From Patescibacteria group bacterium (lineage in GTDB: Bacteria; Patescibacteriota; Patescibacteriia; CAIXNZ01): DNA of 64,000 bases. The DNA lies in the NCBI GenBank assembly GCA_041651155.1, contig JBAZJU010000001.1, positions 167,619 to 231,618 on the forward strand. Reading direction: 5' to 3'. The notes under the pieces are model-generated. The model saw nothing but the letters and a program-made list of their open reading frames with translations. It was not told where the DNA came from and searched no databases. This document shows, one piece after another, positions 1 through 64,000 of this stretch. Numbering within the stretch: the first letter of the stretch is position 1; every line of letters begins with the position of its first letter. The position numbers and the translations under genes were made by a program.

Positions 1-564
1 GCAATATATTACATTGTAATCAAGACAAAAAATAATTACCCATATTTTAAAGAGAATATTTTTTGCGATTCGTTTATTGAGGATTTGAAAATTTGTAAAT
101 CATTGAAAGGTTTTAAGTTATACGCCTTTTCTATTATTTACGATCATGTGAATTTGATAATTAAACCGAATAATCAATTTAATATTTCCAAGATCATTAA
201 ATCATTGAAAGAAAACGTGTCAAGGAATATAAATATTATAATGGGTTATACGTTTAATCAAAATTCCCCGCTCTTCGTAGGCGAAACGACGTCGTTTCGC
301 CTACGAAGGAAGAGGATGAGACTATTTAATCTATTTAAGGGGAATTTTGATGATTCAAATGAAGGGAAAATAGATATTGCTCATTATAAAAAAGGATTTA
401 TAACGAAATTTGGTGATAAAAATAATTACCCAAAATTCAAATGGCAATTATCATTTTACGACCATTATATCCGTTTTCACGATAATCATTTGAAAAAGCA
501 AGGGGATTGGCCTTCGCCAACCGAAGTTGGCTTCGGCCAACGAAGGTTGGGATTATCATTTTGA
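1..564 (+). CDS. IS200/IS605-family Y1 (HUH) transposase / RAYT-like; 5' end lies off-window; probably degenerate
   Basis: Frame is open from base 1 (AIYYIVIKTKNNYPYF resembles the N-terminal beta-strand YHxVxxxKYR). YDHVNLII is a HuH-like motif with the second His replaced by Asn. WQLSFYDHYIRFHDNH matches the catalytic-Tyr region of IS200 TnpA. The ORF is interrupted in-frame by a 36-bp palindrome and ends in a REP-like palindrome. Confidence 0.5.
   Translation, partial: AIYYIVIKTKNNYPYFKENIFCDSFIEDLKICKSLKGFKLYAFSIIYDHVNLIIKPNNQFNISKIIKSLKENVSRNINIIMGYTFNQNSPLFVGETTSFRLRRKRMRLFNLFKGNFDDSNEGKIDIAHYKKGFITKFGDKNNYPKFKWQLSFYDHYIRFHDNHLKKQGDWPSPTEVGFGQRRLGLSF
273..308. repeat. 36-bp perfect palindrome inside the RAYT-like ORF
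   Basis: cttcgtaggcgaaacgacgtcgtttcgcctacgaag is self-complementary, read directly. Confidence 0.85.
507..550. repeat. REP-like compound palindrome (family B); inverted copy at 26943-26986
   Basis: ttggccttcgccaaccgaagttggcttcggccaacgaaggttgg equals the reverse complement of 26943-26986 with 2-3 mismatches. Confidence 0.75.
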
Positions 565-672
565 ATACACGGTTTATAACCATTTAAAGCACGGTTTGCC
601 GGGAAATTGGCAATATACAAGTTTAAATTATCCGGAGTTAATTGATAATATTGAAATTTAATTTTAAAAATT

Positions 673-945
673 ATGTCTGAAAAAAAATTTGGGGAAACTC
701 CGATAGATGCAAAAAATATCATTGAAGCAATCTTTGCAGAGAAGAAAAAGGAAGGTTTTATTTATGCAACAGACGAAAGTTTGACTGGATTTGTGAAGCA
801 AGATGACGGAACTTTTAAAGAAATGCAAACGCAATCCTTGGAAGACATTAAGGCAAGATATAGAAAAATAGATGGTGTCAAAGATGTGAGCCTGGTGAGA
901 ATTTCTGGAGATAACAATTTAATCTGGGTATTTCTTAAATATTAA
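673..945 (+). CDS. hypothetical protein
   Basis: ORF only; no recognised motif. Confidence 0.3.
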   Translation: MSEKKFGETPIDAKNIIEAIFAEKKKEGFIYATDESLTGFVKQDDGTFKEMQTQSLEDIKARYRKIDGVKDVSLVRISGDNNLIWVFLKY

Positions 946-972
946 TACATTTAACAATTTATCATTAACATT

Positions 973-1389
973 ATGCCCAACGAAGACTGCTTGTTTTGCC
1001 AGATCGTGGCAGGCGAAGTGCCCTCAATCAATGTCGCTGAAAGCGAAAGCTGCATCGCTATCTTGGATACAAATCCAGTCAATCCCGGCCATACGCTGAT
1101 TATTCCCAAAAAACATTCAATAAATATGCTTGATGCAGATGAAGAAACGCTTAAGGACATGATTGTTTTTACCAAGAGAGTTGCGCAGGCTATTTTGAAC
1201 GGACTTGGCTATGATGCTTTTAATTTAGAATTAAATAATGGCCGTATTGCCGGCCAGATTATTCCGCATTTGCACTGGCATATTGTGCCCCGGATTGCAG
1301 AAGACGGGTTAACCCATTGGCCAGGGAAAAAATATAAAGCTGGAGAAGCGGAAGAAATTGCGGAAAAAATTAGGGCGGATCTAAAATAA
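973..1389 (+). CDS. HIT-family (histidine triad) hydrolase
   Basis: HLHWHIVPR histidine-triad motif and a CxxC N-terminus. Confidence 0.85.
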   Translation: MPNEDCLFCQIVAGEVPSINVAESESCIAILDTNPVNPGHTLIIPKKHSINMLDADEETLKDMIVFTKRVAQAILNGLGYDAFNLELNNGRIAGQIIPHLHWHIVPRIAEDGLTHWPGKKYKAGEAEEIAEKIRADLK

Positions 1390-1396
1390 TTTTTTT

Positions 1397-1458
1397 GTAA
1401 GATGATTGTAATACAATTGTAAAACAATTGTATTGCTACTGTCTTACTATTGTTTTAC
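1397..1458. repeat. ~60-bp imperfect dyad element, copy A (copy B at 22403-22463)
   Basis: gtaagat..caattgtattgctactgtcttactattgttttac is shared with 22403-22463. Arms are near-complementary. Confidence 0.7.
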
Positions 1459-1464
1459 ATTTTT

Positions 1465-1869
1465 ATGATAAGAATACCGGAAAAAGAGTTAGAAATAACC
1501 TTTTCCCGTGCAGGGGGAAAAGGGGGACAGAATGTCAACAAAGTTGAGACCAAAGCAACTTTGCGCTGGGATGTTTATAATTCTTTGGTTTTGTCGCCTG
1601 CCCAAAAATACTTGATTTTACACAAATTAGCGAATAAGATAACTGAAAAAGGCGATTTGATTTTATGGTCGCAGGCTGAACGCTCCCAGGCGCAAAATAA
1701 AGAGCAGGTAATTGCCAGATTGAATCACTTGATAAATCAGGCCTTGGTCCCTGAGAAGATGAGGTTTAAAACCAAACCAACGAGAGCGTCAAAAGAAAAA
1801 AGAATTCAAACCAAAAAAAGAGTTTCTGAAAAAAAGAAATTAAGGAAAATAAGAATTAATAGCTATTAG
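1465..1869 (+). CDS. arfB: peptidyl-tRNA hydrolase ArfB (alternative ribosome-rescue factor, RF-1 domain)
   Basis: GGKGGQNVNKVETK GGQ motif; basic C-terminal tail; ATG at 1465. Confidence 0.8.
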   Translation: MIRIPEKELEITFSRAGGKGGQNVNKVETKATLRWDVYNSLVLSPAQKYLILHKLANKITEKGDLILWSQAERSQAQNKEQVIARLNHLINQALVPEKMRFKTKPTRASKEKRIQTKKRVSEKKKLRKIRINSY

Positions 1870-1913
1870 CCAATAAGCCATTGGCCATTAGCTATTGGAT
1901 AATTTATATAATT

Positions 1914-2432
1914 ATGGAAACTTTAGAATGCATAAAAACCAGGAGGTCAAGGCGTAAATTTTTAAAGCAGGAAGTCATAGAGGATTTGATTAATAAAATT
2001 ATTGAGGCTGGCAAGTGTGCGCCGTCTTCTGAAAATTCGCAACCCTGGCAATTTTTCATTGTTAAAAATAAAAGTTTAAAAGATAAATTTGCAGGGACAA
2101 ATTATAAAGAGAATGAAGAGTCAATTTTATCTTGTAATTTTATATTAGTTATCTGCGTTGATAAAGAAAAAACTCCAACGAGATTCGTTGAAGACGGTGT
2201 TTTAGCTGCTGCTAATATGATGATGGCTATCCATGATTTAGGCTTGGGTGCTGTTTATTTATCAGCTTATAAAGCAGATGATCAGACTAAAGAGGAAAAT
2301 GTTAAACGCATATTTAACATCCCAGCGAACCTGATGCCGATTTGTTTGCTTTTAGTAGGTTATTCTGATCCAGATGAAAAATTGGAAACAAAAAAATTGA
2401 GAGATAATAAAGATTTGATTGAATACAGATAA
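1914..2432 (+). CDS. nitroreductase-family protein
   Basis: ECIKTRRSRRKF..SSENSQPWQFFIV are nitroreductase N-terminal motifs. Confidence 0.75.
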   Translation: METLECIKTRRSRRKFLKQEVIEDLINKIIEAGKCAPSSENSQPWQFFIVKNKSLKDKFAGTNYKENEESILSCNFILVICVDKEKTPTRFVEDGVLAAANMMMAIHDLGLGAVYLSAYKADDQTKEENVKRIFNIPANLMPICLLLVGYSDPDEKLETKKLRDNKDLIEYR

Positions 2433-2446
2433 ATTTAAAAATTTTT

Positions 2447-2884
2447 ATGACAGAGAAAAAATATCCTAAAGTGGGCATTGGCGTGATGATCCAAAATGAA
2501 AATGGCCAGGTTCTGCTTGGTTTAAGAAAGGGTTCTCATGGAGAAGGTGAATGGAATTTTCCAGGCGGACATTTGGAATTTGGGGAAACTGTTTTTGAAA
2601 CAGCTGCCAGGGAAACAAAAGAGGAAACCGGTTTAGATGTTGATCCTTTTGCTTTAATTTCTGTGGCTGATGAAATGCGCTATATTGAATCTGATGACAA
2701 ACATTTTTTAAATATAGGTGTCAAGGCAAATTATAAAGGCGGCGATCCAGTTGTAATGGAGCCGAATAAATGCGAAAAATGGCAATGGTTTGATTTAGAC
2801 AATTTGCCTGACAAAATATTAGATGGTACGTCCCAGATTATTCAAAATTTTAAAGCCAAAAGAATTTATAAACCGGCAAGATAA
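2447..2884 (+). CDS. NUDIX hydrolase
   Basis: Nudix box GGHLEFGETVFETAARETKEETGL. Confidence 0.85.
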   Translation: MTEKKYPKVGIGVMIQNENGQVLLGLRKGSHGEGEWNFPGGHLEFGETVFETAARETKEETGLDVDPFALISVADEMRYIESDDKHFLNIGVKANYKGGDPVVMEPNKCEKWQWFDLDNLPDKILDGTSQIIQNFKAKRIYKPAR

Positions 2885-2887
2885 TTT

Positions 2888-3346
2888 ATGATAATTACTA
2901 TCTGTTCCACAATTAAATTCTGGCCCCAGATTTTGGAAGTTAAAAAACAGCTGGAAGATATGGGTCATGAAGTTTTAATCCCGCCTCATGAGGTGAAAAA
3001 TGAAACGGGTGATTTTATTCCCGTTGAAGAATATTATAAAATCCGCAGAGAAATGATGGCTAAAGATGGCCAAGAACACGATTGGATTTGGCAGCGTAAA
3101 AAAGAGGCCATCAATTGTCATTTTGCCAAAGTAGACAAGGCTGACGCTGTTTTAATTTTGAATTATGAGAAAAATGGGATTGACAATTACATCGGCGGCA
3201 ATACTTTTTTAGAAATGGGTTTGGCCTTTTGGCTTAATAAACCAATTTATTTAATCAATCCAATCCCCACGGAATTAAGCTACACCGAAGAAATAAAAGG
3301 CATGCAGCCGATTGTGATTAATGGGGATTTAAATTTGATAAAATAA
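2888..3346 (+). CDS. hypothetical protein (possibly nucleoside 2-deoxyribosyltransferase-like fold)
   Basis: Only a weak resemblance; assignment tentative. Confidence 0.3.
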   Translation: MIITICSTIKFWPQILEVKKQLEDMGHEVLIPPHEVKNETGDFIPVEEYYKIRREMMAKDGQEHDWIWQRKKEAINCHFAKVDKADAVLILNYEKNGIDNYIGGNTFLEMGLAFWLNKPIYLINPIPTELSYTEEIKGMQPIVINGDLNLIK

Positions 3347-3351
3347 TTTAT

Positions 3352-3439
3352 GCCCTGCTTTCCTGTCCGCTCGCCTCGGCGAAGCGGGCCAAAGCTTTTG
3401 CGACGGCGGAAGCAGGCTACTTGCCCACTGAAGTGGGGT
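3352..3439 (+). repeat. partial copy (GC-rich core plus cccact..gtggg hairpin) of the structured repeat family seen at 35401-35665 and 36755-37017
   Basis: Shares ctttcctgtccgctcgcctcggcgaagcgggccaaagc..gcgacggcggaag. Closing helix is cctgctttcc/ggaagcagg, which covaries against the other copies. Confidence 0.7.
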
Positions 3440-3452
3440 GTAAAGATATATT

Positions 3453-4115
3453 ATGATAATTTTAAGGCCATTAATTAATAAGATTGAACTTGAAGCGAAA
3501 AAGTACTTTAATAAAGCCAGCGGCTGTCATGATTGGACTCATGTTGAGCGGGTGAGAAATTTAGCTTTACATATCGGTCAAAAAGAAAAAGCTAATTTGG
3601 GCATAATTGAACTCGCAGCCTTACTCCATGATATTGCCAGGAAAGCTGAAATGGATTCTAAGGGTAAATTATGCCATGCCAAACAGGGCGCAAAATTGGC
3701 CAAAAAGATTTTACAGAAATATAAAATTAATCCAAAAATTATTGAGGCGGTTGTGCATTGTATTGCAACTCATCGTTTTCGCAACAATAACCGACCCAAA
3801 ACAATTGAAGCTAAATGTCTATTTGACGCAGACAAATTAGATTCCATAGGCGCTATAGGAATAGGGAGGACTTTTCTTTTTGCCGGCTATCATAAGGTGG
3901 CGCTTTATACTGGCAAAGAAAAATATTATGCCAAAAAAGGGATTGACCGTTCGTACACTGAAGATGATTCCGGCATTATGGAATATGAATTTAAGCTGAA
4001 AAAAATTAAAAATAAGATATTAACTAAAGCAGGTAAAAAATTTGCCCAAGAACGGCACCAATACATGGTTGAATTTTTTAACCGTTTTTGGCAGGAAGTT
4101 AAAGGTTTGAAGTAA
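3453..4115 (+). CDS. HD-domain phosphohydrolase
   Basis: HDWTHVERV .. LLHDIAR HD motifs. Confidence 0.75.
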   Translation: MIILRPLINKIELEAKKYFNKASGCHDWTHVERVRNLALHIGQKEKANLGIIELAALLHDIARKAEMDSKGKLCHAKQGAKLAKKILQKYKINPKIIEAVVHCIATHRFRNNNRPKTIEAKCLFDADKLDSIGAIGIGRTFLFAGYHKVALYTGKEKYYAKKGIDRSYTEDDSGIMEYEFKLKKIKNKILTKAGKKFAQERHQYMVEFFNRFWQEVKGLK

Positions 4116-4119
4116 AAAT

Positions 4120-5133
4120 ATGAGATTATTAGTCACCGGCGGAGCCGGGTTTATTGGCTCCAATTTTATTCGCTACTGGTTAAATAAATATCCAGAGGAT
4201 TTTATAGTTAATCTGGATAAGCTGACTTATGCCGGCAATTTGGAAAATTTGAAAGATATTGAAAGTAATCCCAATTATAAATTTGTTAAAGGCGATATTG
4301 GGGATTTAGAAAAAAATAAGAAATTACTTAAGGAGGAGAAAATTAATGTGATTGTTAATTTTGCTGCTGAATCGCATAATGGCAGAGCAATGGTTGAACC
4401 AGATATCTTCGTGAAAACCAATGTCTTGGGCACGCAAATGCTATTGGAAGCTGCTAAAGATGCGGGTATTGATCGTTTTCATCATATTTCAACTTGTGAG
4501 GTGTTTGGCGATTTAGCATTAGATGAAAAACGGGCGTTTAAAGAAACTGATCCATATTTGCCCAAAACTCCTTACAATGCTTCTAAAGCCGCAGCTAATC
4601 ACGAAGTTATGGCGTATTATCATACTTTTAAATTGCCCGTGACAATCAGCCATTGTTCAAATAATTATGGTCCATACCAATTCCCGGAAAAAGTTATTCC
4701 ACGATTTATTACCAATGCGTTGCAGGATCAAGAATTGCCTTTATTTAAAAGTAGTTTGAATAAAAGGGAATGGTTGCATGTCTTGGATCACTGTCAGGCT
4801 ATTGATTTAATTATAAAAAAAGGCAAAGTGGGGGAGGCCTATAATATAGGTAGCGGGATTGAAAAAAACATAGAAGAAATAGCAGATGCTGTTTTAAGGC
4901 GTTTAAATAAACCCGAAACTTTGAAAGTTTATGTTGAAGACAGGCCAGGACATGATCGACGTTATTTGCTAGATACCGCGAAAATTCAAGCCGAATTAGG
5001 TTGGCGGTCGGAAATTGAATTTGAAGCAGGTATTGACGAAGTTGTTGATTGGTATGTAAAAAATGAAAAGTGGTGGAGGCCATTACTGGGGAAGGGATTT
5101 GTTGAAAATTATAAAAAACAATACCTTAATTGA
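4120..5133 (+). CDS. rfbB: dTDP-glucose 4,6-dehydratase
   Basis: LVTGGAGFIGSNF Rossmann motif; YxxxK; full-length similarity pattern of RfbB. Confidence 0.9.
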   Translation: MRLLVTGGAGFIGSNFIRYWLNKYPEDFIVNLDKLTYAGNLENLKDIESNPNYKFVKGDIGDLEKNKKLLKEEKINVIVNFAAESHNGRAMVEPDIFVKTNVLGTQMLLEAAKDAGIDRFHHISTCEVFGDLALDEKRAFKETDPYLPKTPYNASKAAANHEVMAYYHTFKLPVTISHCSNNYGPYQFPEKVIPRFITNALQDQELPLFKSSLNKREWLHVLDHCQAIDLIIKKGKVGEAYNIGSGIEKNIEEIADAVLRRLNKPETLKVYVEDRPGHDRRYLLDTAKIQAELGWRSEIEFEAGIDEVVDWYVKNEKWWRPLLGKGFVENYKKQYLN

Positions 5134-5215
5134 TAAATTCCAATAACCAAACACCAAATTCCAAATAAATTTCAAATCACAAATTCTAAATTCTAAACAG
5201 TTTGAAATTTGTAAT

Positions 5216-5707
5216 TTGAATATTGTGGTTTATTTGAGAATTGGGATTTGCGATTTGGTGCTTATAAATATGGTTTTCAAAAAAATAGAACACAAAATAA
5301 GAAGGATAATTAGCCATCGCCATTTTCAGAAATATGAAAAATACATCAGTTTGATTTTTTGGCTGGCGGCTATTTATTATCTCTCAAATAATTCTTTGCA
5401 AGAATTTGTGATTGTGGCTGACTGGTGGGAATTTATCATCCGCAAGCTGGCGCATATGTTTGAGTATGGCGTTTTAACCTATTTAATTTTCAGAATTTTA
5501 AGCCAGACTGAAAAAAGGCATGTGAACTGGAATTTATTCTGGTCTTTTATTTTTACAGTTTTGTATGCGATTTCTGATGAATATCACCAGACCTTTACTC
5601 TTGGCAGAACTGGCGTTTATACTGATGTGCTGATTGATGCTGCTGGCAGTTTAATTGCGATCTGGCTGATTTATTTAAATTACCGAGATAGAAAGAAATT
5701 AAAATAA
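5216..5707 (+). CDS. VanZ-like membrane protein
   Basis: Multi-TM protein with FEYGVLTYL VanZ-like motif. Confidence 0.45.
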   Translation: MNIVVYLRIGICDLVLINMVFKKIEHKIRRIISHRHFQKYEKYISLIFWLAAIYYLSNNSLQEFVIVADWWEFIIRKLAHMFEYGVLTYLIFRILSQTEKRHVNWNLFWSFIFTVLYAISDEYHQTFTLGRTGVYTDVLIDAAGSLIAIWLIYLNYRDRKKLK

Positions 5708-5718
5708 TTTTTCAAAAC

Positions 5719-5751
5719 AAAAAAGGAACCCCGCGTGCGGGATCCTTTTTT
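5719..5751. terminator. bidirectional intrinsic terminator between convergent genes
   Basis: aaaaaaggaaccccgcgtgcgggatcctttttt hairpin, with an A-run before and a T-run after. Confidence 0.6.
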
Positions 5752-5763
5752 GTTTTTATTAAT

Positions 5764-6348
5764 TTAATGTCTTAAAGTTCTTATTGCCTTTTCTAAATTA
5801 TCAGCTTGTTCAATTAAATCTGTAAATTTTTTGATTTCGGCTTGCTTCCTTTGCATTTCCAAACTGTTGCCTTCTTTTTCAGATTCATCTCTGGCCGCAA
5901 TTAATTCGTCTAACCTTGCTCCAAAAAGATTCCTTAATGTTTCAACATCAATTAGTCCTTTGTCGCCCGCTAAATTATGTGAAATATTTTCTATTTTAAG
6001 TTTAGCAAGCATTAGTTCTCCGGCTTCTCTTTGCATGTCTCTATATTCAGCTATATAATTCTTGTCTTTTATCATGCCTTCTTCGCAAAAGCTCATGAAA
6101 CTTTTTAATTTCTCAAGTGAAGAATCTTTCATTTTGTCCCGATACTCTTGAAATTTCATTTTTTTAGAGACATCTTCAGTCGTTTCTGTTTCGCCCATAA
6201 ATCCCTTTGGCTTTTGGCCAGTATATATCTCTTTTTCCGGCTTTGGTTCTTTGCCTTCCATTTCAAAAATAGCCCTCCGGCCTTCCTCTTCAGTTATTAA
6301 GCCTGGTACTTTTTCATGGCCATTTTGTGACATTTCTGGTGAATTCAT
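5764..6348 (-). CDS. hypothetical charged/coiled-coil protein
   Basis: ORF only. Confidence 0.4.
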   Translation of the reverse strand: MNSPEMSQNGHEKVPGLITEEEGRRAIFEMEGKEPKPEKEIYTGQKPKGFMGETETTEDVSKKMKFQEYRDKMKDSSLEKLKSFMSFCEEGMIKDKNYIAEYRDMQREAGELMLAKLKIENISHNLAGDKGLIDVETLRNLFGARLDELIAARDESEKEGNSLEMQRKQAEIKKFTDLIEQADNLEKAIRTLRH

Positions 6349-6468
6349 AAAATTAAATTTTAACTTGTTATGTTTGAATTATAGCATATTTGATCAATTA
6401 AGTCAACTCTTGACATTTTTTATTTTTATTGCTATGATTTAATGTAAATTCAAAAAAGGAGGTGTAAC

Positions 6469-6816
6469 TTGCTTATCTTATCTAATGAGCTAAAAGCAAA
6501 ATTGGGATTTGAAATTTCCGAATTAAACGTTAATTTTGAGCCACAAAAATTTTTAGAACTCTTTCAGACAGTCAAAGAATTATGTGAGAAAGGTCACGTT
6601 GAAGAAGTTGAACAAATGTTACTCCAGGCTTTGGCTGAAGGAGTGGACATAGCCAACGGTTATCTTTATCTCTTGTACTTTAATTTCGGACCGCGTGAAA
6701 AATCAAGGCAATATTTTGACCAAGTAAAGAAAATGTTTCCAGCTGAAGAGTTTTGGTCGGGTTTGGCCAAAGCATCTATCTGGGATGAATTTTCCCAAGC
6801 GGAAAAATGCAATTAG
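6469..6816 (+). CDS. hypothetical protein (TTG start)
   Basis: Shine-Dalgarno aaggagg lies 6 nt upstream of the TTG start. Confidence 0.4.
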   Translation: MLILSNELKAKLGFEISELNVNFEPQKFLELFQTVKELCEKGHVEEVEQMLLQALAEGVDIANGYLYLLYFNFGPREKSRQYFDQVKKMFPAEEFWSGLAKASIWDEFSQAEKCN

Positions 6817-6887
6817 CCAGCCCTTTGTTTGTAAAAATAAAGGGCTTTTTAGTTGATTAAAATTGTAATTTAAGCTAAATTTAAGAT

Positions 6888-7736
6888 ATGAATAAAGACA
6901 CTAAAATTTTAATCTTAGGCGCTCAGGGAATGTTGGGACAAGACTTGTCCAAGGTTTTTTTTGATTTTGATTTAACTTTGTGGGATAGGTCTGAAATTGA
7001 CATAAGCGATGAATATCAAGTCATAAAGAAAATTTCAGACTTAAAGCCTCGGATAATAATTAACTGTGCGGCTTATACTGCTGTTGATGATTGTGAAACT
7101 CATAAAGATCAGGCTTTGCGCATTAATAATCAAGCTGTGAGTTATTTGGCTTTGGCCGCCAAAAACATTGGCGCGATTTTAGTCCAGATTTCCACTGATT
7201 ATGTTTTTGACGGGAAGAATAAAAAAGGGTATTCAGAAGATTCTCAAGAATTTGGGCCGGTAAATTTTTATGGCGAATCAAAATTATTAGGGGAAAAATC
7301 CTTGCAAAATATTGCTGATAAATATTATTTAATCCGGACTTCCTGGCTTTACGGTAAAAACGGCAAGAACTTTGTGGAGACAATGTTACGATTTGGCAAA
7401 GAGAAAAAAGAAATTAAAGTAGTCAATGACCAGTTTGGCAAGCCGACTTATACAGTTGACTTGGCCAGGCAAATTTTATATATTTTAAATAATGCTTTGC
7501 CGTTTGGAATTTATCATGCGACTAATGAGACAAAAGAAGGCGGCATTAGCTGGAATGAATTTGCTCAAAAAATTTTTGAACTCGCAAAATTAGATGTTAA
7601 GATTATCCCTTGTACTAGCCAAGAATTTATCCGGCCAGCCAAACGGCCTCAATATTCAGCCTTGATTAATACTAAACTGCCATTAATGCGCAATTGGGAT
7701 GAGGCGCTTAAGGAATATCTTGATAATAAGTCTTAA
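6888..7736 (+). CDS. rfbD: dTDP-4-dehydrorhamnose reductase
   Basis: ILILGAQGMLGQDL N-terminal Rossmann motif; RmlD-length protein. Confidence 0.85.
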   Translation: MNKDTKILILGAQGMLGQDLSKVFFDFDLTLWDRSEIDISDEYQVIKKISDLKPRIIINCAAYTAVDDCETHKDQALRINNQAVSYLALAAKNIGAILVQISTDYVFDGKNKKGYSEDSQEFGPVNFYGESKLLGEKSLQNIADKYYLIRTSWLYGKNGKNFVETMLRFGKEKKEIKVVNDQFGKPTYTVDLARQILYILNNALPFGIYHATNETKEGGISWNEFAQKIFELAKLDVKIIPCTSQEFIRPAKRPQYSALINTKLPLMRNWDEALKEYLDNKS

Positions 7737-7828
7737 GTTATTAGTCATAAGTGCTGAGTTGAATTACCAATGACCATAGACCAAAGACAAAACTGGCAGC
7801 TCTGATCTAAAACATAAAATTTTATATT

Positions 7829-8602
7829 ATGAAAGGCATTATTTTAGCAGGCGGGACAGGCTCACGCCTTTATCCCTGCACTGCGGTTACTAATAAACAG
7901 CTGCTACCGGTTTTTAATAAACCAGTCATTTATTATCCGTTAAATACTTTAATTAAGGCCGGCATAAAGGATATTATGATAGTTTCCGGTCAAGAACACG
8001 CAGATCAGATTAAAAGATTATTTGAAAATAATGAGCATTTCCCAGGGATAAGTTTTAATTACGCGGTCCAAAAAGAAGCGGGGGGCATTGCCCAGGCATT
8101 GGGATTATGTCGAGATTTTGCCGGTCAGGAAAAAATAGTGGTTATCCTGGGTGATAATATATTTGAGGATGATATTTCAGGCTCAGTGATTGATTTTCAG
8201 AAACAGGCCAAAGGCGCTAAAATTTTTCTAAAAAAAGTTAAAGACCCGGAAAGATTTGGCGTGGCTGCCATTGAAGGGGAGCGCATTATAGAGATTGATG
8301 AAAAACCGGTTTCTCCCAAATCCGATCTGGCAGTGACTGGCTTGTATATGTACGATCCTCAGGTTTGGGAGATGATCTCCAGTTTACAGCCATCTGGCAG
8401 GGGCGAACTGGAAATAACCGATGTAAATAATTATTATGTCAGGCAAGGAACAATGACTTATGAAATTATTAATAATATTTGGACTGATGCCGGAACCTTC
8501 CCTTCTCTTTTAAGAGCAAATTTACGCGCGGCCATGATAGAAGGTTTTGATTTGAAAAGTTTAATTAAAGAAATCTTCGGCGATGAAATTGAATTTAAAT
8601 AG
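7829..8602 (+). CDS. rfbA: glucose-1-phosphate thymidylyltransferase
   Basis: MKGIILAGGTGSRLYP nucleotidyltransferase motif. Confidence 0.8.
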   Translation: MKGIILAGGTGSRLYPCTAVTNKQLLPVFNKPVIYYPLNTLIKAGIKDIMIVSGQEHADQIKRLFENNEHFPGISFNYAVQKEAGGIAQALGLCRDFAGQEKIVVILGDNIFEDDISGSVIDFQKQAKGAKIFLKKVKDPERFGVAAIEGERIIEIDEKPVSPKSDLAVTGLYMYDPQVWEMISSLQPSGRGELEITDVNNYYVRQGTMTYEIINNIWTDAGTFPSLLRANLRAAMIEGFDLKSLIKEIFGDEIEFK

Positions 8603-8622
8603 TTTGCAAATTAACGCATAAA

Positions 8623-8656
8623 AAAAATCCCCCGTTGTTATTGAGGGATTTTTTTG
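8623..8656. terminator. intrinsic terminator
   Basis: aaaaatccc..gggattttttt hairpin followed by a T-run. Confidence 0.55.
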
Positions 8657-8671
8657 TTTTGACATTTTGTG

Positions 8672-8893
8672 TCATTGGCAATTTTTACGCTTTTTGAGAG
8701 ATCTATCAATTACATCTGCCAGGCATGGGATAAGCAAGACGCATATCCAAAAAAGCAGGCCTGGCAAATATTGTATAATAATGCCGTAAATTACAATGCC
8801 AAGAGCTAGAATTATACCGAGTAATGACAAAAAAATAGTTATTTTGACTTGATTTAAGCCAAAAACGATCAAGGACAATTTTTTAATGTTCAT
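8672..8893 (-). CDS. small membrane protein
   Basis: Two hydrophobic helices. Confidence 0.35.
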   Translation of the reverse strand: MNIKKLSLIVFGLNQVKITIFLSLLGIILALGIVIYGIIIQYLPGLLFWICVLLIPCLADVIDRSLKKRKNCQ

Positions 8894-8917
8894 TTTTCCC
8901 TCCTTAGAATGTTTTTT

Positions 8918-10297
8918 TTACCTTATTATTAATTGATAAAGACCTTGCTGTTTGCCGATTTGGCCGTTGAAGAAAATGTTTTCACCTTTAGAATCTAAAT
9001 AAAAATTCCCCAGGTTATCAAATTTTGCAATTTCAATAGAATTATGGCTGCTGTTGTTTTCGGTCAGGTCAATTATTTGCAGGCTGTTTTTAAATAAAAT
9101 TACCACATGATGCAGATCAGTATACCAGTCAGCTTTTAATATAGGCTGGCCAAAACGGTTGATAAATGTTTTTTCTCTGGAGTCAGAATTATAGGAATTT
9201 AAGGCAAAATCATCATAAACCAAAAGTTGTTTTTCCTTGCTGTCCCAGACCGCTGCTTTGGCATCAAATTCAATTATTGGCTCTTCAGGCATTATGCTGA
9301 TTTCGGCTTCAGCATTTATTTTTTTTATAAGCTTTAATTTGCTTTGGTCTAAATCTATCAGCCCGATATAATTATTGGTGCTTTTAATAAAATGATAATT
9401 ATTAGATTTAGATAATTCCAGAACTTTTTTGGCAGTTTTGAAATTCAAATTATATTTGGCTAAAACGTTCTGAGTCTCTGCCTGTTGAATGTAGAAAATA
9501 TCATTGCCTTCAATAAAAAATTCTTTATTGATTTTTTCGCTTGTTTTAAAAATATTCTGGCTGGCTTTAACCAATAAGTCTATTTCATAAAAAGAATTTT
9601 GCTTTAAGGCGTAAAGCAGATTGTCGCTTTGCAAGTCCCAGATGACATTGTCAGGCACAAATTCCAATAGTTCCGAAATATCTTGCACATCTTTGAGGTT
9701 TTGCAGATTACTTACTATATAGCTATTATCATCTTTGATTAGCGCTTTTTTACTGCTGGCTGCCCATGTAAGCGTGAGTTTTTTTTGCGCGGAGACCCGG
9801 TATATAAGGCTTTTCTCCCGGGTAATAAAATCATAAAGATATAATTCCAAAAAAGGCCCATTGACCTGCTGGTATATTAGTTTTTGGCCGTCAGGAGATA
9901 AAGAGAAATCATTAATCTGGCCTTCTATGATTTGCAAGGGAACTTCTTTTTTAAATAGAATAATATCAGCCGCGAATGTTGTGATGCTGCTTGCTACGGT
10001 TAATTTTTTTTCCCAAGAATAATAGCCTTCTTTGCTAATTTTGATCGCATACTCTTGCGGCAATAAATTATAGATAAAAATCTTTTCATCAAAAGGCTTG
10101 TCATAGAGCTTATCATTGAGATAGACGCTGGCTTTCTTTAAATTTTTTGCTTCCAGCATTAAGGTTCCGGTTTTTAAGATTTTATTGCGTTTAAGGTCAT
10201 AGCGATAGCCTGAAGCGTAGAAAATTAAAAGCGGACCTAAAATAAAAAAGGCTGAAATAAAGCTAAACATGATGATTCTTCTGATTCTGAGGCTCAT
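8918..10297 (-). CDS. hypothetical protein with N-terminal TM helix; possible PD40/TolB-like beta-propeller repeats
   Basis: SPDGQKLIY PD40-like motif; N-terminal hydrophobic helix. Confidence 0.4.
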   Translation of the reverse strand: MSLRIRRIIMFSFISAFFILGPLLIFYASGYRYDLKRNKILKTGTLMLEAKNLKKASVYLNDKLYDKPFDEKIFIYNLLPQEYAIKISKEGYYSWEKKLTVASSITTFAADIILFKKEVPLQIIEGQINDFSLSPDGQKLIYQQVNGPFLELYLYDFITREKSLIYRVSAQKKLTLTWAASSKKALIKDDNSYIVSNLQNLKDVQDISELLEFVPDNVIWDLQSDNLLYALKQNSFYEIDLLVKASQNIFKTSEKINKEFFIEGNDIFYIQQAETQNVLAKYNLNFKTAKKVLELSKSNNYHFIKSTNNYIGLIDLDQSKLKLIKKINAEAEISIMPEEPIIEFDAKAAVWDSKEKQLLVYDDFALNSYNSDSREKTFINRFGQPILKADWYTDLHHVVILFKNSLQIIDLTENNSSHNSIEIAKFDNLGNFYLDSKGENIFFNGQIGKQQGLYQLIIR

Positions 10298-10423
10298 AAA
10301 TAATTATTAAAAATAAAAGTTGAACTGATCTTATCATACTCCAATCTTTAGGCCGAATCAAGCTTTGACTTTTGAATTTTTTTGGATTATCTGTTATGAT
10401 GATAACAAAGTTTTTAGCTATTA

Positions 10424-11701
10424 ATGACTTGTCATATGAATCAACCGAGATTATTTGCCATAAAAGAACTGCAAAATAAATTTTTTAGAAAATTTCTAAA
10501 ATATTATGTGGTTTTGTTTTTGATTTTTGTCGCCTTTATTTTGGGCATGCTTTTTGGCCGGCAAGAAAATAAAGTAATTGTCGCTGAGAGTGAAAAGAGC
10601 GGCGCGGTTTTTAATAAAAAAGCTAAGCCTGAATTTTTATCCAAAGATATAAATTTTAACCTTTTTTGGGATGTCTGGGATACAATTGAAAAAAATTACG
10701 TTCATCAGCCTGTGGCTGAAAATGAACTATTTTACGGGGCGATGGCTGGCAGCGTGGCAGCTTTGGGCGACCCTCATTCTGTATTTTTTGATCCAAAAAC
10801 AACAAGTGATTTTACAGCTGAATTAAAAGGAAGTTTTGAAGGGATTGGCGCGGAAATTGCCATAAAAAATAATGCTATCACCATTGTGGCGCCGTTGCCA
10901 GATTCACCGGCTGAAAAAGCAGGTTTGAAAACAAATGATAAGATTTTAGCTATCAATGGCGAAGATACGGCTGGTATGAGCCTGGATTACGCGGTCAGCA
11001 AGATCAGAGGGCCAAAAGGCACTGATGTTGATTTGACTATCGGACGCGAGGGGACTGAAAAACCTTTAGAAATTAAAATTGTCAGGCAGACGATTAAAAT
11101 TCAGAGTGTTAAATGGCAAATGCTGGATAATAATATCGCCCTGATAAATTTAAGATATTTCAATGAAGATACAAGCGATGCTTTTAAAAAAGCTGTTTTA
11201 GATATTGTGGCCAAAAATCCAAAAGGCGTAATTTTGGATATGCGCAATAATCCTGGCGGTTTTCTGGACACTGCTATTGATGTAGCCAGTGAATGGGTAG
11301 ATAACAATGTAGTGGTTTATGAAAAATCAAGTACTGGGCAATTAAAGGAAAATAAATCCACTGGCTTGCCTAGATTAAAAGATTTCCCGACAGTTGTTTT
11401 AATTAATGGGGGCAGCGCGTCAGGTTCTGAAATAGTGGCCGGGGCATTAAAAGATTATAAATTAGCAACCTTAGTTGGTGAAAAATCTTTTGGCAAAGGT
11501 TCTGTCCAGAGTTTATTCCCTTTATCAGACGGTTCATCAATTAAGCTGACTGTTGCTTTATGGCTGACTCCCAATGAAAATACAATTGACGGCGAGGGGA
11601 TTGAGCCAGACGTGAAAGTTGATCTGACCGATGCTGATTTTAGCGCCAATAAAGATCCGCAGTTGGATAAGGCGATTGAGATTTTAAGTGCTAAAAAATA
11701 A
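10424..11701 (+). CDS. ctpA: carboxy-terminal processing protease (S41 peptidase with PDZ domain)
   Basis: PDZ region GLKTNDKILAING and S41 motifs MRNNPGGFLD, GSASGSEIVAGALKD, FGKGSVQ. Confidence 0.85.
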   Translation: MTCHMNQPRLFAIKELQNKFFRKFLKYYVVLFLIFVAFILGMLFGRQENKVIVAESEKSGAVFNKKAKPEFLSKDINFNLFWDVWDTIEKNYVHQPVAENELFYGAMAGSVAALGDPHSVFFDPKTTSDFTAELKGSFEGIGAEIAIKNNAITIVAPLPDSPAEKAGLKTNDKILAINGEDTAGMSLDYAVSKIRGPKGTDVDLTIGREGTEKPLEIKIVRQTIKIQSVKWQMLDNNIALINLRYFNEDTSDAFKKAVLDIVAKNPKGVILDMRNNPGGFLDTAIDVASEWVDNNVVVYEKSSTGQLKENKSTGLPRLKDFPTVVLINGGSASGSEIVAGALKDYKLATLVGEKSFGKGSVQSLFPLSDGSSIKLTVALWLTPNENTIDGEGIEPDVKVDLTDADFSANKDPQLDKAIEILSAKK

Positions 11702-11718
11702 TAAAATTTTTTTTAAAA

Positions 11719-11749
11719 AAGAAGGCGAACCATAAGGTTCGCCTTTTTA
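11719..11749. terminator. intrinsic terminator
   Basis: aaggcgaacc ataa ggttcgcctt followed by ttt. Confidence 0.7.
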
Positions 11750-11769
11750 GCAAAAGAATTTTTAGGGAG

Positions 11770-12906
11770 TTAGAGGGTAATGGGTGTACCGCGAGTGTCT
11801 CCTCCCTGGTTGACACAGTTCGAGGTAGTGTTGATACCCTGGATTTCCATTCCTATCCAGTAATCAGCACCAATCGTGAAGTCAATGTAGTGTACGAGCT
11901 GGGTCGTGCAGAGAGTTGATCCTCCGGTTGAGGCTATCACATCTGCATAGACGCCGTAGCCATGTTCATAAGTTCCTGGAGGAGCAGTTACATCGCGGGC
12001 CGGATGGTGGATAGTCAGCCATGCGCTTTGTCCGCTCAGCACAGAAAAGAAGGTTTCGGAATAGGAGAGAGTCGGTACATCCCATAAGAGCCTTTGCCAT
12101 ATGCCGCCGGGCGTGGGTGTCCTCCAGTACGAAGTCTGAATTCGGATGTCTTCACCAGCTTGCAACCCTGTATACGGTATGATGGGATCATCGAAAGTGA
12201 GAGGGTCATAGACATTATTGCCATTGGTATCGCCAGTCACTCGGACTCGCAAACGATAAAGCGTTTCAGTGCAGGTCGGATTGCTGCCCACGGTAACCGC
12301 ATTGTTTTCGTCTACGTTTATGATAAAACACGCTACGGGATATTGGTCTAGCGCAGTCCCTAAGGTTTTATACCCTGTAAGCAAAACCGAGTTAAGCCTG
12401 ATATTGTCAACCCGATTCTGGTTGGCGAGACTGTATCCGATTGACAGGTAGGTGTTTTTCGGCACGGTAATGGAGACACTGAGTACTCCACCTACGACTT
12501 GTGCGGAATAATTGATGCCGTGCATCGGGTCCGTATTCTGTCTGTTTACAATGCTTGAGTAAATGTAGATCTCTGCGGGAGGCGAGCCTGGCGTTACCAA
12601 ATTGGCACTGTATTTCTGGATTGTTTCCTTGTAAGTCTTTCCGTTGATAACCACATTTTTTACCGCAACAGTGCCATCGTCGACCAACTTGGAGGTTAAG
12701 GTAGATCCCTCAGGAATCGGGATTTCGAATTTGACAGCGCATCCGCCGTTTGCGTCACAGGTAATCGGGGTCGGAGGGACTACGGGTGTGTCAAACGCAC
12801 CGACGCTGGGACTCGCCTGGTGGGTGCCGCAACCGAGCAAGCTTAGAAAGCCGAGGCTGAGCACTATCAAAATGATAGCCATCCAGTTAAAGGTTTTCCC
12901 TTTCAT
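11770..12906 (-). CDS. secreted lipoprotein, function unknown
   Basis: Shine-Dalgarno aaggaga precedes the ATG at 12906; signal peptide with LLGC lipobox. Confidence 0.45.
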   Translation of the reverse strand: MKGKTFNWMAIILIVLSLGFLSLLGCGTHQASPSVGAFDTPVVPPTPITCDANGGCAVKFEIPIPEGSTLTSKLVDDGTVAVKNVVINGKTYKETIQKYSANLVTPGSPPAEIYIYSSIVNRQNTDPMHGINYSAQVVGGVLSVSITVPKNTYLSIGYSLANQNRVDNIRLNSVLLTGYKTLGTALDQYPVACFIINVDENNAVTVGSNPTCTETLYRLRVRVTGDTNGNNVYDPLTFDDPIIPYTGLQAGEDIRIQTSYWRTPTPGGIWQRLLWDVPTLSYSETFFSVLSGQSAWLTIHHPARDVTAPPGTYEHGYGVYADVIASTGGSTLCTTQLVHYIDFTIGADYWIGMEIQGINTTSNCVNQGGDTRGTPITL

Positions 12907-13246
12907 TTCTTCTCTCCTTTTGGGTATTTTTAGCCTGACCAAGCTTGCTACTGCGAAGCTTTAGCCATGACTTTTATCTCGTTGGTTTTTCGGTTGACCT
13001 TTTCCCTTGATTTTTTGCTATTTTAAATCAATTTATAAAAAGAACATCAAAGCAACTGCCAATTATTTGGTCAGGTGCTCTTAAAGATTATCTCACATTA
13101 ACATAACTGTAAAATTTTGTCAAGGTCTCTTGTCAAGACTTGAAATTTAGGCGAATTTTAGAGGAAAAATTACAGGTTGACAAAATAATAAAATAATAGC
13201 CTTATTTTTTTTGTTTTTATTGTATTATCATGGTAAAATATAACGT

Positions 13247-13621
13247 ATGAAGATAAATTTTTCTCAAAAATTTAACCAAAATCCTGACCATTTAATTCGC
13301 CGTTGCGGTTATGGTTTGGTGCGCGATCCGCGTGCAGAGGAAGTTAGTTATTCTCGCAGGTTAGGAGGCGGTTTATATCCACGCTTTCATTTGTATATTA
13401 ACTCAGTTGACCCATTGGTTTTAAACTTGCATTTGGACCAAAAGCAGGCGTCTTATGAAGGCTATACTAAACATAGCGGTGATTATGATTCGGAATTGGT
13501 AAAACAAGAAGCGGATAAGCTATATGATTTAATAATGCAACAGGTTAATGAAGTTGACGAAGTTAGCAAAGTTGATGAGGACGGGCATAAAGGATTTTTT
13601 AGGCGGCTATTTGGAAAATAA
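13247..13621 (+). CDS. hypothetical protein
   Basis: ORF only; extended -10 TGgTAAAAT lies immediately upstream, so the transcript may be leaderless. Confidence 0.3.
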   Translation: MKINFSQKFNQNPDHLIRRCGYGLVRDPRAEEVSYSRRLGGGLYPRFHLYINSVDPLVLNLHLDQKQASYEGYTKHSGDYDSELVKQEADKLYDLIMQQVNEVDEVSKVDEDGHKGFFRRLFGK

Positions 13622-13751
13622 AATTTTTTGTAGTAAAATAGTCAATAAGGGGATTAAGATTTGAAGCTTAATTTTTTTATTAAGAAAATAGAATAAAGAA
13701 TGCAGAATATAGGATTAAGTCAGTATTCTTTCTTCTTAATTCGTACAAAAT

Positions 13752-14198
13752 ATGAAAGTGATTTTAATAAAATTTGTGCCCAATTTAGGGCAAACAGGCG
13801 ATATTAAAGATGTCTCAGAAGGCTATGCCCGCAATTATTTAATGCCGCGAGGCCTGGTTAAAATCGCTAATGATAAAACGATAATGGAACTGCAAAATTT
13901 TAAAGCTAGAAAGATAAAAGCAGCAGCCAATAAGGGCAAAAAGTTTAAAGAATTGGCTAAGAAGTTAAATAATATTAAAATTATCATTAAGGTTAAGGCA
14001 GACGAGAAAAAAACTTTATTTGGTTCGGTTAATATACAAAAAATAGTTGAAGAATTGAAAAATAGAAATTATATTGTTGAATCAAAATATATTAAATTAG
14101 ATCAGCCGATCAAAGCTTTGGGTTATTATGATGTAAATCTGGATTTTGGCGCTGGGGTAACTGCAAAAATTGGACTAACAATTGTCAGAGAGGAGTAG
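13752..14198 (+). CDS. rplI: ribosomal protein L9
   Basis: MKVILIKFVPNLGQTGDIKDVSEGYARNYLMPRGL is the L9 N-terminal domain. Confidence 0.9.
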   Translation: MKVILIKFVPNLGQTGDIKDVSEGYARNYLMPRGLVKIANDKTIMELQNFKARKIKAAANKGKKFKELAKKLNNIKIIIKVKADEKKTLFGSVNIQKIVEELKNRNYIVESKYIKLDQPIKALGYYDVNLDFGAGVTAKIGLTIVREE

Positions 14199-14294
14199 TG
14201 TCCTCTTTTTTTGAAATAGGAAATAGGTAATAGGTAATAAGGATTTGAATATTTTTCCATATTACTTGTTACTTATTACTTATTTCATACAAAT

Positions 14295-15914
14295 ATGTCT
14301 CCAAAATTCATCTTCGTTGCCGGTGGCGTGATGTCAGGCGTGGGCAAAGGCGTATCCTGCGCGTCCATTGGCAAGATTTTACAAAGCAAGGGCTATAAAG
14401 TCACGGCCATTAAAATTGACCCTTACATTAATGTTGATGCCGGCACTATGAATCCGACTGAGCATGGCGAGGTTTTTGTGACTGATGATGGCGATGAGAC
14501 AGATCAGGATATTGGCAATTATGAAAGATTTTTAGACCAGGATATTTTGTCTACTAATTACATGACCACTGGCCGCGTTTATTTAAGCGTGATTCAGCGC
14601 GAAAGGAATCTGGAATATGGCGGCAAGTGCGTGGAAGTTGTGCCGCATGTGCCAGAGGAAGTGATTAATCGCATTAAAAAAGCAGCTGAATTAGCCAAGG
14701 CAGATTTTACTATTGTGGAAATTGGCGGCACAGTTGGTGAATATCAAAATATATTATTTTTGGAAGCAGTCCGTTTAATGCGCACAAAGACTCCAGAGGA
14801 TGTGATTGTAATTTTGGTCAGCTATTTTCCCATTCCTTCAAAAATTGGTGAAATGAAAACAAAGCCCACTCAGTATGCGGTCAGAACTTTAAACTCAGCT
14901 GGCATATTCCCTGATTTTATTTTATGCCGCGCTGATGTGCCCTTGGATGAGGTAAGAAAAGAAAAATTGGCCACGTTTTGTAATATTCCGAAAGAGAATG
15001 CAATTTCTGCGCCAGATATTGATACGATTTATGAGGTTCCGCTTAATTTTGAAAAAGAAAAATTAGGCGATAAGATTTTGGAAAAATTTTGTTTGAAAGC
15101 TAAAGGCAAGGATTTGAAAGAATGGAGCGAGTTGGTGGATAAAATTAAAAAGACTAAAGAAAAAGTGAATATTGGCATTGTGGGCAAATATTTTGCCACT
15201 GGTGATTTTACTTTGGCTGATTCATATATTTCAGTGATTGAGGCAATCAAGCATGCAGCCTGGGCTAATGACCGTCAACCGATTTTATGCTGGATAAATT
15301 CTGAGGAATTTGAAAAAGATCCCGGCAAATTGTCTGAATTAAAAAAATATGACGGCATTATTGTGCCTGGTGGTTTTGGCAGCAGGGGAGTTGAAGGCAA
15401 AATTTCAGCCATTAAATATTGCCGAGAAAATAATATTCCTTATTTTGGCTTATGCTATGGCATGCAATTAGCCACTATTGAATTTGCTCGCAATGTAGCA
15501 GGTTTAATAGGCGCAAATACGCCAGAGGTTGATGAAAAAACACCTTATCCGGTTGTTCACACTATGGCAGATCAGGTCAGCAAGATTAAGGAAAAGAAAA
15601 TGGGCGGCACAATGCGCTTGGGCGCTTATCCTTGCGTTTTGGCCAAGGATTCCGTCAGTTATAAAGCTTATGGCCAAAAAGAAATTTCCGAACGCCATCG
15701 CCATCGTTATGAGTTTAATAATGAATATAGAGAACTTTTGGAACAAAAAGGACTAAGAATTGCCGGCACTTCGCCAGATAATAATTTGGTGGAAATAATT
15801 GAAGTGCCTAACCATAAATTTTTCGTGGGCACGCAGTTTCATCCTGAATTTAAATCCAGGCCATTAAAGCCACATCCTTTATTTAAAGAATTTATTAAAG
15901 CGGCGATAAGTTAA
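14295..15914 (+). CDS. pyrG: CTP synthase
   Basis: FVAGGVMSGVGKG N-terminus; glutamine amidotransferase GLCYGMQ; HPEF. Confidence 0.95.
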   Translation: MSPKFIFVAGGVMSGVGKGVSCASIGKILQSKGYKVTAIKIDPYINVDAGTMNPTEHGEVFVTDDGDETDQDIGNYERFLDQDILSTNYMTTGRVYLSVIQRERNLEYGGKCVEVVPHVPEEVINRIKKAAELAKADFTIVEIGGTVGEYQNILFLEAVRLMRTKTPEDVIVILVSYFPIPSKIGEMKTKPTQYAVRTLNSAGIFPDFILCRADVPLDEVRKEKLATFCNIPKENAISAPDIDTIYEVPLNFEKEKLGDKILEKFCLKAKGKDLKEWSELVDKIKKTKEKVNIGIVGKYFATGDFTLADSYISVIEAIKHAAWANDRQPILCWINSEEFEKDPGKLSELKKYDGIIVPGGFGSRGVEGKISAIKYCRENNIPYFGLCYGMQLATIEFARNVAGLIGANTPEVDEKTPYPVVHTMADQVSKIKEKKMGGTMRLGAYPCVLAKDSVSYKAYGQKEISERHRHRYEFNNEYRELLEQKGLRIAGTSPDNNLVEIIEVPNHKFFVGTQFHPEFKSRPLKPHPLFKEFIKAAIS

Positions 15915-15968
15915 AATTTTATACCTGACTTTAGTCAGCCCACTAAAGTGGGGTATAAATTAAATTTT

Positions 15969-16358
15969 ATGCCTGAAAAATTTGGAGAAAAAATTGAAAC
16001 TAAAAAATTTAATGACTTGACAGAATATTTAAAAAATAATTCTCAGCTTTTAGCTGAGGAAAAAGATATTGATAAGAGTTACAAGAGAATTTTAGGTGAG
16101 ATGAAAGCCTGTACAACTTATTATGATACTGAAAATATTAAAGTTAATCTCGATGGCTATAATTTGGTTTTTACAAATAAAAAAGGAGATTTGCTGCACT
16201 CTTTCCTTGTGCCGAAATTGATTCCTTCCTTGATCAAGGCCGGTAATTTGGGTGAAAGAAAAGAATTAGAAGGAAAATTAGAAGCAATTGGTTATAAAAT
16301 TGATGACTCGGACGAATTCAGAAATGTAATAGAAAAAGTATTGAGAAAAAGCAAATAG
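15969..16358 (+). CDS. hypothetical protein
   Basis: ORF only; ATG taken at 15969 (the ORF-track start at 15948 is a GTG inside a hairpin). Confidence 0.35.
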   Translation: MPEKFGEKIETKKFNDLTEYLKNNSQLLAEEKDIDKSYKRILGEMKACTTYYDTENIKVNLDGYNLVFTNKKGDLLHSFLVPKLIPSLIKAGNLGERKELEGKLEAIGYKIDDSDEFRNVIEKVLRKSK

Positions 16359-16362
16359 GAAT

Positions 16363-17043
16363 ATGAAATTAAATAATTTTCAATTTAACAATAAAGATTT
16401 TGCAATTTATACTCGCAGCCAGGCGGATAAAAGCATAATGAAAGAAATTTTTGAATTGCGGGAATATAAAGAAGTTGAAGCAATTATTAAGTCAGCCAAA
16501 CATCCAATCATAGACGCAGGAGCGCAGGCTGGCTTTTTTGTTTTGTACTGCAGGGCTTTAAATCAAGAAGTTAAAATTCTGGCCATTGAACCTGATGAGA
16601 ATAATTTGGAATTACTTAATCAGCATTTGGAAATTAATCAAATTAAAAATGTTGAGGTGATACCAGCTGCGCTGGCTGGCAAAAATGGTTTGCGGGATTT
16701 TTTTATTTCAAATGATACTCATAACCATGGGCTATTTAAAATTTTGGTACCAAAGATAAATAGGGTCAGTAAAGTTAAAACTTTTAGTTTGGATGATTTA
16801 TTGGAGGAGCAGGGAATTGAGAAGGTTGGTTTATTAAAATTAGATATTGAAGGCGCGGAATTTGAAGTATTAGAAAATTTTATTCATTGGGAGAAAATAA
16901 AAAACATTGCTTTGGAATACCACGATTTTAATGGTTTTAAGCATCAAGAAATAGAAAAGATTTTGGCAGAAAATGGTTTTAAAGTGAAAATAAGAAGTTC
17001 AAAGTTTGAGCAGAATTTAGGGTTTATTTTCGGTTTGAAATAA
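16363..17043 (+). CDS. FkbM-family methyltransferase
   Basis: SAM-methyltransferase fold motifs (IIDAGAQAGFF, LAIEPD), FkbM-like length. Confidence 0.65.
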   Translation: MKLNNFQFNNKDFAIYTRSQADKSIMKEIFELREYKEVEAIIKSAKHPIIDAGAQAGFFVLYCRALNQEVKILAIEPDENNLELLNQHLEINQIKNVEVIPAALAGKNGLRDFFISNDTHNHGLFKILVPKINRVSKVKTFSLDDLLEEQGIEKVGLLKLDIEGAEFEVLENFIHWEKIKNIALEYHDFNGFKHQEIEKILAENGFKVKIRSSKFEQNLGFIFGLK

Positions 17044-17141
17044 AAAATTCCCTCTTTGTCATTCCGAGAGTAACGAGGAGTCTATTACATCGGTGTAACA
17101 GATCCTTCACTTCGTTCAGGATGACAAAGAGGGAATTTTTT
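17043..17141. repeat. ~100-bp long hairpin (~20-27 bp stem) between convergent genes; terminator or structured element
   Basis: aaaaattccctctttgtcattcc pairs with ggatgacaaagagggaatttttt; an inner ttacatcggtgtaa hairpin sits in the loop. Confidence 0.6.
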
Positions 17142-17152
17142 ATTTGAGAAGA

Positions 17153-17437
17153 TTATTTGATTGCTGGAAGGACGTGGACAAATTTGGTCTTAATCAGATC
17201 ACCATTGAATTTCTTTACTTTTTTTTCTGTAAATTTAATAATGCCATTGGCCACGGCAAATAAAGTATAATCTCTGCCAACCATGACATTTTGGCCTGGT
17301 CTGATCTTGGTTCCTCTTTGGCGCACAATAATATTGCCAGCTTTAACTTTCTGGCCAGCATATAATTTAACGCCTAATCTTTTGCCTTGTGAATCGCGGC
17401 CTAAGGCTGTGGAGCCGCCTGCTTTTTTATGTGACAT
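17153..17437 (-). CDS. rpmA: ribosomal protein L27
   Basis: [24 protein letters not shown]. Confidence 0.9.
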
Positions 17438-17658
17438 ATTGTTCTAGTTATGAATTATGAAATATGAATTATGAAATTAGTTTAGCAAAGGAGTTAGGGT
17501 TTGTCAACAGATTACTTGACTTGGGGAAAAAACATGGTATAATGTAAATACCGACTAAATTGGTTGGTCTTTACTACAGATTACAGATAGTTACAGATAT
17601 ACGGATTTGATCGGAGAAGCTATTTGTAAATCTGTATTGATCCGTAATCTGTAAAATT

Positions 17659-18057
17659 ATGAAGTTTAGCACTAAATCTGAATATGGGTTAAGGGCATTG
17701 ATTTCCTTAGCCCAGCATCATAAAGAACAGCCTTATTCATTGGCTAAAATTGCCCAAGGACAAAAGATTTCTCTGGCATATTTGGAGCGCTTGTTTGCTA
17801 AGTTAAAAAAGGCTAACATTATTAAAAGCGCAAAGGGAATAAAAGGCGGTTATAGTTTAGCTAAGCCGGCGAACAAGATTTCAGTTAAAGAAATCCTGAC
17901 TGCGCTTGAAGGCAGTCTGGCGCCTTACCTTTGTGCGGGGTTTGGCAATTTGTGCAAATTAAATTGTGATTGTTCGGTCAAAATTGTCTGGCAGAAATTG
18001 GAAAGTGCGATGAATAAGACGCTCGAAGAAATTAAATTATCGCAATTAATTAAATAA
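17659..18057 (+). CDS. Rrf2-family transcriptional regulator (IscR-like)
   Basis: MKFSTKSEYGLRALISLA winged-helix N-terminus; Cys cluster. Confidence 0.8.
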   Translation: MKFSTKSEYGLRALISLAQHHKEQPYSLAKIAQGQKISLAYLERLFAKLKKANIIKSAKGIKGGYSLAKPANKISVKEILTALEGSLAPYLCAGFGNLCKLNCDCSVKIVWQKLESAMNKTLEEIKLSQLIK

Positions 18058-18130
18058 GATGATAGATTTTAGATTATAGGTTATAGTATATTCAATCTAA
18101 AATTTAACATCTATAATCTAATCAAAAATT

Positions 18131-18562
18131 ATGCAATACACAGAAATTTTAATGGATCATTTTAAAAATCCACGTAATCAGGGCGAAATTGAAAAACCCG
18201 ATGGCGTGGGTGATGTTGGTAATCCAGTTTGCGGAGACATGATGAAGATTTATATTAGGGTTGGAAAAAATACCCAAGGCGAAGAAGTATTGGAAGATAT
18301 AAAATTTCAGACACTGGGCTGTGGCGCTGCCATTGCCTCATCTTCAATGTTAACTGAATTAGCCAAGGGCCAGAAATTAGAAGATGCTTTAAATATTACT
18401 CGCGAGCAGATTGCGGAAAAGTTAGGTGGTTTACCTAAGGAAAAAATACATTGCTCTGTTTTGGCTGCTGAAGGCTTGAAAAAGGCTGTGGCTAATTATA
18501 GAGGAGAAAAATTTGAGGAAACTCATGAGGAGGAGCATGTTGATTCTGAAGAAAAGTGTTAA
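18131..18562 (+). CDS. iscU: Fe-S cluster assembly scaffold IscU/NifU
   Basis: NPVCGDMMKI, GCGAAIASSS, HCSVLAAEGL. Confidence 0.9.
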   Translation: MQYTEILMDHFKNPRNQGEIEKPDGVGDVGNPVCGDMMKIYIRVGKNTQGEEVLEDIKFQTLGCGAAIASSSMLTELAKGQKLEDALNITREQIAEKLGGLPKEKIHCSVLAAEGLKKAVANYRGEKFEETHEEEHVDSEEKC

Positions 18563-18626
18563 ACTGAATTATGAATTATGAGATATGAACTCTGAGATTT
18601 TTAAATTAATTAGAATTTAAATACAT

Positions 18627-18851
18627 ATGAAAGAGGAAGTAAGAAAAATACTTGAAAAAATACGGCCTTCATTGCAAATGGATGGGGGTGATGTTGAATT
18701 AGTGGAGGTTGATGAGAAAAAGGGGATTGTTAAAGTGCGATTGCAAGGTTCTTGTTCACATTGCCCAATGTCGCAAATGACTTTGAAAATGGGGATTGAG
18801 GCAGAACTTAAAAAGGAAGTTAAGGGAGTAAAAGAAGTTATGGCAGTTTAA
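18627..18851 (+). CDS. NifU C-terminal (Nfu) domain protein
   Basis: GSCSHCPMS CxxC motif. Confidence 0.7.
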   Translation: MKEEVRKILEKIRPSLQMDGGDVELVEVDEKKGIVKVRLQGSCSHCPMSQMTLKMGIEAELKKEVKGVKEVMAV

Positions 18852-18862
18852 TTTAATAAAAT

Positions 18863-19441
18863 ATGAAAAAAATAATTTTAGCTTCTGGTTCGCCGCGTCG
18901 GCGTGAGCTATTAAAACAAATCGGTGTAAAGTTTAAAGTTGTGCCCAGTAATTATGAGGAAGATATGAGTTTGAAAATGTCACCAAAGAAATTGGCTGAA
19001 TTTCTATCTTTAAATAAGGCTTTGGATGTAGTTAAAAGAATAAAAGGTAATGGAATAGTTATTGCGGCTGATACCTTTATAGTTTATAAAAATCATCGTT
19101 TGGGAAAGCCGCACACTAAAGCTCAAGCTTTTAAAATGTTAAATAAGTTAAATGGCAAAACTCATTCTGTTATCACAGGTTTTACCATTGTAGATTTGAA
19201 AAATAAAAAGAAAGTTACTAAATCAGTTGTCACAAAAATTTATTTTAGAAAATTAAGTTCTCAACAAATTTATAATTATATTAATACAGGCGAACCTCTA
19301 GATAAAGCCGGAGCTTATGCGATTCAGGGCAAGGGCGCCAGTTTAATTAAAAAAATTGAAGGAGATTATTTTAATGTTGTGGGGCTTCCTTTGGGAGCAG
19401 TTTTAGATGAATTTAAAAAATTTAATATTAATGTTTTATAA
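18863..19441 (+). CDS. maf: Maf-like nucleoside triphosphate pyrophosphatase
   Basis: IILASGSPRRRELL. Confidence 0.85.
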   Translation: MKKIILASGSPRRRELLKQIGVKFKVVPSNYEEDMSLKMSPKKLAEFLSLNKALDVVKRIKGNGIVIAADTFIVYKNHRLGKPHTKAQAFKMLNKLNGKTHSVITGFTIVDLKNKKKVTKSVVTKIYFRKLSSQQIYNYINTGEPLDKAGAYAIQGKGASLIKKIEGDYFNVVGLPLGAVLDEFKKFNINVL

Positions 19442-19443
19442 TT

Positions 19444-20691
19444 ATGCAAAAAATATATTTAGATCATTCTGCGACTACGCCGCTTGATCCCGCGGTCTTG
19501 AAAAAAATGCAGCCGTATTTGACTGATGTTTTTGGCAATGCGTCTTCAGTGCATTCTTTTGGTCAGGAAGCCATGAAAGGCGTTGATTGGGCGAGAGAAC
19601 AGCTAAGTAAATTATTTGGCTGTAAAATTAAAGAAGTGATTTTTACATCTGGCGCGACTGAAAGCAATAATTTAGCTTTGCGTGGGTTAGTTATGGCCTT
19701 CCGAAAAAAAGATGATAAAAAATATCACATTATAACTTCAAAAATTGAGCATCCTGCTATTTTAGAAACATGCCAGGCTTTGGCCAAAGAAGGTTTGGTT
19801 GAGCTGACTTATATTGGAGTAAATAAATTAGGTTTGGTTGAAGTTGAGGAAATTAAAAAGGTGATTAAAGATAATACAATATTAGTTTCTATCATGTACG
19901 TTAATAATGAAACAGGCGTGATTCAGCCGATTCGGGAAGTTGGGAAAATGTTGGAAAAGGTTAATAAAAGCCAAAAAGCCAAGAAGCCAGAAAGCCAGAA
20001 GCCTGGCCTCGGCCAAGGCGGGCTAAATGACGTTTATAATAAAATTTATTTTCACACTGATGCGGTTCAGGCAGTTAATTATTGCAAAATGCAGGCCGAC
20101 TATTTAGGCGCTGATCTAATTACTATTTCCGGCCATAAAATTTACGGGCCAAAAGGCATTGGCGCTTTATATATAAAAGAGGGTACGCCAATTAAATCAA
20201 TTACTTTTGGCGGTCATCAGGAATATAATATCAGGCCAGGGACTTATAATGTGCCTGGAATTGTTGGCTTGGGAGCGGCTGTTGAGCTCGTCAATAATCA
20301 ATCGCCAATAATAAATGACAAAATTAGGGAGTTAAGGGATAAATTGATCGCAGGTATTAAAAAGGAAATTCCTGATATTCAGATTAATGGTGATTTGGAA
20401 AATCGTTTGCCGAGCAACGCTAATGTAAGTTTTTTAAATGCTGAAGGCGAAAGCATGCTCTTAATGTTAGACATGGAGGGCATTGCTATTTCAACTGGTT
20501 CAGCCTGTGCTTCTGGATCTTTGGAGCCCTCGCATGTTTTACGAGCAATGAACATTCCAGCAGAAACCTGCCATGCCTCCTTGCGTTTTACTTTGGGTAA
20601 GGGGACAACTGAAAAGGAAATTGATAAGGTGCTTGAAGTATTGCCAAAGATTGTGGAGCGGCTGCGTAAAATGTCTCCTATAAAAAAATAA
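19444..20691 (+). CDS. iscS: cysteine desulfurase (IscS/NifS class)
   Basis: PLP-lysine motif SGHKIYGPKGIGALY; class-V aminotransferase pattern; low-complexity insert KSQKAKKPESQKPG. Confidence 0.9.
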   Translation: MQKIYLDHSATTPLDPAVLKKMQPYLTDVFGNASSVHSFGQEAMKGVDWAREQLSKLFGCKIKEVIFTSGATESNNLALRGLVMAFRKKDDKKYHIITSKIEHPAILETCQALAKEGLVELTYIGVNKLGLVEVEEIKKVIKDNTILVSIMYVNNETGVIQPIREVGKMLEKVNKSQKAKKPESQKPGLGQGGLNDVYNKIYFHTDAVQAVNYCKMQADYLGADLITISGHKIYGPKGIGALYIKEGTPIKSITFGGHQEYNIRPGTYNVPGIVGLGAAVELVNNQSPIINDKIRELRDKLIAGIKKEIPDIQINGDLENRLPSNANVSFLNAEGESMLLMLDMEGIAISTGSACASGSLEPSHVLRAMNIPAETCHASLRFTLGKGTTEKEIDKVLEVLPKIVERLRKMSPIKK

Positions 20692-20709
20692 TGCGAATCT
20701 TCGAATAAT

Positions 20710-20731
20710 GCCTGCCTGCCGGCAGGCAGGC
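20710..20731. repeat. GC-rich perfect palindrome gcctgcctgccggcaggcaggc (second copy at 33566-33585)
   Basis: Read directly; flanked by cgaat..ttcgaataa direct words. Confidence 0.8.
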
Positions 20732-20851
20732 GAATGTTTCGAATAAAATTCCTTAGAAATAGGGGCTTTTATTTTTATATAAAATGTGATAAAATATAAT
20801 CAAAATATACCTAAGTTATAAATTTTAAATTAAAAATTAAAAATTAATTCC

Positions 20852-21238
20852 GTGATATTCTATAATATTTCTAAATTTTTAGAGCATCCTTTTCGCGAGG
20901 ATTTAATGGTAAAAATTAATTTTTTTGCCAGTATTTTTTTAAACATTATAACTTGGTTTATACTTTGGTATAAATTGCATGGCTTTGCTTATTCCACGGA
21001 ATTAGGGCAGATTTATCTGCATTACAATATTTATTTTGGCATTGATAATGTCGGCGACTGGACCCAGGCTTTTGTTCTTCCAATTCTTGGATTATTTGTC
21101 ATAATTTTTAATAATTTTTTGGCTTACATTTTTTATATCAGAGAAAAATTAATAAGTTATTTTTTAATTTTTACCCAGACGCTTCTGCAGGTCATTTTAT
21201 TTGCGGCAGCGATTTTTTTAATTTTACTTAATATATAA
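20852..21238 (+). CDS. hypothetical membrane protein
   Basis: Hydrophobic ORF. Confidence 0.3.
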   Translation: MIFYNISKFLEHPFREDLMVKINFFASIFLNIITWFILWYKLHGFAYSTELGQIYLHYNIYFGIDNVGDWTQAFVLPILGLFVIIFNNFLAYIFYIREKLISYFLIFTQTLLQVILFAAAIFLILLNI

Positions 21239-21314
21239 TTAGTAGAAAGTTTATAAAGTTAGTAAAGTTAAAAGATAGTACTTTATAACTTTATACTTTT
21301 AACTTTAAACTTAT

Positions 21315-22361
21315 ATGGACACATTTATTATTATCAAAATTTTCTTTTTAACTGCTTTGGCTTTTATAATTACAATTTTGTGGACACCGGCTCTGACTTA
21401 TTTTTTATACAAATTTAAATTAGGCAAAAAAATTCGCACGGCTGATAATGCCCCGATTATGGCCGGATTGCATGAACACAAAGCAGGTACGCCGACAATG
21501 GGCGGAGTTCTAATCTGGGGCACTACTTTAGTTTTGGCATTATTTTTTTATTTTCTGTCTCAATGGAGCGGCTTGGAAATTTTTTCCCAGCTGAATTTTT
21601 TAACTCGTTCCCAAACTCTTCTGCCTTTGGGCGCTTTGGTAGCTTCGGCTCTCGTTGGTTTGCTTGATGATGTATTAAATATTCGGGGCATAGGCCCAAA
21701 TGGCGGGGGATTAAAAATTCGTTATAAGCTGCTGATATATTCTGCGATTGCACTAATCGGCGCTTTGTGGTTTTATTTTAAATTAGACTGGGATTTAATG
21801 CGCATACCATTTGTCGGCGATTTTCAGATCGGCTGGTGGTATATCCCAATTTTTGTATTTATAATTGTTGGCGCGGCTAATGCGGTAAATATTACCGACG
21901 GCTTAGACGGCTTGGCCGGCGGACTTTTGGCTTCAGCTTTCGGCGCATTTGCAATTATTGCATTTACTCAAGGCAGATATGATCTGGCAACTTTTTGCGG
22001 AGTGATTGTTGGCGCACTTTTGGCCTTTCTGTGGTTTAATATCAATCCGGCGCGATTTTTTATGGGGGATACTGGCTCAATGAGTTTGGGCGTGACTTTG
22101 GGTATTGTCGCCATGCTGACTAATTCTGCCTTAATTTTGCCAATCATTGGCTTTTTATTTGTCCTGGAAGCTTTGTCTGTGTTAATTCAGATAACTTCCA
22201 AAAAGTTATTTAAAAGAAAAGTTTTTTTATCAGCGCCTTTGCATCATCATCTTGAAGCGCAAGGCTGGCCAGAGTGTAAAATTGTAATGAGGTTTTGGCT
22301 GATTGCGACAGTGATGGCGGTAATTGGGGTGATAATGGTTTTGATGGATAAGATATATTAA
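21315..22361 (+). CDS. mraY: phospho-N-acetylmuramoyl-pentapeptide transferase
   Basis: LLDDVLNIRG, NAVNITDGLDGLA; multi-TM protein. Confidence 0.9.
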   Translation: MDTFIIIKIFFLTALAFIITILWTPALTYFLYKFKLGKKIRTADNAPIMAGLHEHKAGTPTMGGVLIWGTTLVLALFFYFLSQWSGLEIFSQLNFLTRSQTLLPLGALVASALVGLLDDVLNIRGIGPNGGGLKIRYKLLIYSAIALIGALWFYFKLDWDLMRIPFVGDFQIGWWYIPIFVFIIVGAANAVNITDGLDGLAGGLLASAFGAFAIIAFTQGRYDLATFCGVIVGALLAFLWFNINPARFFMGDTGSMSLGVTLGIVAMLTNSALILPIIGFLFVLEALSVLIQITSKKLFKRKVFLSAPLHHHLEAQGWPECKIVMRFWLIATVMAVIGVIMVLMDKIY

Positions 22362-22402
22362 TTCTGAATTCTGAAAGCTGAATTATGAAATCTGGTAGTT
22401 AA

Positions 22403-22463
22403 GTAAGACCATAGTAATATAGTTGTAAGACAATTGTATTACTATGTCTTACTATTGTTTTAC
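22403..22463. repeat. ~60-bp imperfect dyad element, copy B (copy A at 1397-1458)
   Basis: gtaagaccatagtaatatagttgtaagacaattgtattactatgtcttactattgttttac; arms are near-complementary. Confidence 0.7.
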
Positions 22464-22473
22464 CTTCGTTTCC

Positions 22474-22505
22474 TTGACAGGCGCTTTTATTTTTGTTAAG
22501 TTGAA
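22474..22505 (+). promoter_or_regulatory. promoter-like motif TTGACA-N11-TTTTTGTTAAGTTG, shared with 52955-52986
   Basis: Same word string upstream of two unrelated genes, both followed by Shine-Dalgarno GGAGGTTTA; a leader hairpin ttccttgg..ccaaggaa plus T-run lies at 22527-22556. Confidence 0.4.
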
Positions 22506-22574
22506 GTATCTAGCTGTATAGTTAGATTCCTTGGTGTATGCCAAGGAAAAGTTTTTTCACAGGAGGTTTACTGT

Positions 22575-23024
22575 ATGGTAAACGAAGGCAAGGTAAAGTC
22601 TGATGAGGTGAGAATCGTTGGCGGGCCAAATAAGTGGGATTTGGTGATAAAGGCGCTGGCTGATTCACAAACAGTGTTTTTTGATGCTGAAAGAAAAAAT
22701 TGTGCTTTGGGTACAGATTTCGGGAAAAATCGTCTTAAAATTGAAATCAGGGTGCGGGTTGAAGGACTTATTAGGATTGTGATTGATGGTGACTCTTGGC
22801 GAGTATTAGGTCGCGTACTTGGTGATTTTCGAGATTTGTACGAAATTTTTCCTCATGAACAGAGGTATTTTTTAAGAGGAAAATCAGCACCAGCTGAAAA
22901 ATCTGTTGATCCCGTTTACTTTTGGGCAACTTATGATTGCCAATCAAGAACTGGTGAAATGCGGATTGCCATAATTGACCAAAATGAGGATTATCCTTTT
23001 GACCCGAAATATTTTCCTTTCTAA
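22575..23024 (+). CDS. hypothetical protein
   Basis: ORF with strong Shine-Dalgarno caggaggttta; no recognised motif. Confidence 0.4.
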   Translation: MVNEGKVKSDEVRIVGGPNKWDLVIKALADSQTVFFDAERKNCALGTDFGKNRLKIEIRVRVEGLIRIVIDGDSWRVLGRVLGDFRDLYEIFPHEQRYFLRGKSAPAEKSVDPVYFWATYDCQSRTGEMRIAIIDQNEDYPFDPKYFPF

Positions 23025-23157
23025 AAATGGGAAATAACTCCTAGGAAACTGCGAGCAATGCCCTGAACACAATGTTGTTCGGGGCTTTTTAATTTTATTG
23101 AGCTCTTGTGTATTTTTTGGCATATTATGCTATAATATATATACTTAATTTAAACAT

Positions 23158-24006
23158 ATGCGCAGATCAAATTTGTATAAATTTTCCATATTATTAAACA
23201 TTATTCTGATCCTATTTTTGATCGGGTATTTTTTGGTGCCATTTGCCAATGTCGGGATTTTGGCTAAAACTTTTTCTCCACTTTGCTATTTAATTGATAC
23301 TATTCAAGGCGATAATTATCTGCCTCCCTGGTGTGAGGATGTTTTAATTCCTCCAGTACCAGCGCAAAATACAAATAATAATGCGAATGCAAACGTAAAT
23401 GCAAATACCAATGTTGCGAATACTAATACTGCCATAGCTAATCCAGCAGCAGTAAAGTGCGTTACAGATGGCGGTACGACTGAAGCCTATGCAACTGCAG
23501 GTGGGGAAGCAGCAATCTGTATTTTTAAAGACAATAGCATCTGTGAGGAATGGGCTTATTTTCGCGGAGAGTGCAAGGTCGGCCAATGCCAAAAGGTCTG
23601 CCAGAAGGCAGGCACAGCTGATGAAGGCTGGTATAATTCCTGTTCTAATGAACTTCTGAAATTAGAAAAATGTTCTTCAGTTCAGCCCGCGCCGGCAGTC
23701 ACTGCTCAAAATATTGAAGTCACAAATCCCCTTGTTAATCAACAGCTTGTTTCGCCATTTAAGGTTGAAGGCCGTGCCAGAGTTTTTGAAAACCAGGTTA
23801 ATGTCAGAGTCAAAGGCAAGGACGGCAAGGTCTTAATCCAAGAGGCAACAATTGTAAAATCACCAGAAGTCGGCCAGTGGGGAGATTTTAGCCTGGATAT
23901 AAGTTATGACTTTACTTTAACCAAAGAAGGTTTTGTAGAAGTATATTCAACCAGCGCAAAAGATGGCAGTGAAGAAAATTTAGTCAGCATTCCTGTTAAA
24001 TTTTAA
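23158..24006 (+). CDS. secreted protein: DUF333 (Cys-rich) domain plus C-terminal Gmad2 immunoglobulin-like domain
   Basis: N-terminal TM helix, Asn/Ala-rich linker, VKCVTDGG..CIFKDNSICEEWAYFRGEC (DUF333 pattern), VSPFKVEGRARVFENQVNVRVKGKDGKVL (Gmad2 pattern). Confidence 0.5.
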   Translation: MRRSNLYKFSILLNIILILFLIGYFLVPFANVGILAKTFSPLCYLIDTIQGDNYLPPWCEDVLIPPVPAQNTNNNANANVNANTNVANTNTAIANPAAVKCVTDGGTTEAYATAGGEAAICIFKDNSICEEWAYFRGECKVGQCQKVCQKAGTADEGWYNSCSNELLKLEKCSSVQPAPAVTAQNIEVTNPLVNQQLVSPFKVEGRARVFENQVNVRVKGKDGKVLIQEATIVKSPEVGQWGDFSLDISYDFTLTKEGFVEVYSTSAKDGSEENLVSIPVKF

Positions 24007-24105
24007 AAGTTAGTATATTATATTATATTAATATAAGTGACCTCTCCCAAGGGGAGGCCATTGGCCTTAGGGGGCAAAAATCAAAACTAATAATTAAAAA
24101 AAATT

Positions 24106-24327
24106 ATGCATCTAGTTTTATTTGACTATGTCTTAATTTTAGGCTGGGTTTTAGCTTTGGCAGTCGTGCTAGCCGGCGGAACTGCGATTTTAGCCTGGCT
24201 ATTAAATTTTTTCAGCGGAGAAATAAATGTGTGGAAGGAAATTAGAAGAAAAAATCTGGCCATGGCCATTGTTTTTGGCTCAATTGTTTTAACTCTTGGC
24301 CTGATTGTCGCCTTGATAAATAAATAA
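24106..24327 (+). CDS. small membrane protein (DUF350-like)
   Basis: Two TM helices. Confidence 0.35.
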   Translation: MHLVLFDYVLILGWVLALAVVLAGGTAILAWLLNFFSGEINVWKEIRRKNLAMAIVFGSIVLTLGLIVALINK

Positions 24328-24406
24328 AATTTTTTTTGAAAATCCCTTCTTGTTTCACAGGAGGGGATTTTTGATTTAAACAAGCCCAAATGTTATAATT
24401 ATTTAT

Positions 24407-25792
24407 ATGTTTGATTTTAAAAATAAGAAGATCACGGTAATGGGTTTGGGTCTGCATGGCGGCGGTTTGGCCATTACAAAATTTTTAGCCAAACAGGGCG
24501 CTGTCCTGACTGTGACTGATTTAAAAAATCAAAAGCAGCTTAAACCTTCAATTGAAAAATTGAAGGCTTTTAGAATTAAATATGTCTTGGGCAAACATCA
24601 TCTGGAAGATTTTAGAAATGCGGATATGATTATCCAGAATCCAGGCGTGCGCCGTGATTCAAGATTTTTAGCAGTCGCTAGAAAACAGGGAATACCAATA
24701 GAGACAGACTTGAGTCTTTTTTTGAAACTTTGCCCCTCGGCTGAAATCATTGGAATTACAGGCACAAAAGGCAAAAGTACCACAAGCAGTTTGGCCTATC
24801 AGATTATTAAAGCCTGGAAAAAAGACACAATTTTGGGAGGGAATATCAGGATTTCACCCTTGGACTATTTGCCAAAAATAAAAAAAGATACGCCTGTTGT
24901 TTTGGAATTATCTTCCTGGCAACTGGAAGGTTTAGAAGCCAGTAAATTTAGCCCGCGTTTTTCATTAATTACAAACGTTTTAATAGATCATTTGAATACT
25001 TATAAAAATATAAATGATTATGCCCAGGCCAAATCTTTGATTTTTAAATTTCAAAAACCAGATGATGTTTTAGTATTAAATAAAGATAATAATCGGACGC
25101 GCCAAATGGCAAAAACTGCTGAAGAAAAAGTTTATTTTTATAGCCTGCAAAAATTGAATAAAAATGAAAACGGTTCTTTTTTGGAAAAAAATTGGCTAAT
25201 TTTTCAGGATAAAGGTAATAGGCAAAGGATTATCCGTCAGAATGAAATTCAGGTGCCAGGCAGCCATAATTTATCTAATATATTAGGAGCCATAACTTTG
25301 GTTAAAAATTTTGGCGTGCCAAACCCCATAATTAAAAAAGTTATCCGGCAATTTAAAGGAATTGAAGGCCGGTTGCAATTAGCCAGAGAATTTAAAGGAA
25401 TAAAATATTATAATGATACAACCGCCACTACTCCAGATGCGGTTATCGCTGCCTTGAATTCATTTGAACAAAAGGTTGTCCTCTTGGCTGGCGGAACTGA
25501 TAAGAAATTAATTTTTAAGGATCTGGCCAGAGTCGTAAAAGAAAAAGTAAGAGCCTTGATTTTGTTTGAAGGCACAGCTACTGACAAATTAGTTGCAGAA
25601 TTGAAAAAGATAAATTTTAATCAGGAATTAGTTTTTGTGGATTCAATGCCTGAAGCATTTAAGCAAGCCAAATATATTTTAAGAGAAGGCGATATCTTTC
25701 TATTATCGCCGGGGGCAGCCAGTTTTGGCTTATTTATCAATGAATTTGACCGCGGCGACCAATTTAATAAAGCAGTGGAAAAAATCAAATGA
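24407..25792 (+). CDS. murD: UDP-N-acetylmuramoylalanine--D-glutamate ligase
   Basis: MGLGLHGGG and GITGTKGKSTT; Mur ligase layout. Confidence 0.9.
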   Translation: MFDFKNKKITVMGLGLHGGGLAITKFLAKQGAVLTVTDLKNQKQLKPSIEKLKAFRIKYVLGKHHLEDFRNADMIIQNPGVRRDSRFLAVARKQGIPIETDLSLFLKLCPSAEIIGITGTKGKSTTSSLAYQIIKAWKKDTILGGNIRISPLDYLPKIKKDTPVVLELSSWQLEGLEASKFSPRFSLITNVLIDHLNTYKNINDYAQAKSLIFKFQKPDDVLVLNKDNNRTRQMAKTAEEKVYFYSLQKLNKNENGSFLEKNWLIFQDKGNRQRIIRQNEIQVPGSHNLSNILGAITLVKNFGVPNPIIKKVIRQFKGIEGRLQLAREFKGIKYYNDTTATTPDAVIAALNSFEQKVVLLAGGTDKKLIFKDLARVVKEKVRALILFEGTATDKLVAELKKINFNQELVFVDSMPEAFKQAKYILREGDIFLLSPGAASFGLFINEFDRGDQFNKAVEKIK

Positions 25793-26904
25793 GATTTATA
25801 GCAAAAACCTGGCATCGGGCAGATTATCGTTTTATTATCACTCTGGCAGTGATTATAATTTTTGGTTTAATCATGCTGTCATCGGCCAGCGTTTCTTTGG
25901 CCTATGAAAAATTTAATAATAGCTATCATTATCTGCAGCATCAGATTATTTTTGGCTTAATTCCCGGCGTAATTTTGTTTTTTATATTTTCACTGATTGA
26001 TTATCGGACGTGGAAAAAAATGGCTTTTTGGTTTTTAGTCAGCTCTGTAGTTCTCTTAGTTGCGGTGTTTGTCCCGGGTATTGGCGCTGACTATGGCAAT
26101 GCGAAAAGTTGGCTGGACATCTTGGGTTTTTCTTTTCAGCCTTCAGAATTAGTAAAATTAACTTTTTTAATTTATCTCTCAGCCTGGCTGGAAAACAGGG
26201 GTCAAAAAAAAGCTAGTGATTTTACCGAGGGGTTAAAGCCCTTTTTATCGGTATTAAGTTTAATTACGCTATTATTGCTTCTCCAGCCGGATTTGGGGAC
26301 AATGACAATAATCCTTTTAGTGTCCCTGGTTGTTTATTATATTGGCGGCGCGAAAATTTCGCATCTTTTAGGAATTGGCCTGGCCTCTTTGCTCGGCCTT
26401 TTTGTTTTAATAAAAATCGCGCCTTATCGCACTGCGCGTTTAATGACCTTTTTACACCCGGAACTTGATCCGCAAGGCATTGGCTATCATATTAATCAAG
26501 CTTTTTTAGCCATTGGTTCTGGCGGTTTTTGGGGCAGGGGCTTTGGCATGTCGCGCCAGAAATTCCAATATCTGCCTGAGGTAGCAGGTGATTCTATCTT
26601 TGCGATCATTGCCGAAGAATTAGGCTTTATTGTGTCCGCTTTATTAATTTTAGGCCTTCTCTATCTGGTTTATCGCGGCTTTAAAATCGCCCAAAATGCG
26701 CCTGATAATTTCGCTAAGCTTCTGGTCGTTGGCGTCATGGCCTGGATTATTGTGCAAACTTTTGTTAATATTGGAGCCATGGTCGGCTTATTGCCGTTAA
26801 CTGGCGTGCCCTTGCCATTTGTAAGTTATGGCGGCACTTCTATGACAGTATTATTGGCAGCTTGCGGTATAGTGGTAAATATTTCCAGGCAGACAAGGGA
26901 ATAA
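25789..26904 (+). CDS. ftsW: cell-division/elongation lipid II flippase-polymerase FtsW/RodA (SEDS)
   Basis: SEDS-family multi-TM protein; start overlaps the murD stop. Confidence 0.8.
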   Translation: MRFIAKTWHRADYRFIITLAVIIIFGLIMLSSASVSLAYEKFNNSYHYLQHQIIFGLIPGVILFFIFSLIDYRTWKKMAFWFLVSSVVLLVAVFVPGIGADYGNAKSWLDILGFSFQPSELVKLTFLIYLSAWLENRGQKKASDFTEGLKPFLSVLSLITLLLLLQPDLGTMTIILLVSLVVYYIGGAKISHLLGIGLASLLGLFVLIKIAPYRTARLMTFLHPELDPQGIGYHINQAFLAIGSGGFWGRGFGMSRQKFQYLPEVAGDSIFAIIAEELGFIVSALLILGLLYLVYRGFKIAQNAPDNFAKLLVVGVMAWIIVQTFVNIGAMVGLLPLTGVPLPFVSYGGTSMTVLLAACGIVVNISRQTRE

Positions 26905-26942
26905 ATATGAAATTGTAAATTACAAATTACAAGCATCAAGTT

Positions 26943-26986
26943 CCAACCTACGTTGGGCGAAGCCAACTTCGGTTGGCGAAGGCCAA
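26943..26986. repeat. REP-like compound palindrome (family B), inverted copy of 507-550
   Basis: ccaacctacgttgggcgaagccaacttcggttggcgaaggccaa. Confidence 0.75.
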
Positions 26987-27126
26987 ATAAATTACAATGT
27001 TCAAGTCCTAATTTCCAAACGTTTGTTATTTAGAATTTGGTATTTGAATTTTGTTTGATATTTGTTATTTGGTATTTGTGATTTGAAAAAATAAGAGAAA
27101 ATTATAATTATTTTAACTTAGAATAT

Positions 27127-28227
27127 ATGAGAATTATTTTTTCAGGTGGGGGAACAATGGGTTCTGTGGCTCCTTTAGTCGGTATTTACGAAGAATTAAA
27201 ACAAAAAGATCCAAGTCTTGAGGTCTTATGGCTGGGAACCAAAACAGGACCTGAAAAAAATTTTTTAGTCAATTATCAAATTCCTTTTAAACCGATAATC
27301 AGCGGCAAACTAAGGCAATATTTTAGTTTAGCCAATATCTTTACTCCACTTTTGGTTTTTTTAGGTACTGTCCAGGCCATATTTATTTTGCGGAAATTTA
27401 AACCTGAAGTAGTGGTGACAGCTGGCAGTTTTATTTCTGTGCCAGTTTTCTACGCTGCCAGGATTTTGAGAATTCCGCGTTTTGTCCATCAGCAAGATTT
27501 AGAGATTGGTTTGGCGAATAAAATAATGGCCAAGAAAGCCACGGCGATTACAGTTGCTTTTGGCGATTCCTTGCAATATTTTGATGTTAAAAAAACTTTT
27601 CATATCGGCAATCCTGTGCGCTCTGAAATTTTTGGCGGCAGCAGGCAAAAAGCCATGGAATTTTTTAAGCTCAATCCTAATTTAAAAACTATTTTGATTT
27701 TAGGCGGGGGTACTGGATCTCAAACTATTAATCAAATGGTTTTAGAAACAATCGGAAATTTATCTGAGAATTTTCAGGTTCTCCATATTACCGGCCAAGG
27801 CAAAGGGATAAGTCAGTTTTTTGGAGATTATTATAACCACCAGACAAACAATCGGCTTGAAGAACGTTATAGGGCTTATGAATTTTTAAATCAAGAAATT
27901 TTTGATGCATATGCTGCAGCTGATTTGGTGGTCAGCCGCGCTGGATTTTCAACTCTGACTGAATTATCTGTTTTGGGCAAACCGGCGTTAGTAATACCTT
28001 TGCCAGGCCACCAGGAATTAAACGCCCAATATTTTGCCAAATATAACGCGGTCAAAGTTTTAAATCAAAATAATTTAACTCCCCAAACTTTTTCCGAAGC
28101 TATTTTATATTTAATAAACAACCCTGGAGAATTAATTACCTTATCGCGCAATATCTCAACTTTAATTGATAAAGACGCGGGAAAAAGGTATGTGGATTTA
28201 ATCTATAAGGTGCTAGGTAAATCTTAA
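27127..28227 (+). CDS. murG: undecaprenyldiphospho-muramoylpentapeptide beta-N-acetylglucosaminyltransferase
   Basis: MRIIFSGGGTMGSVAPL glycosyltransferase-28 N-terminus and C-terminal domain. Confidence 0.85.
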   Translation: MRIIFSGGGTMGSVAPLVGIYEELKQKDPSLEVLWLGTKTGPEKNFLVNYQIPFKPIISGKLRQYFSLANIFTPLLVFLGTVQAIFILRKFKPEVVVTAGSFISVPVFYAARILRIPRFVHQQDLEIGLANKIMAKKATAITVAFGDSLQYFDVKKTFHIGNPVRSEIFGGSRQKAMEFFKLNPNLKTILILGGGTGSQTINQMVLETIGNLSENFQVLHITGQGKGISQFFGDYYNHQTNNRLEERYRAYEFLNQEIFDAYAAADLVVSRAGFSTLTELSVLGKPALVIPLPGHQELNAQYFAKYNAVKVLNQNNLTPQTFSEAILYLINNPGELITLSRNISTLIDKDAGKRYVDLIYKVLGKS

Positions 28228-28237
28228 ATTAAAAAAT

Positions 28238-28888
28238 ATGGATGCCATAATTTTAGCCGGAGGCAAAGGCAATCGCATGGAGGATGTTTTGCCAAAGGCA
28301 CTTGTTAAGGTAAAAGATAAAGCAATCTTAGCTTATCAGCTGGATTATCTTTTGAATTCAAAAAAGATTGAAAAAATTGTCTTATCATTAGGGTATAAGG
28401 CTGAGGAAATTATTGATTATGTAAAAAAAAATTATCCCACACAGCCAATTGATTTTGCAGTTGAAAATGAGCCGTTGGGCACAGCTGGAGCATTTAAACT
28501 CGCATTACAAAAAACTAACGCTGATTATGTCCTTGGTTTAAATGGCGATGATATTACTGATATTGATTTGGGAAAATTGGGAGAAAATTATTATAATACA
28601 ATTTGCGTGGCACATCTGCGCTTGCTTTTTGGCTTGATAAAAGAAAGAGATGGTTATGCGATTTTTGAGGAAAAGCCAATGCTAAGTGATTGGGTTAGTT
28701 GCGGCTGGTATCTATTTAAAAGAGAAGATTTAATGCCAGTTTTGCCAGATAAGGGCAGTTTGGAATATGAAGTATTCCCCAAATTAAAATTAAAACTTTT
28801 TAAACACGAAGGCTTTTGGCGGGCATTGAACACTAAGAAGGATTTAATTGAATTTGAAACCGAAGAATTGCCAGAAGTTTTGCAATAA
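28238..28888 (+). CDS. sugar-phosphate nucleotidyltransferase
   Basis: MDAIILAGGKGNRM. Confidence 0.7.
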   Translation: MDAIILAGGKGNRMEDVLPKALVKVKDKAILAYQLDYLLNSKKIEKIVLSLGYKAEEIIDYVKKNYPTQPIDFAVENEPLGTAGAFKLALQKTNADYVLGLNGDDITDIDLGKLGENYYNTICVAHLRLLFGLIKERDGYAIFEEKPMLSDWVSCGWYLFKREDLMPVLPDKGSLEYEVFPKLKLKLFKHEGFWRALNTKKDLIEFETEELPEVLQ

Positions 28889-28902
28889 TATTCTCAATTA
28901 TA

Positions 28903-28946
28903 AAGCCCCAGAGCGATTTTTTCACTCTGGGGTTTTTGTTTTTTAC
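28903..28946. terminator. bidirectional intrinsic terminator
   Basis: gccccagagcgattttttcactctggggttttt. Confidence 0.65.
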
Positions 28947-29788
28947 TCGGGTTTTTTGGCAAGATGTCTGCTGCCGCAGTGTTCGCAGACAACCATTATT
29001 TCTTCCTGGCGGTTAAATTCCCGATTCAGTTCTTTGGAAATTTTCATGCTTTTTTGGCAGTTGCCGCACCGGAAATAACCTTTGCCCAAAAACTGAAATT
29101 CAGGTCCGTCTTTGATGCCGACTGAAAATAAATACTCCAGCCAGGCGGCAATTGCAAGAACGTAAGATTGCCAGTTGCCCTCGAAATTTCTCCACAGCCT
29201 GTCAATCAGCTTTTCCTGTTTTTCGTTTCTGGCTTTTTTGGATGCATCCCAGTAGGTTTTTACACTGGGGACAGCGACAGACTCCATCAAGGTAATAGTT
29301 TCCTTGAGGCCAAGCTCATCACTGAGTATTTGTTGCGCTAATTTTTCAATTTCATGCGCAGTCTCAAGATTGTCAATGTGGCGCAGGATGGGCGCATAAA
29401 AGTCGCGTTCTTTTTCTTCGGCTGTTTTTTGCTTGGCTGTCAGGTTTTCTATAAGCCTGACTTTAAGCACTCCCCGGTGAGGATTTTCAGGCAGAGTATC
29501 TTGAATCACACGACAGCGCCATTCTTCCTCATCTCGCGGTAAATAACCTTCCCAGTTTACGGCTTTTTCCGGCCCGTAGCCATAGATAAAAACTATTTTT
29601 GTTCTGGCCGGATCATGTTTGGCAGAATCCTGCTTTACAATACCTTTAATTTGGGTTTCCTCTGCGCGATAAAAAACAACTGTAACGATTTCATCTTCCT
29701 GAGGTTGGGGTCTCATTTTTTCTTTTCCTCGGTATTCAGAAAAGGGTTCTACGACTCCATTTTCCCCAATTCCATACACTTCCATCAC
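28943..29788 (-). CDS. hypothetical protein with C-terminal CxxC..CxxC zinc ribbon; visibly GC-richer than neighbours
   Basis: CGNCQKS..CEHCGS; no family recognised. Confidence 0.4.
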   Translation of the reverse strand: MMEVYGIGENGVVEPFSEYRGKEKMRPQPQEDEIVTVVFYRAEETQIKGIVKQDSAKHDPARTKIVFIYGYGPEKAVNWEGYLPRDEEEWRCRVIQDTLPENPHRGVLKVRLIENLTAKQKTAEEKERDFYAPILRHIDNLETAHEIEKLAQQILSDELGLKETITLMESVAVPSVKTYWDASKKARNEKQEKLIDRLWRNFEGNWQSYVLAIAAWLEYLFSVGIKDGPEFQFLGKGYFRCGNCQKSMKISKELNREFNRQEEIMVVCEHCGSRHLAKKPE

Positions 29789-29849
29789 TTCCTCCTTAAA
29801 TTAATTTTAAATTTACGATTTTTTAGTATAGCAAGATTTTTTTAAACTG

Positions 29850-29888
29850 TCAATGATTATTAATAATTTGATCATTAATAATTATTGC
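29850..29888. promoter_or_regulatory. direct repeat of TGATYATTAATAAT in the upstream region of the 28943-29788 gene (operator-like)
   Basis: atgattattaataat / tgatcattaataattatt read directly. Confidence 0.3.
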
Positions 29889-29896
29889 TTAAATAA

Positions 29897-29930
29897 AAAG
29901 AACATGCCACTCTTGGCATGTTCTTTCTCT
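29897..29930. terminator. hairpin gaacatgccactcttggcatgttc (shares the tgccactcttggca core with the hairpin at 30229-30262)
   Basis: A-run upstream and T-rich downstream, so bidirectional terminator-like. Confidence 0.5.
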
Positions 29931-29932
29931 TG

Positions 29933-30164
29933 TGACCCGGCCCCAAAGGGGAGCCTTCGGCTTTGGGGTAGGATGTTTCGTTTTTGATTTATTTATGACC
30001 CGGCCCCAAAGGGGAGCCTTCGGCTCTGGGGTAGGATATTTCGTTTTTGATTTATTTGTGACCCGGCCCCAAAGGGGAGCCTTCGGCTCTGGGGTAGGAT
30101 ATTTCGTTTTTGATTTATTTGTGACCCGGCCCCAAAGGGGAGCCTTCGGCTCTGGGGTTCGAAC
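29933..30164 (-). repeat. tandem array of 4 x 63 bp: decayed tRNA 3'-end remnants each carrying GC hairpins (gagccttcggctc, ccccaaagggg)
   Basis: Units start at 29933, 29996, 30059 and 30122. On the minus strand each ends CCGGGTCA, identical to the tRNA-Lys acceptor 3' end; unit 4 additionally retains a GTTCGAA T-loop. Confidence 0.8.
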
Positions 30165-30198
30165 TCCCACCTTCGCTTTGCTACTGCGGGCAGGCAGG
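30165..30198. repeat. inverted repeat, left arm (partner at 30416-30452), flanking tRNA-Lys
   Basis: tcccaccttcgctttgctactgcgggcaggcagg versus the reverse complement of 30416-30452, gctcccgccttcgcaccttgtgctatggcgggcaggcag. Confidence 0.65.
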
Positions 30199-30228
30199 AC
30201 TAATACATTTTCATTAAAACAGAGGGTC

Positions 30229-30262
30229 TAAAAAAGCTTGCCACTCTTGGCAAGCTTTTTAA
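30229..30262. terminator. bidirectional intrinsic terminator downstream of tRNA-Lys
   Basis: aaaaaagcttgccactcttggcaagcttttt. Confidence 0.7.
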
Positions 30263-30265
30263 ATA

Positions 30266-30338
30266 TGACCCGGCTGGGGTTCGAACCCAGGACCCTCTGC
30301 TTAAAAGGCAGATGCTCTACCAGCTGAGCTACCGAGTC
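30266..30338 (-). tRNA. tRNA-Lys (anticodon UUU)
   Basis: Minus-strand sequence GACTCGGTAGCTCAGCTGGTAGAGCATCTGCCTTTTAAGCAGAGGGTCCTGGGTTCGAACCCCAGCCGGGTCA folds as a canonical cloverleaf; no CCA encoded. Confidence 0.9.
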
Positions 30339-30415
30339 GTATATGTAATTTTATAACTTCTCATTATTAAAAGTAAAGGTAGCGAAGCTGGCTGTCAATC
30401 ATAAATAATTTAAAG

Positions 30416-30452
30416 CTGCCTGCCCGCCATAGCACAAGGTGCGAAGGCGGGA
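30416..30452. repeat. inverted repeat, right arm (partner at 30165-30198)
   Basis: See left arm. Confidence 0.65.
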
Positions 30453-30466
30453 GCTACCAAGTCGTA
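30453..30466 (-). pseudogene. tRNA 5' fragment (acceptor plus D-stem 5' strand, GACTTGGTAGCTC), similar to the tRNA-Lys 5' end
   Basis: The reverse complement of 30453-30466 resembles GACTCGGTAGCTC of tRNA-Lys; the rest of that tRNA is absent. Confidence 0.35.
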
Positions 30467-30575
30467 AAAATTTAAAATGCAAAATGCAAAGTTTAAAGTT
30501 ACAGTTTTAAATTAAAAATTTTTAATTTTTGTTTGTAATTTTTAATTTCGCATTTTGAATTTTTAATTTTTTTGT

Positions 30576-30647
30576 TGCGGGGGCCGGACTTGAACCGGCG
30601 ACCTCCAGGTTATGGGCCTGGCGAGCTGCCAACTGCTCTACCCCGCG
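30576..30647 (-). tRNA. tRNA-Met (anticodon CAU); C1·A72 mismatch suggests initiator tRNA-fMet
   Basis: CGCGGGGTAGAGCAGTTGGCAGCTCGCCAGGCCCATAACCTGGAGGTCGCCGGTTCAAGTCCGGCCCCCGCAA; the anticodon loop is CCCAUAA with C at position 33, which is unusual. A tRNA-Ile2 (lysidine) role cannot be excluded. Confidence 0.75.
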
Positions 30648-30769
30648 ACGCTGAAATAAAAAATAACCATTTTGTGGTTAATAGAAGCATATCAAAAACA
30701 ACAAAACTTGTTAAGTATAGATTAATACTTTTTTTGAAAATTGTCAAGATTTTTGCTATAATTTAAAAT

Positions 30770-33193
30770 ATGCATCAAGGATTAAGCAGCAAAAAAGTTA
30801 AAATATTACAAAGGAAATACGGCTTAAATTTAATTTTAGCCAAGGAGAAACCGTCTTGGCTGATTATTTTATGGTCGCAAGTAAAAAGTCCTTTAACTTA
30901 TATTTTAGTCCTGGTTGGCTTAATTTCCATAATTTTGGGTGAATATATCAATGCTATCCTTGTTTTGGTTGTTACTGCGTTAAATGTATTGATTGGTTTT
31001 TTTCAGGAATATAATGCCCAAAAAACTTTGGTGGCTTTGAAAACATATTTAAAACCTTTAGCCATAGTAATGCGCGACAATAAGCGCCAAGAAATAGAGG
31101 CTAAATATTTAGTGCCTGGCGATATTGTGATTTTAAATACTGGTGATAAAGTGCCAGCTGATGGCAAATTGCTGGAATGCCAAAATCTTTTGGTTAGCGA
31201 AGCGATTTTGACCGGCGAGGCAGAAGCAGTTGAAAAAAAATTAAGTCCTGACAGCAGCCGGCTTTTTATGGGCACCAGCGTTTTGCTTGGCCATGGCATA
31301 ATGCGAGTGGAGAAAATAGGGACTGAAACTGAAATTGGAAAAATTGGGCAGTCGCTTGCTGAGATCAAAGAAGCTAAAACTCCGATTCAAATTAAATTGG
31401 AGAATTTTTCTAAATCATTGGCAAAATTAATTTTAGTTATTTGTTTTTTTATTTTAGTTTTAGGTTTGTCTTACGGAGAGAATTTTTTAAAAATGTTAGA
31501 GGTGGCAATTGTTTTGTCAGTATCTGCCATCCCTGAAGCCTTGCCAATTGCTATTACAGTAATCATGGCTTTGGGTATGAGAAGAGTTTTGCAACGTCAT
31601 GGTTTAGTTAAAAAATTAATTTCCATTGAAACTTTGGGCTCAACTTCTATTATTTGTACTGATAAAACAGGCACTTTGACAGAGGGGAACATGAGAATAA
31701 TTAAAGCCGATTTAGCAGATAAAAAATTGGCGACTTTAGGTTTGATTTTAACAAATAACCAAAAAAGCAATGTGGAAGTAGGATTGTGGGAATATGCAAA
31801 ACAAAATAGCAAGCAAGATCCGGTTCAAATTTTGGAAAAATATCCGCGCCTGGAAGAAGAAATTTTTGATCCGGCTAAGAAATATTCCCTGACTATAAAT
31901 AATATTGAGGATAAGCGCTATGCATTTATTTTGGGCGCGCCAGACATTATTATTAATTTTTGCGCTTTAGGCGAACAAGAACGGAAAGAGCATTTGAAGC
32001 AAATTGAAACCTGGGCAGATGAAGGCTTGAAAATTATTGCCTTGATTTACAAAGAAGAAAATGATTTGCAAGACAAAAAAGATTTTATCTGGCTTGGTTT
32101 GTTTGGGATCGCAGATCCAATCCGCAAAGAAGCCAGGGAAATGATAAGCATTGCCCATAAGGCCGGAATTGAAGTTAAAATTGTGACCGGGGATTACCGC
32201 CTGACAGCTGAAAGAGTGGCTAAAAATTTAGGCTTTAAAATAACCGGTAATAGTGTGCTTGAAGGCCGAGAATTGGAAGTTTTAACTGGCCATAATTTAA
32301 TTAAGGCAGTTAAAAATGCAGTTGTTTTTACCAGGGTTACGCCTTTGCAAAAATTAAAAATTGTTTCAATCTTACAGCAGGAAGGGGAGATTGTAGCCAT
32401 GACTGGAGATGGCGTTAATGATGCGCCAGCTTTAAAAAAAGCCAATATTGGCGTGGTAGTTGGCAGCGCCACAGAAGTCGCCAAAGAAACAGCGGATCTA
32501 ATTTTGCTGGATAATAATTTTAAAACTATTGTCGCTGCAATTGAAGAAGGCCGTTTGATTATCGCTAATATAAAAAAGGTCGTCGGTTATGTCCTATCCA
32601 ATTCTTTTGCCGCTATAACTCTTATTTTTTCAGCCATGCTTTTAAATTTACCGGCGCCTTTAACTGTTGTCCAGATTTTATGGATAAATTTAATCTGTGA
32701 TGGCCCGCCTGATTTAGTTCTGGGATTTGAACCAAAAGAAAGGGGCTTAATGCTGGAAAAACCTAAAGATTTGAACAAGGAAAATATTTTGAGTAAATAT
32801 ATGAAGTTTTTAATTTTTGCAGTCAGCTTGACAATTGGTTTAATGGCGTTAGGTGTTTTTATCTATTATTATAAAACAGCCAATAATTTACTTTTGGCGC
32901 GAACAATAACTTTTGCCGCTTTTTCTTTGGTTAGCTTGGTTTACTTGTTTTCCTTTAAAAATTTAAAGAAATTTGTTTTGGCCAGTGAAAATTTATTTAC
33001 CAACCCTTATCTTTACCTCTCGGTATTATATGGCTTAATTTTAATTTTTGCCTCAGTTTATCTGCCCAGTTTAAACAAAGCTTTGGGCACGGTTCCTTTA
33101 GCAGTCCAACATTGGTTTTGGGTAATTTTAATCGCTTTGGCTGCCACAGCCTGGGTGGAAATAGTTAAATATTTTAGCAAAAAGAAAATATAA
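30770..33193 (+). CDS. cation-transporting P-type ATPase (P2-type)
   Basis: DKTGTLT phosphorylation site, TGDGVNDAPAL, PEALP; 807 aa with 8-10 TM helices. Confidence 0.9.
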   Translation: MHQGLSSKKVKILQRKYGLNLILAKEKPSWLIILWSQVKSPLTYILVLVGLISIILGEYINAILVLVVTALNVLIGFFQEYNAQKTLVALKTYLKPLAIVMRDNKRQEIEAKYLVPGDIVILNTGDKVPADGKLLECQNLLVSEAILTGEAEAVEKKLSPDSSRLFMGTSVLLGHGIMRVEKIGTETEIGKIGQSLAEIKEAKTPIQIKLENFSKSLAKLILVICFFILVLGLSYGENFLKMLEVAIVLSVSAIPEALPIAITVIMALGMRRVLQRHGLVKKLISIETLGSTSIICTDKTGTLTEGNMRIIKADLADKKLATLGLILTNNQKSNVEVGLWEYAKQNSKQDPVQILEKYPRLEEEIFDPAKKYSLTINNIEDKRYAFILGAPDIIINFCALGEQERKEHLKQIETWADEGLKIIALIYKEENDLQDKKDFIWLGLFGIADPIRKEAREMISIAHKAGIEVKIVTGDYRLTAERVAKNLGFKITGNSVLEGRELEVLTGHNLIKAVKNAVVFTRVTPLQKLKIVSILQQEGEIVAMTGDGVNDAPALKKANIGVVVGSATEVAKETADLILLDNNFKTIVAAIEEGRLIIANIKKVVGYVLSNSFAAITLIFSAMLLNLPAPLTVVQILWINLICDGPPDLVLGFEPKERGLMLEKPKDLNKENILSKYMKFLIFAVSLTIGLMALGVFIYYYKTANNLLLARTITFAAFSLVSLVYLFSFKNLKKFVLASENLFTNPYLYLSVLYGLILIFASVYLPSLNKALGTVPLAVQHWFWVILIALAATAWVEIVKYFSKKKI

Positions 33194-33202
33194 ATTTAAA
33201 AA

Positions 33203-33236
33203 AGGCCGATTCCGTGTTGCGGAACCGGCTTTTTTA
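33203..33236. terminator. bidirectional intrinsic terminator
   Basis: aaggccgattccgtgttgcggaaccggctttttt. Confidence 0.6.
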
Positions 33237-33246
33237 TTGGGACAAA

Positions 33247-33369
33247 TTATCTGCAGCCATGGCAGCCGGAACATTGACGACAAACAACTTCCCATTTGTC
33301 ACGTAATGGCCGCCAGATAAAGTCCAGTCCTTTTACATGTTTGTAATAGGGCTTTTGATATTTTCTCAT
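33247..33369 (-). CDS. small Cys-rich protein (40 aa) with strong Shine-Dalgarno
   Basis: aaggagg lies 7 nt upstream of the ATG; MRKYQKPYYKHVKGLDFIWRPLRDKWEVVCRQCSGCHGCR. Below the ORF-track length cutoff. Confidence 0.35.
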   Translation of the reverse strand: MRKYQKPYYKHVKGLDFIWRPLRDKWEVVCRQCSGCHGCR

Positions 33370-33565
33370 TTTCTGTCCTCCTTAATTTAATAATAAATAC
33401 ATAATTGCTTTTAGTCAACCTCGCTTTTTGCGAAGTGAAGTGCAGGATCAAGGTTGATTTGGCTAAATAATTATGTTAGAATGCTTATATCTTTAATTGA
33501 AACGAATATACTAATCTCATACTAATGATACTAATATTTATTACTTTTTTGATTAGTATTATTAG

Positions 33566-33585
33566 CCTGCCTGCCGGCAGGCAGG
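33566..33585. repeat. GC-rich perfect palindrome cctgcctgccggcaggcagg (copy of 20711-20730)
   Basis: Read directly; flanked by an AT-rich dyad of tactaat / attagta words. Confidence 0.8.
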
Positions 33586-33611
33586 CAAAATATTAGTAAA
33601 TTAGTATCCTT

Positions 33612-34931
33612 ATGAAAGCATTACTCAAAAAATTAATACCAAGAAATTTAATTCTGAAATTCCATAAAGCGGAAGCTGTTATGGCTAATTATCGTTATGG
33701 CTTTCCATCCAACGAATTGATTGTGATTGGCGTAACCGGCACCAATGGCAAATCAACAACTTGCAATTTAATTGCCAAGATCTTGGAAGAAAGCGGGGCC
33801 AAAGTCGGCTTAATGACCACGGTTAATTTTAAAATTGCCGGCCAGGAATGGTTAAATGATACGCACATGACCATGCAGGGCAGAGTTACTTTGCAAAAAA
33901 TGCTGTGGCAAATGGTTAAAGCCGGCTGTCAGTATGCAATCATAGAAACTTCGTCTGAGGGAATTATGCAGCACAGAAATTGGGGGATTAATTATGATGT
34001 GGCCGTCTTTACCAATTTAACTCCGGAGCATATAGAAGCCCATGGCTCGTTTGAAAATTATAAAAAAGCTAAAGGAACATTATTCGCCAATTTATTTAAA
34101 TTTCGCCGTAAGAAAATTAATGGCCAGCTAATCCCCAAAACTTCAGTGGTTAATTTAGATGACGAACATTGGCAGTATTATTTTGATTTCTCAGCTGATA
34201 AAAAATACCTTTATGCCATTAACCACCAGGGTAAATTACCAGAGGCAGAAGTGCTGAGGGCAGGGGATATTTCCTTAAAAATGGATGGCACATTTTTCAG
34301 AATCGGGCTTGATGATATACAGACCAATTTAATCGGTAATTTTAATGTTTATAATTGTTTAGCTGCGATTTGCGTAGCGCGTAATTTTGGCATCTCAATG
34401 GAGCAATGTAAACAAGCCTTGGTTAAAGTGACCGGCGTGCCTGGCAGAATGGAAGCCATTAATGAAGGCCAGAATTTCAATGTTTTAATTGATTACGCGC
34501 ATGATCCGGCATCTTTTGCCATTATTTTTGAAACAATAAAATTTTTTCCTAAAAAAAGAATTATTCATGTCTTTGGTTCAGCCGGCGGCGTGCGCGATCA
34601 TGTTAAACGTCCGGTTTTGGGCAAACTTTCTGGACAGCATGCTGACGTGACAATTATTACTGATGAGGATTCTTATGATGAACCGACAGAGAAGATTTTA
34701 AATGAAATTGCAGCTGGTGCGATTGAGGCAGGGAAAATTGCCAATGAAAATTTATTTAAAATTCCTGATCGCCGCGAGGCCATAAAATTTGCCTGCCAGA
34801 TGGCACAAGCAGGGGATTTGGTTTTGATTACTGGCAAGGGCACTGAACAAAGCATTAAATCAAATGGGCAGGAAATGCCATGGGATGATCGGTATGTAAC
34901 GAGGGAGGTTTTGAAAGAAATTCTTGGTTAA
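33612..34931 (+). CDS. murE: UDP-N-acetylmuramoyl-tripeptide ligase
   Basis: GVTGTNGKSTT; Mur ligase central and C-terminal domains. Confidence 0.85.
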   Translation: MKALLKKLIPRNLILKFHKAEAVMANYRYGFPSNELIVIGVTGTNGKSTTCNLIAKILEESGAKVGLMTTVNFKIAGQEWLNDTHMTMQGRVTLQKMLWQMVKAGCQYAIIETSSEGIMQHRNWGINYDVAVFTNLTPEHIEAHGSFENYKKAKGTLFANLFKFRRKKINGQLIPKTSVVNLDDEHWQYYFDFSADKKYLYAINHQGKLPEAEVLRAGDISLKMDGTFFRIGLDDIQTNLIGNFNVYNCLAAICVARNFGISMEQCKQALVKVTGVPGRMEAINEGQNFNVLIDYAHDPASFAIIFETIKFFPKKRIIHVFGSAGGVRDHVKRPVLGKLSGQHADVTIITDEDSYDEPTEKILNEIAAGAIEAGKIANENLFKIPDRREAIKFACQMAQAGDLVLITGKGTEQSIKSNGQEMPWDDRYVTREVLKEILG

Positions 34932-35026
34932 TTCCGGATGACGAAAGCCGAAATCTGAATTATTAATAATTTGCTTGATATTTAATTTTAAGTTATAATA
35001 AAGATGATTTAAATTAAATTTATTTT

Positions 35027-35371
35027 ATGGAAGAAAAAGATTTAAAACAAATTAAAGAAGTTGTAGACCAATCTTTTGAAGATAAATTTGGTCAAATTTG
35101 GGATAAGAATCTCTCTCCTGCTTTAGACGTTGTTTGTGAGAGATTAGATAAGGTTGATCAAAGGTTAAATAGCGTAGAATCGCAAATGGTAACAAAGTCT
35201 TATCTGGATGACAAATTAGCAGATTTGGAAGGCGGGGTAATTTCTAAACTTAGGAAAGAAGATGAAAAGGTGAATAGAATAATTTCTTTATTGAAAAAGC
35301 ATAAAGTTGTGCCATCAGCAGATTTGGAAGATTTGGATAATTTGCAGATTTTTCCCAGAATTCAGGTTTAG
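35027..35371 (+). CDS. hypothetical coiled-coil protein
   Basis: ORF only. Confidence 0.3.
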   Translation: MEEKDLKQIKEVVDQSFEDKFGQIWDKNLSPALDVVCERLDKVDQRLNSVESQMVTKSYLDDKLADLEGGVISKLRKEDEKVNRIISLLKKHKVVPSADLEDLDNLQIFPRIQV

Positions 35372-35400
35372 AGTCTTTTGATTTAGGTTAAATTATAGTC

Positions 35401-35665
35401 GCCAGGCAATGGGCGATTTTTTGATTGGTAATGTGATTCTCCGACGAAGAAGCGATTGGCCAATCGCTCCTTCAATGCGGGGGAATTAATCAAAAAATCG
35501 CCTGTTAAAATTTATACCCCACTTTCTTGTCCGCTCGCCTCGGCGAAGCGGGCCAAAGCATAACGACAGCGGAAGTGGGTTTTTTATTTGGCCTGCTAAA
35601 GCAGTGTATAATTTTGTAAATAAAAAATCCTGAACCATATTGGGTCCAGGATATAAGAGCCGCGA
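35401..35665 (+). repeat. ~265-bp structured multi-hairpin element, copy 1 (candidate structured ncRNA / terminator-associated repeat)
   Basis: Nested long hairpin (caggcgattttttgattgg .. ccaatcaaaaaatcgcctg around the palindrome gaagaagcgattgg/ccaatcgcttcttc). GC-rich core gtccgctcgcctcggcgaagcgggccaaagc closed by cccacttt/aagtggg plus T-run; two further small hairpins follow. 90% identical to 36755-37017. Confidence 0.8.
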
Positions 35666-35693
35666 CAGGTACTTTGGCTCTATCTTAATTTTT

Positions 35694-35975
35694 TTACTTG
35701 TCGTAATAGCAGATATATGTGGCTGGTTCTGTTGCTTCGAAGATGATGGGATCGCCGACTTTGATATCACAGTCCTGGGATGAAATGGCGCGATATTCAG
35801 TGCCATTGATTGTGATTTTGTTGTGAATAACGGTAATACTTTCAGGGGCTTTGGCGATACCAAAATCGTATTTACCGGGAAGAACAACACCAATTGTTGC
35901 TTTTTTACCCAAGAAAGTGGTAAAGCCCAGCGATTGGACTTGTCCATCAAAGTAAGTATTGTGTTTGATTTCCAT
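35694..35975 (-). CDS. ppnP: pyrimidine/purine nucleoside phosphorylase PpnP (DUF1255 cupin)
   Basis: MEIKHNTYFDGQVQSLGF..GVVLPGKYDFG..YICYY aligns along its length with E. coli YaiE/PpnP. Confidence 0.8.
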   Translation of the reverse strand: MEIKHNTYFDGQVQSLGFTTFLGKKATIGVVLPGKYDFGIAKAPESITVIHNKITINGTEYRAISSQDCDIKVGDPIIFEATEPATYICYYDK

Positions 35976-35986
35976 TCAATCCTCCT

Positions 35987-36343
35987 TTACTTATTATCAA
36001 GATATTTCTTGGCCAGCATTGCCCAGGTCGGATCGCCATAACGAATGATTTTCTCAACTTGCGGCGCCCAGTATTCTAGGCGCATGCGGTAAGGTTCATG
36101 GGTTAAATTATATCCGATTTGGAGCTGTAGCTCGCATTTTTTGGGATTATTGGTCTCACACCAGATATTATAGACGACCATTAATCGGCCGTCTTTTAGC
36201 TGGATAAAATCGCTTTTTTGGACTGAAGCGAGCTCCTTAATAAGGCTCGGATCATATGTGGCTTGACCCTGGCTGTTGCAGCCAACAAGCATACACAGAA
36301 ACAGGGAAAAGATTATTACTGACAAGAGACATCTTTTTTCCAT
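35987..36343 (-). CDS. lipoprotein, unknown function
   Basis: Signal peptide with LVGC lipobox. Confidence 0.45.
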   Translation of the reverse strand: MEKRCLLSVIIFSLFLCMLVGCNSQGQATYDPSLIKELASVQKSDFIQLKDGRLMVVYNIWCETNNPKKCELQLQIGYNLTHEPYRMRLEYWAPQVEKIIRYGDPTWAMLAKKYLDNK

Positions 36344-36367
36344 CTTTTTCTCCTTTCAAAGTTCTTG

Positions 36368-36604
36368 TTATGGTTTTTTGTAAAACCATTGGTAAATACC
36401 GTAAATCCAGCTGCCAGTGTAAACCACATTCATTAACATTATGCCCCATTGATGATTATGATACGTGGTTATGTACCAGAAGGGTTGCGAGGCTAAACCG
36501 CAAACAAAACCCCACTTGTTTTTTCGGGAAATGAGAATTATTGCCAAGATGCCAAAGATACAGATGGCTATTTGGCTTATATTTTCCCAATTAAGATATT
36601 GCAT
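36368..36604 (-). pseudogene. truncated PnuC-like nicotinamide riboside transporter fragment (78 aa; full PnuC is ~190-230 aa)
   Basis: ISRKNKWGFVCGL..WYITTY resembles the PnuC N-terminal helices; the ORF ends after ~2 TM helices. Confidence 0.4.
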
Positions 36605-36754
36605 TTTTAAAGAACCTCCTTGTAGTTTGCCTTAATTTAAGCGCAGATTAGAGATTTTGTCAACCCAGTCTTAATAGTTCAATAGCTTGGAAACGTTTAT
36701 GATAAGATAAAATGGCTACAATTAAAAGTTTTATGAAAGATTAAGTGAAATTTC

Positions 36755-37017
36755 GCCTAGACAGGCGATTTTTTGATTGGCATTTTTTTGACCCGACGAA
36801 GAAGCGATTGCCAATCGCTTCTTCAATGTGGGGGAATTAATCAAAAAATCGCCTGCCAAATTTATGTCCCACTTTCTTGTCCGCTCGCCTCGGCGAAGCG
36901 GGCCAAAGCATAGCGACGGCGGAAGTGAGCTTTTTTATTTGGCCTGCTAAAGCAGGGTATAAATTTTTAAATAAAAAATCCCGAACCACATTGGGTCCAG
37001 GATATAGAGTTGCGGAA
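36755..37017 (+). repeat. ~265-bp structured multi-hairpin element, copy 2
   Basis: Same architecture as 35401-35665; the inner palindrome is perfect here. Confidence 0.8.
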
Positions 37018-37042
37018 AGTCAGCGGTTTTTAGACGGCTGAT

Positions 37043-37324
37043 TCAGTCATGGATTTTATATCTCATGGCATTTCTCTGATCAACAATTTCTCTGATGATA
37101 AGGTAGATCCAAATCATGACTGTGTTGAGGCAAAAGCAAATCAAGATTTGGACATTCGTCCAATTGCCACTTTTTGATAAGTGGTCCATAAGTACTTGAA
37201 TGGTAGTGAATATTAGACCACCCGAAATGGCAACCACGAAGGTTAGAAGAACGATTTTAATGTAGTTAATTTTGTCTTTCATGTCTTTCCTCCTTTGTTT
37301 GGGGCTATATGATATATTTATCAT
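37043..37324 (-). CDS. small membrane protein
   Basis: ORF with TM helices. Confidence 0.3.
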   Translation of the reverse strand: MINISYSPKQRRKDMKDKINYIKIVLLTFVVAISGGLIFTTIQVLMDHLSKSGNWTNVQILICFCLNTVMIWIYLIIREIVDQRNAMRYKIHD

Positions 37325-37414
37325 ATTTTATTCAATCTGTCAATGGTTGGCGAAAATGGAAATTTTTGTTAAAATAATAGTAAGATTAAGAATAAAGAAA
37401 ATACAATTAAGAAT

Positions 37415-38569
37415 ATGGACGGGTATATTATTATTCACTATGGGGAAATTGCGTTAAAGGGCGGGAACCGCAGTTTTTTTGAAAATAAACTAATTGCCAA
37501 TATCAAACTGGCTTTAGCTGATTTGGGCGAACTTTGGCTAAAACAAGTTGCTGGCAGGATTATTGTTAAAATTGAGGAAGATTATGATTTAAACTTGATC
37601 AAAGCCCAGTTGCAAAAGGTTTTTGGTATTGAGTATTTTGCCTTTGCCTGGAATTCATCCCAGGATTTGAAAGAGCTGGAAAAAGATTTGCTTTCTTTGA
37701 TAAAAACAAAAAAATTTAAAACTTTTAGAATTACTTCGCGAAGAACTAATAAAGAGTTTCCTTTGGATTCTCAAAAGTTAAGCGGGGAATTGGGCGCTAT
37801 GGTAGTTAAGAAATTAAAGAAAAAAGTTGATTTGGAAAATTTTGATTTGAATTGTTATGTTGATATAGTGGAAAATTTTGCATTTTTATATTTTGAAAGA
37901 TTTGAATGCCGGGGCGGGTTGCCTGTTGGCGTGTCTGATAAATTGCTGTGTTTAATTTCTGGCGGCATTGATTCGCCAGTGGCTGCTAATTTAATGCAAA
38001 AAAGGGGAGCGCCCATTGTTTATATCCATTTTGATTCCTATCCTTCCACGCCCAAAGAAAATCAGGAAAAGGTTAAGGACTTGGTTAAGGTCTTAAACGA
38101 TTATCAGTTTGAATCTAAATTATATATAGTACCATTTTTGGAAATTCAAAAAGAAATTTTACAAAAAGCGCCAGAAGATTATCGCGTAATTTTTTATCGC
38201 CGGATGATGTTAAGAATTGCTAAAAAAATTGCGTTCAAAGAAAATGTTTTGGCTTTAGTTACGGGTGAAAGCTTGGGTCAGGTGGCTTCGCAAACTGTTG
38301 AGAATATTCGCGCGATTTCTGAAGCAATTGATTTGCCGATTTTAAGGCCCTTGATCGGTTTTAATAAGGAAGAAATAATTGAAATCGCGGCCAAGATAGG
38401 GACTTATGAACTTTCAATCCAACCTTTTGGAGATTGCTGTTCACTTTATGTCCCTAAACATCCGGTTACCCGCGCGGATTTAAATTTAATTTTGGATACT
38501 GAAAAGGACTGGGGATTTGGGAAATTACTAGAGGAGGTAGTTAGTAAAGCGGAGATTATTAAATTTTAA
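37415..38569 (+). CDS. thiI: tRNA 4-thiouridine synthase ThiI
   Basis: THUMP N-terminus; PP-loop SGGIDSPVAA. Confidence 0.85.
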   Translation: MDGYIIIHYGEIALKGGNRSFFENKLIANIKLALADLGELWLKQVAGRIIVKIEEDYDLNLIKAQLQKVFGIEYFAFAWNSSQDLKELEKDLLSLIKTKKFKTFRITSRRTNKEFPLDSQKLSGELGAMVVKKLKKKVDLENFDLNCYVDIVENFAFLYFERFECRGGLPVGVSDKLLCLISGGIDSPVAANLMQKRGAPIVYIHFDSYPSTPKENQEKVKDLVKVLNDYQFESKLYIVPFLEIQKEILQKAPEDYRVIFYRRMMLRIAKKIAFKENVLALVTGESLGQVASQTVENIRAISEAIDLPILRPLIGFNKEEIIEIAAKIGTYELSIQPFGDCCSLYVPKHPVTRADLNLILDTEKDWGFGKLLEEVVSKAEIIKF

Positions 38570-38640
38570 CTCTGAGATATGAATTATGAGATATGAGATG
38601 ATTTCATAATTCATAGTTCATAATTCGTAATTCAAATATT

Positions 38641-39435
38641 ATGTCTGACAAATATTTTGCCAAAAAAATAAGTTTGCGGCCAGATGAAGAACTGGTGGTT
38701 GTTTTACATCATCATCTGGTGACCTATGCCAAACAAGTTTTGATCACCGCAATTTTAATTTTAGGCGCATTTTTTTTAATGTTTGAGCTTTTTAGCTGGG
38801 GTTCAGCGGGAGTAGCCTTATTTTTGGCCATATTGGGTACGGGCATATTTTACGGAGGTAGAGAATTTTTTATCTGGTATAATAATGTTTTTATTGTAAC
38901 TACCGGCCGGCTGATTGATATTGACCAAAAGGGTTTTTGGCATAAGACAGTTTCAGAAATTGGCTATGACAAAATTTTGGATATTTCTTATTCGGTCAAA
39001 GGATTTATCCAGACTATTTTCCAATTAGGCATTATTAAAATTCAGGCGACAGGCGCGGCTTTGGTTTTACAAAACCTCAAAGAACCGGCCAAAATCAACC
39101 AGCTTTTGGCTGATCTGATAAAAGAGCAGACTGGCAAAAAAATTGAGATTAAAGAAGTAACGGGTATTAATAATAAGCATAAAGAGCAATTAACAGACAA
39201 CTGGCTTAATCAGGAAGAATTGGAAGAATATGAGGATTACAATTTGCCAGAATTGCTTGAAGAATATAAAGAAACATTGGGTGAATTAAGCCTGAAAAAA
39301 TTATTGGTTGATGAGCTCTCAAAGTATGATGAAGATGAGGAGTTTGAAGAGGAAATTGAGCCCGCAGATGCTAAAAAACAAGTAAATAAAGATGAAGACG
39401 AAATTATTGGAAATTTTACGAAAAAAAGGCTATAA
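38641..39435 (+). CDS. membrane protein with bacterial PH (bPH_2/DUF304-like) domain and acidic C-terminal tail
   Basis: Two TM helices followed by a YdbT-like beta region. Confidence 0.45.
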   Translation: MSDKYFAKKISLRPDEELVVVLHHHLVTYAKQVLITAILILGAFFLMFELFSWGSAGVALFLAILGTGIFYGGREFFIWYNNVFIVTTGRLIDIDQKGFWHKTVSEIGYDKILDISYSVKGFIQTIFQLGIIKIQATGAALVLQNLKEPAKINQLLADLIKEQTGKKIEIKEVTGINNKHKEQLTDNWLNQEELEEYEDYNLPELLEEYKETLGELSLKKLLVDELSKYDEDEEFEEEIEPADAKKQVNKDEDEIIGNFTKKRL

Positions 39436-39438
39436 TAT

Positions 39439-39834
39439 ATGCATATGAGAGAAAGAAGAAAAAACAAATTCCTTCCGGATTTATTTTTCTCCAAATTTTT
39501 TCTAATTGCCTGCGTGGCTTTATTTCTGGCAATTTTATTTGGTTTGGCGCAGGGCACAATTAAAAATTATCGCGTGGATTCGGAAATCACCGATTTACAA
39601 AAAGAAATTGCCAATTTAGGCAGGCAGAATCAGGAATTTAGCCAGCTCATTGATTATTTTAAATCAGATAGTTTTATAGAACAGGAGGCAAAATTAAAAA
39701 TGGGTCTTAAAAAACCAGGTGAAAATTTGGTGGTCATCCCGCAAGCCGGGGATGTTTCCAAATCAAGAGAAAATGCAGAGACTGAAAATTTGTCAAACCC
39801 AATGAAATGGTGGCTTTATTTTTTTAAATCATAA
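39439..39834 (+). CDS. septum formation initiator (FtsB/DivIC-like)
   Basis: N-terminal TM helix, coiled coil, and PGENLVVIP motif. Confidence 0.5.
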   Translation: MHMRERRKNKFLPDLFFSKFFLIACVALFLAILFGLAQGTIKNYRVDSEITDLQKEIANLGRQNQEFSQLIDYFKSDSFIEQEAKLKMGLKKPGENLVVIPQAGDVSKSRENAETENLSNPMKWWLYFFKS

Positions 39835-39843
39835 TCATTATCT

Positions 39844-40782
39844 ATGAAGTTTAAATTTTTAGACAAAGCTCGAAAAATAAAATGGAATTCAAAATTTAGA
39901 AATATTTTTATTGCCGGAATATTGATTCTGGCAGTGCTTTTAATCGCAGCCGCTGGAGTTTTAAGCTGGGGGATTTATAAGCTGGCTTGGCAGGGCCCAT
40001 TTATTGAACAGATTTTATCTATTATTCCTTTGCCGGCAGCCAAGGTGAATGGCGCTTATATAACTTATCCGGAATTTTTGCAGAATTTAAAACCTGCGAT
40101 TAAATTTTACACCAAGCAAAAAGAAGCAGGCTTTGGCAATATTCCTACGCCTGAGCAACTTAAAAAAATCGTATTGGAAGATCGTTTGGTCGTTAATATC
40201 TTAGTTAAACAAATTGCTAAGCGCTACAATATCACTGTTAGCCCTGCAGAGATTGAGGCTAAAACTCAGGAAATAATCCAAAATAAAGGCAGCCAGGCTG
40301 AAGTGGAGAAGTTTTTGCAAGATTATTATGGATTGAGCTTGGAAGAATATAAGAAAATTTTTATCGTGCCTAATTTATATTATGATCAGACAAGCGGGGC
40401 TGTAATTGATGATGAAAATATCAATGGAGCGGCCAAAAATAAAATTCAGGAAGCTTTGAGCAAATTAAGGGATGGGGAAGCTTTTGAAGAAGCCGCCAAG
40501 ACTTATAGCGAAGATCCGCTGGCAACCAATAATGCTTCCCAGGAGAATTTTTTAAGAGGAGAACTGCCAAAAGATATAGAGGATCAGCTTTTTGCCATGT
40601 CAGCGGGCGAGTTCACGGATGTATTAACTTTGCCAAACAGCTATGCGATTTTAAAATTAGAGCAAAAAGATGAGGATAAAGGAGTTTTAACAGTGAGAAA
40701 AATTATTGTGAAAATAAAAATCCTGGATGATTTAATCCAGGCAGAAAAGCAAAAATCAAAGATTGAGATTTATGCTTATTGA
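39844..40782 (+). CDS. SurA/PrsA-like peptidyl-prolyl isomerase (parvulin domain, degenerate)
   Basis: N-terminal TM helix, SurA_N-like helical region, and PpiC-like segment FEEAAKTYSEDP..GELP. Confidence 0.45.
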   Translation: MKFKFLDKARKIKWNSKFRNIFIAGILILAVLLIAAAGVLSWGIYKLAWQGPFIEQILSIIPLPAAKVNGAYITYPEFLQNLKPAIKFYTKQKEAGFGNIPTPEQLKKIVLEDRLVVNILVKQIAKRYNITVSPAEIEAKTQEIIQNKGSQAEVEKFLQDYYGLSLEEYKKIFIVPNLYYDQTSGAVIDDENINGAAKNKIQEALSKLRDGEAFEEAAKTYSEDPLATNNASQENFLRGELPKDIEDQLFAMSAGEFTDVLTLPNSYAILKLEQKDEDKGVLTVRKIIVKIKILDDLIQAEKQKSKIEIYAY

Positions 40783-40901
40783 TTTGCTATTGCCATAAAG
40801 CTCGGCCTAGGCCGAAGCCTGGCCATTAGGCCATAAAGCCATAAAGCCATTCTGCCATTAGGCCATAAAGCCTTAGGCATTAGCTAAATGAAGATAAATT
40901 G

Positions 40902-40974
40902 AGCCAACGGTGGGGATCGAACCCACGACCCGCAGTTTACGATACTGCTGCTCTGCCAGCTGAGCTACGTTGGC
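40902..40974 (-). tRNA. tRNA-Thr (anticodon CGU)
   Basis: GCCAACGTAGCTCAGCTGGCAGAGCAGCAGTATCGTAAACTGCGGGTCGTGGGTTCGATCCCCACCGTTGGCT forms a cloverleaf. Confidence 0.85.
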
Positions 40975-41053
40975 GAATTTGAGCGGGATAGGAGAATCGG
41001 ACATGAATTAGGTATATTCTCAATTGCCTGCCCGCCGTAGCAATTAAGTTGTA

Positions 41054-41124
41054 AGCGATGGACGGGAATCGGACCCGCATTATCTGCTTGGGAAGCAGAT
41101 GTACTACCACTGTACTACCATCGC
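41054..41124 (-). tRNA. tRNA-Gly (anticodon CCC)
   Basis: GCGATGGTAGTACAGTGGTAGTACATCTGCTTCCCAAGCAGATAATGCGGGTCCGATTCCCGTCCATCGCT; T-loop is TCCGATT, slightly atypical. Confidence 0.75.
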
Positions 41125-41187
41125 ATAAAATATTGCGAAGGCGGGGGAAGGTCATGTACTGCCACTATACTAATCCCGCAGGGCGAA

Positions 41188-42165
41188 ATGACAAATAACA
41201 AATATCAAATGACAAATAAAATCCAAAATTCAAAACTCAAATTACAAACTTTCAGATTTTGTTTTATTTTGTTATTTATTTTAGCAGTAATTGGCTTGCC
41301 GGTCAATTCTGTTTTTGCTGTTGAAAATCCTTTCGGTAACGAAGCAGACAATCAGCCTGATTTAAGACAAATTCAGTTTATTGATTCTAATGTCCAGCCA
41401 GTTGTTCAACCTGCTAGTGATTTAGCGCCAGAACAAAACGAAGTTCAGGTTGATGGCTCAAATAGCGCAAACGTGATTGTTCTAAATCCTGATGCTTATA
41501 AAATTACCGCTGCTGAGGCAAAAGCCGGCAAAAAATTCAAAGTTTTTGATAATAAATTCATTTTTCAAATTGATAAAAATACTTTTTCTGACAAAGCGAC
41601 TTTGGATTTGACTGAAATGATTTTAACTCCAGGCAGTAAAATGAGTCCGCCTTTGGGTTTTCAAATGGCCAGTAAAATTTACGAGTATAATTTAAAAACC
41701 GAACCTGGAGTAAAATTTAACGAGCCGTTTTGGTTTTCTATTAAATATGACAGCAGCGATTATTTTCGTAAAAATCTTTATTATTATGATGAATTGAAAG
41801 CAGAATGGGTTGGCTTGCCTTCTCTTATTAAAAATGGGGAGAGCAAAATAGTTTCTAATTTTTCTTTGCCTTATGCTAAAGTTGCAATTTTAGAAGATAT
41901 CAGCATTATGACCGAAGGCACTGCTTCCTGGTACAAATATAAAGGCTGTAATTGCGCAGCTTCTCCCGATTATCCCAAAGGCACAAAATTAAAAGTTACT
42001 AATATAGATAATGGCAAATCAGTCATTGTTAAAGTAAATGACTGGGGACCGGATCGTTCTGTCCATCCTACCCGGGTCATTGATTTAGATGTCGTGGCTT
42101 TTAAACAAATTGCCAAAAAATCAGCTGGACTGTGCAAAGTTAAAGTTGAACCTGCAGTCAAATAA
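41188..42165 (+). CDS. secreted protein with C-terminal RlpA-like double-psi beta-barrel domain
   Basis: Signal/TM helix; SWYKYKGCNCAASPDYPKGTKLKVTNIDNGKSVIVKVNDWGPD is an RlpA/DPBB motif. The first ~20 codons are translated from the AT-rich CAAAT-word spacer, so the true start may be downstream. Confidence 0.65.
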   Translation: MTNNKYQMTNKIQNSKLKLQTFRFCFILLFILAVIGLPVNSVFAVENPFGNEADNQPDLRQIQFIDSNVQPVVQPASDLAPEQNEVQVDGSNSANVIVLNPDAYKITAAEAKAGKKFKVFDNKFIFQIDKNTFSDKATLDLTEMILTPGSKMSPPLGFQMASKIYEYNLKTEPGVKFNEPFWFSIKYDSSDYFRKNLYYYDELKAEWVGLPSLIKNGESKIVSNFSLPYAKVAILEDISIMTEGTASWYKYKGCNCAASPDYPKGTKLKVTNIDNGKSVIVKVNDWGPDRSVHPTRVIDLDVVAFKQIAKKSAGLCKVKVEPAVK

Positions 42166-42288
42166 TTATCTCTGCAAATAATTAAATTTTAGATTTAAAT
42201 TAGTGCCTGCCCGCCGACCTGTCCACCGAAGCAATAGCGCAGGTGGAAGTTTAAACGAAGGCAGGATAAATAATCCGTGTTTTAACAC

Positions 42289-42969
42289 ATGATAAATTTT
42301 AAAAAAGTCAGTAAAATATATTATCCCAAGTCAGTGGCTTTAAAGGATATATGCCTGCAGATTATGCCCAAAGAATTTATTTCCATTGTTGGCCAGAGCG
42401 GGGCAGGCAAAAGCACGCTGATTAAAATTTTGACTGCCCAGGAAAAGCCCGAGCAAGGCAGAGTGATTGTCGGCGGCTGGGATATTACGGACATTGGGCA
42501 GAAAGATATTCCTATCTTAAGGCGGCAAATCGGCGTAGTTTATCAGGATTTTAAATTATTGCCGAAAAAAACTGTGTTTGAAAATGTGGCTTTTGCCTTG
42601 GAGGTATGCGGCATTAGCTCTAATAAAATCTGCAATATTATACCTCAGGTTTTAAAAATCGTGGGTTTAAAAGATAAGACTGACCGTTATCCTCACCAGC
42701 TATCCGGGGGAGAGATACAGCGTGCGGCTATTGCCCGCGCCTTGGTGCATCGCCCCAAGATTTTGCTGGCAGATGAGCCCACGGGCAATTTGGACAGCTT
42801 GAACACCAAAGATATTATTGATTTGCTTTTAAAAATAAATGAATTCGGCACCACTGTAATGCTGGTGACCCACAATAAGGACGTGGTAAATCGCATTAAA
42901 AAAAGAGTGGTGCTTCTGGACGCAGGGCAGGTGATTAGTGATCAGGAAGAAGGGAAGTACGTGTTGTAA
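42289..42969 (+). CDS. ftsE: cell-division ABC ATPase FtsE
   Basis: Walker A GQSGAGKST, signature LSGGE, Walker B ILLADEPTG. Confidence 0.9.
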   Translation: MINFKKVSKIYYPKSVALKDICLQIMPKEFISIVGQSGAGKSTLIKILTAQEKPEQGRVIVGGWDITDIGQKDIPILRRQIGVVYQDFKLLPKKTVFENVAFALEVCGISSNKICNIIPQVLKIVGLKDKTDRYPHQLSGGEIQRAAIARALVHRPKILLADEPTGNLDSLNTKDIIDLLLKINEFGTTVMLVTHNKDVVNRIKKRVVLLDAGQVISDQEEGKYVL

Positions 42970-43045
42970 ATGACAAATAACAAATGCCAAATTTCAAATA
43001 AAATTCAAATATAAAATAACAAATTCCAAACATAATTATTTTACG

Positions 43046-43957
43046 ATGCTGACTTCTACATTTAGAGTAATCAAGTTTTCTTTCCAGGATTTTTTTAGGA
43101 ATTTCTGGCTGTCTTTTGTGACTCTGACAATTTTAATCTTGGCTTTGTTTTCCATAAACATGCTGATTATTTTCAATATCACAGCTAAAACTGCCATCGC
43201 CTCAATTGAAAATAAAATTGATATCAGCCTTTACTTTAAGCCTACGGTTTCTGAGGATCAGGTGATGAACGTGCAAAAATATTTGCAGGGCTTAAGCCAG
43301 GTCAAGGAAGTCATTTATATTTCTCAGGTTCAAGCTTTGGAGAACTTTAAGATAAAACATGAGGATAATCCTAAGATTATAGAATCTTTAGCTGAAATTG
43401 AAAAAAATCCTCTGGGTGCCAGCCTGGTGATTAAAGCCAATTCTACGGCTGATTATCCCGTGATTTTAGACAGTTTAAAAGATCCGCAATATAACAATAT
43501 GATTGAGAGCAAGGATTTTGATGACCATAAGCTGGTGATAGACAGAATTTCTGGCATTACCCGCAAGGTTAATTATGGCGTTTTTATCATTGCCGCCATC
43601 TTTACTTTGATTTCTATTTTGATAATTTTTAATGCCATCAGAATGGCGATTTATACTCACCGTGAGGAAATAGCGGCCATGAAGCTGGTGGGCGCAACCA
43701 ACTGGTTTGTGCGCGCGCCTTATTTATTGCAGGGAGTAATTTTTTCCGTCTTAGCTGTTTTAATTACAATCATTATAATTTATCCGCTTTTGGGTTTTAT
43801 CCAGCCATATTTAGCCACGGTTTTGGAGAGCGATTTTAATCTGGTCAGTTATTTTAACCAAAATTTTGCTTTTATTTTTGGCTTAGAACTTTTGGGTGCC
43901 ATTGTTTTAAATCTGATCAGCAGCTATTGGGCGGTTAATAGGTATGTGAAAGTTTAA
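43046..43957 (+). CDS. ftsX: cell-division permease FtsX
   Basis: 4-TM FtsX topology directly downstream of ftsE. Confidence 0.85.
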   Translation: MLTSTFRVIKFSFQDFFRNFWLSFVTLTILILALFSINMLIIFNITAKTAIASIENKIDISLYFKPTVSEDQVMNVQKYLQGLSQVKEVIYISQVQALENFKIKHEDNPKIIESLAEIEKNPLGASLVIKANSTADYPVILDSLKDPQYNNMIESKDFDDHKLVIDRISGITRKVNYGVFIIAAIFTLISILIIFNAIRMAIYTHREEIAAMKLVGATNWFVRAPYLLQGVIFSVLAVLITIIIIYPLLGFIQPYLATVLESDFNLVSYFNQNFAFIFGLELLGAIVLNLISSYWAVNRYVKV

Positions 43958-44190
43958 GGTGAAATTCAAAAATCAAAATCAAAAAACTCGTCTCGGCTTC
44001 GCAGGAAAATTGTTTACATAGTTTTGTGAATTAGCCGAGCCGAAGTCGGAGAAAATAAATTTAAAATCTAAATTTTAAAATAATAAAAATACTTGCGCAA
44101 GCAGGTTTTTTGTTTTTGGACTATTGACTTTTTGGTGATAATACTCTATCTTAAAATCAAGTAGCTAGTAAATTCTAAAAGGAGGAAAGA

Positions 44191-44337
44191 ATGGCCCCTG
44201 AGAAAGAAAAAAAATGCATTATCTGCGGTGAAACCGAGGGCGAATTGCGCAAGATTTTTGAAGAAAAAGACACGTATATTTGCCCTGGCTGCCTGCAGAA
44301 ACTTAGCGACTTTTTAAAAACATATACAGATAAATAG
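44191..44337 (+). CDS. 48-aa zinc-ribbon microprotein resembling the ClpX N-terminal zinc-binding domain
   Basis: Shine-Dalgarno aaaggagg; CIICGETEGELRKIFEEKDTYICPGCL matches the ClpX zinc-binding-domain pattern C-x2-C..RKLI..YIC-x2-C; terminator hairpin at 44346-44376. Below the ORF-track length cutoff. Confidence 0.4.
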   Translation: MAPEKEKKCIICGETEGELRKIFEEKDTYICPGCLQKLSDFLKTYTDK

Positions 44338-44384
44338 CAGATAAAAAAGGCGTTCTATGAATAGGACGCCTTGTTTTTTTTAAA

Positions 44385-44528
44385 TGCTCCTGAAGGGAAT
44401 TGAACCCCCATCTCCAATTGTTTGAATTCCTTTTGTTTAGCCTATGTACACTTAGCTAAGCCGGGATCAAACAATCTCCCAGTTGGGAGGCGTGCCTAGC
44501 CGTTGTTTTGCCATTAAACTACAAGAGC
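44385..44528 (-). ncRNA. 144-nt tRNA-like gene: intact acceptor stem, D-arm and T-arm, anticodon arm replaced by ~85 nt folding into two hairpins
   Basis: 5' GCTCTTG-TA-GTTT-AATGGCA-AAAC .. 3' GGGGG-TTCAATT-CCCTT-CAGGAGC-A. Insert hairpins: ctccc-aact-gggag, and ttgtttga..tcaaacaa enclosing ttagc..gctaa. No canonical anticodon stem-loop found. Confidence 0.4.
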
Positions 44529-44555
44529 ATTAATATTAATTAAATTAACACAGCG

Positions 44556-44795
44556 CTAATTTAGTGTCAAGACCCTACTCTTTTTTAGCATAATGGCGCT
44601 TAGGACAAAAGCCAGGGTGAAGAAAATCGCGCCGTAAAAGCAGGGAGTGTAAACGGGATTAACCACGCCAATAGCGCAGCCAGTTGAGCAGGCGCGCTGG
44701 TTTAAATAGTCAATTAATTCAATAGTGAAGTTTGTCCAGGCAAAAATCGTGCCGCCTAAAAGAATGATAAATTGAGCGATGATGAATTTTTTCAT
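44556..44795 (-). CDS. small membrane protein
   Basis: ORF with two TM helices. Confidence 0.3.
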   Translation of the reverse strand: MKKFIIAQFIILLGGTIFAWTNFTIELIDYLNQRACSTGCAIGVVNPVYTPCFYGAIFFTLAFVLSAIMLKKSRVLTLN

Positions 44796-44810
44796 AAATT
44801 TAGATTTATA

Positions 44811-45683
44811 TTATTTAGAAGTTAAAGCTGATAAGATTAAGACGCCTAAGATTGCCACAATGATGCCGATAATTTGATGCGGTTTCAATTTTTCACGATT
44901 AATAAAAATACCAAGCAGTGTTGCCAAAATGATATAGCTTTCCGAGATCGTAGCGGCAATGGAAATTTTAACATAAATAGTGGCATAGGCATAAGCTAGC
45001 CAGGCGATATTATTAATAAGGCCAAGGCTGCAAATAAGCCAGAGATTTTTTTTAAAATTAACGGCCACGGTACGGAAATTTCCCTGAAAGATGATAACTA
45101 GGGCTGAAGCTGCTGCTATCACGACATGCATGAACCAGACTGTAGTTATGGGCGAGATCTGCTGGCTGGAGAGGCCTATTAATACATTATTTAAGGCCAA
45201 ACCAGCAACATTAAGCCCGGCCAATAAGACTCCTGCTTCAAAAAATATTTTAGTGCGCCATCCTTTCAGATTAGCAGTAACAACAAGCAGAATTCCTAAA
45301 AAAATTAAGATAATTAAAACTGCCTCATAGTTCATTAATCTTTCTCTGGCGAGAATGATGCTGAAAATTACAGTCAGCGGCAGTTCCAGGCCAAAGACAG
45401 GTTCAACTACGCTGATTTTGCCCCGCCTCAGAGCTTCCAGGCCTAAAGGCGCATTGATTATAACTAGAGCGCCTAAAATAGCCAGTAAGCTCCAATTGTC
45501 TACAGCCAATTTGGCCTGGTCATTGATTACAAAAGGCAGAAACAAAATAGCGCCGGCTGTGCCGATAAAAAAGAGTGTTTGCCAGCCGCCGATTTTCCGT
45601 GTTAGTTTTTGCGTGAAAAAGTCGCCAAAGCCCCAGCCAAATAGTGCGATTAGGGCGAAGACGACGCCTAAATATGAGTACAT
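44811..45683 (-). CDS. EamA/DMT-family transporter
   Basis: 10-TM duplicated EamA pattern. Confidence 0.7.
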   Translation of the reverse strand: MYSYLGVVFALIALFGWGFGDFFTQKLTRKIGGWQTLFFIGTAGAILFLPFVINDQAKLAVDNWSLLAILGALVIINAPLGLEALRRGKISVVEPVFGLELPLTVIFSIILARERLMNYEAVLIILIFLGILLVVTANLKGWRTKIFFEAGVLLAGLNVAGLALNNVLIGLSSQQISPITTVWFMHVVIAAASALVIIFQGNFRTVAVNFKKNLWLICSLGLINNIAWLAYAYATIYVKISIAATISESYIILATLLGIFINREKLKPHQIIGIIVAILGVLILSALTSK

Positions 45684-45701
45684 TGTATTTATTTTTTATT
45701 G

Positions 45702-45773
<72 letters not shown>

Positions 45774-45982
45774 ATGGTGATTAATGACAAATGATCAATA
45801 ATCAATAATCAAACAATTTTTAAATTCAAAATTCAAATGTTTAAACTTTGTGTAATTAGTAATATTTATTCAACAAAAATAAAAAAAGAACAAGGTTCTA
45901 TTATTGATATTATAGGGTAAAAATTAGGGAAAGTCAATGGTAGTTGGCGTTTTTTCATATTAAGAATTCATTAAATTTTCAA

Positions 45983-46011
45983 TTGACTTAGCGAGTTTTT
46001 GGGCGTAAAAT
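45983..46011 (+). promoter_or_regulatory. sigma70-like promoter (TTGACT-17-TAAAAT) upstream of the R-M cluster
   Basis: Hexamers and spacing read directly. Confidence 0.45.
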
Positions 46012-46274
46012 GAGATTAAATAAATAAAATTTTAAGTTCTAAAATATGGACAAAAAACGCATTATGCAAAATAAAACTGATGTTGAGCTGGCCAATGATA
46101 AATTGAAGAAAAGCGCTGGCTAAGCTGGCGGCTAATTTTAAAGTTGTTAACGGCTGGCAAAAAAGTGAGCAGGATATTGAAACCAGCTTTACTTTCGAAG
46201 TAAAAAACTATAAAATATAAGTACAATATATACTCCGTTAGGTTCAATTTGGAGCCTATAAAGCTTATCTTATA

Positions 46275-47156
46275 ATGGCTAAAAAAAATAAAAAATTTAC
46301 ATTTATAGACCTATTCGCTGGTATAGGCGGTTTTCATTTTGCTTTCCATAATTCAGGAGCAGAATGTGTTTTTGCAAGTGAGTGGGATAAATATGCAAGG
46401 CAAACTTATGAACGTAATTTCGCTAAAATTCAGCCCGAACTTTTTAAATCAGGAAATTTCGCAGGTGATATTACTAAGGTGAAACCAAAAAATATCCCCG
46501 ACTTTGATATAATTTGCGGCGGATTTCCGTGTCAGCCTTTCAGTCAGGCAGGATTCAAAAGAGGTTTTGAAGATAATAGAGGAAGCCTTTTTTTTCATAT
46601 AGCGGAATTAATCAGGAATAAGAAACCCAAGGCATTTTTTCTTGAAAATGTAAGGCATCTTTTTAAACATGATGACGGAAAAACATTTTCTGCAATAAAA
46701 AACGTAATTGAAAAAGATTTGGGTTATTCTTTTTATTATAAAATTGTTAAGGGCACAGATTTTAATGTTCCTCAACACAGGCCGCGTTTGTTTATGGTCG
46801 GTTTTAGAAATAAAAAAATCCCCTTTAATTTTCCTGAGCCGAAGAAACTAACAAAAACAATGTCTGATATCTTCGGTGCGCCATGTGAAAAAAATGTCGG
46901 TTATACTTTAAGAGTAGGCGGTCGGGGATCTGCTATAACCGATAGGCGAAATTGGGATTCTTATAAGGTAAACAGTAAAATTGTAAGATTAGGAGTTAAA
47001 GAAGGTAAAAAAATGATGGGGTTGCCTTACAATTTTGTTTTTCCCGTTTCTGATGCACAAGCAATGAAACAACTGGGAAATGCCGTTGTCGTACCTGCAA
47101 TAAGCGCTGTTGCACAAGAGATTATAAAGACATTAAATAAATATTATGCCGATTAA
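46275..47156 (+). CDS. DNA (cytosine-5)-methyltransferase
   Basis: Motif I FAGIGGF, IV GGFPCQPFSQAG, VI ENVRHL, VIII QHRPRLFMVGF, X LGNAVVVP; a short target-recognition domain implies a short recognition site. Confidence 0.9.
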   Translation: MAKKNKKFTFIDLFAGIGGFHFAFHNSGAECVFASEWDKYARQTYERNFAKIQPELFKSGNFAGDITKVKPKNIPDFDIICGGFPCQPFSQAGFKRGFEDNRGSLFFHIAELIRNKKPKAFFLENVRHLFKHDDGKTFSAIKNVIEKDLGYSFYYKIVKGTDFNVPQHRPRLFMVGFRNKKIPFNFPEPKKLTKTMSDIFGAPCEKNVGYTLRVGGRGSAITDRRNWDSYKVNSKIVRLGVKEGKKMMGLPYNFVFPVSDAQAMKQLGNAVVVPAISAVAQEIIKTLNKYYAD

Positions 47157-48234
47157 AGGTAATAAGGGGGAATGGAGCGAATTTTACGCTTTTATTAAAA
47201 TTTTAGCGGATAAATATTTACACGCCGCCGATGAAGACCTGAACGTTCTTGAGCAGGTCTTTTATCCCGTTTATAAAATAATCAGGGAAGAGGCTGCAGC
47301 AGGTAAAATAGAATTTGATATCAAGGCAGATACAGATAATATAAAAATTACGGACTCTTCTAATAATATTATGTTGGTTCATGTTACTGATCTTGATAAA
47401 AAGGCAAAGAAATTGTTTTCAGTCATAAAAAATTCAGATAAAAGGACATTCTCCATCCCTTTGGGAGCAGAGTTGATGGAAAAATTAAAATGTACTCAGA
47501 TAAAGGCCAATAGCGGAAGAAAATCAGATATAAAATTGTTAATACATGATTTTAGGTATGAACAGGATACAGAAGTAGGATTTAGCATTAAATCTCTGGT
47601 AGGCTCTCCCGCAACTCTTTTAAATGCGTCTGGATCTACTAATTTTGTTTATCGGGTTGAAAATATTTCCGATGTTGATGTTAAAGCAATTAATAATATT
47701 AAAACCAGGTCAAAAATAAAAGATCGATTGCAGGCAATTATTACGCGACATGGAAAGTTGTCTTTCACATCTTTAACATCTGATATTTTTGAACATAATT
47801 TAAGAAATATTGATACGATTTTACCTGAAATTTTATCCAATTTATTGTTGGCAAATTTTATGGGTCACGGTTCCTTACTTACTGAGTTAACTGAATATTT
47901 AGGAGCCAACGTTAATGAGTTAAGGGGATTTAGTCTTGATGAGACGGGATATAAAATTAAGTTAAAAAATTTTTTACATAATATAGCCTTGGGAATGATG
48001 CCTAATACTGAATGGGACGGATTATTGCAGGTTCATGGAGGTTATATAATAGTTAAAGAAAACGGTGAAATCGTATGTTATCATATTTTTAACCAGGATG
48101 AATTTCAGAATTATTTATTTAAAAATACGAGGCTGGATACGCCAAGTACTACCAGGCACGGATTTGGTGAAATATACAAAGAAGGAGAAAATTATTTTAT
48201 TAAACTTAATCTGCAGATTAGGTTTAATCACTAG
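47146..48234 (+). CDS. putative type II restriction endonuclease; HpaII-like is my from-memory guess at the family
   Basis: 11-nt overlap with the methyltransferase stop, followed by vsr; the N-terminus NKGEWSEFYAF resembles the HpaII REase family as I recall it. Confidence 0.5.
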   Translation: MPIKGNKGEWSEFYAFIKILADKYLHAADEDLNVLEQVFYPVYKIIREEAAAGKIEFDIKADTDNIKITDSSNNIMLVHVTDLDKKAKKLFSVIKNSDKRTFSIPLGAELMEKLKCTQIKANSGRKSDIKLLIHDFRYEQDTEVGFSIKSLVGSPATLLNASGSTNFVYRVENISDVDVKAINNIKTRSKIKDRLQAIITRHGKLSFTSLTSDIFEHNLRNIDTILPEILSNLLLANFMGHGSLLTELTEYLGANVNELRGFSLDETGYKIKLKNFLHNIALGMMPNTEWDGLLQVHGGYIIVKENGEIVCYHIFNQDEFQNYLFKNTRLDTPSTTRHGFGEIYKEGENYFIKLNLQIRFNH

Positions 48235-48237
48235 TTT

Positions 48238-48651
48238 ATGACTGATCGTATTACAAAAGAACAAAGATCCAGGAATATGTCCGCAGTTAAAGCCAAGGGA
48301 AACAAAACAACTGAAATTAAAGTAGTTAAATATTTTAAAAATAAAGGGATAACGGGCTGGAGAAGACATAATAAGAAAATATTCGGTAATCCGGACTTTG
48401 TCTTTTTAAAGGACAAAGTCGTTATATTTATTGACGGATGTTTTTGGCATGGTTGTCCTTACCATTATCATGTCCCGAAAACAAACAAAAAATTCTGGAA
48501 TGCAAAAATAAAGGCTAATAAAAAAAGGGGTAAAATCGTGAACAGCGTTTTAAGAAAAAACAATTGGACGGTTGTGAGAGTCTGGGAACATCAGCTAAAA
48601 AAAGATCAGCCATTTTATCTTGAGAAAATAAGAAAACTTTTACTAAAATAA
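48238..48651 (+). CDS. vsr: very-short-patch-repair endonuclease Vsr
   Basis: TKEQRSRNMSAVKAKGNKTTE..FVFLKDKVVIFIDGCFWHGCP. Confidence 0.85.
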   Translation: MTDRITKEQRSRNMSAVKAKGNKTTEIKVVKYFKNKGITGWRRHNKKIFGNPDFVFLKDKVVIFIDGCFWHGCPYHYHVPKTNKKFWNAKIKANKKRGKIVNSVLRKNNWTVVRVWEHQLKKDQPFYLEKIRKLLLK

Positions 48652-48711
48652 GTTGTATAAATTGGGATGAGGGATTAAATTAGTTGAGGATAAATAAAAT
48701 AATGGTTATTA

Positions 48712-48742
48712 AGCGCCCCGCTCAGCATTACGGGGCATTTTT
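48712..48742. terminator. intrinsic terminator after vsr
   Basis: gccccg ctcagcatta cggggc followed by attttt. Confidence 0.65.
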
Positions 48743-48756
48743 AGATTAAAAATTGA

Positions 48757-48933
48757 TTAAATTTTTGCTTGACTTGGGAGCATGTAAAGAATAAAATTGA
48801 AGTAATGTTATTAAACAAAACTCCTGAATCCCGCGAGAAAAACAAGACCAGGATTGAGGCAGTGGATTATGAGATTGATAAGATGGTAAGTAAACTATAT
48901 GGTTTGAGTGAGAAAGATATGAAGATTATCTAG
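48757..48933 (+). pseudogene. C-terminal remnant of an N6-adenine methyltransferase with TaqI_C-type tail (type IIG / PglX / Eco57I-like)
   Basis: ..REKNKTRIEAVDYEIDKMVSKLYGLSEKDMKII* matches the conserved C-terminal pattern IDxLVYxLYGLTEEEIxIIE; no upstream catalytic domain is present. Confidence 0.45.
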
Positions 48934-48944
48934 GGAAAATTTTT

Positions 48945-51209
48945 ATGAAAATAAACTTAAATCAGAAGCAAAGAATAATTGTGGCAATTATATATCTAGC
49001 CATACTGTCTTTAATTTTTTATCTACTTGGTGGAAACTTAAAGCAATTAGCTTGGGACAGTAGTTATGACTCTAGTATTTGGTTTTATGCTGGAGCGTTT
49101 ATGATAATACTTGGGACTTATATCGTTGAACCATATTTCACTAAGCCTTCCGACGCAATAGCTAATTCAACGGCTATTCTTATAGCATTGTTTGGGCTAT
49201 CTGCAAAGCAAGATCTATTGGGATATTCTTTTATATTTTACTATGCTGTTAGCATCTTGATTCTGAGCATATTAACCATTTTCCTAAAAGACTCAAAGAA
49301 TATATTCTGGTTAAAATTTTCAAAGGTGACTTATTGGATTGTTGAAACATTCGGAACCTCAAAAGTAATTTTTTCTATTATATATTTATCTGCAAGTTAT
49401 TCATATTTCGCACAACAAAATAAAATAATCCCATTCATTAGTATCGTAGCTTTTTGGATTTGCTTAACTTTTTTTGATGTTATCAGTTTAATTGTTGAAA
49501 ACTTTTCAAGATTTATCAATTTAATTAAAAACAAACCTGGGGAGGAATTAGGCCAGGCTATTGGCTGTGAAAATCCGCTTCTTTATAAGGTGGAAATAGA
49601 TTATTTAAAGCATAAACCATGTGCGATAAAATATGGCGATTTAGTTGCCTTGGAAACATCTATCAATGTTGGCTCAATAGGTATGGTTGTAGATATACAG
49701 TATCTCTTAAACAAAAGATGGTTAAGTATATATCTTTTGCAAGACGAAAATGGCGACATTCTAGAAATAAATTTAAAAGATAAGAAATTGATAACGGAGC
49801 CAAAATCAATTTTTACAAAAGAAAATCTCGTATATCTTTTAGACATCTCTACAATTACAGATGAATCTCTGAAAACAAAAATTGGAAGTAACCCTCTATA
49901 CAAAAATAAAGAGCAATTTATTGGGTATGTTTCCAGCGGTTCAAACATAAATACACTAAATTTTTCAATTATCAGAGAAACAAACAAGCTCGAGCAGAAA
50001 ATTAGTGAAGGGGTGATTCTAAAAACTTTAATTTACGGACAAGAAACGCTTTATCAAGTTATAAATGGCAATGCAAAGGAAGAACAGCTTGAGAATTTTG
50101 ATCGACATGGTTTCATAATCGGCATCGCTAGAAAATTAGGCAAATACAAAAAAGACACTAAGGATTTAGATGTAAGTAAATGGATGCCTTCGAATTTCTC
50201 CCCACTTTTCTATGCATTTTCTGGTAGTGTTTCGGAAACGAGAGTAAAAGAAATTGCACAGAATTCTATTGGTCGTCTTCCTGATACGGATTTAGAAATT
50301 CCACTTAAAGATCCAAATGCTATTGTTACTCACAATACTGCGATTTTAGGAATTTTAGGAATAGGTAAGTCCTGCCTCACCTTTGAGATTATTAAGAAAA
50401 TAATTGCAAATACAGAAAGTAAGGTTATTTGTCTTGATATAACAAACGAATATTTTGATGAGCTTGTTGCTTATGGATGTGAACCCCAGATACTACCTGA
50501 CGTAGAGATCCAACTGGTATTAAATCCTAATTATGAAGCAATAAATAAAGACATTTACAAAGGCGGTAATCATGCCCAGTTTAGACAAAAAATAACTGAG
50601 TTGATTAAAACATTTTTTGACGGAGCAAATAAGCTATTGATTATAAATCCTGAGGTCTACGATGTTAGTAAGCAAACAAATGATGTAAAAGCAAAAAAAA
50701 TTGGTCCTGGCCCAAATGACTGGCAGGATCAAGCACCAATGGTAGATCTTACTTTGGTTGAGAAAACCAGAATTATAGCAGAAGTAATTTTAGAATATTC
50801 AAAAGGGAGGGGAAAATCCCAAAGTGCTAGATGTCTTTTAGTTTTTGAGGAAGCTCATTCCCTTGTTCCTGAATGGAACTCAGTCGCAAGCGAAGGTGAT
50901 AAAAGTGCTACAAATGGAACAGCTAAAGTTATATTGCAAGGTAGAAAATATGGCTTGGGAAGCATGGTTGTCACTCAAAGAACTGCGAATGTAAGTAAAA
51001 GCATCCTCAACCAATGCAACACAATTTTTGCTTTACGAGTTTTCGATGACACAGGAAAGGGATTTTTGGAAAATTATATTGGCAAGGATTATGCCGATAC
51101 TCTGGCAACTCTTGAGGAGAGACACGCTATTGCTATTGGCAAAGGGTTAAAATTAAAACAACCCGTTATAATCCAATTAAATAATAGAGAGGATATTATA
51201 GAGAATTAG
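48945..51209 (+). CDS. multi-TM membrane-anchored HerA/FtsK-like P-loop ATPase (DUF87-type)
   Basis: ~190-aa N-terminal region with 5-6 hydrophobic helices; Walker A AILGILGIGKS; Walker B / HerA-type LLVFEEAHSLVP; VVTQRTANVS. Confidence 0.6.
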   Translation: MKINLNQKQRIIVAIIYLAILSLIFYLLGGNLKQLAWDSSYDSSIWFYAGAFMIILGTYIVEPYFTKPSDAIANSTAILIALFGLSAKQDLLGYSFIFYYAVSILILSILTIFLKDSKNIFWLKFSKVTYWIVETFGTSKVIFSIIYLSASYSYFAQQNKIIPFISIVAFWICLTFFDVISLIVENFSRFINLIKNKPGEELGQAIGCENPLLYKVEIDYLKHKPCAIKYGDLVALETSINVGSIGMVVDIQYLLNKRWLSIYLLQDENGDILEINLKDKKLITEPKSIFTKENLVYLLDISTITDESLKTKIGSNPLYKNKEQFIGYVSSGSNINTLNFSIIRETNKLEQKISEGVILKTLIYGQETLYQVINGNAKEEQLENFDRHGFIIGIARKLGKYKKDTKDLDVSKWMPSNFSPLFYAFSGSVSETRVKEIAQNSIGRLPDTDLEIPLKDPNAIVTHNTAILGILGIGKSCLTFEIIKKIIANTESKVICLDITNEYFDELVAYGCEPQILPDVEIQLVLNPNYEAINKDIYKGGNHAQFRQKITELIKTFFDGANKLLIINPEVYDVSKQTNDVKAKKIGPGPNDWQDQAPMVDLTLVEKTRIIAEVILEYSKGRGKSQSARCLLVFEEAHSLVPEWNSVASEGDKSATNGTAKVILQGRKYGLGSMVVTQRTANVSKSILNQCNTIFALRVFDDTGKGFLENYIGKDYADTLATLEERHAIAIGKGLKLKQPVIIQLNNREDIIEN

Positions 51210-51253
51210 TATCTTTTGAAAGCAAGGTTAGATACATAAGAAATTCTTTTATT

Positions 51254-52642
51254 ATGAAACAAAAAGATGCTCTAGAAATTTTAAAGATGGGGTATAATGT
51301 TTACTTAACCGGAGCGGCCGGCAGCGGCAAAACTTATTTATTAAATAAGTACATTGAATATTTAAGGGGAAATAATATTCCCGTGGCCGTTACGGCTTCT
51401 ACTGGTATTGCAGCTACTCATATGAATGGACGTACTGTTCATTCGTGGTGTGGTATGGGTATAAACATGAAAATGAATAAGAGCCAGATTAGCGAATTAG
51501 CTGATAAAGACTATATCTATAGTAATATTACCAATACCAAGGTATTGATTATTGATGAAATTTCAATGCTTCATGCATCACAACTGGACTTGGTTAACAA
51601 TATCTGTAAAAATTTAAGAGATAATGATATTCCATTCGGCGGTATGCAGGTTATACTATGCGGTGATTTTTTTCAGTTACCTCCAGTTAGCAAGGGGAAT
51701 GATCTTGGAAAATTTATTACAGAATCAGATATCTGGAGTGAAATGGACTTAAAAGTTTGTTATTTATCTGAACAATACCGGCAAGATGACCATCAATTTA
51801 TTAAAATTTTAAAAAATGTAAGAGCCAATCAGGTCGATCAAGAAGCCTTAAAATTACTTAAAAGTAGAATAAACGCTGAAATCAAAACTGATTTACAAAT
51901 AACAAAATTATATTCGCACAATATCGATGTAGATCGAATTAATGATATGGAGCTGAATAAGATTTCCCAGGAACCGAAAGAATTTGAGATGCATAGTGAA
52001 GGCAAGAATCAGAAAATAATTGAAACCCTGAAGGGCTCCTGCCTGGCTCCAGAAAAATTAATATTGAAAAAAGGGGCTATGGTCATGTTTGTAAGGAATA
52101 ATTTTTCCAATGGTTATGTAAATGGAACCTTAGGTAAAGTAATTAACTTTGACGATGATACCGGCTGTCCTATCATTAAAACTTTTAAGGGCGATAGGAT
52201 TATTGCTTATCCCGAAACATGGAAAATTGAAGAAAATTATAATGTACTCGCCCAAATAAGCCAAATACCTCTTCGATTGGCATGGGCAATAACAATTCAC
52301 AAAAGTCAAGGTATGAGTTTGGATGTAGCTGAAATTGATTTAAGCAAATCTTTCGCTTACGGCATGGGATATGTTGCATTATCTAGAGTAAAATCTTTAT
52401 CAGGAATAATCCTTAAAGGTTTGAATGATATGGCTTTGAAAATTGATGAAAATATTTTAAGAATTGATAAAGATTTGATGGAAATGTCCCAAAATTTTTT
52501 AAAAGAATATCTATGTATGTCAAAGAAAGGTATTAAACAGATTCAGGATAATTTTATTAAAGAAAATGCCGAGATACCAGGGGATTGTGAAAATGAATAT
52601 TGTGATTGTGACGAAGTAAAGTTAGAAGATATCCCTTTTTAA
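51254..52642 (+). CDS. Pif1/RecD-family SF1B helicase
   Basis: Walker A LTGAAGSGKT; VTASTGIAATHMNGRTVHSW; LIIDEISML; ILCGDFFQLPPV; C-terminal ITIHKSQGMSLD. Confidence 0.75.
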   Translation: MKQKDALEILKMGYNVYLTGAAGSGKTYLLNKYIEYLRGNNIPVAVTASTGIAATHMNGRTVHSWCGMGINMKMNKSQISELADKDYIYSNITNTKVLIIDEISMLHASQLDLVNNICKNLRDNDIPFGGMQVILCGDFFQLPPVSKGNDLGKFITESDIWSEMDLKVCYLSEQYRQDDHQFIKILKNVRANQVDQEALKLLKSRINAEIKTDLQITKLYSHNIDVDRINDMELNKISQEPKEFEMHSEGKNQKIIETLKGSCLAPEKLILKKGAMVMFVRNNFSNGYVNGTLGKVINFDDDTGCPIIKTFKGDRIIAYPETWKIEENYNVLAQISQIPLRLAWAITIHKSQGMSLDVAEIDLSKSFAYGMGYVALSRVKSLSGIILKGLNDMALKIDENILRIDKDLMEMSQNFLKEYLCMSKKGIKQIQDNFIKENAEIPGDCENEYCDCDEVKLEDIPF

Positions 52643-52954
52643 AATATTTATCCTTACCAAATCCGATTTTTTAAAATACGCCTGATGTTACTGCTATTTG
52701 CACCCTATCAGTATTTAGACTTAAAATCTGACCGAATTTACACACAAATATTTAGTTTAGAAAAAATCGTCCCGTGCGCGGGGCGTTTTTTATTCTTGAC
52801 AAAATTAAATATCTATGAGAAGATTTCAATCAACAGCGTCTTAGCTTAAGTTGGCGGACAGCATCACCATTTTATGGCATTAAAAATTATAGAATGCCTT
52901 AATTACAATGGAGATGCATCCCCAACACAAAGCGTTTCTAGGCCGCTTTTTTAT

Positions 52955-52986
52955 TTGACAAATTTAACATTTTTGTTAAGCTGTGA
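52955..52986 (+). promoter_or_regulatory. promoter-like motif TTGACA-N10-TTTTTGTTAAGCTG (same string as 22474-22505)
   Basis: Read directly; followed by Shine-Dalgarno aaggaggttta and an ATG at 53011. Confidence 0.4.
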
Positions 52987-53010
52987 GTAATTTAAAGAAG
53001 GAGGTTTAAA

Positions 53011-53490
53011 ATGGACGTTAAGGAAATACCATGGAAGATCTTTGAAAAAATTTCCAGTAATTGCGGCATGGCAGCCCCAGCCTGGTCTTACAAAGGCAAG
53101 GACTACCAAGTGAGCCAGCTTCTTGATCCTGAAAAAAAGAAAGTGATTGGCTTTATGTGCTATCGCCAGGATAAAGAAGAGTGCTTTACCATCCTCTATT
53201 TCTGGTGGAAACTACCGGGAAAGGATGATACTAGCACAGAGCCAGCCCTGTTCATTAAAGCCGGGCCAGTTGATATCGGTGTTTGGGCCTTTGGGAAGGG
53301 CCGTCAAATGCAAGAAAGATTGGTTTTACACTTTCCTCATCGCGAAATTCCCGGAAGTTTGGCTTTAAACAGGCCCCTGGGCTTTGCCATAAGTTATGGC
53401 GCGGAATTGATCCAAGTGCACGACTGCAGAGGCGTGGAATTTTGGGAAAAAGACAGGTTTCCCGAAGGCATCTTCGTGACCCCGCCATAA
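53011..53490 (+). CDS. hypothetical protein
   Basis: Strong Shine-Dalgarno; no motif recognised. Confidence 0.4.
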   Translation: MDVKEIPWKIFEKISSNCGMAAPAWSYKGKDYQVSQLLDPEKKKVIGFMCYRQDKEECFTILYFWWKLPGKDDTSTEPALFIKAGPVDIGVWAFGKGRQMQERLVLHFPHREIPGSLALNRPLGFAISYGAELIQVHDCRGVEFWEKDRFPEGIFVTPP

Positions 53491-53507
53491 GCAGGTTATT
53501 TTGATTT

Positions 53508-53534
53508 AAGGCCCACTCAAAGGGCCTTTTTTAT
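53508..53534. terminator. intrinsic terminator
   Basis: ggccc actcaaa gggcc followed by ttttttatttg. Confidence 0.6.
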
Positions 53535-53585
53535 TTGTAAAACCACCAGCTAAATGTTAAAATAATAACAAATAAATATAACAAT

Positions 53586-54062
53586 ATGAAGGAAAAACAA
53601 TTAGAAAAAGCAGATTTTGCCGCAGGTTGCTTTTGGGGAGTACAGGCTGATTTTGATAAACTAAAGGGCGTAAAAGAAACAACCGTTGGTTATGAAGGCG
53701 GAGATTTTAAAAACCCGACCTATGAAGATGTTTCTTCAGGCAAAACAGGCCAGGCTGAAACAATTCAGATTAAATATGATCCCACAGAAATATCATATCA
53801 GGATCTGCTTAATGCTTTTTGGAAAATGCATAATCCCACGACTTTAAACCGCCAGGGCCTAAATGTGGGCACAAATTACAGGTCAGTGATTTTTTATCAT
53901 AATGAAGAACAAAAAATATTGGCAACTAAAGCTATTGCAGATTTGGAACACGCTGGCACATATAAAAAAATTGTAACTGAAGTTGTCCCAGCCAAAGAAT
54001 TTTGGCCAGCTGAAGAATATCACCAGAAATATTATTTAAAACATAAACATCTGGTTTGTTAA
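53586..54062 (+). CDS. msrA: peptide methionine sulfoxide reductase A
   Basis: GCFWGVQADFDKLKGV active-site motif. Confidence 0.9.
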   Translation: MKEKQLEKADFAAGCFWGVQADFDKLKGVKETTVGYEGGDFKNPTYEDVSSGKTGQAETIQIKYDPTEISYQDLLNAFWKMHNPTTLNRQGLNVGTNYRSVIFYHNEEQKILATKAIADLEHAGTYKKIVTEVVPAKEFWPAEEYHQKYYLKHKHLVC

Positions 54063-54066
54063 AAAT

Positions 54067-54585
54067 ATGGTAATTAAAACAAAACAATTTACAATTAGGC
54101 CGTTTAAAATGTCTGATGCTAAAGATATTGTCAAAAATATTAATAATAAAAAAGTGTCGCAATATCTTTCAACAGTGCCATATCCTTATGGGATTAAAGA
54201 TGCAAAAACATATTTAAATAAAGTAATTACTCAATATAAAGTAAAGGAGCCTGCTACTTATGCTTGCGGGATTGAAATAAATGGTGAGATTTGCGGAAGC
54301 ATAGGCTTGCATCGCATTAAAATCGGTCATAAAGCAGAGCTGGGTTATTGGCTGGCAGAAAAACACTGGGGCAAAGGCATTATGAGCAAAGCCGTGAGCT
54401 TATTTGTTGCCCAGGGTTTTAAAAAGTTTAAGCTGATCAGGATTTATGCCTATGTCTTTGCCCAAAATAAAGGTTCAAAAATCGTCCTGGAAAATAATGG
54501 ATTTAAGTTAGAAGGCTATTTAAAGAAACACGTTAAAAGCAATAATAAAATTTACGATGCTTATCTATTTGCTAAAGTAAAATAA
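54067..54585 (+). CDS. GNAT N-acetyltransferase (RimJ/RimL-like)
   Basis: FTIRPFKMSDAKD.. acetyl-CoA-binding fold pattern. Confidence 0.75.
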   Translation: MVIKTKQFTIRPFKMSDAKDIVKNINNKKVSQYLSTVPYPYGIKDAKTYLNKVITQYKVKEPATYACGIEINGEICGSIGLHRIKIGHKAELGYWLAEKHWGKGIMSKAVSLFVAQGFKKFKLIRIYAYVFAQNKGSKIVLENNGFKLEGYLKKHVKSNNKIYDAYLFAKVK

Positions 54586-54586
54586 T

Positions 54587-54880
54587 ATGCCGTATAAATT
54601 TGAATTAAAGCCAGTTGGAAAAATTGAGAAAGCAAGCGTGGCAGATGAAGACGTGCTTGCTTGGATTAAGACACTACAAAAGGAAGGTTTTTCTAATGAA
54701 GAAATTGACGCCCTGATGTCTAAGATGAATAAACTCTACCGCCAAAAACGTCGGCCAAATTTTATTGCTGAAGAATTGGAAAAGTTTAAGGCTGAGTATA
54801 GAAAAAAGAATGGGTTTGAAATGCCCCAAGAAATGGAAGATTATTTTATAAAAGGTTTGCAGCAAAGATTTGAAAAATAA
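54587..54880 (+). CDS. hypothetical protein
   Basis: ORF only. Confidence 0.3.
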   Translation: MPYKFELKPVGKIEKASVADEDVLAWIKTLQKEGFSNEEIDALMSKMNKLYRQKRRPNFIAEELEKFKAEYRKKNGFEMPQEMEDYFIKGLQQRFEK

Positions 54881-54912
54881 AAATTAATTAATCTTAATTT
54901 AAGTAAAATAAT

Positions 54913-55395
54913 ATGGCCAAAATTAATTGGTTTAGATTAATTTTTTCATTTCTAATCTGCCAGGCGGCTGGGGGGATTGGCGCGATTTTTACCATGCCGG
55001 GCATCAGTACCTGGTATGCGACTTTGCAAAAGCCGGCCTTTAATCCGCCTAATTGGATTTTCGGGCCTGTCTGGACAATGCTTTTTGTTTTAATGGGCAT
55101 TGCCTTATATTTAGTTTGGAATAAGAGCAAGGAAAAAGAGGGGAAAAATAAGGCGATCATATTTTTTTGTATTCAGCTGGTTTTGAATATTGGCTGGTCT
55201 TTTTGTTTTTTCTATTTGCAAAGTCCCTTAGCAGGCTTAATTGAAATTTTTGTACTGTGGATTTTTATTTTACTGACCATTGTTTATTTTTATAAAATTT
55301 CCAAAATTGCATCATATTTATTAATCCCATATATTCTGTGGGTTTCTTTTGCAGTAGTTTTGAATTATTTTCTTTTTATTTTAAACAAGATTTAA
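54913..55395 (+). CDS. tspO: TspO/MBR tryptophan-rich sensory protein
   Basis: PPNWIFGPVWTMLFVLMG; 5 TM helices. Confidence 0.8.
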   Translation: MAKINWFRLIFSFLICQAAGGIGAIFTMPGISTWYATLQKPAFNPPNWIFGPVWTMLFVLMGIALYLVWNKSKEKEGKNKAIIFFCIQLVLNIGWSFCFFYLQSPLAGLIEIFVLWIFILLTIVYFYKISKIASYLLIPYILWVSFAVVLNYFLFILNKI

Positions 55396-55452
55396 AATAT
55401 CTTGCCAAATGATTTTTGTTATGATATAAAACAGTACAAGGAGGTGCTGCCA

Positions 55453-55665
55453 ATGAGGTATCTGCTTCAGATTTTTGTGATGTTAGCAGAGGTCGGAATT
55501 ATAGTAGTAGCTGGCTTTATGATATATGAAAATCCCAGAGAACCCCTAACCTGGGCATTGGTAATTTTGGGTTATATGGCCTGGGAAGATGTGGGCGGTT
55601 TTATGGCCTGGAATCCCCAAACCATTAAGGAATTCCTAGCCAATGCTAAAAAAGCCGGCTTATAA
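55453..55665 (+). CDS. small membrane protein
   Basis: Shine-Dalgarno aaggagg precedes the ATG at 55453. Confidence 0.35.
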   Translation: MRYLLQIFVMLAEVGIIVVAGFMIYENPREPLTWALVILGYMAWEDVGGFMAWNPQTIKEFLANAKKAGL

Positions 55666-55686
55666 CCACAGCAAAATTTCCCGCAA

Positions 55687-55718
55687 AACTGCGTCATTCG
55701 TGACGCAGCTTTTTTTAT
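55687..55718. terminator. intrinsic terminator
   Basis: ctgcgtca ttcg tgacgcag followed by ctttttttattt. Confidence 0.7.
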
Positions 55719-55774
55719 TTGCCATTTGGCTAAAGTTTGCAAAAATGATAAAATATAAGCAATAAACCAAATTT

Positions 55775-56365
55775 ATGCTAAAACAAAAATTGCCTGATTT
55801 AATTGCTTATTCGGTAATTCAACTGCCCAAGAAATTACCGCGAGAAATTACGAATAAGCCAGAAATATTATTTAAATTAGCCCAAGATTTATTGGCAAAG
55901 TGTGCCAATGACGCCATTATTTTACAGGGAAACGGGTCTTTGGAATTAGCCATGGCTATTTATTGGATGGCCAGAGTCGTTTTTTGGGAGATTGTCTGGC
56001 AGCCGGCTGAAAAAAAACCAGGTTTGATTGTTTATTCTGATTTTGAACCAGAGGAAATTATTCATCCGCACTTTATTTTAAAACCATTAATCTGGACAGA
56101 CAAAGAAATTAAAACTTTAAAAAAACAAAGAGCTAAAGATAAACAAACAGAAATCAGCCTTGATCTGGCCAAAACATGGGAGCAGGCCAAGATCAAGCAA
56201 AATCCTCTTAAGGCATTTTTGCGCCAACTTTATGCGATTGAGCCGGCCAAAAAGTCAGTGATCTTAAAAAACACTTGTCCGCTTGGGCCTGCGCTTTTTG
56301 CTTTTAAATGGTTTATAAATAGAGCCGAGAATGTTTATTACGAAAATATAAAATTTCAAATATGA
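55775..56365 (+). CDS. hypothetical protein, translationally coupled to the downstream helicase
   Basis: Its stop overlaps the start at 56362. Confidence 0.3.
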   Translation: MLKQKLPDLIAYSVIQLPKKLPREITNKPEILFKLAQDLLAKCANDAIILQGNGSLELAMAIYWMARVVFWEIVWQPAEKKPGLIVYSDFEPEEIIHPHFILKPLIWTDKEIKTLKKQRAKDKQTEISLDLAKTWEQAKIKQNPLKAFLRQLYAIEPAKKSVILKNTCPLGPALFAFKWFINRAENVYYENIKFQI

Positions 56366-59300
56366 TAAAAATTTCTTCGGAACTTTTAATTGAAGAAGAA
56401 GCTGAAAATCTGGCTGAAAAAATAGCTACTATTAATGGCGGAGTTGATTTGACTAAAGATGAAGATTTGGAAGCATATGCCAATAAATATCAGGAGAGAC
56501 TAAAGCAAATTATTGAATCTCAGCCTTTGCCAATCAAGGAGAAATTTGGGGAATTGGTTAACCGCTTGAGTAATGCCTTTAAATTGGACAAGGCTTTTTT
56601 GCTGCAAGGTGAAACAGGCTCGGGCAAATCCGTTTATTCACCCTTGGCAATTCTGGAAGCTTTAAAAATTTTGAATCTGCCAGAGAAAGTTGTGGTCATG
56701 CAGCCAAGGCGCGATGCCTGCCGCAATGTGGCCAGAGCCATAGCCGCCTTGACTGATTCAAACTTGGGCGGGGAAGTCGGTTTTTCTACTTCTGAAGAAA
56801 AAAAGTTTAATGACCAGACAAAAATCAGGGTGGTGACGCCCGGTATTTTTAACCAATATCTGGCCAACGGAGAATTGACCAAAGATAAAGTGGGCGCTGT
56901 TTTAATTGATGAAATGCACGAAGCCAGCAGCGAGTATCATTTGGCTATTGGCTTGCTGAAATTATTACAACAGGCGCATCATGCGCCACAAATCATGCTG
57001 ACTAGTGCAACTATCAATAAGGAGCAGATACTGAATTTTTTTCAGATTGATAGCCATGAATATTTAAATGTCAGTGGCCGTTCTTTCCCGGTCAACCGTC
57101 ATTATTCTGAGCAGGTTAATTATGAAAAAGATACTGATTATTTTTTTGAGATAAATAACATAGCAAAAAAGATATGTTCATCGGGTGAAAGCGGGGATAT
57201 CCTGGTTTTTTTGCCGGGTCTTTATGAAATTAATGAAATGGCCGATGACTTGAGCAAATTGCCAGAGGTTGAAGTGTTAAAATTGCACAGCACGCTTAGT
57301 CCGGCTGAAAGAGATAATGTGATTATGGGTAAAAATGGCAAAAAAGGCCCTCGCCGCATAATTTTAAGCACTAATATAGCCGAAACATCTGTGACTGTGC
57401 CCGGCATAAAATTTGTCATTGATTCTGGCCGGCAAAGGTCTGTAAGTTATAATCCAAATTTGGGCATAAACGATTTTGTGACTGAATATATTTCCAAGGA
57501 CCAAGTCGCCCAAAGAGCCGGCAGAGCCGGACGGCTTGAGCCAGGTGAATATTTTTCGGTTTTAAGTGAAGATGACTATGATCAATTGGCAGAGCATCCA
57601 AAAGCCGCGATTCATAAAGAAAACCTGGCGCATTTTGTGCTGGTGCTTAAATCAATGGGTATTAGTCCTGAAGAATTTCCTTTTATAGATCCACCAGCCA
57701 AAGATAAGCTTAAAGCGGCTGAAGATGAGCTGCAGATTTTGGGAGTTTTTGACGAGCAGGGGAAAATAAGCGCTATTGGCAAAGAAATGATGGAATTATC
57801 TCTGTCTTTTGAACCCAGAATGGCCAGGATGATAATTGAAGCCAGGAAATTAGGTTGTTTGAACGAGACTTTAATCATGGCGGCTTTTGACAGAGAGCGT
57901 TCATTATTCACTTTGCCCAGCCAGGAGGATGAGAAAAAATATGGCAGCCGTAAAATGGCCAATGTGCATTATCAGGAAATGCGTGCAAAATTTAACAGTG
58001 GCGGTTCTGATTATTTCCGTTCGTTAAATGTTTTTAAAGAGGCTTTGGAAAAAGGCTTGCTTGAAGCACACCACTGGGATAAATCTCAAGAAGGCCAGGC
58101 AATTTATGAAGATTTTATAAGTTGGTGCGATGATTACAGAATTTCAGCCAAAGCTTTAAAACGCATTGCCTTTGATGTAAAAAAATATCTTAAATATTTG
58201 GGACAAAACGAACCAAACCTAGAGAATATTTTAAAAACCAAGCCAAGACTTTTTGACGAGTCAGTAAAAACATTGGATCTTGATGAAAATAGCCTTTCCA
58301 AAGTTTTATTGTCAGGGTTTCCAGACAGGCTAATGCATCAAGTCAGTTTCAGGCCGCCGACTTTTGCCAGCCTGGGGAATAAAGAATTGGACAGGATTTT
58401 TATTTCGCCCGGGTCTGCAGCCTTTTCAAGTTCTGGTTTGGATTTTAGCTTGGGCTCTATTACGTACAATGAACGCTCTGAAAAAAATTATGCTGCCAAT
58501 ATCCATCCCTTGAATATTAAAGCGCTTTATGAAGCCAGGCCGGAATTATTTGCGGACAGGAAGCCGCCTAGGTTACTTTTTGACCCCAGAACAGGAGGCG
58601 TGTCGCAAATTAAATTTTTAAGCCTTAAAGATAAGCCGGAAATTATTGCGGGTGAAATTGAATTGCCCACAAACGGTCCTGAGGCAGAAGAAATTATTAA
58701 ACATTTTCCCAGGCAGATAAAATTGGATTCGGTTGAATGCCAGGTGCATTATTTTTTTGAAATATTCGGATCAGAAGAATTAACTGCCAAAGTTATCGTG
58801 CCGCCTGGTAATATTTTTGGGATAAAAGAATTTTCTTTGCCCGAGCTGGGTACAAAAGACCAGAAAGTTTCCGTCAGATTTGCTTCAAGTGAAGATAGCC
58901 CGGCAATATTTTTTAGTCTGGACTCTCTGAAATATAAAGTTGAAGAAGATTTGCTCCATGAAAAATGGAAAAAATGGGACAATGAAAATAATAAGGGAAA
59001 AAATATTTTTATAAATAATGAGGACAGCCTGCCTGAAGTTGAGCAATTAGGCTTCAAACCAAAAGTCTATGCCATGGATCAGCAGGGAAATGAGCATTAT
59101 GCCTATCCTGCAGTAGTTTTGGCAGGCTTGGATTTATTACAGCCCAAGCAAAATTTGAAAGTAACATATTTTCAGACTGAAGAACAAGCACAAAGCGCGC
59201 AAAGCCGGGCTTTGGCTCAATGGCAGGAATTTGGCTTTAACCTGGGGAGGATCAAAAAGAGCAAAGAACTGGCCACCAAATACAAATCAAGTTTTGATTT

Positions 59301-60297
59301 GGTTAGGGATATTAATGAAAAATTAGAAAAAATGGAAATGAAAGAGACTTCTGATTTAGGACAAGAGGCAAAGTACTTGGAGCAAGAGCTGCTTAATGAT
59401 ACTATGAGAAATTCAGAAAAAAGCATTGAAAGTACGACTGTTTTATTAAAGAGATTAAAACATGCAATTGAGGTCAAAGAAAATGACAATAAATTGAAGG
59501 GAAAATACGCCGCTGAGTGGCAGGATATTCTCGGCCAATATCAAAAAATGCAAGCTGAACATTCCTCTGTTCCATTTTATAATTCCCAATGGCGCAAGCT
59601 CATAGAAAAAATTGATCTTGTAGTGAGTGGCGATTATGATTTTGAACAGAGCCTAAAAAAAGCCATTGAGCTGGAAGCTGAATCAGCCAAGCCGGAATTG
59701 ATCCAATTTTTACCTGCGGAATTTATAAGCGGCTTTAAAGGCAGAAAAGAGGCTTTGGAAAAGATGCTGGCCGAAGTTAAGGCTTTTAGAACAGGCCCGA
59801 AAAAAGAAAAACCAAAAGCTAAAGAGTTGACACCCGAACAAATGGAGCAGGAATTGAAGGAGGAAATGGAATTTTATGACATTATTTTACAGGAGCAGCT
59901 GCGCGATAAAAATTACTTGACAGCCGGAATTAATCTGGAAAAGCGCCAGAAAAATTTAGGCATTCTAAAGGATCAACGCAAAGAATTAAATTCCATCAGA
60001 AATGATTTAGGCAAAATTACGCTCAACAGCTCAAAGAGCAAATTTGGCGCAATCAGGCGTTCTATTGATAAAGCTGTTTCCGAATTAGCCAAGCAAACGA
60101 ATTATAATCCAAAATGGCCGGCAGTTTATACCGCTATTACCGATGAATACGTCCCTCAGCTGGAAGAATTTTTAGGCCAGAAATTTGAAGCCTCGGACTT
60201 AAAACGTAATTTTGAGAAGCTGGTTGCTGTAGCTAAAAATCCATATTTATCTGCAAATGATATTAAAAAACAAGTTGAAGATATTTTAACTTCTTAA
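56362..60297 (+). CDS. DEAH-box (HrpA/HrpB-like) helicase with ~600-aa coiled-coil/low-complexity C-terminal extension
   Basis: Motif I GETGSGKS, II DEMHE, III TSAT, V TNIAETSVT, VI QRAGRAGR. Confidence 0.8.
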   Translation: MIKISSELLIEEEAENLAEKIATINGGVDLTKDEDLEAYANKYQERLKQIIESQPLPIKEKFGELVNRLSNAFKLDKAFLLQGETGSGKSVYSPLAILEALKILNLPEKVVVMQPRRDACRNVARAIAALTDSNLGGEVGFSTSEEKKFNDQTKIRVVTPGIFNQYLANGELTKDKVGAVLIDEMHEASSEYHLAIGLLKLLQQAHHAPQIMLTSATINKEQILNFFQIDSHEYLNVSGRSFPVNRHYSEQVNYEKDTDYFFEINNIAKKICSSGESGDILVFLPGLYEINEMADDLSKLPEVEVLKLHSTLSPAERDNVIMGKNGKKGPRRIILSTNIAETSVTVPGIKFVIDSGRQRSVSYNPNLGINDFVTEYISKDQVAQRAGRAGRLEPGEYFSVLSEDDYDQLAEHPKAAIHKENLAHFVLVLKSMGISPEEFPFIDPPAKDKLKAAEDELQILGVFDEQGKISAIGKEMMELSLSFEPRMARMIIEARKLGCLNETLIMAAFDRERSLFTLPSQEDEKKYGSRKMANVHYQEMRAKFNSGGSDYFRSLNVFKEALEKGLLEAHHWDKSQEGQAIYEDFISWCDDYRISAKALKRIAFDVKKYLKYLGQNEPNLENILKTKPRLFDESVKTLDLDENSLSKVLLSGFPDRLMHQVSFRPPTFASLGNKELDRIFISPGSAAFSSSGLDFSLGSITYNERSEKNYAANIHPLNIKALYEARPELFADRKPPRLLFDPRTGGVSQIKFLSLKDKPEIIAGEIELPTNGPEAEEIIKHFPRQIKLDSVECQVHYFFEIFGSEELTAKVIVPPGNIFGIKEFSLPELGTKDQKVSVRFASSEDSPAIFFSLDSLKYKVEEDLLHEKWKKWDNENNKGKNIFINNEDSLPEVEQLGFKPKVYAMDQQGNEHYAYPAVVLAGLDLLQPKQNLKVTYFQTEEQAQSAQSRALAQWQEFGFNLGRIKKSKELATKYKSSFDLVRDINEKLEKMEMKETSDLGQEAKYLEQELLNDTMRNSEKSIESTTVLLKRLKHAIEVKENDNKLKGKYAAEWQDILGQYQKMQAEHSSVPFYNSQWRKLIEKIDLVVSGDYDFEQSLKKAIELEAESAKPELIQFLPAEFISGFKGRKEALEKMLAEVKAFRTGPKKEKPKAKELTPEQMEQELKEEMEFYDIILQEQLRDKNYLTAGINLEKRQKNLGILKDQRKELNSIRNDLGKITLNSSKSKFGAIRRSIDKAVSELAKQTNYNPKWPAVYTAITDEYVPQLEEFLGQKFEASDLKRNFEKLVAVAKNPYLSANDIKKQVEDILTS

Positions 60298-60298
60298 T

Positions 60299-61165
60299 AT
60301 GAACGGCAAAAGTCGTAAGATTATTTTGGATATTGCAATCGTTATTTTGATAATTGCGCTGGTTGTGATTGCTGATATTGTTATTAGCAAATTTCGTTCA
60401 AATCCGGCTGAAGAAAAGATTGCTAAAAATGGCCAGTCAGCGGCAACTGATAGTTTGGCCTTGCTGCCCATTGCTGCCAATGAAAAAGTTTTTCTTCCGA
60501 TTCTAAATTTTCACCACATTGACAAAGCACCTGCTAATTTAAGCGCGGTTGATAAAAGTTTTTACATTGAACCAGCAAAATTTGAAGACATTTTAAATAA
60601 GCTGATTGCCGCTGATTACAGGCCGGTATTTACCAGTGAAATTGTTAATGGCCTAAAAGATCTGAAAATTCCCGATGAAAAAATCATAGCCATTACCTTT
60701 GATGACGGCAATGAGGATTTTTACACTCAGGCCTGGCCGATTTTGCAAAAATTAAAAATTATATCCAATATCTATATTATGACCGGGGTTAAAGGCAAAA
60801 GCTGGCTTACGCCAGAGCAGATTATTGAACTGGATAAAAGCGGCCTGGTGGAAATTGGTTCGCACACAGTTTATCATCAGAAATTAACAAAAATTACCTC
60901 AACCGAAGCTCTTAAAGAATTAATAAACAGTAAAAAATCTCTGGAAGATTTGTTGGGCAAGGAAATAAATATTATTTGTTATCCTTTTGGTTTGTATAAT
61001 CAACAGATTGAAGATCTGGCTCAAAAAGCCGGCTATGAAGCTGGTCTGACCTTTGATCAAGACGCCTGGCAAAATCCCGACAATTTATTTGAGCTCAAAA
61101 GAATCAGCGTTTATCCGGGTTTGGATGTGATGAAATTTTTGGAAAAATTAAGGGATAACAAATAA
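60299..61165 (+). CDS. polysaccharide deacetylase (NodB homology domain), membrane-anchored
   Basis: TFDDGNEDFYTQAWP, GSHTVYH. Confidence 0.8.
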   Translation: MNGKSRKIILDIAIVILIIALVVIADIVISKFRSNPAEEKIAKNGQSAATDSLALLPIAANEKVFLPILNFHHIDKAPANLSAVDKSFYIEPAKFEDILNKLIAADYRPVFTSEIVNGLKDLKIPDEKIIAITFDDGNEDFYTQAWPILQKLKIISNIYIMTGVKGKSWLTPEQIIELDKSGLVEIGSHTVYHQKLTKITSTEALKELINSKKSLEDLLGKEINIICYPFGLYNQQIEDLAQKAGYEAGLTFDQDAWQNPDNLFELKRISVYPGLDVMKFLEKLRDNK

Positions 61166-61214
61166 AGAATTTCATCTCGTCTAAAGCCGAAGCCGGACTA
61201 AAATATTTTTAAAT

Positions 61215-61844
61215 ATGGCCTATATATTTTTAGACGAAAGCGGTGATTTAGGGTTTAGTAGCCGTTCTAGCCAATGGTTTATTTTAACCATTGTTTTAAC
61301 CAATAAGCATAGAAAAATTGAGAAATGCGTCAAGAAAGTACATAAGGGATTAAAAAAGAAGTATAAGAAAATCAAAGAACTTCATGCTTATCATTCTGAT
61401 GCAACAACTAAAAAGAGGATATTAAAATTGCTTTCAGACGCAGACGATTTAAAAGTATTATGTATTATTTTAAATAAAAAGAAAGTCTACACGGACCTAA
61501 TAAATCAAAAAAGTTTTCTTTACAATTATACTGCCAATATTTTATTGGAGAGACTGCATAACAGGAATTTAATTAAAACAAATGAAAGAATCAATATTTT
61601 TATTGACCAGAGAGAAACAAATAAATTTTTAAAGAAAAATTTCGAGGACTATTTGAGGAGTAATTTAGTTAAAAGAGGGAATAATGATTTTGATATAAAA
61701 ATCAAACCTTCGCACACGGAAAAATGCCTTCAGGCCGTTGATTTTATATCTTGGGCAATATTCAGGAAATATGAGCAGGGTGAATACGAATATTATGAAA
61801 TTATAAAGAATAAAATTATTGAAGAAAACTTGCTTTTTCCATAA
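61215..61844 (+). CDS. DUF3800-family protein
   Basis: N-terminal IFLDESGDLGF is the DUF3800 signature. Confidence 0.55.
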   Translation: MAYIFLDESGDLGFSSRSSQWFILTIVLTNKHRKIEKCVKKVHKGLKKKYKKIKELHAYHSDATTKKRILKLLSDADDLKVLCIILNKKKVYTDLINQKSFLYNYTANILLERLHNRNLIKTNERINIFIDQRETNKFLKKNFEDYLRSNLVKRGNNDFDIKIKPSHTEKCLQAVDFISWAIFRKYEQGEYEYYEIIKNKIIEENLLFP

Positions 61845-61973
61845 ATAAGAAAACCCCCGGCTTTAGCGGGACGCCTTACGGTATCCCAATGCAGGAGGAT
61901 TTACTTCTATGATTAAAGTATATCAAAGGTTATGCACGTTGTCAATATAGCCTAACTCATCTAAAATAACTTT

Positions 61974-62342
61974 ATGACCAAACAATTTTTAAGAGACTCT
62001 TTAATTTGGGGCGTGGCTTTATGGTTAATTGGCTATATTTTAGGCTTTATTTTTTTTGCCATGGCTCCGGCTAATTTAATCGGCTGGTATATAATGCCGT
62101 TTGGTATTGTTATCACTCTGTTTGTCGCTTACAAATTTATTAAAAGCAATAATTTGCAGGATTATTTGAAAGTCGCTTGCATCTGGACAATTTTGGCGAT
62201 TGTTTTAGATTATATTTTTTTAGTTAAACTGCTTAACCCAACAGATGGTTATTATAAGCTGGATGTTTATGTGTATTATAGCTTAACTTTTATTCTGCCG
62301 ATTTTAGTCGGTTGGTACAAAATTGCCAAATTTGCCAAATAA
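61974..62342 (+). CDS. hypothetical membrane protein
   Basis: Three TM helices. Confidence 0.3.
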   Translation: MTKQFLRDSLIWGVALWLIGYILGFIFFAMAPANLIGWYIMPFGIVITLFVAYKFIKSNNLQDYLKVACIWTILAIVLDYIFLVKLLNPTDGYYKLDVYVYYSLTFILPILVGWYKIAKFAK

Positions 62343-62349
62343 AAAACTT

Positions 62350-63618
62350 ATGAAATATGATGTCTCAATTATTGGCGGGGGTCCAGCCGGATTAATGGCC
62401 GCGGCGCGAGCAGCCGAGCTTGGCGCTAAGGTTATTTTAGTGGAAAAAAATCCTGGGCTCGGAGTTAAGCTTCTTTTAACCGGCGGCGGCCGTTCAAATT
62501 TGACCAATAATATCACAGATCCGCGGGTTTTTGCGGCACGCCTTGGCAAAAATGGTAAATTTCTACTGGCTGCTTTATATAAATTTGGCGTTACAGAAAC
62601 TTTGGATTTTTTTCACAGTCGCGGTTTATTGACAAAAGTGGAGAATAACAACAGGGTTTTTCCGGTTAGTAATAAAGCCGCTGATGTGTTAGCTGTTTTT
62701 TTAAAAGAATTGCAGAAATATCAGGTGGTAATCAGCGCTAAAAGCCAAGTTAAAAAAATTGTCAGCCAAAATAATAAAATTGTTAAAATCGTTTTGGCTA
62801 GTGGCCGGGAAATCCTGGCTAATAATTTTATTCTGGCGACCGGCGGTAAATCATATCCGCAAACCGGTTCCAGCGGCGATGGCTATAAATGGCTTGTGCA
62901 ATTGCACCATACCATAATTTCTCCTCAGCCTTGCCTAGCGCCGCTTTTAGTTGAAGCTGCTTTTATTAAAGACCTGGAAGGCTTAAGTATTATTGGAGCG
63001 AAGCTAAATCTTTATTTTGGGGCAAAAAAGATTGCCAGCACAAGCGGCGATATTATTTTTACCTCAAGTGGTTTAAGCGGTCCGGCGGCTTTAGATTTGA
63101 GCCGTTTGATTGCTCCCGAAGCAATCAAGGATTTATATGTGGAGGTTGATTTTTTACCGCAGCTGGAATCATCTTTTTTGGACAAAAAATTACAGCAAGC
63201 TTTGGCCTGCGGAACTAAGCAGATTAAAAATTGTCTTGATGGCTTGGTCGCGCCAAAATTTAAGCCGGTTTTATTTAAACTGAGCCAAATAGATCCAGCC
63301 AAAAAATCCAGCCTTATCAGCCGTCAGGAAAGATTAGCCCTGGTAAAATTATTGAAAAATTTTAAACTTAAAATAAAAGCTCTGGCTGGTTTTGAGCGCG
63401 CCATGATTACCAGCGGCGGAGCGGTTTTAACTGAAATTGATCCCAGGACAATGCGTTCTGAAATAATAAGTAATTTATTTATTTGTGGTGAGATTCTGGA
63501 TCTGGCTGGCCCGACCGGCGGTTTTAATCTGCAAATTTGCTGGTCAAGCGGCTATTTGGCGGGTGAGTCAGCAGCAACCGGTATAATAATAAAAAGCCAA
63601 AGAACAAAGCTCAAATAA
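62350..63618 (+). CDS. HI0933-family FAD-dependent flavoprotein
   Basis: YDVSIIGGGPAGLMAAARAAELG dinucleotide-binding motif; TGGKSYPQTGSSGDGY is HI0933-like. Confidence 0.8.
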   Translation: MKYDVSIIGGGPAGLMAAARAAELGAKVILVEKNPGLGVKLLLTGGGRSNLTNNITDPRVFAARLGKNGKFLLAALYKFGVTETLDFFHSRGLLTKVENNNRVFPVSNKAADVLAVFLKELQKYQVVISAKSQVKKIVSQNNKIVKIVLASGREILANNFILATGGKSYPQTGSSGDGYKWLVQLHHTIISPQPCLAPLLVEAAFIKDLEGLSIIGAKLNLYFGAKKIASTSGDIIFTSSGLSGPAALDLSRLIAPEAIKDLYVEVDFLPQLESSFLDKKLQQALACGTKQIKNCLDGLVAPKFKPVLFKLSQIDPAKKSSLISRQERLALVKLLKNFKLKIKALAGFERAMITSGGAVLTEIDPRTMRSEIISNLFICGEILDLAGPTGGFNLQICWSSGYLAGESAATGIIIKSQRTKLK

Positions 63619-63795
63619 CAAACCTTTGTCCTGCGTGGCGGGACTATGGCTGGCGAAGGCAAAATAATACCAAAATCTAAAATTAAAAATTTAAATTTCT
63701 GGATTAAATCAGCTTCTTGAGACTAAGTGCGACTTTTTTAAATTAAAAAAGGCAGAGATGACTCTGCCCTTTAATTTTGAAGCTAATGAAGAGTT

Positions 63796-64000
63796 CTATT
63801 CCAGTCCGCCGGGATCTTTCCAGCAGTCTGGCTCCAGATGGAAAACTGCCAGCGGAAGCTTGAGTCCGGTTTGTGTGAAGATACATAGGAACGGCCGATT
63901 GATGATAAGCTTTTTTTTCGGAATTGTTACGCAGGCACGTATCAATGTCATGGCTGCTGCATCCTGAACCCTGGCGCCGTTTTCATTCAGGCGCAGTTTT
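63796..64000 (-). CDS. 3' end of an unidentified gene running off the window; visibly GC-richer than the rest
   Basis: Open frame to the window edge, ..ACVTIPKKKLIINRPFLCIFTQTGLKLPLAVFHLEPDCWKDPGGLE* with stop at 63796-63798. Confidence 0.3.
   Translation of the reverse strand, partial: KLRLNENGARVQDAAAMTLIRACVTIPKKKLIINRPFLCIFTQTGLKLPLAVFHLEPDCWKDPGGLE

What the first reader, a model, noticed from the sequence alone, without database searches (positions are those of the whole stretch)
35401..37017. Repeated ~265-bp multi-hairpin element with covarying closing helix: candidate structured ncRNA or structured mobile repeat
Copies:
- Two full copies (35401-35665 and 36755-37017, same orientation, ~90% identical) and a core-only copy (3352-3439).

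Shared architecture:
- (i) A ~95-nt nested hairpin: outer stem caggcgattttttgattgg / ccaatcaaaaaatcgcctg, inner perfect palindrome gaagaagcgattgg / ccaatcgcttcttc.
- (ii) A GC-rich core gtccgctcgcctcggcgaagcgggccaaagc-N4-gcgac(g/a)gcggaag, closed by a helix and then TTTTTTATTTGG.
- (iii) Hairpin cctgc-taaa-gcagg.
- (iv) Hairpin atcctgaacc..ggtccaggat.

Covariation:
- The helix closing the GC core covaries between copies: cccacttt/aagtggg in copy 1 versus cctgctttcc/ggaagcagg in the 3352 copy.
- These are compensatory changes that preserve pairing, which argues for selection on RNA or DNA secondary structure rather than on sequence.

Related hairpins:
- Small stand-alone cccact-Naa-gtgggg hairpins of the same flavour sit after gene stops at 3424-3439 and 15939-15953.
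Basis: seen in the sequence. Interest (0 to 1): 0.8.

Follow-up and report, generated by a model that had tools for sequence, protein, structure and literature searches.

The report
Nested hairpin repeats in terminator block
The repeated 265-bp "multi-hairpin element" is most likely not an RNA gene but a conserved transcription-terminator block of a Patescibacteria genome that carries small, apparently mobile GC-rich hairpin DNA elements nested inside one another, one of them a 48-base core lying in the loop of a mini-hairpin.

Summary
There are two ~265-bp direct copies (35401-35665, 36755-37017; ~90% identical) and a third copy of the GC-rich core (3347-3452). A 31-nt stretch is identical in all three. 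No Rfam family matches. The core pattern found only chance matches in GTDB species genomes, JGI metagenomes and IMG/VR.

The "covarying closing helix" is not evidence for a conserved RNA. The two helices are two different mini-hairpins, A (CCCAC/GTGGG) and B (CCTGC/GCAGG). Both also occur empty, as an adjacent A+B pair, in this genome and in relatives. The same 48-49-nt core sits between TTT and A of the first hairpin's TTTA loop in both independent sites.

Relatives show three layers:
- The scaffold (long hairpin stem, minus-strand terminator iv, agagcc hairpin) is conserved in closer relatives.
- Its central slot and interior hold unrelated GC palindromes in each genome.
- The 3347-3452 module is a 105-bp insertion between genes that lie 1-8 nt apart in three relatives.

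A single-copy RAYT-like Y1 transposase gene lies at a conserved locus at the window start. It is frameshifted by another tiny dispersed hairpin element.

Verdict: nested REP/MITE-like selfish hairpin DNA inside a duplicated terminator block. This is a new family of a known kind, and the mechanism is inferred.

The parts
35397..35424 (+). T1: small + strand terminator-like hairpin (AGTCGCC..GGCGATT followed by a T run) after the stop of the 114-aa gene (35371). Its 3' arm is also the 5' arm of the long hairpin.
   Evidence: Terminator scan; sequence. One pair is a G.T wobble on the + strand only.
35411..35504 (.). Long nested hairpin (i), copy 1. The outer arms GGGCGATTTTTTGATTGG / AATCAAAAAATCGCCTG are the clade-conserved scaffold. 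The interior, with the near-perfect palindrome 35446-35473, is lineage-specific.
   Evidence: The outer arms are conserved in L018 and the 3' arm in L017 (whose contig starts inside the hairpin), while the interiors are unrelated.
35518..35579 (+). Mini-hairpin A (CCCAC TTT..A GTGGG) carrying the 48-nt GC-rich core (35526-35573) in its loop, copy 1.
   Evidence: Empty A hairpins occur in L010 and L018 and at window 3424 and 15939.
35580..35591 (+). T-rich spacer TTTTTTATTTGG between A and B. Together with P1 it resembles a + strand terminator.
   Evidence: Absent from the empty A+B modules.
35592..35605 (.). It is followed by the trailer GTATAATTTT, which is inverted with respect to the leader AAATTTATAC at 35508-35517.
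35622..35652 (-). Hairpin iv plus U run: intrinsic terminator of the minus-strand operon encoding a PnuC-like protein, a lipoprotein-like protein and PpnP (copy 1).
   Evidence: Terminator scan. G.U wobbles occur only on the minus strand. Conserved as a perfect hairpin in L017 and L018.
35656..35681 (-). AGAGCC..GGCTCT hairpin directly after the PpnP stop (35694). It is conserved downstream of the same gene cluster in relatives.
36753..37003 (.). Copy 2 of the whole block: T1' 36753-36768; long-hairpin arms 36762-36778 and 36839-36855; hairpin A with core 36868-36929 (core 36876-36923); T run 36930-36942; hairpin B 36943-36956; hairpin iv 36978-37003, which is the minus-strand terminator of the 93-aa gene (37043-37324).
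   Evidence: The closest relative, L017, has neither this block nor the 93-aa gene between the PnuC-like gene's promoter and thiI.
3347..3452 (+). 106-nt intergenic stretch holding the 105-bp inserted two-hairpin module. Hairpin B' (CCTGC TTT..A GCAGG, 3354-3416) carries the 49-nt core (3362-3410). Then come the spacer CTACTTG, the empty hairpin A (3424-3437) and the trailer GTGTAAAGATATATT up to the HD-gene ATG (3453).
   Evidence: The HD gene starts 1 nt after the upstream gene in L013 and L020 and 8 nt after it in L015. No promoter-like or terminator-like site lies in the module.
15914..15968 (+). Core-less two-hairpin module of the same family (CTGAC TTTA GTCAG + CCCAC TAAA GTGGG), with leader AAAATTTTATAC and trailer GGTATAAATT. 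It lies between the CTP synthase stop and the next ATG (15969).
   Evidence: A homologous module sits at a different locus in L013.
1..661 (+). RAYT-like Y1 transposase gene (it starts 44 nt before the window) and the candidate mobilising enzyme. It contains a conserved in-frame 36-bp perfect palindrome (273-308). It is frameshifted by a 36-nt hairpin element (511-546) flanked by TTGG repeats.
   Evidence: Same syntenic position in L019 and L020.

Best explanation
The 265-bp repeat is a layered piece of intergenic DNA, not one RNA gene.

Layer 1, shown. An old, clade-conserved terminator block marks the 3' end of minus-strand operons in this Patescibacteria lineage. Read on the minus strand it consists of:
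- the stop codon;
- the AGAGCC hairpin;
- hairpin iv with a U run;
- a 'slot';
- a long hairpin with arms AATCAAAAAATCGCC / GGCGATTTTTTGATT.
On the plus strand it also provides small terminators.

Layer 2, shown. The slot and the interior of the long hairpin hold different GC-rich palindromes in each relative. In this genome the slot holds a small quasi-palindromic two-hairpin module, A+B, with inverted ends AATTTATRCCC / GGGYATAAATT. That module is itself present or absent at several loci among relatives.

Layer 3, shown. A 48-49-nt GC-rich core lies exactly between TTT and A of the TTTA loop of the module's first hairpin. This is hairpin A in the block and hairpin B in a reverse-oriented module that was inserted between two genes at 3347-3452.

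Duplication. The block, already carrying the core, was then duplicated within this genome. Copy 2 serves as the 3' flank of an inserted 93-aa gene.

Mechanism, inferred. The core and the A+B module are non-autonomous, hairpin-forming selfish elements of the REP/REPIN or MITE type. They probably move as single-stranded DNA on the lagging-strand template and preferentially land in exposed hairpin loops and terminator-to-promoter gaps. The natural candidate enzyme is the single-copy RAYT-like Y1 transposase at the window start, which in this genome has itself been frameshifted by a sister element.

Consequence, inferred. The structures are tolerated or co-opted as terminators. The 31-nt identity among copies then reflects recent copying and possibly the sequence needs of the mobilising enzyme, not an RNA function.
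For: Distribution:
- No Rfam family.
- The core pattern gives only chance matches in 596 Gb of species genomes, in JGI metagenomes and in IMG/VR.
- A covariance model built from the 3 copies finds no further copy in about 167 kb plus 52 kb of this genome's flanks and relatives' loci.

The core-only copy is an insertion:
- Relative L013 (HD protein 86% identical, same gene order) reads AAATAG-T-ATG where the window has 106 nt.
- L020 has a 1-nt gap and L015 an 8-nt gap in front of the HD gene.

Empty hairpins:
- Empty, directly adjacent A+B modules lie upstream of thiI in L010 and L018.
- Empty hairpins occur at window 3424, 15925-15952, 35592 and 36943.
- With the core removed, copies 1 and 2 match the forward L010 module and the 3347 module matches its reverse complement (23/23 nt over AATTTATGCCCTGCTTT-AGCAGG). 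So the core occupies the same loop position, TTT^A, in two different hairpins.

The scaffold is conserved and its contents are not:
- L017 and L018 keep the 3' outer arm, hairpin iv and the AGAGCC hairpin; L018 also shows the 5' arm, which lies off the end of the L017 contig.
- Both carry unrelated GC palindromes in the slot and the interior.

Sister elements behave as mobile DNA:
- The 36-nt element CCTTCGCCAACCGAAGTTGGCTTCGGCCAACGAAGG is flanked by TTGG at all three loci: inside the RAYT-like ORF, at window 26943-26986, and in L010 between the ABC-transporter and ftsX genes.
- Inside the RAYT-like ORF it splits a DW|DY motif that is contiguous in 8 homologues.

Candidate enzyme:
- The repaired Y1 protein best matches NCBIfam 'REP-associated tyrosine transposase' (56.5 bits, against 25 bits for IS200).
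- Its homologues are labelled RayT by JGI.
- It sits at one conserved syntenic locus in L019, L020 and the window, and L013 keeps a remnant (P0310, on the same contig as L013, listed).

Strand evidence:
- Hairpin iv has G.U wobbles only on the minus strand and scores as a terminator there.
- T1 scores as a terminator on the plus strand.
- All three cores lie on the strand with positive GC skew (+0.10 to +0.20), which is the lagging-strand template sequence.
Against: - Only three core copies were seen in about 80 kb of this genome, representing two independent sites. The rest of the genome could not be read.
- No relative shows an empty A+B module at the exact slot of copies 1 and 2, so insertion there is inferred by analogy.
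- The core has no clear target-site duplication and no GTAG/CGTC tag.
- The core does not flank the RAYT-like gene.
- The RAYT-like gene seen here is frameshifted and scores below NCBIfam's cut-off.
- Perfect identity of 31 nt in all copies, while the flanks differ by about 10% or more, could also mean purifying selection on a function.
- The plus-strand G.U wobble in P1, and those in the outer stem of the long hairpin, hint at RNA-level pairing on the + strand.
- Gene conversion between modules cannot be excluded.
Confidence: 0.62

Rival explanations
1. A structured non-coding RNA (a small RNA, or a riboswitch-like or attenuator element) whose three-way-junction core is closed by a P1 helix that covaries between copies. 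The repeats would then be paralogous RNA genes.
For: - Strong predicted folding.
- Two compensatory pairs in P1 and a conserved U.G pair on the + strand.
- 31 nt are invariant in three copies.
- P1 plus a U run resembles a terminator in copies 1 and 2.
- Neighbouring genes share a nucleoside/nucleotide theme: PpnP, a PnuC-like protein, an HD hydrolase and NUDIX.
- The 5' strand of P2 can pair with either of two 3' partners (AGCGG or RGCGG), as in a switch.
Against: - No Rfam hit.
- Absent from orthologous sites in five relatives' loci.
- Absent from GTDB, JGI and IMG/VR at the pattern level.
- Copies 1 and 2 precede no gene on the + strand. No + strand promoter-like site was scanned directly upstream of either, and the T1 terminator hairpin lies upstream of the core.
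- The minus-strand promoter of the PnuC-like operon lies downstream of copy 2, so copy 2 is not in that operon's leader.
- P2 never varies, P3 is broken twice in copy 1, and the covariation term is +0.11 kcal/mol, essentially zero.
- The 'covarying' helices are the independent hairpins A and B, which swap places between the two module types. That would need eight coordinated transitions under a divergence model.
Confidence: 0.1
2. Ordinary terminator DNA with no transposition. The block is a functional bidirectional terminator copied by segmental duplication or recombination during shuffling of small gene cassettes between the Mur-ligase gene (33612-34931) and thiI. The 3347 copy arose by ectopic gene conversion or illegitimate recombination from the block.
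For: - The scaffold is conserved, and terminator-like on both strands.
- The interval between the Mur-ligase gene and thiI has a different gene content and order in every relative examined.
- The same promoter sequence and the same terminator pieces recur as cassette borders.
- Copy 2 came in together with the 93-aa gene.
Against: - This does not explain why the same 48 nt sit at the identical loop position of two different hairpins.
- The flanking homology available for conversion is only a few nucleotides.
- The 3347 module contains no terminator or promoter signal and was inserted inside an operon.
- Sister GC hairpin elements show insertion into an ORF with TTGG direct repeats.
Confidence: 0.18
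3. A DNA-level recombination or protein-binding site. The long hairpin, with conserved outer arms and a variable centre, would be an attC-like folded single-strand site used for cassette exchange. Alternatively the core would be a binding site for a DNA-binding protein.
For: - Conserved arms with a hypervariable centre resemble the logic of attC sites.
- Two direct copies bracket a three-gene cassette.
- The inner palindromes are perfect and loop-less, which suggests DNA rather than RNA.
- GCGAAGC inside the core is a very stable DNA mini-hairpin motif (own knowledge).
Against: - No GTTRRRY / RYYYAAC core sites at the arms, by inspection.
- No integron integrase was seen among the genes called around the relatives' loci. 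The only recombinase seen is a large serine recombinase about 7 kb away in L010 and L011.
- The cassettes carry their own promoters, and the block follows, in each case, the end of an operon like a terminator.
Confidence: 0.07

Closest known systems
REP / REPIN sequences mobilised by RAYT (REP-associated tyrosine transposase), as described in Pseudomonas and Enterobacteria (PMC3116915, PMC5581495, PMC3733652; abstracts seen)
   Same: - Short GC-rich imperfect palindromes in extragenic space.
- Inverted doublets: A and B are inverted variants of one unit.
- Presence/absence differences between close relatives.
- A single-copy, vertically inherited, syntenic RAYT-like Y1 gene in the same genome.
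- Use as terminators or mRNA-end structures.
   Different: - The core has no GTAG/CGTC tag.
- The core does not flank the RAYT-like gene.
- Copy number looks low (3 in about 80 kb).
- The RAYT match is below NCBIfam's cut-off, and the gene here is frameshifted.
- The core is nested in the loop of another repeat.
- The host is an AT-rich (36% GC) Patescibacteria genome.
Insertion sequences that target REP hairpins, such as IS1397 / ISKpn1 (which insert into the loop of palindromic units) and IS110-family elements such as IS621 (own knowledge, not checked here)
   Same: Site-specific, orientation-specific insertion into the loop of a small repeated hairpin.
   Different: Those are full-size, transposase-encoding insertion sequences. 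Here the insert is 48-49 nt and encodes nothing.
Bacterial MITEs with regulatory side effects (Correia elements of Neisseria, ERIC, RUP, BOX) and Rickettsia palindromic elements (own knowledge)
   Same: - Non-autonomous, hairpin-forming and tens to hundreds of bp long.
- Inverted ends: AATTTATRCCC / GGGYATAAATT.
- Inserted next to or within genes, sometimes in frame.
- Can create terminators or promoters.
   Different: - No parent insertion sequence is known.
- A target duplication (TATG) is seen at only one site, in AT-rich sequence.
- The elements are much smaller.
- They are nested in three layers.
GC clusters of yeast mitochondria and repetitive hairpin-forming elements of sponge mitochondria (PMC2800124; abstract seen)
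   Same: Short GC-rich hairpin elements that repeatedly invade the intergenic regions of an AT-rich compact genome.
   Different: Those occur in organelles, not bacteria. There is no sequence relationship, and the mechanisms are also unknown there.
Rho-independent (intrinsic) terminators
   Same: T1 (+ strand) and hairpin iv (- strand) fit the stem-plus-U-run pattern and sit right after stop codons. The scaffold is conserved as the 3' end of operons.
   Different: The core, the A+B module and the interior palindromes are not needed for that role. They vary between relatives and also occur where no terminator signal exists.

Membership tests
Any Rfam 15 RNA family | Covariance-model score at or above the family's gathering threshold | tested here: not met
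   Only tRNAs pass in the window. E-value mode on both loci gives only sub-threshold chance hits to microRNA, small-RNA and other families.
Riboswitch / cis-regulatory leader RNA | Lies in the 5' UTR of a gene, on the same strand, in most copies | tested here: not met
   Only the 3347 copy precedes a gene. Copy 1 lies between convergent genes. Copy 2 lies upstream of the minus-strand promoter (36663-36634) and faces the other way.
Riboswitch / cis-regulatory leader RNA | Conserved at orthologous positions in related genomes, with compensatory changes in the aptamer helices | tested here: not met
   Absent upstream of the HD gene in L013, L015 and L020. Replaced by unrelated sequence in L017 and L018. 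P2 is invariant and P3 is broken in copy 1.
REP/REPIN-RAYT system | Short imperfect palindromes in extragenic space, often as inverted doublets | tested here: met
   The core, the A+B doublet and the 36-nt TTGG-flanked element are all intergenic apart from one ORF hit. A is an inverted variant of B, matching at 10 of 14 positions.
REP/REPIN-RAYT system | Tens to hundreds of copies per genome | not testable with these tools
   Only about 80 kb of the genome (longest contigs on record 294 kb and 348 kb; total size unknown) could be read. Look-ups are limited to window proteins. Three core copies were seen.
REP/REPIN-RAYT system | Conserved GTAG or CGTC tetranucleotide at the foot of the palindrome | tested here: not met
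   None at the core or at hairpin A. A single CTAC follows hairpin B at 3417-3420. GTAG/CTAC does flank the palindrome inside the RAYT-like ORF and the hairpin doublets downstream of the Mur-ligase gene in L008 and L010.
REP/REPIN-RAYT system | A single-copy, vertically inherited RAYT gene in the genome | tested here: inconclusive
   NF047646 scores 56.5 bits, below the cut-off of 80 but covering positions 3-143 of 146 in the profile. The locus is syntenic in L019 and L020, with a remnant in L013 (P0310, listed). The copy here is frameshifted. Copy number in the whole genome is unknown.
REP/REPIN-RAYT system | RAYT gene flanked by its cognate REPs | tested here: not met
   The flanks of the gene (L005 6440-6503 and 7210-7220; L019 flanks) carry neither the core nor the A/B hairpins. 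Instead the ORF contains a conserved palindrome.
MITE | Terminal inverted repeats | tested here: inconclusive
   The modules are bracketed by AATTTATRCCC ... GGGYATAAATT, imperfect and AT-rich. The core itself has only a weak TTCC..GGAA symmetry.
MITE | Target-site duplication, verified against an empty site | tested here: inconclusive
   The 3347 module shows TTATG on both sides, against a single TATG in L013. The 36-nt element shows TTGG on both sides, against a single TGG codon in RAYT homologues. No duplication is visible for the core.
MITE | A related autonomous insertion sequence with the same ends | not tested
   No insertion-sequence database was available. There are no matches in the plasmid or phage collections.
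Intrinsic terminator | GC-rich stem-loop followed by a U run, directly downstream of a gene | tested here: met
   Hairpin iv on the minus strand in both copies, and T1 on the plus strand in both copies. Strand-specific wobbles support this. The feature applies to the scaffold, not to the core.
Integron attC site | R''/R' core sites (RYYYAAC / GTTRRRY) and an IntI integrase | tested here: not met
   No such motifs at the arms of the long hairpin, by inspection. No integrase appears among the called genes. The search was not exhaustive.

The most novel reading that the evidence does not exclude
The 48-nt GC-rich core is an ultra-small non-autonomous transposable element. It would insert, in a fixed orientation and on the lagging-strand template, precisely into the TTTA tetraloop of small repeat hairpins. 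This gives a repeat-within-a-repeat-within-a-terminator arrangement. A Patescibacteria RAYT lineage would mobilise it in trans. That lineage carries its own conserved GTAG-tagged palindrome inside its ORF. This would be a REP/RAYT system with a new target logic, in a phylum where none appears to have been described: one literature search surfaced no such report.
Probability: 0.2. Interest if true: 0.65.

Novelty: new member of a known kind. Interest (0 to 1): 0.38.

Why it matters
If correct, small streamlined Patescibacteria genomes host several families of tiny GC-rich hairpin elements.

- These elements invade terminator hairpins, operon junctions and even the gene of their likely transposase.
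- Such nested inserts can imitate 'covarying' RNA helices. That is a useful warning for scans that look for structured RNAs.
- The result gives a concrete, testable substrate set for an uncharacterised RAYT lineage: TTTA-loop hairpins, the 48-nt core, the 36-nt TTGG-flanked element and the palindrome inside the ORF.
- The same work points to a hypervariable cassette region between the Mur-ligase gene and thiI whose borders are repeated promoters and terminator blocks.

It does not reveal a new RNA class or regulatory system.

Tried and rejected
- Rfam, at gathering and at E-value thresholds: nothing relevant.
- Pattern scans with GTCCGCT-N11-AGCGGGCCAAAGC. GTDB genomes gave 2 hits and JGI metagenomes 1 hit, all chance matches inside unrelated GC-rich sequence. 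IMG/VR gave 0.
- BLAST of copy 1 against the plasmid and phage collections: no match.
- Covariance model R1, built from the three copies and run over the window, its flanks and relatives' loci. With default filters it found no new copy. With filters off it found only empty A/B hairpins at about 9 bits.
- Walking along the 294-kb source contig: not possible beyond about 10 kb each side, because look-ups accept only window proteins. The extra 16 kb obtained held no core copy.
- Riboswitch upstream of the PnuC-like gene: rejected, because the minus-strand promoter lies between copy 2 and the gene.
- attC-like site: no core motifs.
- CRISPR-repeat-like solo repeat: no array and no Rfam CRISPR direct-repeat hit at the core.
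- Known self-cleaving ribozymes (hammerhead, twister, pistol, hatchet, HDV-like): no Rfam signal.
- Abundance of mini-hairpins with TTTA/TAAA loops: only five perfect ones in 64 kb, so they form a small family rather than a genome-wide signal.
- One partial lead. The P2 hairpin GCTCGCCTNGGCGAAGC recurs (16/17 nt) inside a different GC-rich multi-hairpin cluster in relative L008 (17935-17951). This suggests that sub-modules are shared between such clusters.
Full report
**Observation.** The window comes from a Patescibacteria MAG. It is 99.98-100% identical to ENA ERZ27247363 contig k141_799758 (293,782 bp), and NCBI names its ThiI and HD proteins 'Patescibacteria group bacterium'. GC content is 36% and GC skew is positive throughout.

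- Two direct copies at 35401-35665 and 36755-37017, with start-to-start spacing of about 1351 bp and about 90% identity.
- A third copy of the GC-rich core at about 3345-3420.
- The 31-mer GTCCGCTCGCCTCGGCGAAGCGGGCCAAAGC occurs exactly three times, all on the + strand, against zero in shuffles.
- Copy 1 folds much better than shuffles on either strand.
- The scan also shows a small + strand terminator-like hairpin at the start of each copy. It shows that hairpin iv is a terminator on the minus strand.

**Known families and other sequence collections.** Nothing known matches.
- Rfam 15 gives only tRNAs at gathering thresholds and only noise in E-value mode.
- A relaxed core pattern (20 specified bases) found two hits in 596 Gb of GTDB species genomes and one in JGI metagenomes. 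All are chance matches inside GC-rich coding sequence with no hairpin. IMG/VR gave none.
- The plasmid and phage collections have no match.
- A covariance model of the three copies found no further copy in the window, in 16 kb of extra flank from the same contig, or in about 150 kb of relatives' loci.

**The 'covarying helix' re-read.** The two versions of the closing helix are two different mini-hairpins: A = CCCAC-loop-GTGGG and B = CCTGC-loop-GCAGG.
- Both exist without any core. A is found at 3424-3437 and 15939-15952.
- In relatives L010/L011/L012 and L018 (ThiI 88-89% identical) an empty, directly adjacent pair lies just upstream of the thiI start...TATACCCCAC TTTA GTGGG CCTGC TAAA GCAGGG(C/A)ATAAATTT....
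- With the core removed, the central part of copies 1 and 2 matches this module in forward orientation.
- With the core removed, the 3347 module matches the module's reverse complement. AATTTATGCCCTGCTTT-AGCAGG is identical over 23/23 nt.
- So in both independent sites the same 48-49 nt (CYTGTCCGCTCGCCTCGGCGAAGCGGGCCAAAGC-N4/5-CGACRGCGGA) lie between TTT and A of the TTTA loop of the module's first hairpin. That hairpin is A in one case and B in the other.
- A divergence-with-compensation model would need hairpins 1 and 2 to swap identities through eight coordinated transitions.
- RNAalifold finds no other support. P2 never varies, P3 is broken twice in copy 1, and the covariation term is +0.11 kcal/mol against a -29.77 folding term, essentially zero.

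**The core-only copy is an insertion.** In L013 (NCBI GCA_026395675.1; HD protein 86% identical; same order of NUDIX, 152-aa, HD and epimerase genes) the 152-aa gene's stop and the HD gene's ATG are one base apart (AAATAG T ATG). The window has 106 nt there. In L020 and L015 the HD gene also starts 1 and 8 nt after the preceding gene. The insert is bounded by TTATG on both sides, against a single TATG in the empty site. It contains no promoter-like or terminator-like signal. Conversely, L013 carries a related core-less module upstream of its nitroreductase gene, where the window has 11 bp. The modules therefore come and go between close relatives.

**The 265-bp unit is a conserved scaffold with variable contents.** The two closer relatives have the same block at the 3' end of a minus-strand gene.
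- L018 (ThiI 89%) keeps GGGCGATTTTTTGATT ... AATCAAAAAATCGCCC, then AATAAAAAAATCCTGAACC..GGTTCAGGAT (hairpin iv), then the AGAGCC..GGCTCT hairpin.
- L017 (ThiI 93%) keeps the 3' arm, hairpin iv and the AGAGCC hairpin. Its contig starts inside the long hairpin, so the 5' arm is not visible.
- The interior of the long hairpin differs in every genome.
- The slot where the window has A(core)+B also differs. L018 has GGGATCCAATCCCCAATTGGGAATTGGATTCC. L017 has CCTAGGCCTGCCTCGCAAGGCGGGCGAGGCCTGGCCC.
- Hairpin iv is a perfect stem in L017 and L018. In the window's copies it carries one and two transitions. These are G.U wobbles on the minus strand but A.C mismatches on the plus strand, so selection acts on a minus-strand RNA terminator.
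- T1, P1 and the outer stem of the long hairpin have their wobbles on the plus strand.

**Gene context.**
- Copy 1 lies between convergent genes: the 114-aa gene on the plus strand and PpnP on the minus strand.
- Copy 2 lies after the 93-aa minus-strand gene. It is upstream of the promoter (TTGACA, 18 nt, TAAATT; 36663-36634) of the operon encoding the PnuC-like protein, the lipoprotein-like protein and PpnP.
- In L017 the PnuC-like gene's promoter directly adjoins the thiI promoter. So the 93-aa gene and block 2 together form an insertion of about 680 bp in the window lineage.
- Gene content and order in the interval between the Mur-ligase gene and thiI differ in every relative examined.

**Other tiny GC-rich hairpin elements and a candidate enzyme.** The window starts inside a Y1 transposase gene (L005 6504-7209, which is window -44 to 661).
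- After repair, its best NCBIfam match is 'REP-associated tyrosine transposase' (56.5 bits, cut-off 80, nearly full profile coverage). IS200 scores 25 bits.
- Homologues are confined to Patescibacteria-type sources and are labelled RayT by JGI.
- The gene sits at the same syntenic place in L019 and L020, and L013 keeps a remnant there (P0310). This is the single-copy, vertically inherited habit reported for RAYTs (PMC5581495, abstract).
- In the window it is frameshifted by a 36-nt two-hairpin element, CCTTCGCCAACCGAAGTTGGCTTCGGCCAACGAAGG, flanked by TTGG repeats. The element splits a DW|DY motif that is contiguous in eight homologues.
- The same element, again between TTGG repeats, lies at window 26943-26986 and in L010 between the ABC-transporter and ftsX genes.
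- The ORF also contains a perfect 36-bp palindrome, CTTC-GTAG-GCGAAACGAC|GTCGTTTCGC-CTAC-GAAG. It is identical at the DNA level in the intact L019 orthologue (78% protein identity). A copy of its core lies in the interior of the long hairpin of L017's block.
- Relatives also carry GTAG/CTAC-bracketed hairpin doublets downstream of the Mur-ligase gene.
- Part of the core's P2 hairpin recurs (16/17 nt) in another GC-rich hairpin cluster in L008.

**Interpretation.** Three things are shown:
- The scaffold is an old terminator block.
- Its contents are lineage-specific GC-rich palindromes.
- The core occupies one defined loop position in two different hairpins, and one of these lies in a module that is demonstrably inserted.

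Two things are inferred:
- The core and the A+B module are non-autonomous REP/REPIN- or MITE-like elements that move as hairpin-forming single-stranded DNA.
- A RAYT-like enzyme may mobilise them.

All three cores lie on the strand with positive GC skew. That strand has the sequence of the lagging-strand template, the substrate preferred by IS200/IS605-type enzymes (own knowledge). With only two independent events this is weak support.

Weak points:
- Few copies were seen, and the rest of the genome is unread.
- The core has no tag and no target duplication.
- The RAYT-like gene here is inactivated and scores below threshold.
- The 31-nt identity could reflect function.

I give the nested-selfish-DNA model 0.62. 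A purely recombinational terminator duplication gets 0.18, a true structured ncRNA 0.10, and a recombination or protein-binding site 0.07.

**Novelty and score.** Small palindromic mobile repeats that settle in terminators are a known kind: REP/BIME, MITEs, Rickettsia palindromic elements and mitochondrial GC clusters. This is a new family in a phylum where I found none described in one literature search. Its unusual features are three-layer nesting and an apparent loop-specific target. It is not a new RNA class. Interest is 0.38.

Noticed in passing
window 273-308 (inside the RAYT-like ORF); L019 10318-10353; L017 1-20: A perfect, loop-less 36-bp palindrome with GTAG/CTAC (CTTCGTAGGCGAAACGAC|GTCGTTTCGCCTACGAAG) lies in frame inside the RAYT-like gene and encodes the conserved residues LFVGETTSFRLR. 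It is 100% identical at the DNA level in an orthologue with only 78% protein identity. Its core also occurs in a non-coding terminator block of relative L017. It may be the cognate REP of this RAYT lineage, carried inside the gene.
   Followed up: partly
window 507-550 and 26943-26986; L010 15221-15254: A 36-nt two-hairpin GC-rich element flanked by TTGG direct repeats. One copy frameshifts the RAYT-like ORF, where homologues have an uninterrupted DWDY motif. The other copies are intergenic, in this genome and in a relative.
   Followed up: yes
window 29930-30158, next to tRNA-Lys at 30266-30338 (- strand): Tandem 63-bp repeats (3 or more units, 96-97% identical). On the minus strand each unit carries a GC-rich hairpin plus CCGGGTCA, the same 8 bases that end the adjacent tRNA-Lys. 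This looks like repeated attachment-site remnants. The BLAST alignment between the window and the ENA contig breaks and overlaps inside this array, consistent with a difference of one unit.
   Followed up: no
window 44385-44528 (- strand): Rfam calls a tRNA spanning 144 nt (39 bits) that ARAGORN does not report. It may be a tRNA gene interrupted by an insert or intron of about 70 nt.
   Followed up: no
window 33612-37415, compared with L008, L010, L017 and L018: The interval between the Mur-ligase gene and thiI is hypervariable. Small genes (PpnP, a lipoprotein-like gene, a 3-TM PnuC-like gene, tiny membrane proteins) differ in presence and order in every relative. Nearly the same promoter sequence (TTGAC..TTAAAT) and the same terminator pieces recur at cassette borders.
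   Followed up: partly
L010 8960-9045 and 9825-9895; L008 9080-9150 and 17840-17990: Relatives carry other GC-rich multi-hairpin intergenic clusters. These include GTAG...CTAC-bracketed hairpin doublets (a REPIN-like layout) downstream of the Mur-ligase gene.
   Followed up: partly
window 20711-20730 and 33566-33585; L013 10181-10200: The perfect palindrome GCCTGCCTGCCGGCAGGCAGGC recurs in intergenic spots of this genome and of a relative.
   Followed up: no
window 15914-15977; L013 3530-3605: The leader of the core-less two-hairpin module (AAAATTTTATACCTGA) repeats the start region of the next gene (AAATTTTATGCCTGA, ATG at 15969). L013 carries the same leader, including ATGCCTGAA, at a different locus. 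The modules may duplicate or donate start-codon regions. Their trailer GGTATAAAT resembles a -10 box 8-14 nt before start codons that lack a Shine-Dalgarno sequence.
   Followed up: partly
window 17038-17145: A 52-nt-arm inverted repeat (AAATAAAAAATTCCCTCTTTGTCATTCCGAG...), 79% complementary, lies between convergent genes. It is probably a large bidirectional terminator.
   Followed up: no

What the first reader, a model, noticed from the sequence alone, without database searches (positions are those of the whole stretch)
35666..36754. ppnP / lipoprotein / truncated pnuC segment bracketed by direct copies of the 265-bp structured element
The 1.1-kb segment between the two repeat copies carries three minus-strand genes: a nucleoside phosphorylase (ppnP), a lipoprotein, and a PnuC-like nicotinamide-riboside transporter fragment that stops after ~2 helices.
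Long direct repeats around a small gene set are the signature of a cassette gained, or about to be lost, by repeat-mediated recombination.
The pnuC truncation suggests recent decay.
It is a nucleoside/NAD-precursor salvage mini-locus, which would be an important function for an organism that probably cannot synthesise nucleotides de novo.
Basis: partly seen in the sequence, partly recalled or inferred. Interest (0 to 1): 0.5.

Follow-up and report, generated by a model that had tools for sequence, protein, structure and literature searches.

The report
Small operon between duplicated terminator hairpins
The repeats and the three genes are real, but comparison with related genomes shows no mobile cassette and no decaying gene: an ordinary small operon sits between two copies of a hairpin-rich terminator region, and its "truncated" transporter gene is an intact, strongly conserved three-helix half-size relative of PnuC.

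Summary
Observation confirmed. Two direct copies of a ~245-280 nt hairpin-rich element (35398-35679 and 36754-37029, 90% identical) flank three minus-strand genes: PpnP, a lipoprotein and a 78-aa PnuC-like protein.

Interpretation mostly not supported. In six related Patescibacteria loci the same ThiI-MurE interval carries different subsets of the three genes, so they do not travel as a unit. Relatives have at most one, differently composed, element copy downstream of ppnP. None has a full copy on the ThiI side. Copy B lies in a 674-bp segment (36664-37337, with an ORFan) that is absent from the closest relative and is bounded by a duplicated TGTCAA. The element is a mosaic of hairpins with opposed intrinsic-terminator-like ends, that is, the convergent terminator region between orf114 and ppnP, duplicated once locally.

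The pnuC "truncation" is refuted. All 11 close homologues are 75-90 aa, dN/dS is 0.03-0.14, and a profile finds 1,275 cluster representatives. Of the best 150, 121 are 120 aa or shorter. AlphaFold gives three helices (pLDDT 90). It is a stand-alone half-size PnuC-like protein, found next to nucleoside enzymes in several genomes and also present in phages.

Interest is modest. The possible natural "SemiPnu" is the only notable lead.

The parts
35027..35371 (+). orf114, a small coiled-coil-like protein gene whose 3' end abuts copy A
   Evidence: ORF. A 67%-identical homologue lies at the same place (between ppnP and MurE) in L024/L025, followed by the same H0/H1 hairpins. No Pfam family.
35398..35679 (.). 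Copy A of the hairpin mosaic, with modules H0-H1-H2-H3-H4. It is the convergent intergenic region between orf114 (+) and ppnP (-).
   Evidence: BLAST core 35412-35655; nhmmer 35398-35679; fold z -7.1. Relatives have related modules at this position (L015, L026, L024).
35397..35418 (+). H0: intrinsic-terminator-like hairpin plus T-run on the + strand, just after orf114. Its 3' arm is also the 5' arm of H1.
   Evidence: Terminator scan; more stable on + (-9.0 vs -6.9 kcal/mol).
35412..35506 (+). H1: 95-nt long imperfect hairpin
   Evidence: Self-inverted match. -43.0 kcal/mol on + vs -38.3 on -, because of G-U pairs.
35517..35590 (+). H2: an outer stem (CCCACTT/AAGTGGG) enclosing a GC-rich inner hairpin, followed by a T-run
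   Evidence: The partial third copy keeps the inner 32 nt exactly and changes the outer stem by two compensatory pairs, to CCTGCTT/AAGCAGG.
35627..35652 (-). H4: intrinsic terminator on the minus strand (10-bp stem plus TTTTTTATTT), downstream of ppnP
   Evidence: Terminator scan. -14.7 kcal/mol on - vs -11.8 on +. Conserved downstream of ppnP in L015/L016 (91%) and L026/L027.
35694..35975 (-). ppnP-family gene (pyrimidine/purine nucleoside phosphorylase family, 93 aa), last gene of the operon
   Evidence: Pfam PF06865 E 1e-13, full length. Orthologues in L015, L024 and L026 at 67-71% identity. dN/dS 0.10-0.21.
35987..36343 (-). Lipoprotein gene (118 aa), function unknown
36368..36604 (-). Mini-PnuC: intact 78-aa, three-helix PnuC-like membrane protein, first gene of the operon
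36634..36663 (-). Sigma-70-like promoter of the mini-PnuC operon (TTGACA, 18 nt, TAAATT)
   Evidence: 10 of 12 matches. Conserved with L015 upstream of its mini-PnuC.
36664..37337 (.). 674-bp segment (copy B plus orf93) absent from the closest relative. It is bounded by TGTCAA at 36658-36663 and 37338-37343.
   Evidence: The L015/L016/L017 sequence runs straight from the left junction to the right junction through a single TGTCAA.
36754..37029 (.). Copy B of the hairpin mosaic, same module order as copy A. It lies downstream of orf93 and upstream of the operon promoter.
   Evidence: Fold z -6.6. H4 of copy B at 36978-37003 is terminator-like on the minus strand (-14.0 vs -7.1 kcal/mol).
37043..37324 (-). 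orf93: ORFan small membrane protein. The likely start is at 37282 (79 aa), behind a GGAGG.
   Evidence: No homologue except itself among 5.8 billion proteins; NCBI annotates 48 aa. No counterpart in any syntenic locus.
3343..3449 (+). Partial third copy (module H2 and part of H3) in the 3' region of an unrelated gene
   Evidence: BLAST 87-90% over 68 nt; nhmmer E 5e-20; sequence.

Best explanation
The segment is a normal three-gene operon: mini-PnuC, then the lipoprotein, then PpnP. It is transcribed on the minus strand from a sigma-70-like promoter at 36663-36634 and ends at hairpins just after ppnP. It lies in a fast-changing patch of small genes between the housekeeping genes thiI and a Mur ligase gene.

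The 'structured element' is the convergent terminator region between orf114 and ppnP. It is a mosaic of hairpin modules with a plus-strand terminator-like hairpin at one end (H0) and a minus-strand intrinsic terminator at the other (H4). In this lineage the whole mosaic was copied once, 1.35 kb away, and now sits behind an ORFan (orf93) inside a 674-bp lineage-specific segment. So the two direct repeats are a by-product of a local duplication of a terminator region. They are not the ends of a cassette.

The 78-aa PnuC-like gene is complete. It is one triple-helix bundle, homologous to the N-terminal bundle of PnuC, and most likely works as a homodimer in the way SemiSWEETs do. Its substrate is possibly a nucleoside-like compound.

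Shown: the repeats; the gene identities; the promoter and terminator motifs; the strand bias of hairpin stability; the presence/absence pattern in relatives; the conserved length and purifying selection on mini-PnuC.

Inferred: the operon status; the direction of the duplication (B derived from A); dimerisation and transport by mini-PnuC.
For: Synteny.
- Six related loci share ThiI (70-93% aa identity) and, where the contig reaches it, the Mur ligase gene.
- L015/16/17: mini-PnuC, 72 aa, 103 aa, PpnP, 50 aa.
- L026/27: 50 aa, Lpp, PpnP.
- L024/25: Lpp, PpnP, orf114.
- L028: Lpp only.
- L001: mini-PnuC plus unrelated small genes.
- Only the window has all three genes.

Element in relatives.
- Modules of the element lie downstream of ppnP in L015, L026 and L024, with different inner modules.
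- H0/H1 follows orf114 in L024 just as it does in copy A. Copy A is therefore in its native context.
- No relative has a full copy on the ThiI side. L026 has only a short collapsed H2/H3-like fragment next to the thiI start.
- Copy B's segment is missing from the closest relative, at a clean junction.

Direction and age of the duplication.
- A and B are 90% identical over the whole composite, loops included. Orthologous elements in relatives share only single modules, and synonymous sites against L015 are near saturation (pS 0.72). The duplication therefore post-dates the split from L015.

Terminator character.
- The scan finds H0 (+) and H4 (-) in both copies: 9 sites found against 2.6 expected.
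- H4 is 3-7 kcal/mol more stable on the minus strand; H0 and H1 are more stable on the plus strand.

No mobility genes.
- No recombinase or transposase lies within about 5 kb. The neighbours are a P-type ATPase, a Mur ligase, ThiI, a bPH protein, DivIC, a SurA-like PPIase and an ABC ATPase.
- No GC anomaly.

Mini-PnuC.
Against: - Only 64 kb of a 348-kb contig could be read, so the genome-wide copy number of the element is unknown.
- The 6-bp TGTCAA at both junctions fits either an insertion in this lineage or a microhomology deletion in L015. The more distant L001 has a different small gene at that spot.
- Copy B's H0 has no plus-strand gene to terminate.
- Modules H1-H3 have no assigned role.
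- The two compensatory changes in H2's outer stem, and the exact conservation of its inner hairpin (also seen in two other Patescibacteria contigs), hint at a function beyond termination.
- No transcript data. Dimerisation and transport by mini-PnuC are untested.
Confidence: 0.7

Rival explanations
1. The three genes form a cassette that was gained, or is about to be lost, by recombination between the long direct repeats, and pnuC is a recently truncated, decaying gene.
For: Two 90%-identical direct repeats of about 245 nt really do flank the genes. Repeats of that length are adequate substrates for homologous recombination (general knowledge). The interval is variable among relatives.
Against: The genes occur at the same locus in relatives without a repeat pair and in different subsets. 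No relative shows an empty site with one repeat. Copy B is a later addition, absent from the closest relative. Mini-PnuC keeps its length in every homologue and has dN/dS 0.03-0.14. No recombinase is nearby.
Confidence: 0.07
2. The element is a small mobile non-autonomous repeat (MITE- or REP/BIME-like), and copy B arrived by transposition, possibly carrying orf93.
For: Module composition differs between genomes, as in mosaic REP/BIME elements. Module H2 occurs alone at 3343-3449. The inner GC hairpin occurs in other outer contexts in a Falkowbacteria genome and in a metagenome contig. Metagenome contigs of relatives break inside the element (L015, L016). A 6-bp TGTCAA duplication bounds the 674-bp segment.
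Against: The duplication bounds the 674-bp segment, not the element. The element ends have no terminal inverted repeats and no target duplication, and the flanks are unrelated. Only 2 full copies occur in 64 kb, and they are adjacent. The 26-nt core has one exact match in 241 million metagenome records and none in viral contigs. No transposase was seen.
Confidence: 0.13
3. The element encodes or contains a structured regulatory RNA (an sRNA or a 3'-UTR element) that acts on the flanking genes. The two copies would then give the operon a shared control.
For: Very stable folds (z about -7). Two compensatory pair changes in H2's outer stem, with the inner 32 nt invariant in three copies. H0 and H1 are mutually exclusive pairings of the same GGCGA-T6 segment, like a terminator/antiterminator pair.
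Against: No Rfam family reaches threshold even at E up to 5. No conserved promoter lies inside the element: a TGTTAAAAT in copy A is not kept in copy B. H1's interior and H2 are replaced by unrelated hairpins in relatives. Only three sequences support the covariation.
Confidence: 0.1
4. The short PnuC-like protein is not a transporter half. It is a small membrane protein with another role, for example holin-like in phages, or a lipid-linked sugar flippase or accessory subunit.
For: In viral contig L020 a 96-aa homologue (61% identity) overlaps the start of a Peptidase_M15_4 endolysin-type gene, which is a typical holin position. In L004 and L031 the gene ends glycosyltransferase clusters. The best PHROG match is a family with an 84-position profile and unknown function.
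Against: The Pfam PnuC model matches above its gathering score. The best structural matches in the viral library are PnuC-annotated proteins, both short and full length. The gene is adjacent to nucleoside enzymes in three or four independent contexts. The locus here is chromosomal and housekeeping, not prophage.
Confidence: 0.2

Closest known systems
PnuC nicotinamide riboside transporter (Pfam PF04973; structure 4QTN)
   Different: It is one third the size: three helices instead of 7-8, with no linker helix and no second bundle. It is below the NCBIfam PnuC equivalog cut-off (21.2 vs 42.45). No sequence-level hit to any PDB chain.
SemiSWEET half-transporters (3-TM proteins that dimerise to form the SWEET fold)
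   Same: Same logic. A protein of about 80 aa and three helices corresponds to one bundle of a 3+1+3 full-length relative. A 3-TM 'semiPnu' ancestor of PnuC has been proposed as hypothetical (PMC7162841, citing Jaehme et al. 2015).
   Different: No sequence membership: no MtN3/PQ-loop Pfam hit. PnuC and SWEET bundles have different helix connectivity (PMC7162841, PMC7176098). Dimerisation is not tested here.
REP/BIME-type mosaic intergenic palindromes and bidirectional intrinsic terminators of enterobacteria
   Same: Imperfect palindromes confined to intergenic 3' regions between convergent genes. The build is modular, with different module combinations at orthologous sites. The ends are terminator-like.
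   Different: The sequences are unrelated. Copy number appears low (2 full plus 1 partial in 64 kb). The organism is a Patescibacteria MAG. No associated transposase was examined.
PpnP/YaiE pyrimidine/purine nucleoside phosphorylase (PF06865)
   Same: Full-length Pfam match, E 1e-13, and the same size (93 aa).
   Different: Far below the NCBIfam equivalog cut-off (40.3 vs 143), so it is a distant member. Substrate range unknown.

Membership tests
PnuC / NMN_transporter (PF04973) | Sequence match to the family profile above the curated threshold | tested here: met
   38.3 bits against gathering score 27.3, E 1.7e-9. All 11 close homologues carry the same precomputed Pfam hit.
PnuC / NMN_transporter (PF04973) | Full architecture: 7-8 TM helices, two triple-helix bundles joined by a linker helix | tested here: not met
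   78 aa. Three helices in the AF2 model, pLDDT 90. The match covers only profile positions 4-68 of 175. Only 24 nt separate its stop from the next gene.
PnuC / NMN_transporter (PF04973) | Equivalog-level identity with characterised PnuC (TIGR01528) | tested here: not met
   21.2 bits against cut-off 42.45.
PnuC / NMN_transporter (PF04973) | Transport of nicotinamide riboside | not testable with these tools
   Needs uptake or complementation assays.
Pseudogene / recent truncation | Close relatives are full length, the missing part is detectable downstream, and constraint is relaxed | tested here: not met
   Homologues are 75-90 aa down to 62% identity. dN/dS 0.03-0.14. Of the best 150 of 1,275 profile hits, 121 are 120 aa or shorter and none shows a second bundle.
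SemiSWEET-like half-transporter (by analogy) | About 80-100 aa, three TM helices forming one triple-helix bundle | tested here: met
   AF2 helices 2-26, 31-49 (kinked at P41) and 53-75.
SemiSWEET-like half-transporter (by analogy) | Parallel homodimer that forms the translocation path | not testable with these tools
The positive charges on loop 1 and the C-terminus fit a single topology (inspection of the sequence).
Repeat-bounded mobile cassette / composite element | Flanking direct repeats | tested here: met
Repeat-bounded mobile cassette / composite element | The enclosed genes move as a unit, and relatives show an empty site with one repeat or the unit elsewhere | tested here: not met
   Relatives carry subsets of the genes at the same locus with one or no element copy.
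Repeat-bounded mobile cassette / composite element | Recombinase or transposase in or beside the unit | tested here: not met
   Pfam on all ORFs of 110 aa or more within about 5 kb gave only housekeeping families.
MITE | Terminal inverted repeats and a target-site duplication at the element ends | tested here: not met
   The flanks of the two copies are unrelated and lack a duplication. The TGTCAA duplication bounds the larger 674-bp segment.
REP/BIME-like mosaic palindromes | Intergenic imperfect palindromes in variable modular combinations | tested here: met
REP/BIME-like mosaic palindromes | Many dispersed copies per genome | tested here: inconclusive
   2 full copies and 1 partial copy in 64 kb. 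Contigs of relatives break in the element.
Intrinsic terminator | GC-rich stem-loop followed by a T-run, strand-specific, at the 3' end of a gene | tested here: met
   H4 on the minus strand after ppnP and after orf93. H0 on the plus strand after orf114.. Actual termination was not measured.
PpnP (PF06865) | Full-length profile match above threshold | tested here: met
   51.8 bits against 25, covering 2-92/92. The NCBIfam equivalog cut-off is not reached.
Bacterial lipoprotein | Signal peptide ending in a lipobox with an invariant Cys | tested here: met
   L-V-G-C at residues 19-22. The Cys is invariant in 8 homologues.

The most novel reading that the evidence does not exclude
The 78-aa protein is a natural 'SemiPnu': a stand-alone triple-helix bundle that homodimerises into a PnuC-like nucleoside or vitamin transporter. 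It would be widespread in ultra-small bacteria and phages, with at least 1,275 clusters at 50% identity. That would be the counterpart of SemiSWEET for the Pnu family. Such a form appears as a hypothetical ancestor in the one searchable paper that uses the term, and I found no description of a natural one.
Probability: 0.35. Interest if true: 0.6.

Novelty: new member of a known kind. Interest (0 to 1): 0.3.

Why it matters
For genome annotation the lesson is practical. Long direct repeats around a few genes need not mark a cassette, and a "truncated" transporter may be a complete half-size protein.

The one lead with wider reach is the short PnuC-like family. If these three-helix proteins dimerise into working transporters, they would be the missing stand-alone unit of the Pnu fold. 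That would bear on the unresolved debate about how PnuC and SWEET transporters arose (PMC7162841, PMC7176098). It would also point to how genome-reduced Patescibacteria and their phages take up nucleoside-type nutrients.

Short PnuC-like proteins are already present and so named in public databases. The novelty is therefore in the interpretation, not in their existence.

Tried and rejected
- Rfam, at gathering thresholds on the whole window and at E up to 5 on 35300-37100: only tRNAs and sub-threshold chance hits.
- Exact-pattern scans for the element's invariant core. Genome contigs gave 10 hits, 9 of them in high-GC genomes and therefore chance, and 1 in a Falkowbacteria genome in a different outer context. 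Metagenome contigs gave 1 hit. Viral contigs gave 0. The composite could therefore not be traced outside this lineage.
- Homology of the flanks beyond the repeat ends, to test whether a remnant of orf114 was copied along with copy B: none.
- Relationship of orf93 to the small membrane genes at the equivalent spot in relatives (L001 91 aa, L015 50 aa): none. orf93 has no homologue at all.
- Taxonomic spread of the short family: the cluster look-up returned almost no organism names. The AFDB50 library was unavailable.
- Literature: no paper in the searchable library describes a natural three-helix PnuC homologue. Jaehme et al. 2015 (TiBS) is not held.
- My guess that window ORF 2888-3346 is a nucleoside deoxyribosyltransferase was not confirmed by Pfam.
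Full report
1. WHAT IS THERE

The window comes from a low-GC (about 36%) Patescibacteria MAG. The exact 78-aa protein is in NCBI as 'MAG: nicotinamide mononucleotide transporter [Patescibacteria group bacterium]' on a 348-kb contig.

Two direct copies of a structured element are real. The BLAST core is 35412-35655 vs 36764-37006, 89.8% identical, E 2e-89. A profile extends them to 35398-35679 and 36754-37029. The flanks beyond those ends are unrelated.

Between the copies lie three closely spaced minus-strand genes:
- a PpnP-family gene (35694-35975; PF06865, E 1e-13);
- a lipoprotein gene (35987-36343; lipobox Cys invariant in 8 homologues);
- a 78-aa PnuC-like gene (36368-36604; PF04973, E 1.7e-9, N-terminal third of the profile).

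A TTGACA-18-TAAATT promoter-like site lies at 36663-36634. GGAGG-type ribosome-binding sites precede the first and third genes (GGAG before the lipoprotein gene), and the gaps between genes are 24 and 11 nt. I infer one operon.

2. ANATOMY OF THE REPEAT

Each copy is a chain of hairpins:
- H0 is a short hairpin plus T-run on the plus strand.
- H1 is a 95-nt imperfect hairpin. Its 5' arm is the 3' arm of H0, so the two pairings exclude each other.
- H2 is an outer stem enclosing a GC-rich inner hairpin, then a T-run.
- H3 is a small hairpin.
- H4 is a 10-bp stem plus TTTTTTATTT on the minus strand.

The terminator scan picks up H0 (+) and H4 (-) in both copies: 9 sites against 2.6 expected from shuffles. 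Because of G-U pairs, H4 is 3-7 kcal/mol more stable as minus-strand RNA, and H0/H1 are more stable as plus-strand RNA.

On the minus strand both copies sit at the 3' end of a transcription unit. Copy A follows ppnP and copy B follows orf93. On the plus strand copy A follows orf114.

The element therefore looks like a convergent, bidirectional terminator region with extra hairpins between the two terminators. Rfam has nothing for it.

The only other copy in the 64 kb is module H2 alone at 3343-3449. Its inner 32 nt are identical, and its outer stem differs by two compensatory pairs.

3. COMPARISON WITH RELATIVES (THE DECISIVE TEST)

Homologues of mini-PnuC and of the lipoprotein led to six syntenic loci that share ThiI and, where the contig reaches it, the Mur ligase gene. 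Ordered by ThiI identity to the window:
- L015/16/17 (93%): ThiI | mini-PnuC, 72 aa, Cys-rich 103 aa, PpnP, 50-aa membrane peptide | H4 plus a different GC hairpin plus an H1 arm, then the contig ends.
- L026/27 (89%): ThiI | 50-aa peptide, Lpp, PpnP | H4 plus another hairpin plus H1.
- L028 (88.5%): ThiI | Lpp and two tiny ORFs | MurE, no element.
- L024/25 (85%): ThiI | Lpp, PpnP | H0/H1 plus a GC hairpin | orf114 | MurE.
- L001 (70%): ThiI | 91 aa | mini-PnuC, 94 aa, Cys-rich 95 aa | MurE, no element.

This supports four conclusions:
(i) The three genes are gained and lost independently. Only the window has all three.
(ii) An element downstream of ppnP is old, but its module content differs from genome to genome.
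(iii) No relative has a full copy between ThiI and the operon.

4. ORIGIN OF COPY B

The L015 sequence runs without interruption from the window's left junction to its right junction through a single TGTCAA. The window has TGTCAA at 36658-36663 and again at 37338-37343, with 674 bp between them holding copy B and orf93. TGTCAA is the reverse complement of the TTGACA -35 box, so each minus-strand unit has one.

orf93 has no homologue anywhere.

In copy A the modules are in their native contexts. H0/H1 follows orf114 as in L024, and H4 follows ppnP as in L015 and L026. In copy B, H0 has nothing to terminate.

A and B are 90% identical along the whole composite. Orthologous elements share only single modules, and synonymous sites between the window and L015 are nearly saturated (pS 0.72).

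I conclude that B is a copy of A made after the split from L015. The mechanism is unknown. A 6-bp microhomology fits either an illegitimate insertion here or, less likely given the argument above, a deletion in L015.

No recombinase or transposase lies within about 5 kb, and base composition is unremarkable.

5. THE 'TRUNCATED' pnuC

All 11 close homologues are 75-90 aa, with 25 invariant columns (KNKWGF, SQPFW and others). dN/dS against five relatives is 0.03-0.14 where synonymous sites are not saturated. That is lower than for ppnP (0.10-0.21) or the lipoprotein (about 0.15).

A profile search of 1.84 billion cluster representatives finds 1,275 hits at E <= 1e-3 and 285 at E <= 1e-10. Among the best 150 the median length is 90 aa and 121 are 120 aa or shorter. 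The longer ones add soluble tails, not a second bundle.

The gene is therefore intact and belongs to a large family of stand-alone single-bundle PnuC-like proteins.

By analogy with SemiSWEET and SWEET, and with PnuC's 3+1+3 build (PMC7162841), a parallel homodimer is the most economical mechanism. This is inference only.

Genomic contexts are mixed:
- PpnP (window, L015);
- a nucleoside 2-deoxyribosyltransferase overlapping the 3' end of the gene (L030);
- NUDIX (L004);
- glycosyltransferase clusters (L004, L031);
- phage replication genes (L021);
- a holin-like position in front of an M15 peptidase (L020).

A nucleoside-related substrate is plausible but not established.

6. COMPARISON WITH WHAT IS KNOWN

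In the searchable literature a 3-TM 'semiPnu' appears only as a hypothetical ancestor (PMC7162841, citing Jaehme et al. 2015, which is not held). The PnuC-SWEET relationship is described as unresolved (PMC7176098). No paper I could search describes natural three-helix PnuC homologues.

Databases already hold such proteins and label them PnuC or PnuC-like, and PHROGs has a family with an 84-position profile and unknown function. Their existence is therefore not new. Reading them as half-transporters may be.

The repeat resembles REP/BIME-type mosaics and bidirectional terminators in behaviour, but not in sequence.

7. VERDICT

The cassette and decay interpretations are rejected. The salvage-locus idea is partly supported.

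The finding resolves to an ordinary operon in a variable small-gene patch, flanked by a locally duplicated terminator mosaic. The side lead is the half-size PnuC-like family.

Overall interest is 0.3.

Noticed in passing
window 44385-44528 (-): The Rfam tRNA model matches at 39 bits over 144 nt, with full model coverage, but ARAGORN does not call it. The sequence looks like a tRNA with an insertion of about 70 nt before the T-arm. It may be an intron-containing or otherwise interrupted tRNA gene.
   Followed up: partly
L020 875-1490 (IMG/VR viral contig): A 96-aa homologue of the short PnuC-like protein (61% identity) overlaps the start of a Peptidase_M15_4 (endolysin-type) gene. That is the classic position of a holin.
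   Followed up: partly
L030 4001-4736 (842-kb metagenome contig); L004 5891-6609; L031 3001-3324: Short PnuC-like genes lie directly beside a nucleoside 2-deoxyribosyltransferase (L030) and a NUDIX hydrolase (L004), and at the end of glycosyltransferase clusters (L004, L031).
   Followed up: partly
window 3343-3449; L012 6947-6983; L019 860-890: The inner GC-rich hairpin of module H2 (CCGCTCGCCTCGGCGAAGCGGGCCAA) recurs inside different outer sequences: at a third site in the window, in a Falkowbacteria genome, and just 3' of a tRNA gene in a metagenome contig. This suggests a small hairpin unit that nests into other hairpins.
   Followed up: partly
L026 3487-3535: A collapsed version of H2's outer stem plus H3 (CCCCACTTTAGTGGG-CCTGCTAAAGCAGG) lies immediately upstream of the thiI start codon in a relative. 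The window has nothing there.
   Followed up: no
window 36632-36663; L015 ~1281-1312; L026 ~4727-4760: The same promoter-plus-leader sequence (TTGACA, then ...GCGCTTAAATTAAGG) precedes mini-PnuC in the window and in L015. In L026 it precedes an unrelated 144-aa gene downstream of the element.
   Followed up: no
window 37043-37324 (-): orf93 is an ORFan two-helix membrane protein. Its only match among 5.8 billion proteins is itself, and NCBI annotates it as a 48-aa hypothetical protein (WC460_01090). Different, unrelated small membrane-protein genes occupy the equivalent place in relatives (L001 91 aa; L015/L026 50 aa).
   Followed up: yes
L019 650-830: A tRNA gene is preceded by a partial duplicate of its own 5' end, interrupted by a hairpin-like insertion.
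   Followed up: no
window 12001-13000: Local GC peak of 0.49 against a background of about 0.36. No Rfam family was reported there.
   Followed up: no
window 2447-4115: A NUDIX gene (2447-2884), a 152-aa ORF without a family (2888-3346) and an HD-domain phosphohydrolase (3453-4115) form a possible second nucleotide-related cluster. The partial element copy lies between the last two.
   Followed up: partly

What the first reader, a model, noticed from the sequence alone, without database searches (positions are those of the whole stretch)
46275..48651. Complete type II R-M module with dedicated Vsr: C5-MTase, overlapping putative REase (family unconfirmed), very-short-patch repair endonuclease
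The methyltransferase has all C5 motifs (FAGIGG, PCQ, ENV, QxRxR, GNAV) and a very short target-recognition region, implying a 4-bp site.
The next gene overlaps it by 11 nt; its N-terminus reminds me of the HpaII endonuclease family, and the native HpaII system is also known to include a vsr-like gene, which fits the third gene here.
A σ70-like promoter (TTGACT-17-TAAAAT) lies 260 bp upstream, followed by a 25-codon ORF (46046-46123) of unknown meaning.
R-M systems appear uncommon in CPR/Patescibacteria genomes, so this is a notable accessory feature and supports the defence-island reading of the block.
Basis: partly seen in the sequence, partly recalled or inferred. Interest (0 to 1): 0.5.

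Follow-up and report, generated by a model that had tools for sequence, protein, structure and literature searches.

The report
HpaII-type restriction-modification operon with Vsr
This is an ordinary three-gene bacterial defence cassette (a DNA cytosine methylase, an HpaII-family restriction enzyme that probably cuts CCGG, and a Vsr repair nickase), common in tiny "candidate phyla" bacteria and already named this way in public annotation.

Summary
Three co-oriented ORFs lie at the stated coordinates: M 46275-47156, R 47146-48234 (11-nt overlap with M) and V 48238-48651.

- **Families:** M is a C5 DNA methyltransferase with all catalytic motifs. V is a Vsr-family protein.
- **Existing annotation:** NCBI already gives identical proteins these names, in a Patescibacteria MAG.
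- **Distribution:** HpaII-family REase genes were confirmed at 574 genomic stretches in a species-representative genome collection. M sits directly upstream of R in nearly all of the 80 loci examined.
- **M class:** The 293-aa M belongs to a conserved compact class (about 290-300 aa). It lacks roughly 50 target-recognition residues found in the 350-430-aa partners of the same REase family. This class occurs mostly in Patescibacteria, in the order M-R-V.

- R-M systems are not rare in CPR.
- CCGG is not depleted in the window (162 observed, 156 expected), although the cassette itself has 1 site against 6.3 expected.
- The 25-codon ORF lies in a ~220-nt leader segment that the closest relative lacks.
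- The Vsr carries Gly where a catalytic-site Asp (E. coli D97) stands in 116 of 120 homologues.

**Verdict:** a new member of a known kind; low interest.

The parts
45952..45989 (+). Left copy of a 38-nt imperfect direct repeat (82% identical) that brackets the cassette. It includes the -35 hexamer of the M promoter.
   Evidence: the repeat finder family D1. The pairwise alignment shows that similarity runs from about 45946 to 46011. The core ATTAAATTTTNNNTTGACTT occurs exactly only at these two places in the 64 kb.
45983..46011 (+). Sigma-70-like promoter candidate, TTGACT-17-TAAAAT, for the M-R-V operon.
   Evidence: Consensus scan, 10 of 12 matches. The stretch from 45984 onward aligns with the first 45 nt of the closest relative L081 at 80% identity. 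In L081 it lies about 55-60 nt upstream of the M start. No transcription data are available.
46037..46258 (+). Roughly 220-nt leader segment that is absent from the closest relative. It contains the 25-codon ORF (46046-46123) and a second, weaker promoter-like site (46188-46216).
   Evidence: Gap-tolerant alignment of window 45975-46300 with L081 1-110. There is no Rfam match. The RNA fold is not better than shuffles, z -0.97. A translated frame has no Pfam match. The segment is unique within the window.
46275..47156 (+). M: compact C5 DNA cytosine methyltransferase (293 aa). The catalytic Cys is C86 in the PCQ motif. The short target-recognition region carries the conserved loop GYTLRVGGRGS-I-DRRNWD (residues about 209-228).
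   Evidence: PF00145 E 4.1e-80 and TIGR00675 273.7 bits. PADLOC MTase_II 8.5e-98. The closest solved structure by sequence is M.HhaI, E 1.3e-65. The AF2 model has pLDDT 86 and TM 0.79 to M.HhaI. The motifs and the TRD loop are invariant in 35 relatives.
47146..48234 (+). R: HpaII-family type II restriction endonuclease (362 aa). The candidate catalytic motif is S127-D128-X18-S147-I148-K149.
48238..48651 (+). V: Vsr-family very-short-patch repair endonuclease (137 aa), with Gly98 (codon GGT, 48529-48531) at the position of E. coli Vsr Asp97.
   Evidence: PF03852 E 2e-20 and TIGR00632 119.2 bits against a cut-off of 97.85. E. coli Vsr 1cw0, E 7e-15. E26, D53 and H71 are conserved. Position 98 is D in 116 of 120 homologues and G only here. 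The codon was read.
48715..48744 (+). Terminator-like hairpin after vsr: GCCCCG, a 10-nt loop, CGGGGC, then ATTTTTAG.
   Evidence: Read directly from the sequence. The scan tool did not list it because its loop limit is 8 nt. Inference only.
48738..48775 (+). Right copy of the flanking direct repeat. It carries a second TTGACT-17-TAAAAT (48769-48797) in front of the next genes.

Best explanation
This is a type IIP restriction-modification operon of the HpaII kind, carried on a horizontally mobile three-gene cassette in a Patescibacteria chromosome.

**How it most likely works**
- M is a compact S-adenosylmethionine-dependent C5 cytosine methyltransferase. It methylates a cytosine in CCGG on the host DNA.
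- R is an HpaII-family PD-(D/E)XK endonuclease. It cuts unmethylated CCGG in incoming DNA.
- V is a Vsr-type nickase. It would incise 5' of the T in T:G mismatches produced when 5-methylcytosine deaminates at the methylated site, so that repair restores C and the site is not lost by mutation.
- The three genes are probably co-transcribed from a promoter at 45983-46011 and end at a hairpin after vsr. The 11-nt M/R overlap and the 3-nt R/V gap suggest translational coupling.

**Shown here:** family membership of all three proteins, intact catalytic motifs in M, conserved invariant residues in R, conserved gene order and overlap in relatives, and varied genomic context.

**Inferred:** CCGG as the site (from the REase family and from site counts), which cytosine is methylated, enzymatic activity, co-transcription, and whether this particular Vsr (Gly at the Asp97 position) still works.
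For: - **Family assignments.** M, R and V all pass curated cut-offs. Public annotation of the identical proteins agrees.
- **M.** All five catalytic motifs and the short TRD loop are invariant in 35 relatives of 67-87% identity. The confident AF2 model is closest to M.HhaI.
- **Synteny.** M lies directly upstream of R, co-oriented and usually overlapping, in nearly all of the 80 loci examined. The three closest relatives examined have the same M-R-V order and the same 11-nt overlap.
- **Site.** The cassette has 1 CCGG against 6.3 expected, the lowest observed/expected ratio of the 16 palindromic 4-mers in the cassette. Pooled relatives give CCGG observed/expected of 0.50 in cassettes and 0.68 and 0.51 in their flanks.
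- **Mobility.** None of the window's neighbouring genes recurs next to the module in the 80 loci. Family members sit on small, mostly mobilizable plasmids. The block has lower GC and lies next to tRNA-Gln.
Against: - No enzymology or methylome data exist for this cassette or for any compact-M relative, so CCGG is an inference.
- CCGG is not under-represented in the host window (162 against 155.8; rank 172 of 256 tetramers).
- In pooled relatives GGCC is as depleted as CCGG, so that signal is not specific.
- The M target-recognition region differs greatly from that of the long M.HpaII-like partners. Identical specificity is therefore not guaranteed.
- Vsr has Gly at a catalytic-site Asp.
- The promoter and terminator are consensus or visual matches only.
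Confidence: 0.85

Rival explanations
1. The architecture is the same, but the specificity differs. The compact M, with its reduced target-recognition region, could recognise a shorter or different sequence (for example CG or CCG, which would still cover CCGG). Alternatively, the pair as a whole could target a site other than CCGG.
For: - Compact M lacks about 35 plus about 12 residues of the recognition region present in the long partners of the same REase family.
- In the catalytic domain it is closest to M.HhaI, a GCGC enzyme.
- R is only 35-38% identical to plasmid-borne HpaII-family members.
- The host window shows no CCGG avoidance.
Against: - The loop shared by both M classes (T-L/I-x-V-G-G-x-G) is retained.
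- The compact region is nearly invariant across relatives, which argues for a defined specificity.
- Orthologous REases pair with both M classes.
- CCGG has the lowest observed/expected ratio of the 16 palindromic 4-mers inside the cassette.
- GCGC is not depleted (0.91).
Confidence: 0.1
2. The cassette is a recently acquired or decaying system that is no longer fully functional. Vsr would be catalytically impaired, and restriction might be silent.
For: - Gly98 replaces an Asp that is D in 116 of 120 homologues. That Asp is listed among three invariant catalytic-site residues of Vsr (PMC2677866).
- A segment of about 220 nt separates the conserved promoter from M, compared with the closest relative.
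- There is no CCGG avoidance in the host DNA, although the cassette itself avoids the site.
Against: - M and R are full length, with all invariant residues intact.
- No frameshifts or stop codons are present.
- An R gene without a working M would be lethal, so an intact pair argues for function.
- The single G-for-A difference could be an assembly or population variant.
- The effect of Asp-to-Gly at this position has not been measured.
Confidence: 0.12

Closest known systems
HpaII restriction-modification system of Haemophilus parainfluenzae (M.HpaII, R.HpaII and an adjacent vsr-like ORF; Kulakauskas et al. 1994, Gene 142:9, cited in PMC2441816; the paper itself is not held in the library)
   Same: - R belongs to the same Pfam family over its full length.
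- A C5 methyltransferase lies immediately upstream and co-oriented.
- A Vsr-type gene is part of the locus.
- The predicted site is CCGG.
   Different: - M here is 293 aa and lacks about 50 residues of the recognition region found in the 350-430-aa M partners of this REase family.
- Vsr is downstream (M-R-V). In the long-M relatives sampled here it is upstream (V-M-R) or fused to M.
- That the H. parainfluenzae locus itself has a vsr-like ORF is my recollection of that paper and was not verified here.
M.HhaI (GCGC C5 methyltransferase; PDB 1MHT and 10MH series)
   Same: It is the closest solved structure both by sequence (E 1.3e-65) and by fold (TM 0.79). The catalytic domain and motifs are the same.
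   Different: - M.HhaI has 327 aa and a recognition region about 40 residues longer.
- It recognises a different site and has a different REase partner.
MspI, HinP1I and HhaI restriction endonucleases (monomeric PD-(D/E)XK enzymes cutting CCGG or GCGC)
   Same: - The candidate motif SD-X18-SxK sits on a beta hairpin, as does the SD-X11-EAK motif of HhaI (PMC7026639).
- MspI is an isoschizomer of HpaII.
   Different: - No sequence similarity is detectable.
- R is about 100 residues longer.
- Whether HpaII-family enzymes act as monomers was not tested.
E. coli Dcm-Vsr pair
   Same: A C5 methyltransferase gene is linked to a Vsr nickase that would counter 5mC deamination at the methylated site. 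E26, D53 and H71 correspond to E. coli E25, D51 and H69.
   Different: - Here a cognate restriction enzyme sits between the two genes.
- The zinc-site pattern is that of the local subgroup: a C, H, C arrangement, with His at the Cys117 position.
- The Asp97 equivalent is Gly.

Membership tests
C5 DNA cytosine methyltransferase (PF00145 / TIGR00675) | Profile score above the curated cut-off | tested here: met
   PF00145 scores 270.1 bits against a cut-off of 22. TIGR00675 scores 273.7 against 100.65.
C5 DNA cytosine methyltransferase (PF00145 / TIGR00675) | Motifs I (FxGxG), IV (PCQ, catalytic Cys), VI (ENV), VIII (QxRxR) and X (GNxV) | tested here: met
   FAGIGG, GFPCQ (C86), ENV (E124), QHRPR and GNAV are present and invariant in 35 relatives.
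C5 DNA cytosine methyltransferase (PF00145 / TIGR00675) | Two-domain fold with a small DNA-recognition domain between motifs VIII and IX | tested here: met
   The AF2 model has pLDDT 86 and TM 0.79 to M.HhaI. The recognition region is unusually short, about 50 residues, but conserved.
C5 DNA cytosine methyltransferase (PF00145 / TIGR00675) | Methylation of a defined DNA site (CCGG predicted) | not testable with these tools
   This needs methylome or protection assays.
HpaII-family restriction endonuclease (PF09561) | Full-length profile match above the gathering score | tested here: met
   369.1 bits against 25, covering model positions 1-359 of 359. PADLOC REase_II 1.7e-102.
HpaII-family restriction endonuclease (PF09561) | Family-invariant residues present | tested here: met
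   All 57 invariant columns of a 30-sequence alignment include the window protein, among them the GEWSE segment, K126, D128, D135 and GFSIKS.
HpaII-family restriction endonuclease (PF09561) | Adjacent cognate C5 methyltransferase | tested here: met
   M overlaps R by 11 nt. The same layout is seen in nearly all of the 80 loci examined.
HpaII-family restriction endonuclease (PF09561) | PD-(D/E)XK nuclease fold (assignment by Steczkiewicz et al. 2012) | tested here: inconclusive
   [not shown]
HpaII-family restriction endonuclease (PF09561) | Cleavage of unmethylated C^CGG | not testable with these tools
   Only indirect evidence exists: the cassette has 1 CCGG against 6.3 expected, and relatives show observed/expected of 0.5-0.7.
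Vsr very-short-patch repair endonuclease (PF03852 / TIGR00632) | Profile score above the curated cut-off | tested here: met
   PF03852 scores 72.9 bits against 27. TIGR00632 scores 119.2 against 97.85.
Vsr very-short-patch repair endonuclease (PF03852 / TIGR00632) | Catalytic-site residues equivalent to E. coli Asp51 and His69 | tested here: met
   D53 and H71 are invariant in 120 homologues.
Vsr very-short-patch repair endonuclease (PF03852 / TIGR00632) | Catalytic-site residue equivalent to E. coli Asp97 | tested here: not met
   The window has Gly98. The position is D in 116 of 120 homologues, A in 2, H in 1, and G only here. Asp97 is listed as an invariant catalytic-site residue in PMC2677866.
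Vsr very-short-patch repair endonuclease (PF03852 / TIGR00632) | Nicking 5' of T in T:G mismatches in the methylase's sequence context | not testable with these tools
   This needs a biochemical assay.
Classical long-M HpaII-type locus layout (V-M-R) | Vsr gene upstream of, or fused to, a 350-430-aa methyltransferase | tested here: not met
   The window is M-R-V with a 293-aa M. This matches the compact-M subgroup seen mostly in Patescibacteria.

The most novel reading that the evidence does not exclude
The ~293-aa methyltransferase may represent a distinct class, enriched in Patescibacteria, of minimal sequence-specific C5 DNA methyltransferases.
- It is shorter than every bacterial C5 enzyme with a solved structure listed.
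- Its recognition region of about 50 residues would read CCGG through a compact element (GGRGS-x3-DRRNWD).
- Alternatively, it may have relaxed specificity that still covers CCGG.

Separately, the HpaII REase family appears structurally related to its isoschizomer MspI (and to HinP1I and HhaI). If so, this classic isoschizomer pair would be divergent relatives and not independent inventions.
Probability: 0.25. Interest if true: 0.4.

Novelty: new member of a known kind. Interest (0 to 1): 0.2.

Why it matters
As a genome feature it matters little. It is one more HpaII-type R-M cassette, already annotated as such, in a lineage where this very cassette is frequent.

Three by-products may interest R-M specialists:
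- A conserved compact class of C5 methyltransferase (about 290-300 aa) partners with HpaII-family endonucleases. It could serve as a minimal scaffold for studying or engineering DNA recognition.
- A confident model of an HpaII-family enzyme has MspI, R.HhaI and HinP1I as its nearest solved folds. In 2008 this family was singled out as lacking any fold assignment (PMC2441816).
- The data correct the idea that restriction-modification is unusual in CPR bacteria.

Tried and rejected
1. **CCGG avoidance in the window.** This is not a refutation, because host sites are protected by methylation. The cassette itself and the relatives do show depletion.
2. **Leader as a gene relic.** One frame of the leader (46110-46225) recalled a pterin-4a-carbinolamine dehydratase N-terminus. 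Pfam gave no match, so I dropped the idea.
3. **RNA element in the leader.** Rfam finds only the neighbouring tRNA. The fold is no better than shuffles (z -0.97).
4. **Integration scars from tRNA-Gln.** I found no copy of the tRNA end. The only notable repeat is the promoter-containing 38-nt pair flanking the cassette.
5. **Shared synteny with relatives.** None of the window's flanking genes recurs in the 80 loci.
7. **Sequence search of R against the PDB.** No hit, even at E <= 1.
8. **Literature.** The original HpaII system paper (PubMed 7514149) and the HinP1I structure papers are not held. The statement that the H. parainfluenzae locus has a vsr-like ORF, and the HinP1I SD-X18-QxK motif, therefore rest on my memory.
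9. **Model coordinates.** They are not exposed to scripts. I could not measure whether E9/E12, D128, S147 and K149 cluster in space.
Full report
**1. What is in the sequence**

Three co-oriented ORFs occupy 46275-48651: 46275-47156 (293 aa), 47146-48234 (362 aa) and 48238-48651 (137 aa). The first two overlap by 11 nt (ATGCCGATTAA). The third starts 3 nt after the stop of the second. Upstream lies a tRNA-Gln on the minus strand (45701-45773), followed by a 500-nt intergenic region. After the third gene there is a GC-rich hairpin with a T-run (48715-48744; read).

**2. What the three proteins are**

- **M.** It matches PF00145 (E 4.1e-80) and TIGR00675 (273.7 bits), and type II MTase models in PADLOC.
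- **R.** It matches Pfam RE_HpaII over the entire model (residues 6-360 against positions 1-359 of 359, E 3.7e-110). It also matches the PADLOC type II REase model (E 1.7e-102).
- **V.** It matches PF03852 and passes the TIGR00632 (vsr) cut-off. E. coli Vsr is its closest solved relative.
- **Existing annotation.** Identical proteins are already in public databases. They come from one 348,259-bp contig of a "Patescibacteria group bacterium" MAG. They are named DNA cytosine methyltransferase, HpaII family restriction endonuclease and very short patch repair endonuclease.

**3. The methyltransferase is a compact but conserved variant**

All catalytic motifs are present and invariant across 35 relatives of 67-87% identity: FAGIGG, PCQ with Cys86, ENV, QHRPR and GNAV.

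The closest solved enzyme is M.HhaI (E 1.3e-65). The region between motif VIII and motif IX is about 40 residues shorter than in M.HhaI.

The best 120 database relatives are nearly all 290-300 aa, so the short form is a family trait and not a deletion in this genome. Its recognition region is among the most conserved parts of the protein: GYTLRVGGRGSxIxDRRNWD, with T211, R213, G215, G216, G218, S219, D223, R224, N226 and W227 invariant.

I aligned it with the 350-430-aa methyltransferases that sit next to HpaII-family endonucleases in other phyla. The compact class lacks a segment of about 35 residues (consensus KYYLS...KGNGFGYEI) and a second segment of about 12 residues. It keeps the shared T-(L/I)-x-V-G-G-x-G loop.

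An AlphaFold2 model is confident (pLDDT 86, pTM 0.87). Low confidence is limited to the N-terminus, the catalytic loop (89-102) and the GGRG loop (214-217). The best PDB matches are M.HhaI structures, at TM 0.79.

**4. The endonuclease**

No solved structure is detectable by sequence. Orlowski and Bujnicki (2008) could not assign a fold to R.HpaII and recommended it as a crystallography target (PMC2441816). Steczkiewicz et al. (2012) placed PF09561 in the PD-(D/E)XK superfamily (PMC3424549).

Among family-invariant residues, S127-D128 precedes the predicted strand 129-135, and S147-I148-K149 ends the next strand, 140-150. This geometry matches the SD-X11-EAK hairpin described for HhaI. From my memory, it also matches the SD-X18-QxK motif of HinP1I. 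I therefore propose SD128-X18-S147-x-K149 as the catalytic motif.

**5. The Vsr**

E26, D53, H71 and the Cys/His pattern of its subgroup are conserved. The position equivalent to E. coli Asp97 is Gly98 (codon GGT at 48529-48531). In 120 homologues this column is D in 116, A in 2, H in 1, and G only in the window protein. The nearest relative (78% identical) has D.

Dassa et al. list Asp51, His69 and Asp97 as the invariant catalytic-site residues of Vsr (PMC2677866). The gene is thus full length and clearly a Vsr, but this copy may be impaired. A single-base assembly or population variant cannot be excluded.

**6. Comparative context**

The best 80 loci include many Patescibacteria. They also include Bacteroidota, Gastranaerophilales and others.

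In those 80 loci a C5 methyltransferase lies directly upstream of R, co-oriented and usually overlapping, in nearly every case where the contig extends that far. Two layouts appear:
- **Compact M (290-305 aa, 425-560 bits to the window M).** This is mostly in Patescibacteria. Vsr is downstream (M-R-V) in about half of these loci.
- **Long M (348-444 aa, about 220-240 bits).** Vsr is upstream (V-M-R), or fused to M to give 589-590-aa proteins, or absent.

The three closest relatives examined (82-87% M identity) all show M-R-V with the same 11-nt overlap.

None of the window's neighbouring genes is found beside the module in any of the 80 loci. Family members occur on small, mostly mobilizable plasmids of Acinetobacter, Francisella and Lactococcus. 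The cassette is therefore horizontally mobile.

**7. Site prediction and the depletion test**

- **In the 64-kb window** CCGG is not depleted: 162 observed against 155.8 expected from a maximal-order Markov model, ranking 172 of 256 tetramers. CTGG and CCAG are also unremarkable (1.09).
- **In the cassette itself** there is a single CCGG (48391) against 6.3 expected. This is the lowest observed/expected ratio of the 16 palindromic tetramers there.
- **In the wider low-GC block 45784-52700** there are 5 against 10.9 expected.
- **Pooled over 27 compact-M relatives**, CCGG observed/expected is 0.50 in cassettes and 0.68 in flanks. In 39 long-M relatives it is 0.60 and 0.51. GGCC and some other sites are similarly low, so the signal supports CCGG without being specific to it.

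HpaII cuts CCGG only when neither cytosine is methylated (PMC12907096). Methylation of either C would therefore protect, and the modified base cannot be inferred here.

**8. Regulatory region**

As a pattern the promoter is not above chance (16 sites against 14.5 +/- 3.6). However, the stretch from 45984 (window 45984-46028) aligns at 80% identity with the first 45 nt of the closest relative's contig (L081, 81% identical over the module). In L081 it lies about 55-60 nt upstream of M. A gap-tolerant alignment shows that about 220 nt of the window leader (roughly 46037-46258), including the 25-codon ORF, has no counterpart in L081.

That segment has no Rfam match, no unusual fold, no Pfam match in a translated frame and no second copy in the window. 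The small ORF is therefore not a conserved component of the system.

A 38-nt imperfect direct repeat (82% identical) brackets the cassette, at 45952-45989 and 48738-48775. Each copy carries a TTGACT-17-TAAAAT, and the core occurs exactly only at these two places in the window. It may mark how the cassette was inserted or duplicated. I could not resolve this.

**9. The "rare in CPR" and "defence island" claims**

The homologue lists and loci are rich in Patescibacteria. A 2025 study describes CPR as largely lacking CRISPR and relying instead on R-M (PMC12455944). A 2026 preprint counts 4,737 restriction enzymes in 12,552 CPR genomes. The rarity claim is not supported.

The neighbourhood gives only modest support to an island. 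Upstream genes are housekeeping: ThiI, DivIC, a PpiC-type isomerase, FtsE/FtsX and EamA. Downstream come a 54-aa ORF, a 754-aa HerA-like ATPase and a Pif1-like helicase. MsrA, a GNAT acetyltransferase and TspO follow. GC is 0.325 in 45784-52700, against 0.367 and 0.377 on either side.

**10. Verdict**

This is a complete HpaII-type M-R-V cassette of a compact-M subgroup that is common in Patescibacteria and correctly named in public annotation. It is a new member of a known kind and of low interest as a finding. Three points are worth keeping: the minimal methyltransferase class, the structural link of the HpaII family to MspI, HinP1I and HhaI, and the Asp-to-Gly substitution in this Vsr.

Noticed in passing
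window 48769-48933: A 54-aa ORF between vsr and the HerA-like gene. It has weak similarity to the extreme C-terminus of type IIG restriction-methyltransferases (PADLOC E 2.5e-4 and 2.4e-3). It may be a gene remnant. It is preceded by the second TTGACT-17-TAAAAT.
   Followed up: no
window 48945-52642: A 754-aa protein pairs a hydrophobic N-terminal region with a HerA/DUF87-type ATPase. Its hits to anti-phage HerA models are only partial. A 462-aa Pif1-like helicase follows. No SIR2 or DUF4297 partner was seen. This may be a defence pair of unclear type.
   Followed up: partly
whole window: TCGA is strongly under-represented (29 observed against 85 expected). GGCC (216 against 306) and CTAG (43 against 66) are also low, whereas CCGG is not. 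This hints at past or present TCGA- and GGCC-specific restriction pressure elsewhere in this genome.
   Followed up: no
L018, L020, L021, L040, L050, L067 (M genes of 554-559 aa); L051, L060 (589-590 aa): In some relatives the compact methyltransferase is fused to an N-terminal RadC/JAB-like domain (HNHPSG motif; PF04002 is also recorded on P0240). In two long-M relatives Vsr is fused to the methyltransferase.
   Followed up: partly
L082 1-5750 and 9611-10429: In one close relative the M-R-V cassette sits beside genes typical of filamentous-phage-like elements (Zot and a REP_ORF2-G2P replication protein). A DUF3800 protein follows. A DUF3800 protein also occurs in the window at 61215-61844.
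   Followed up: no
window 45952-45989 and 48738-48775: An imperfect 38-nt direct repeat brackets the cassette, and each copy contains a promoter-like TTGACT-17-TAAAAT. Its origin is unresolved: it could be an insertion scar, a duplicated promoter, or a shared island promoter.
   Followed up: partly
window 29930-30158: A tandem repeat of a 63-nt unit, 3.6 copies at 97% identity. Each unit holds a GC-rich hairpin (CCCCAAAGGGGAGCCTTCGGCTCTGGGG) followed by a T-rich tail. It lies next to tRNA-Lys (30266-30338).
   Followed up: partly
window 12001-13000: This 1-kb bin has GC 0.49, against about 0.36 for the rest of the window. It was not examined.
   Followed up: no
window 45909-45937 (minus strand): The best promoter match in the region (TTGACT-17-TATAAT, 11 of 12) lies on the minus strand. 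It points toward tRNA-Gln (45773-45701).
   Followed up: no
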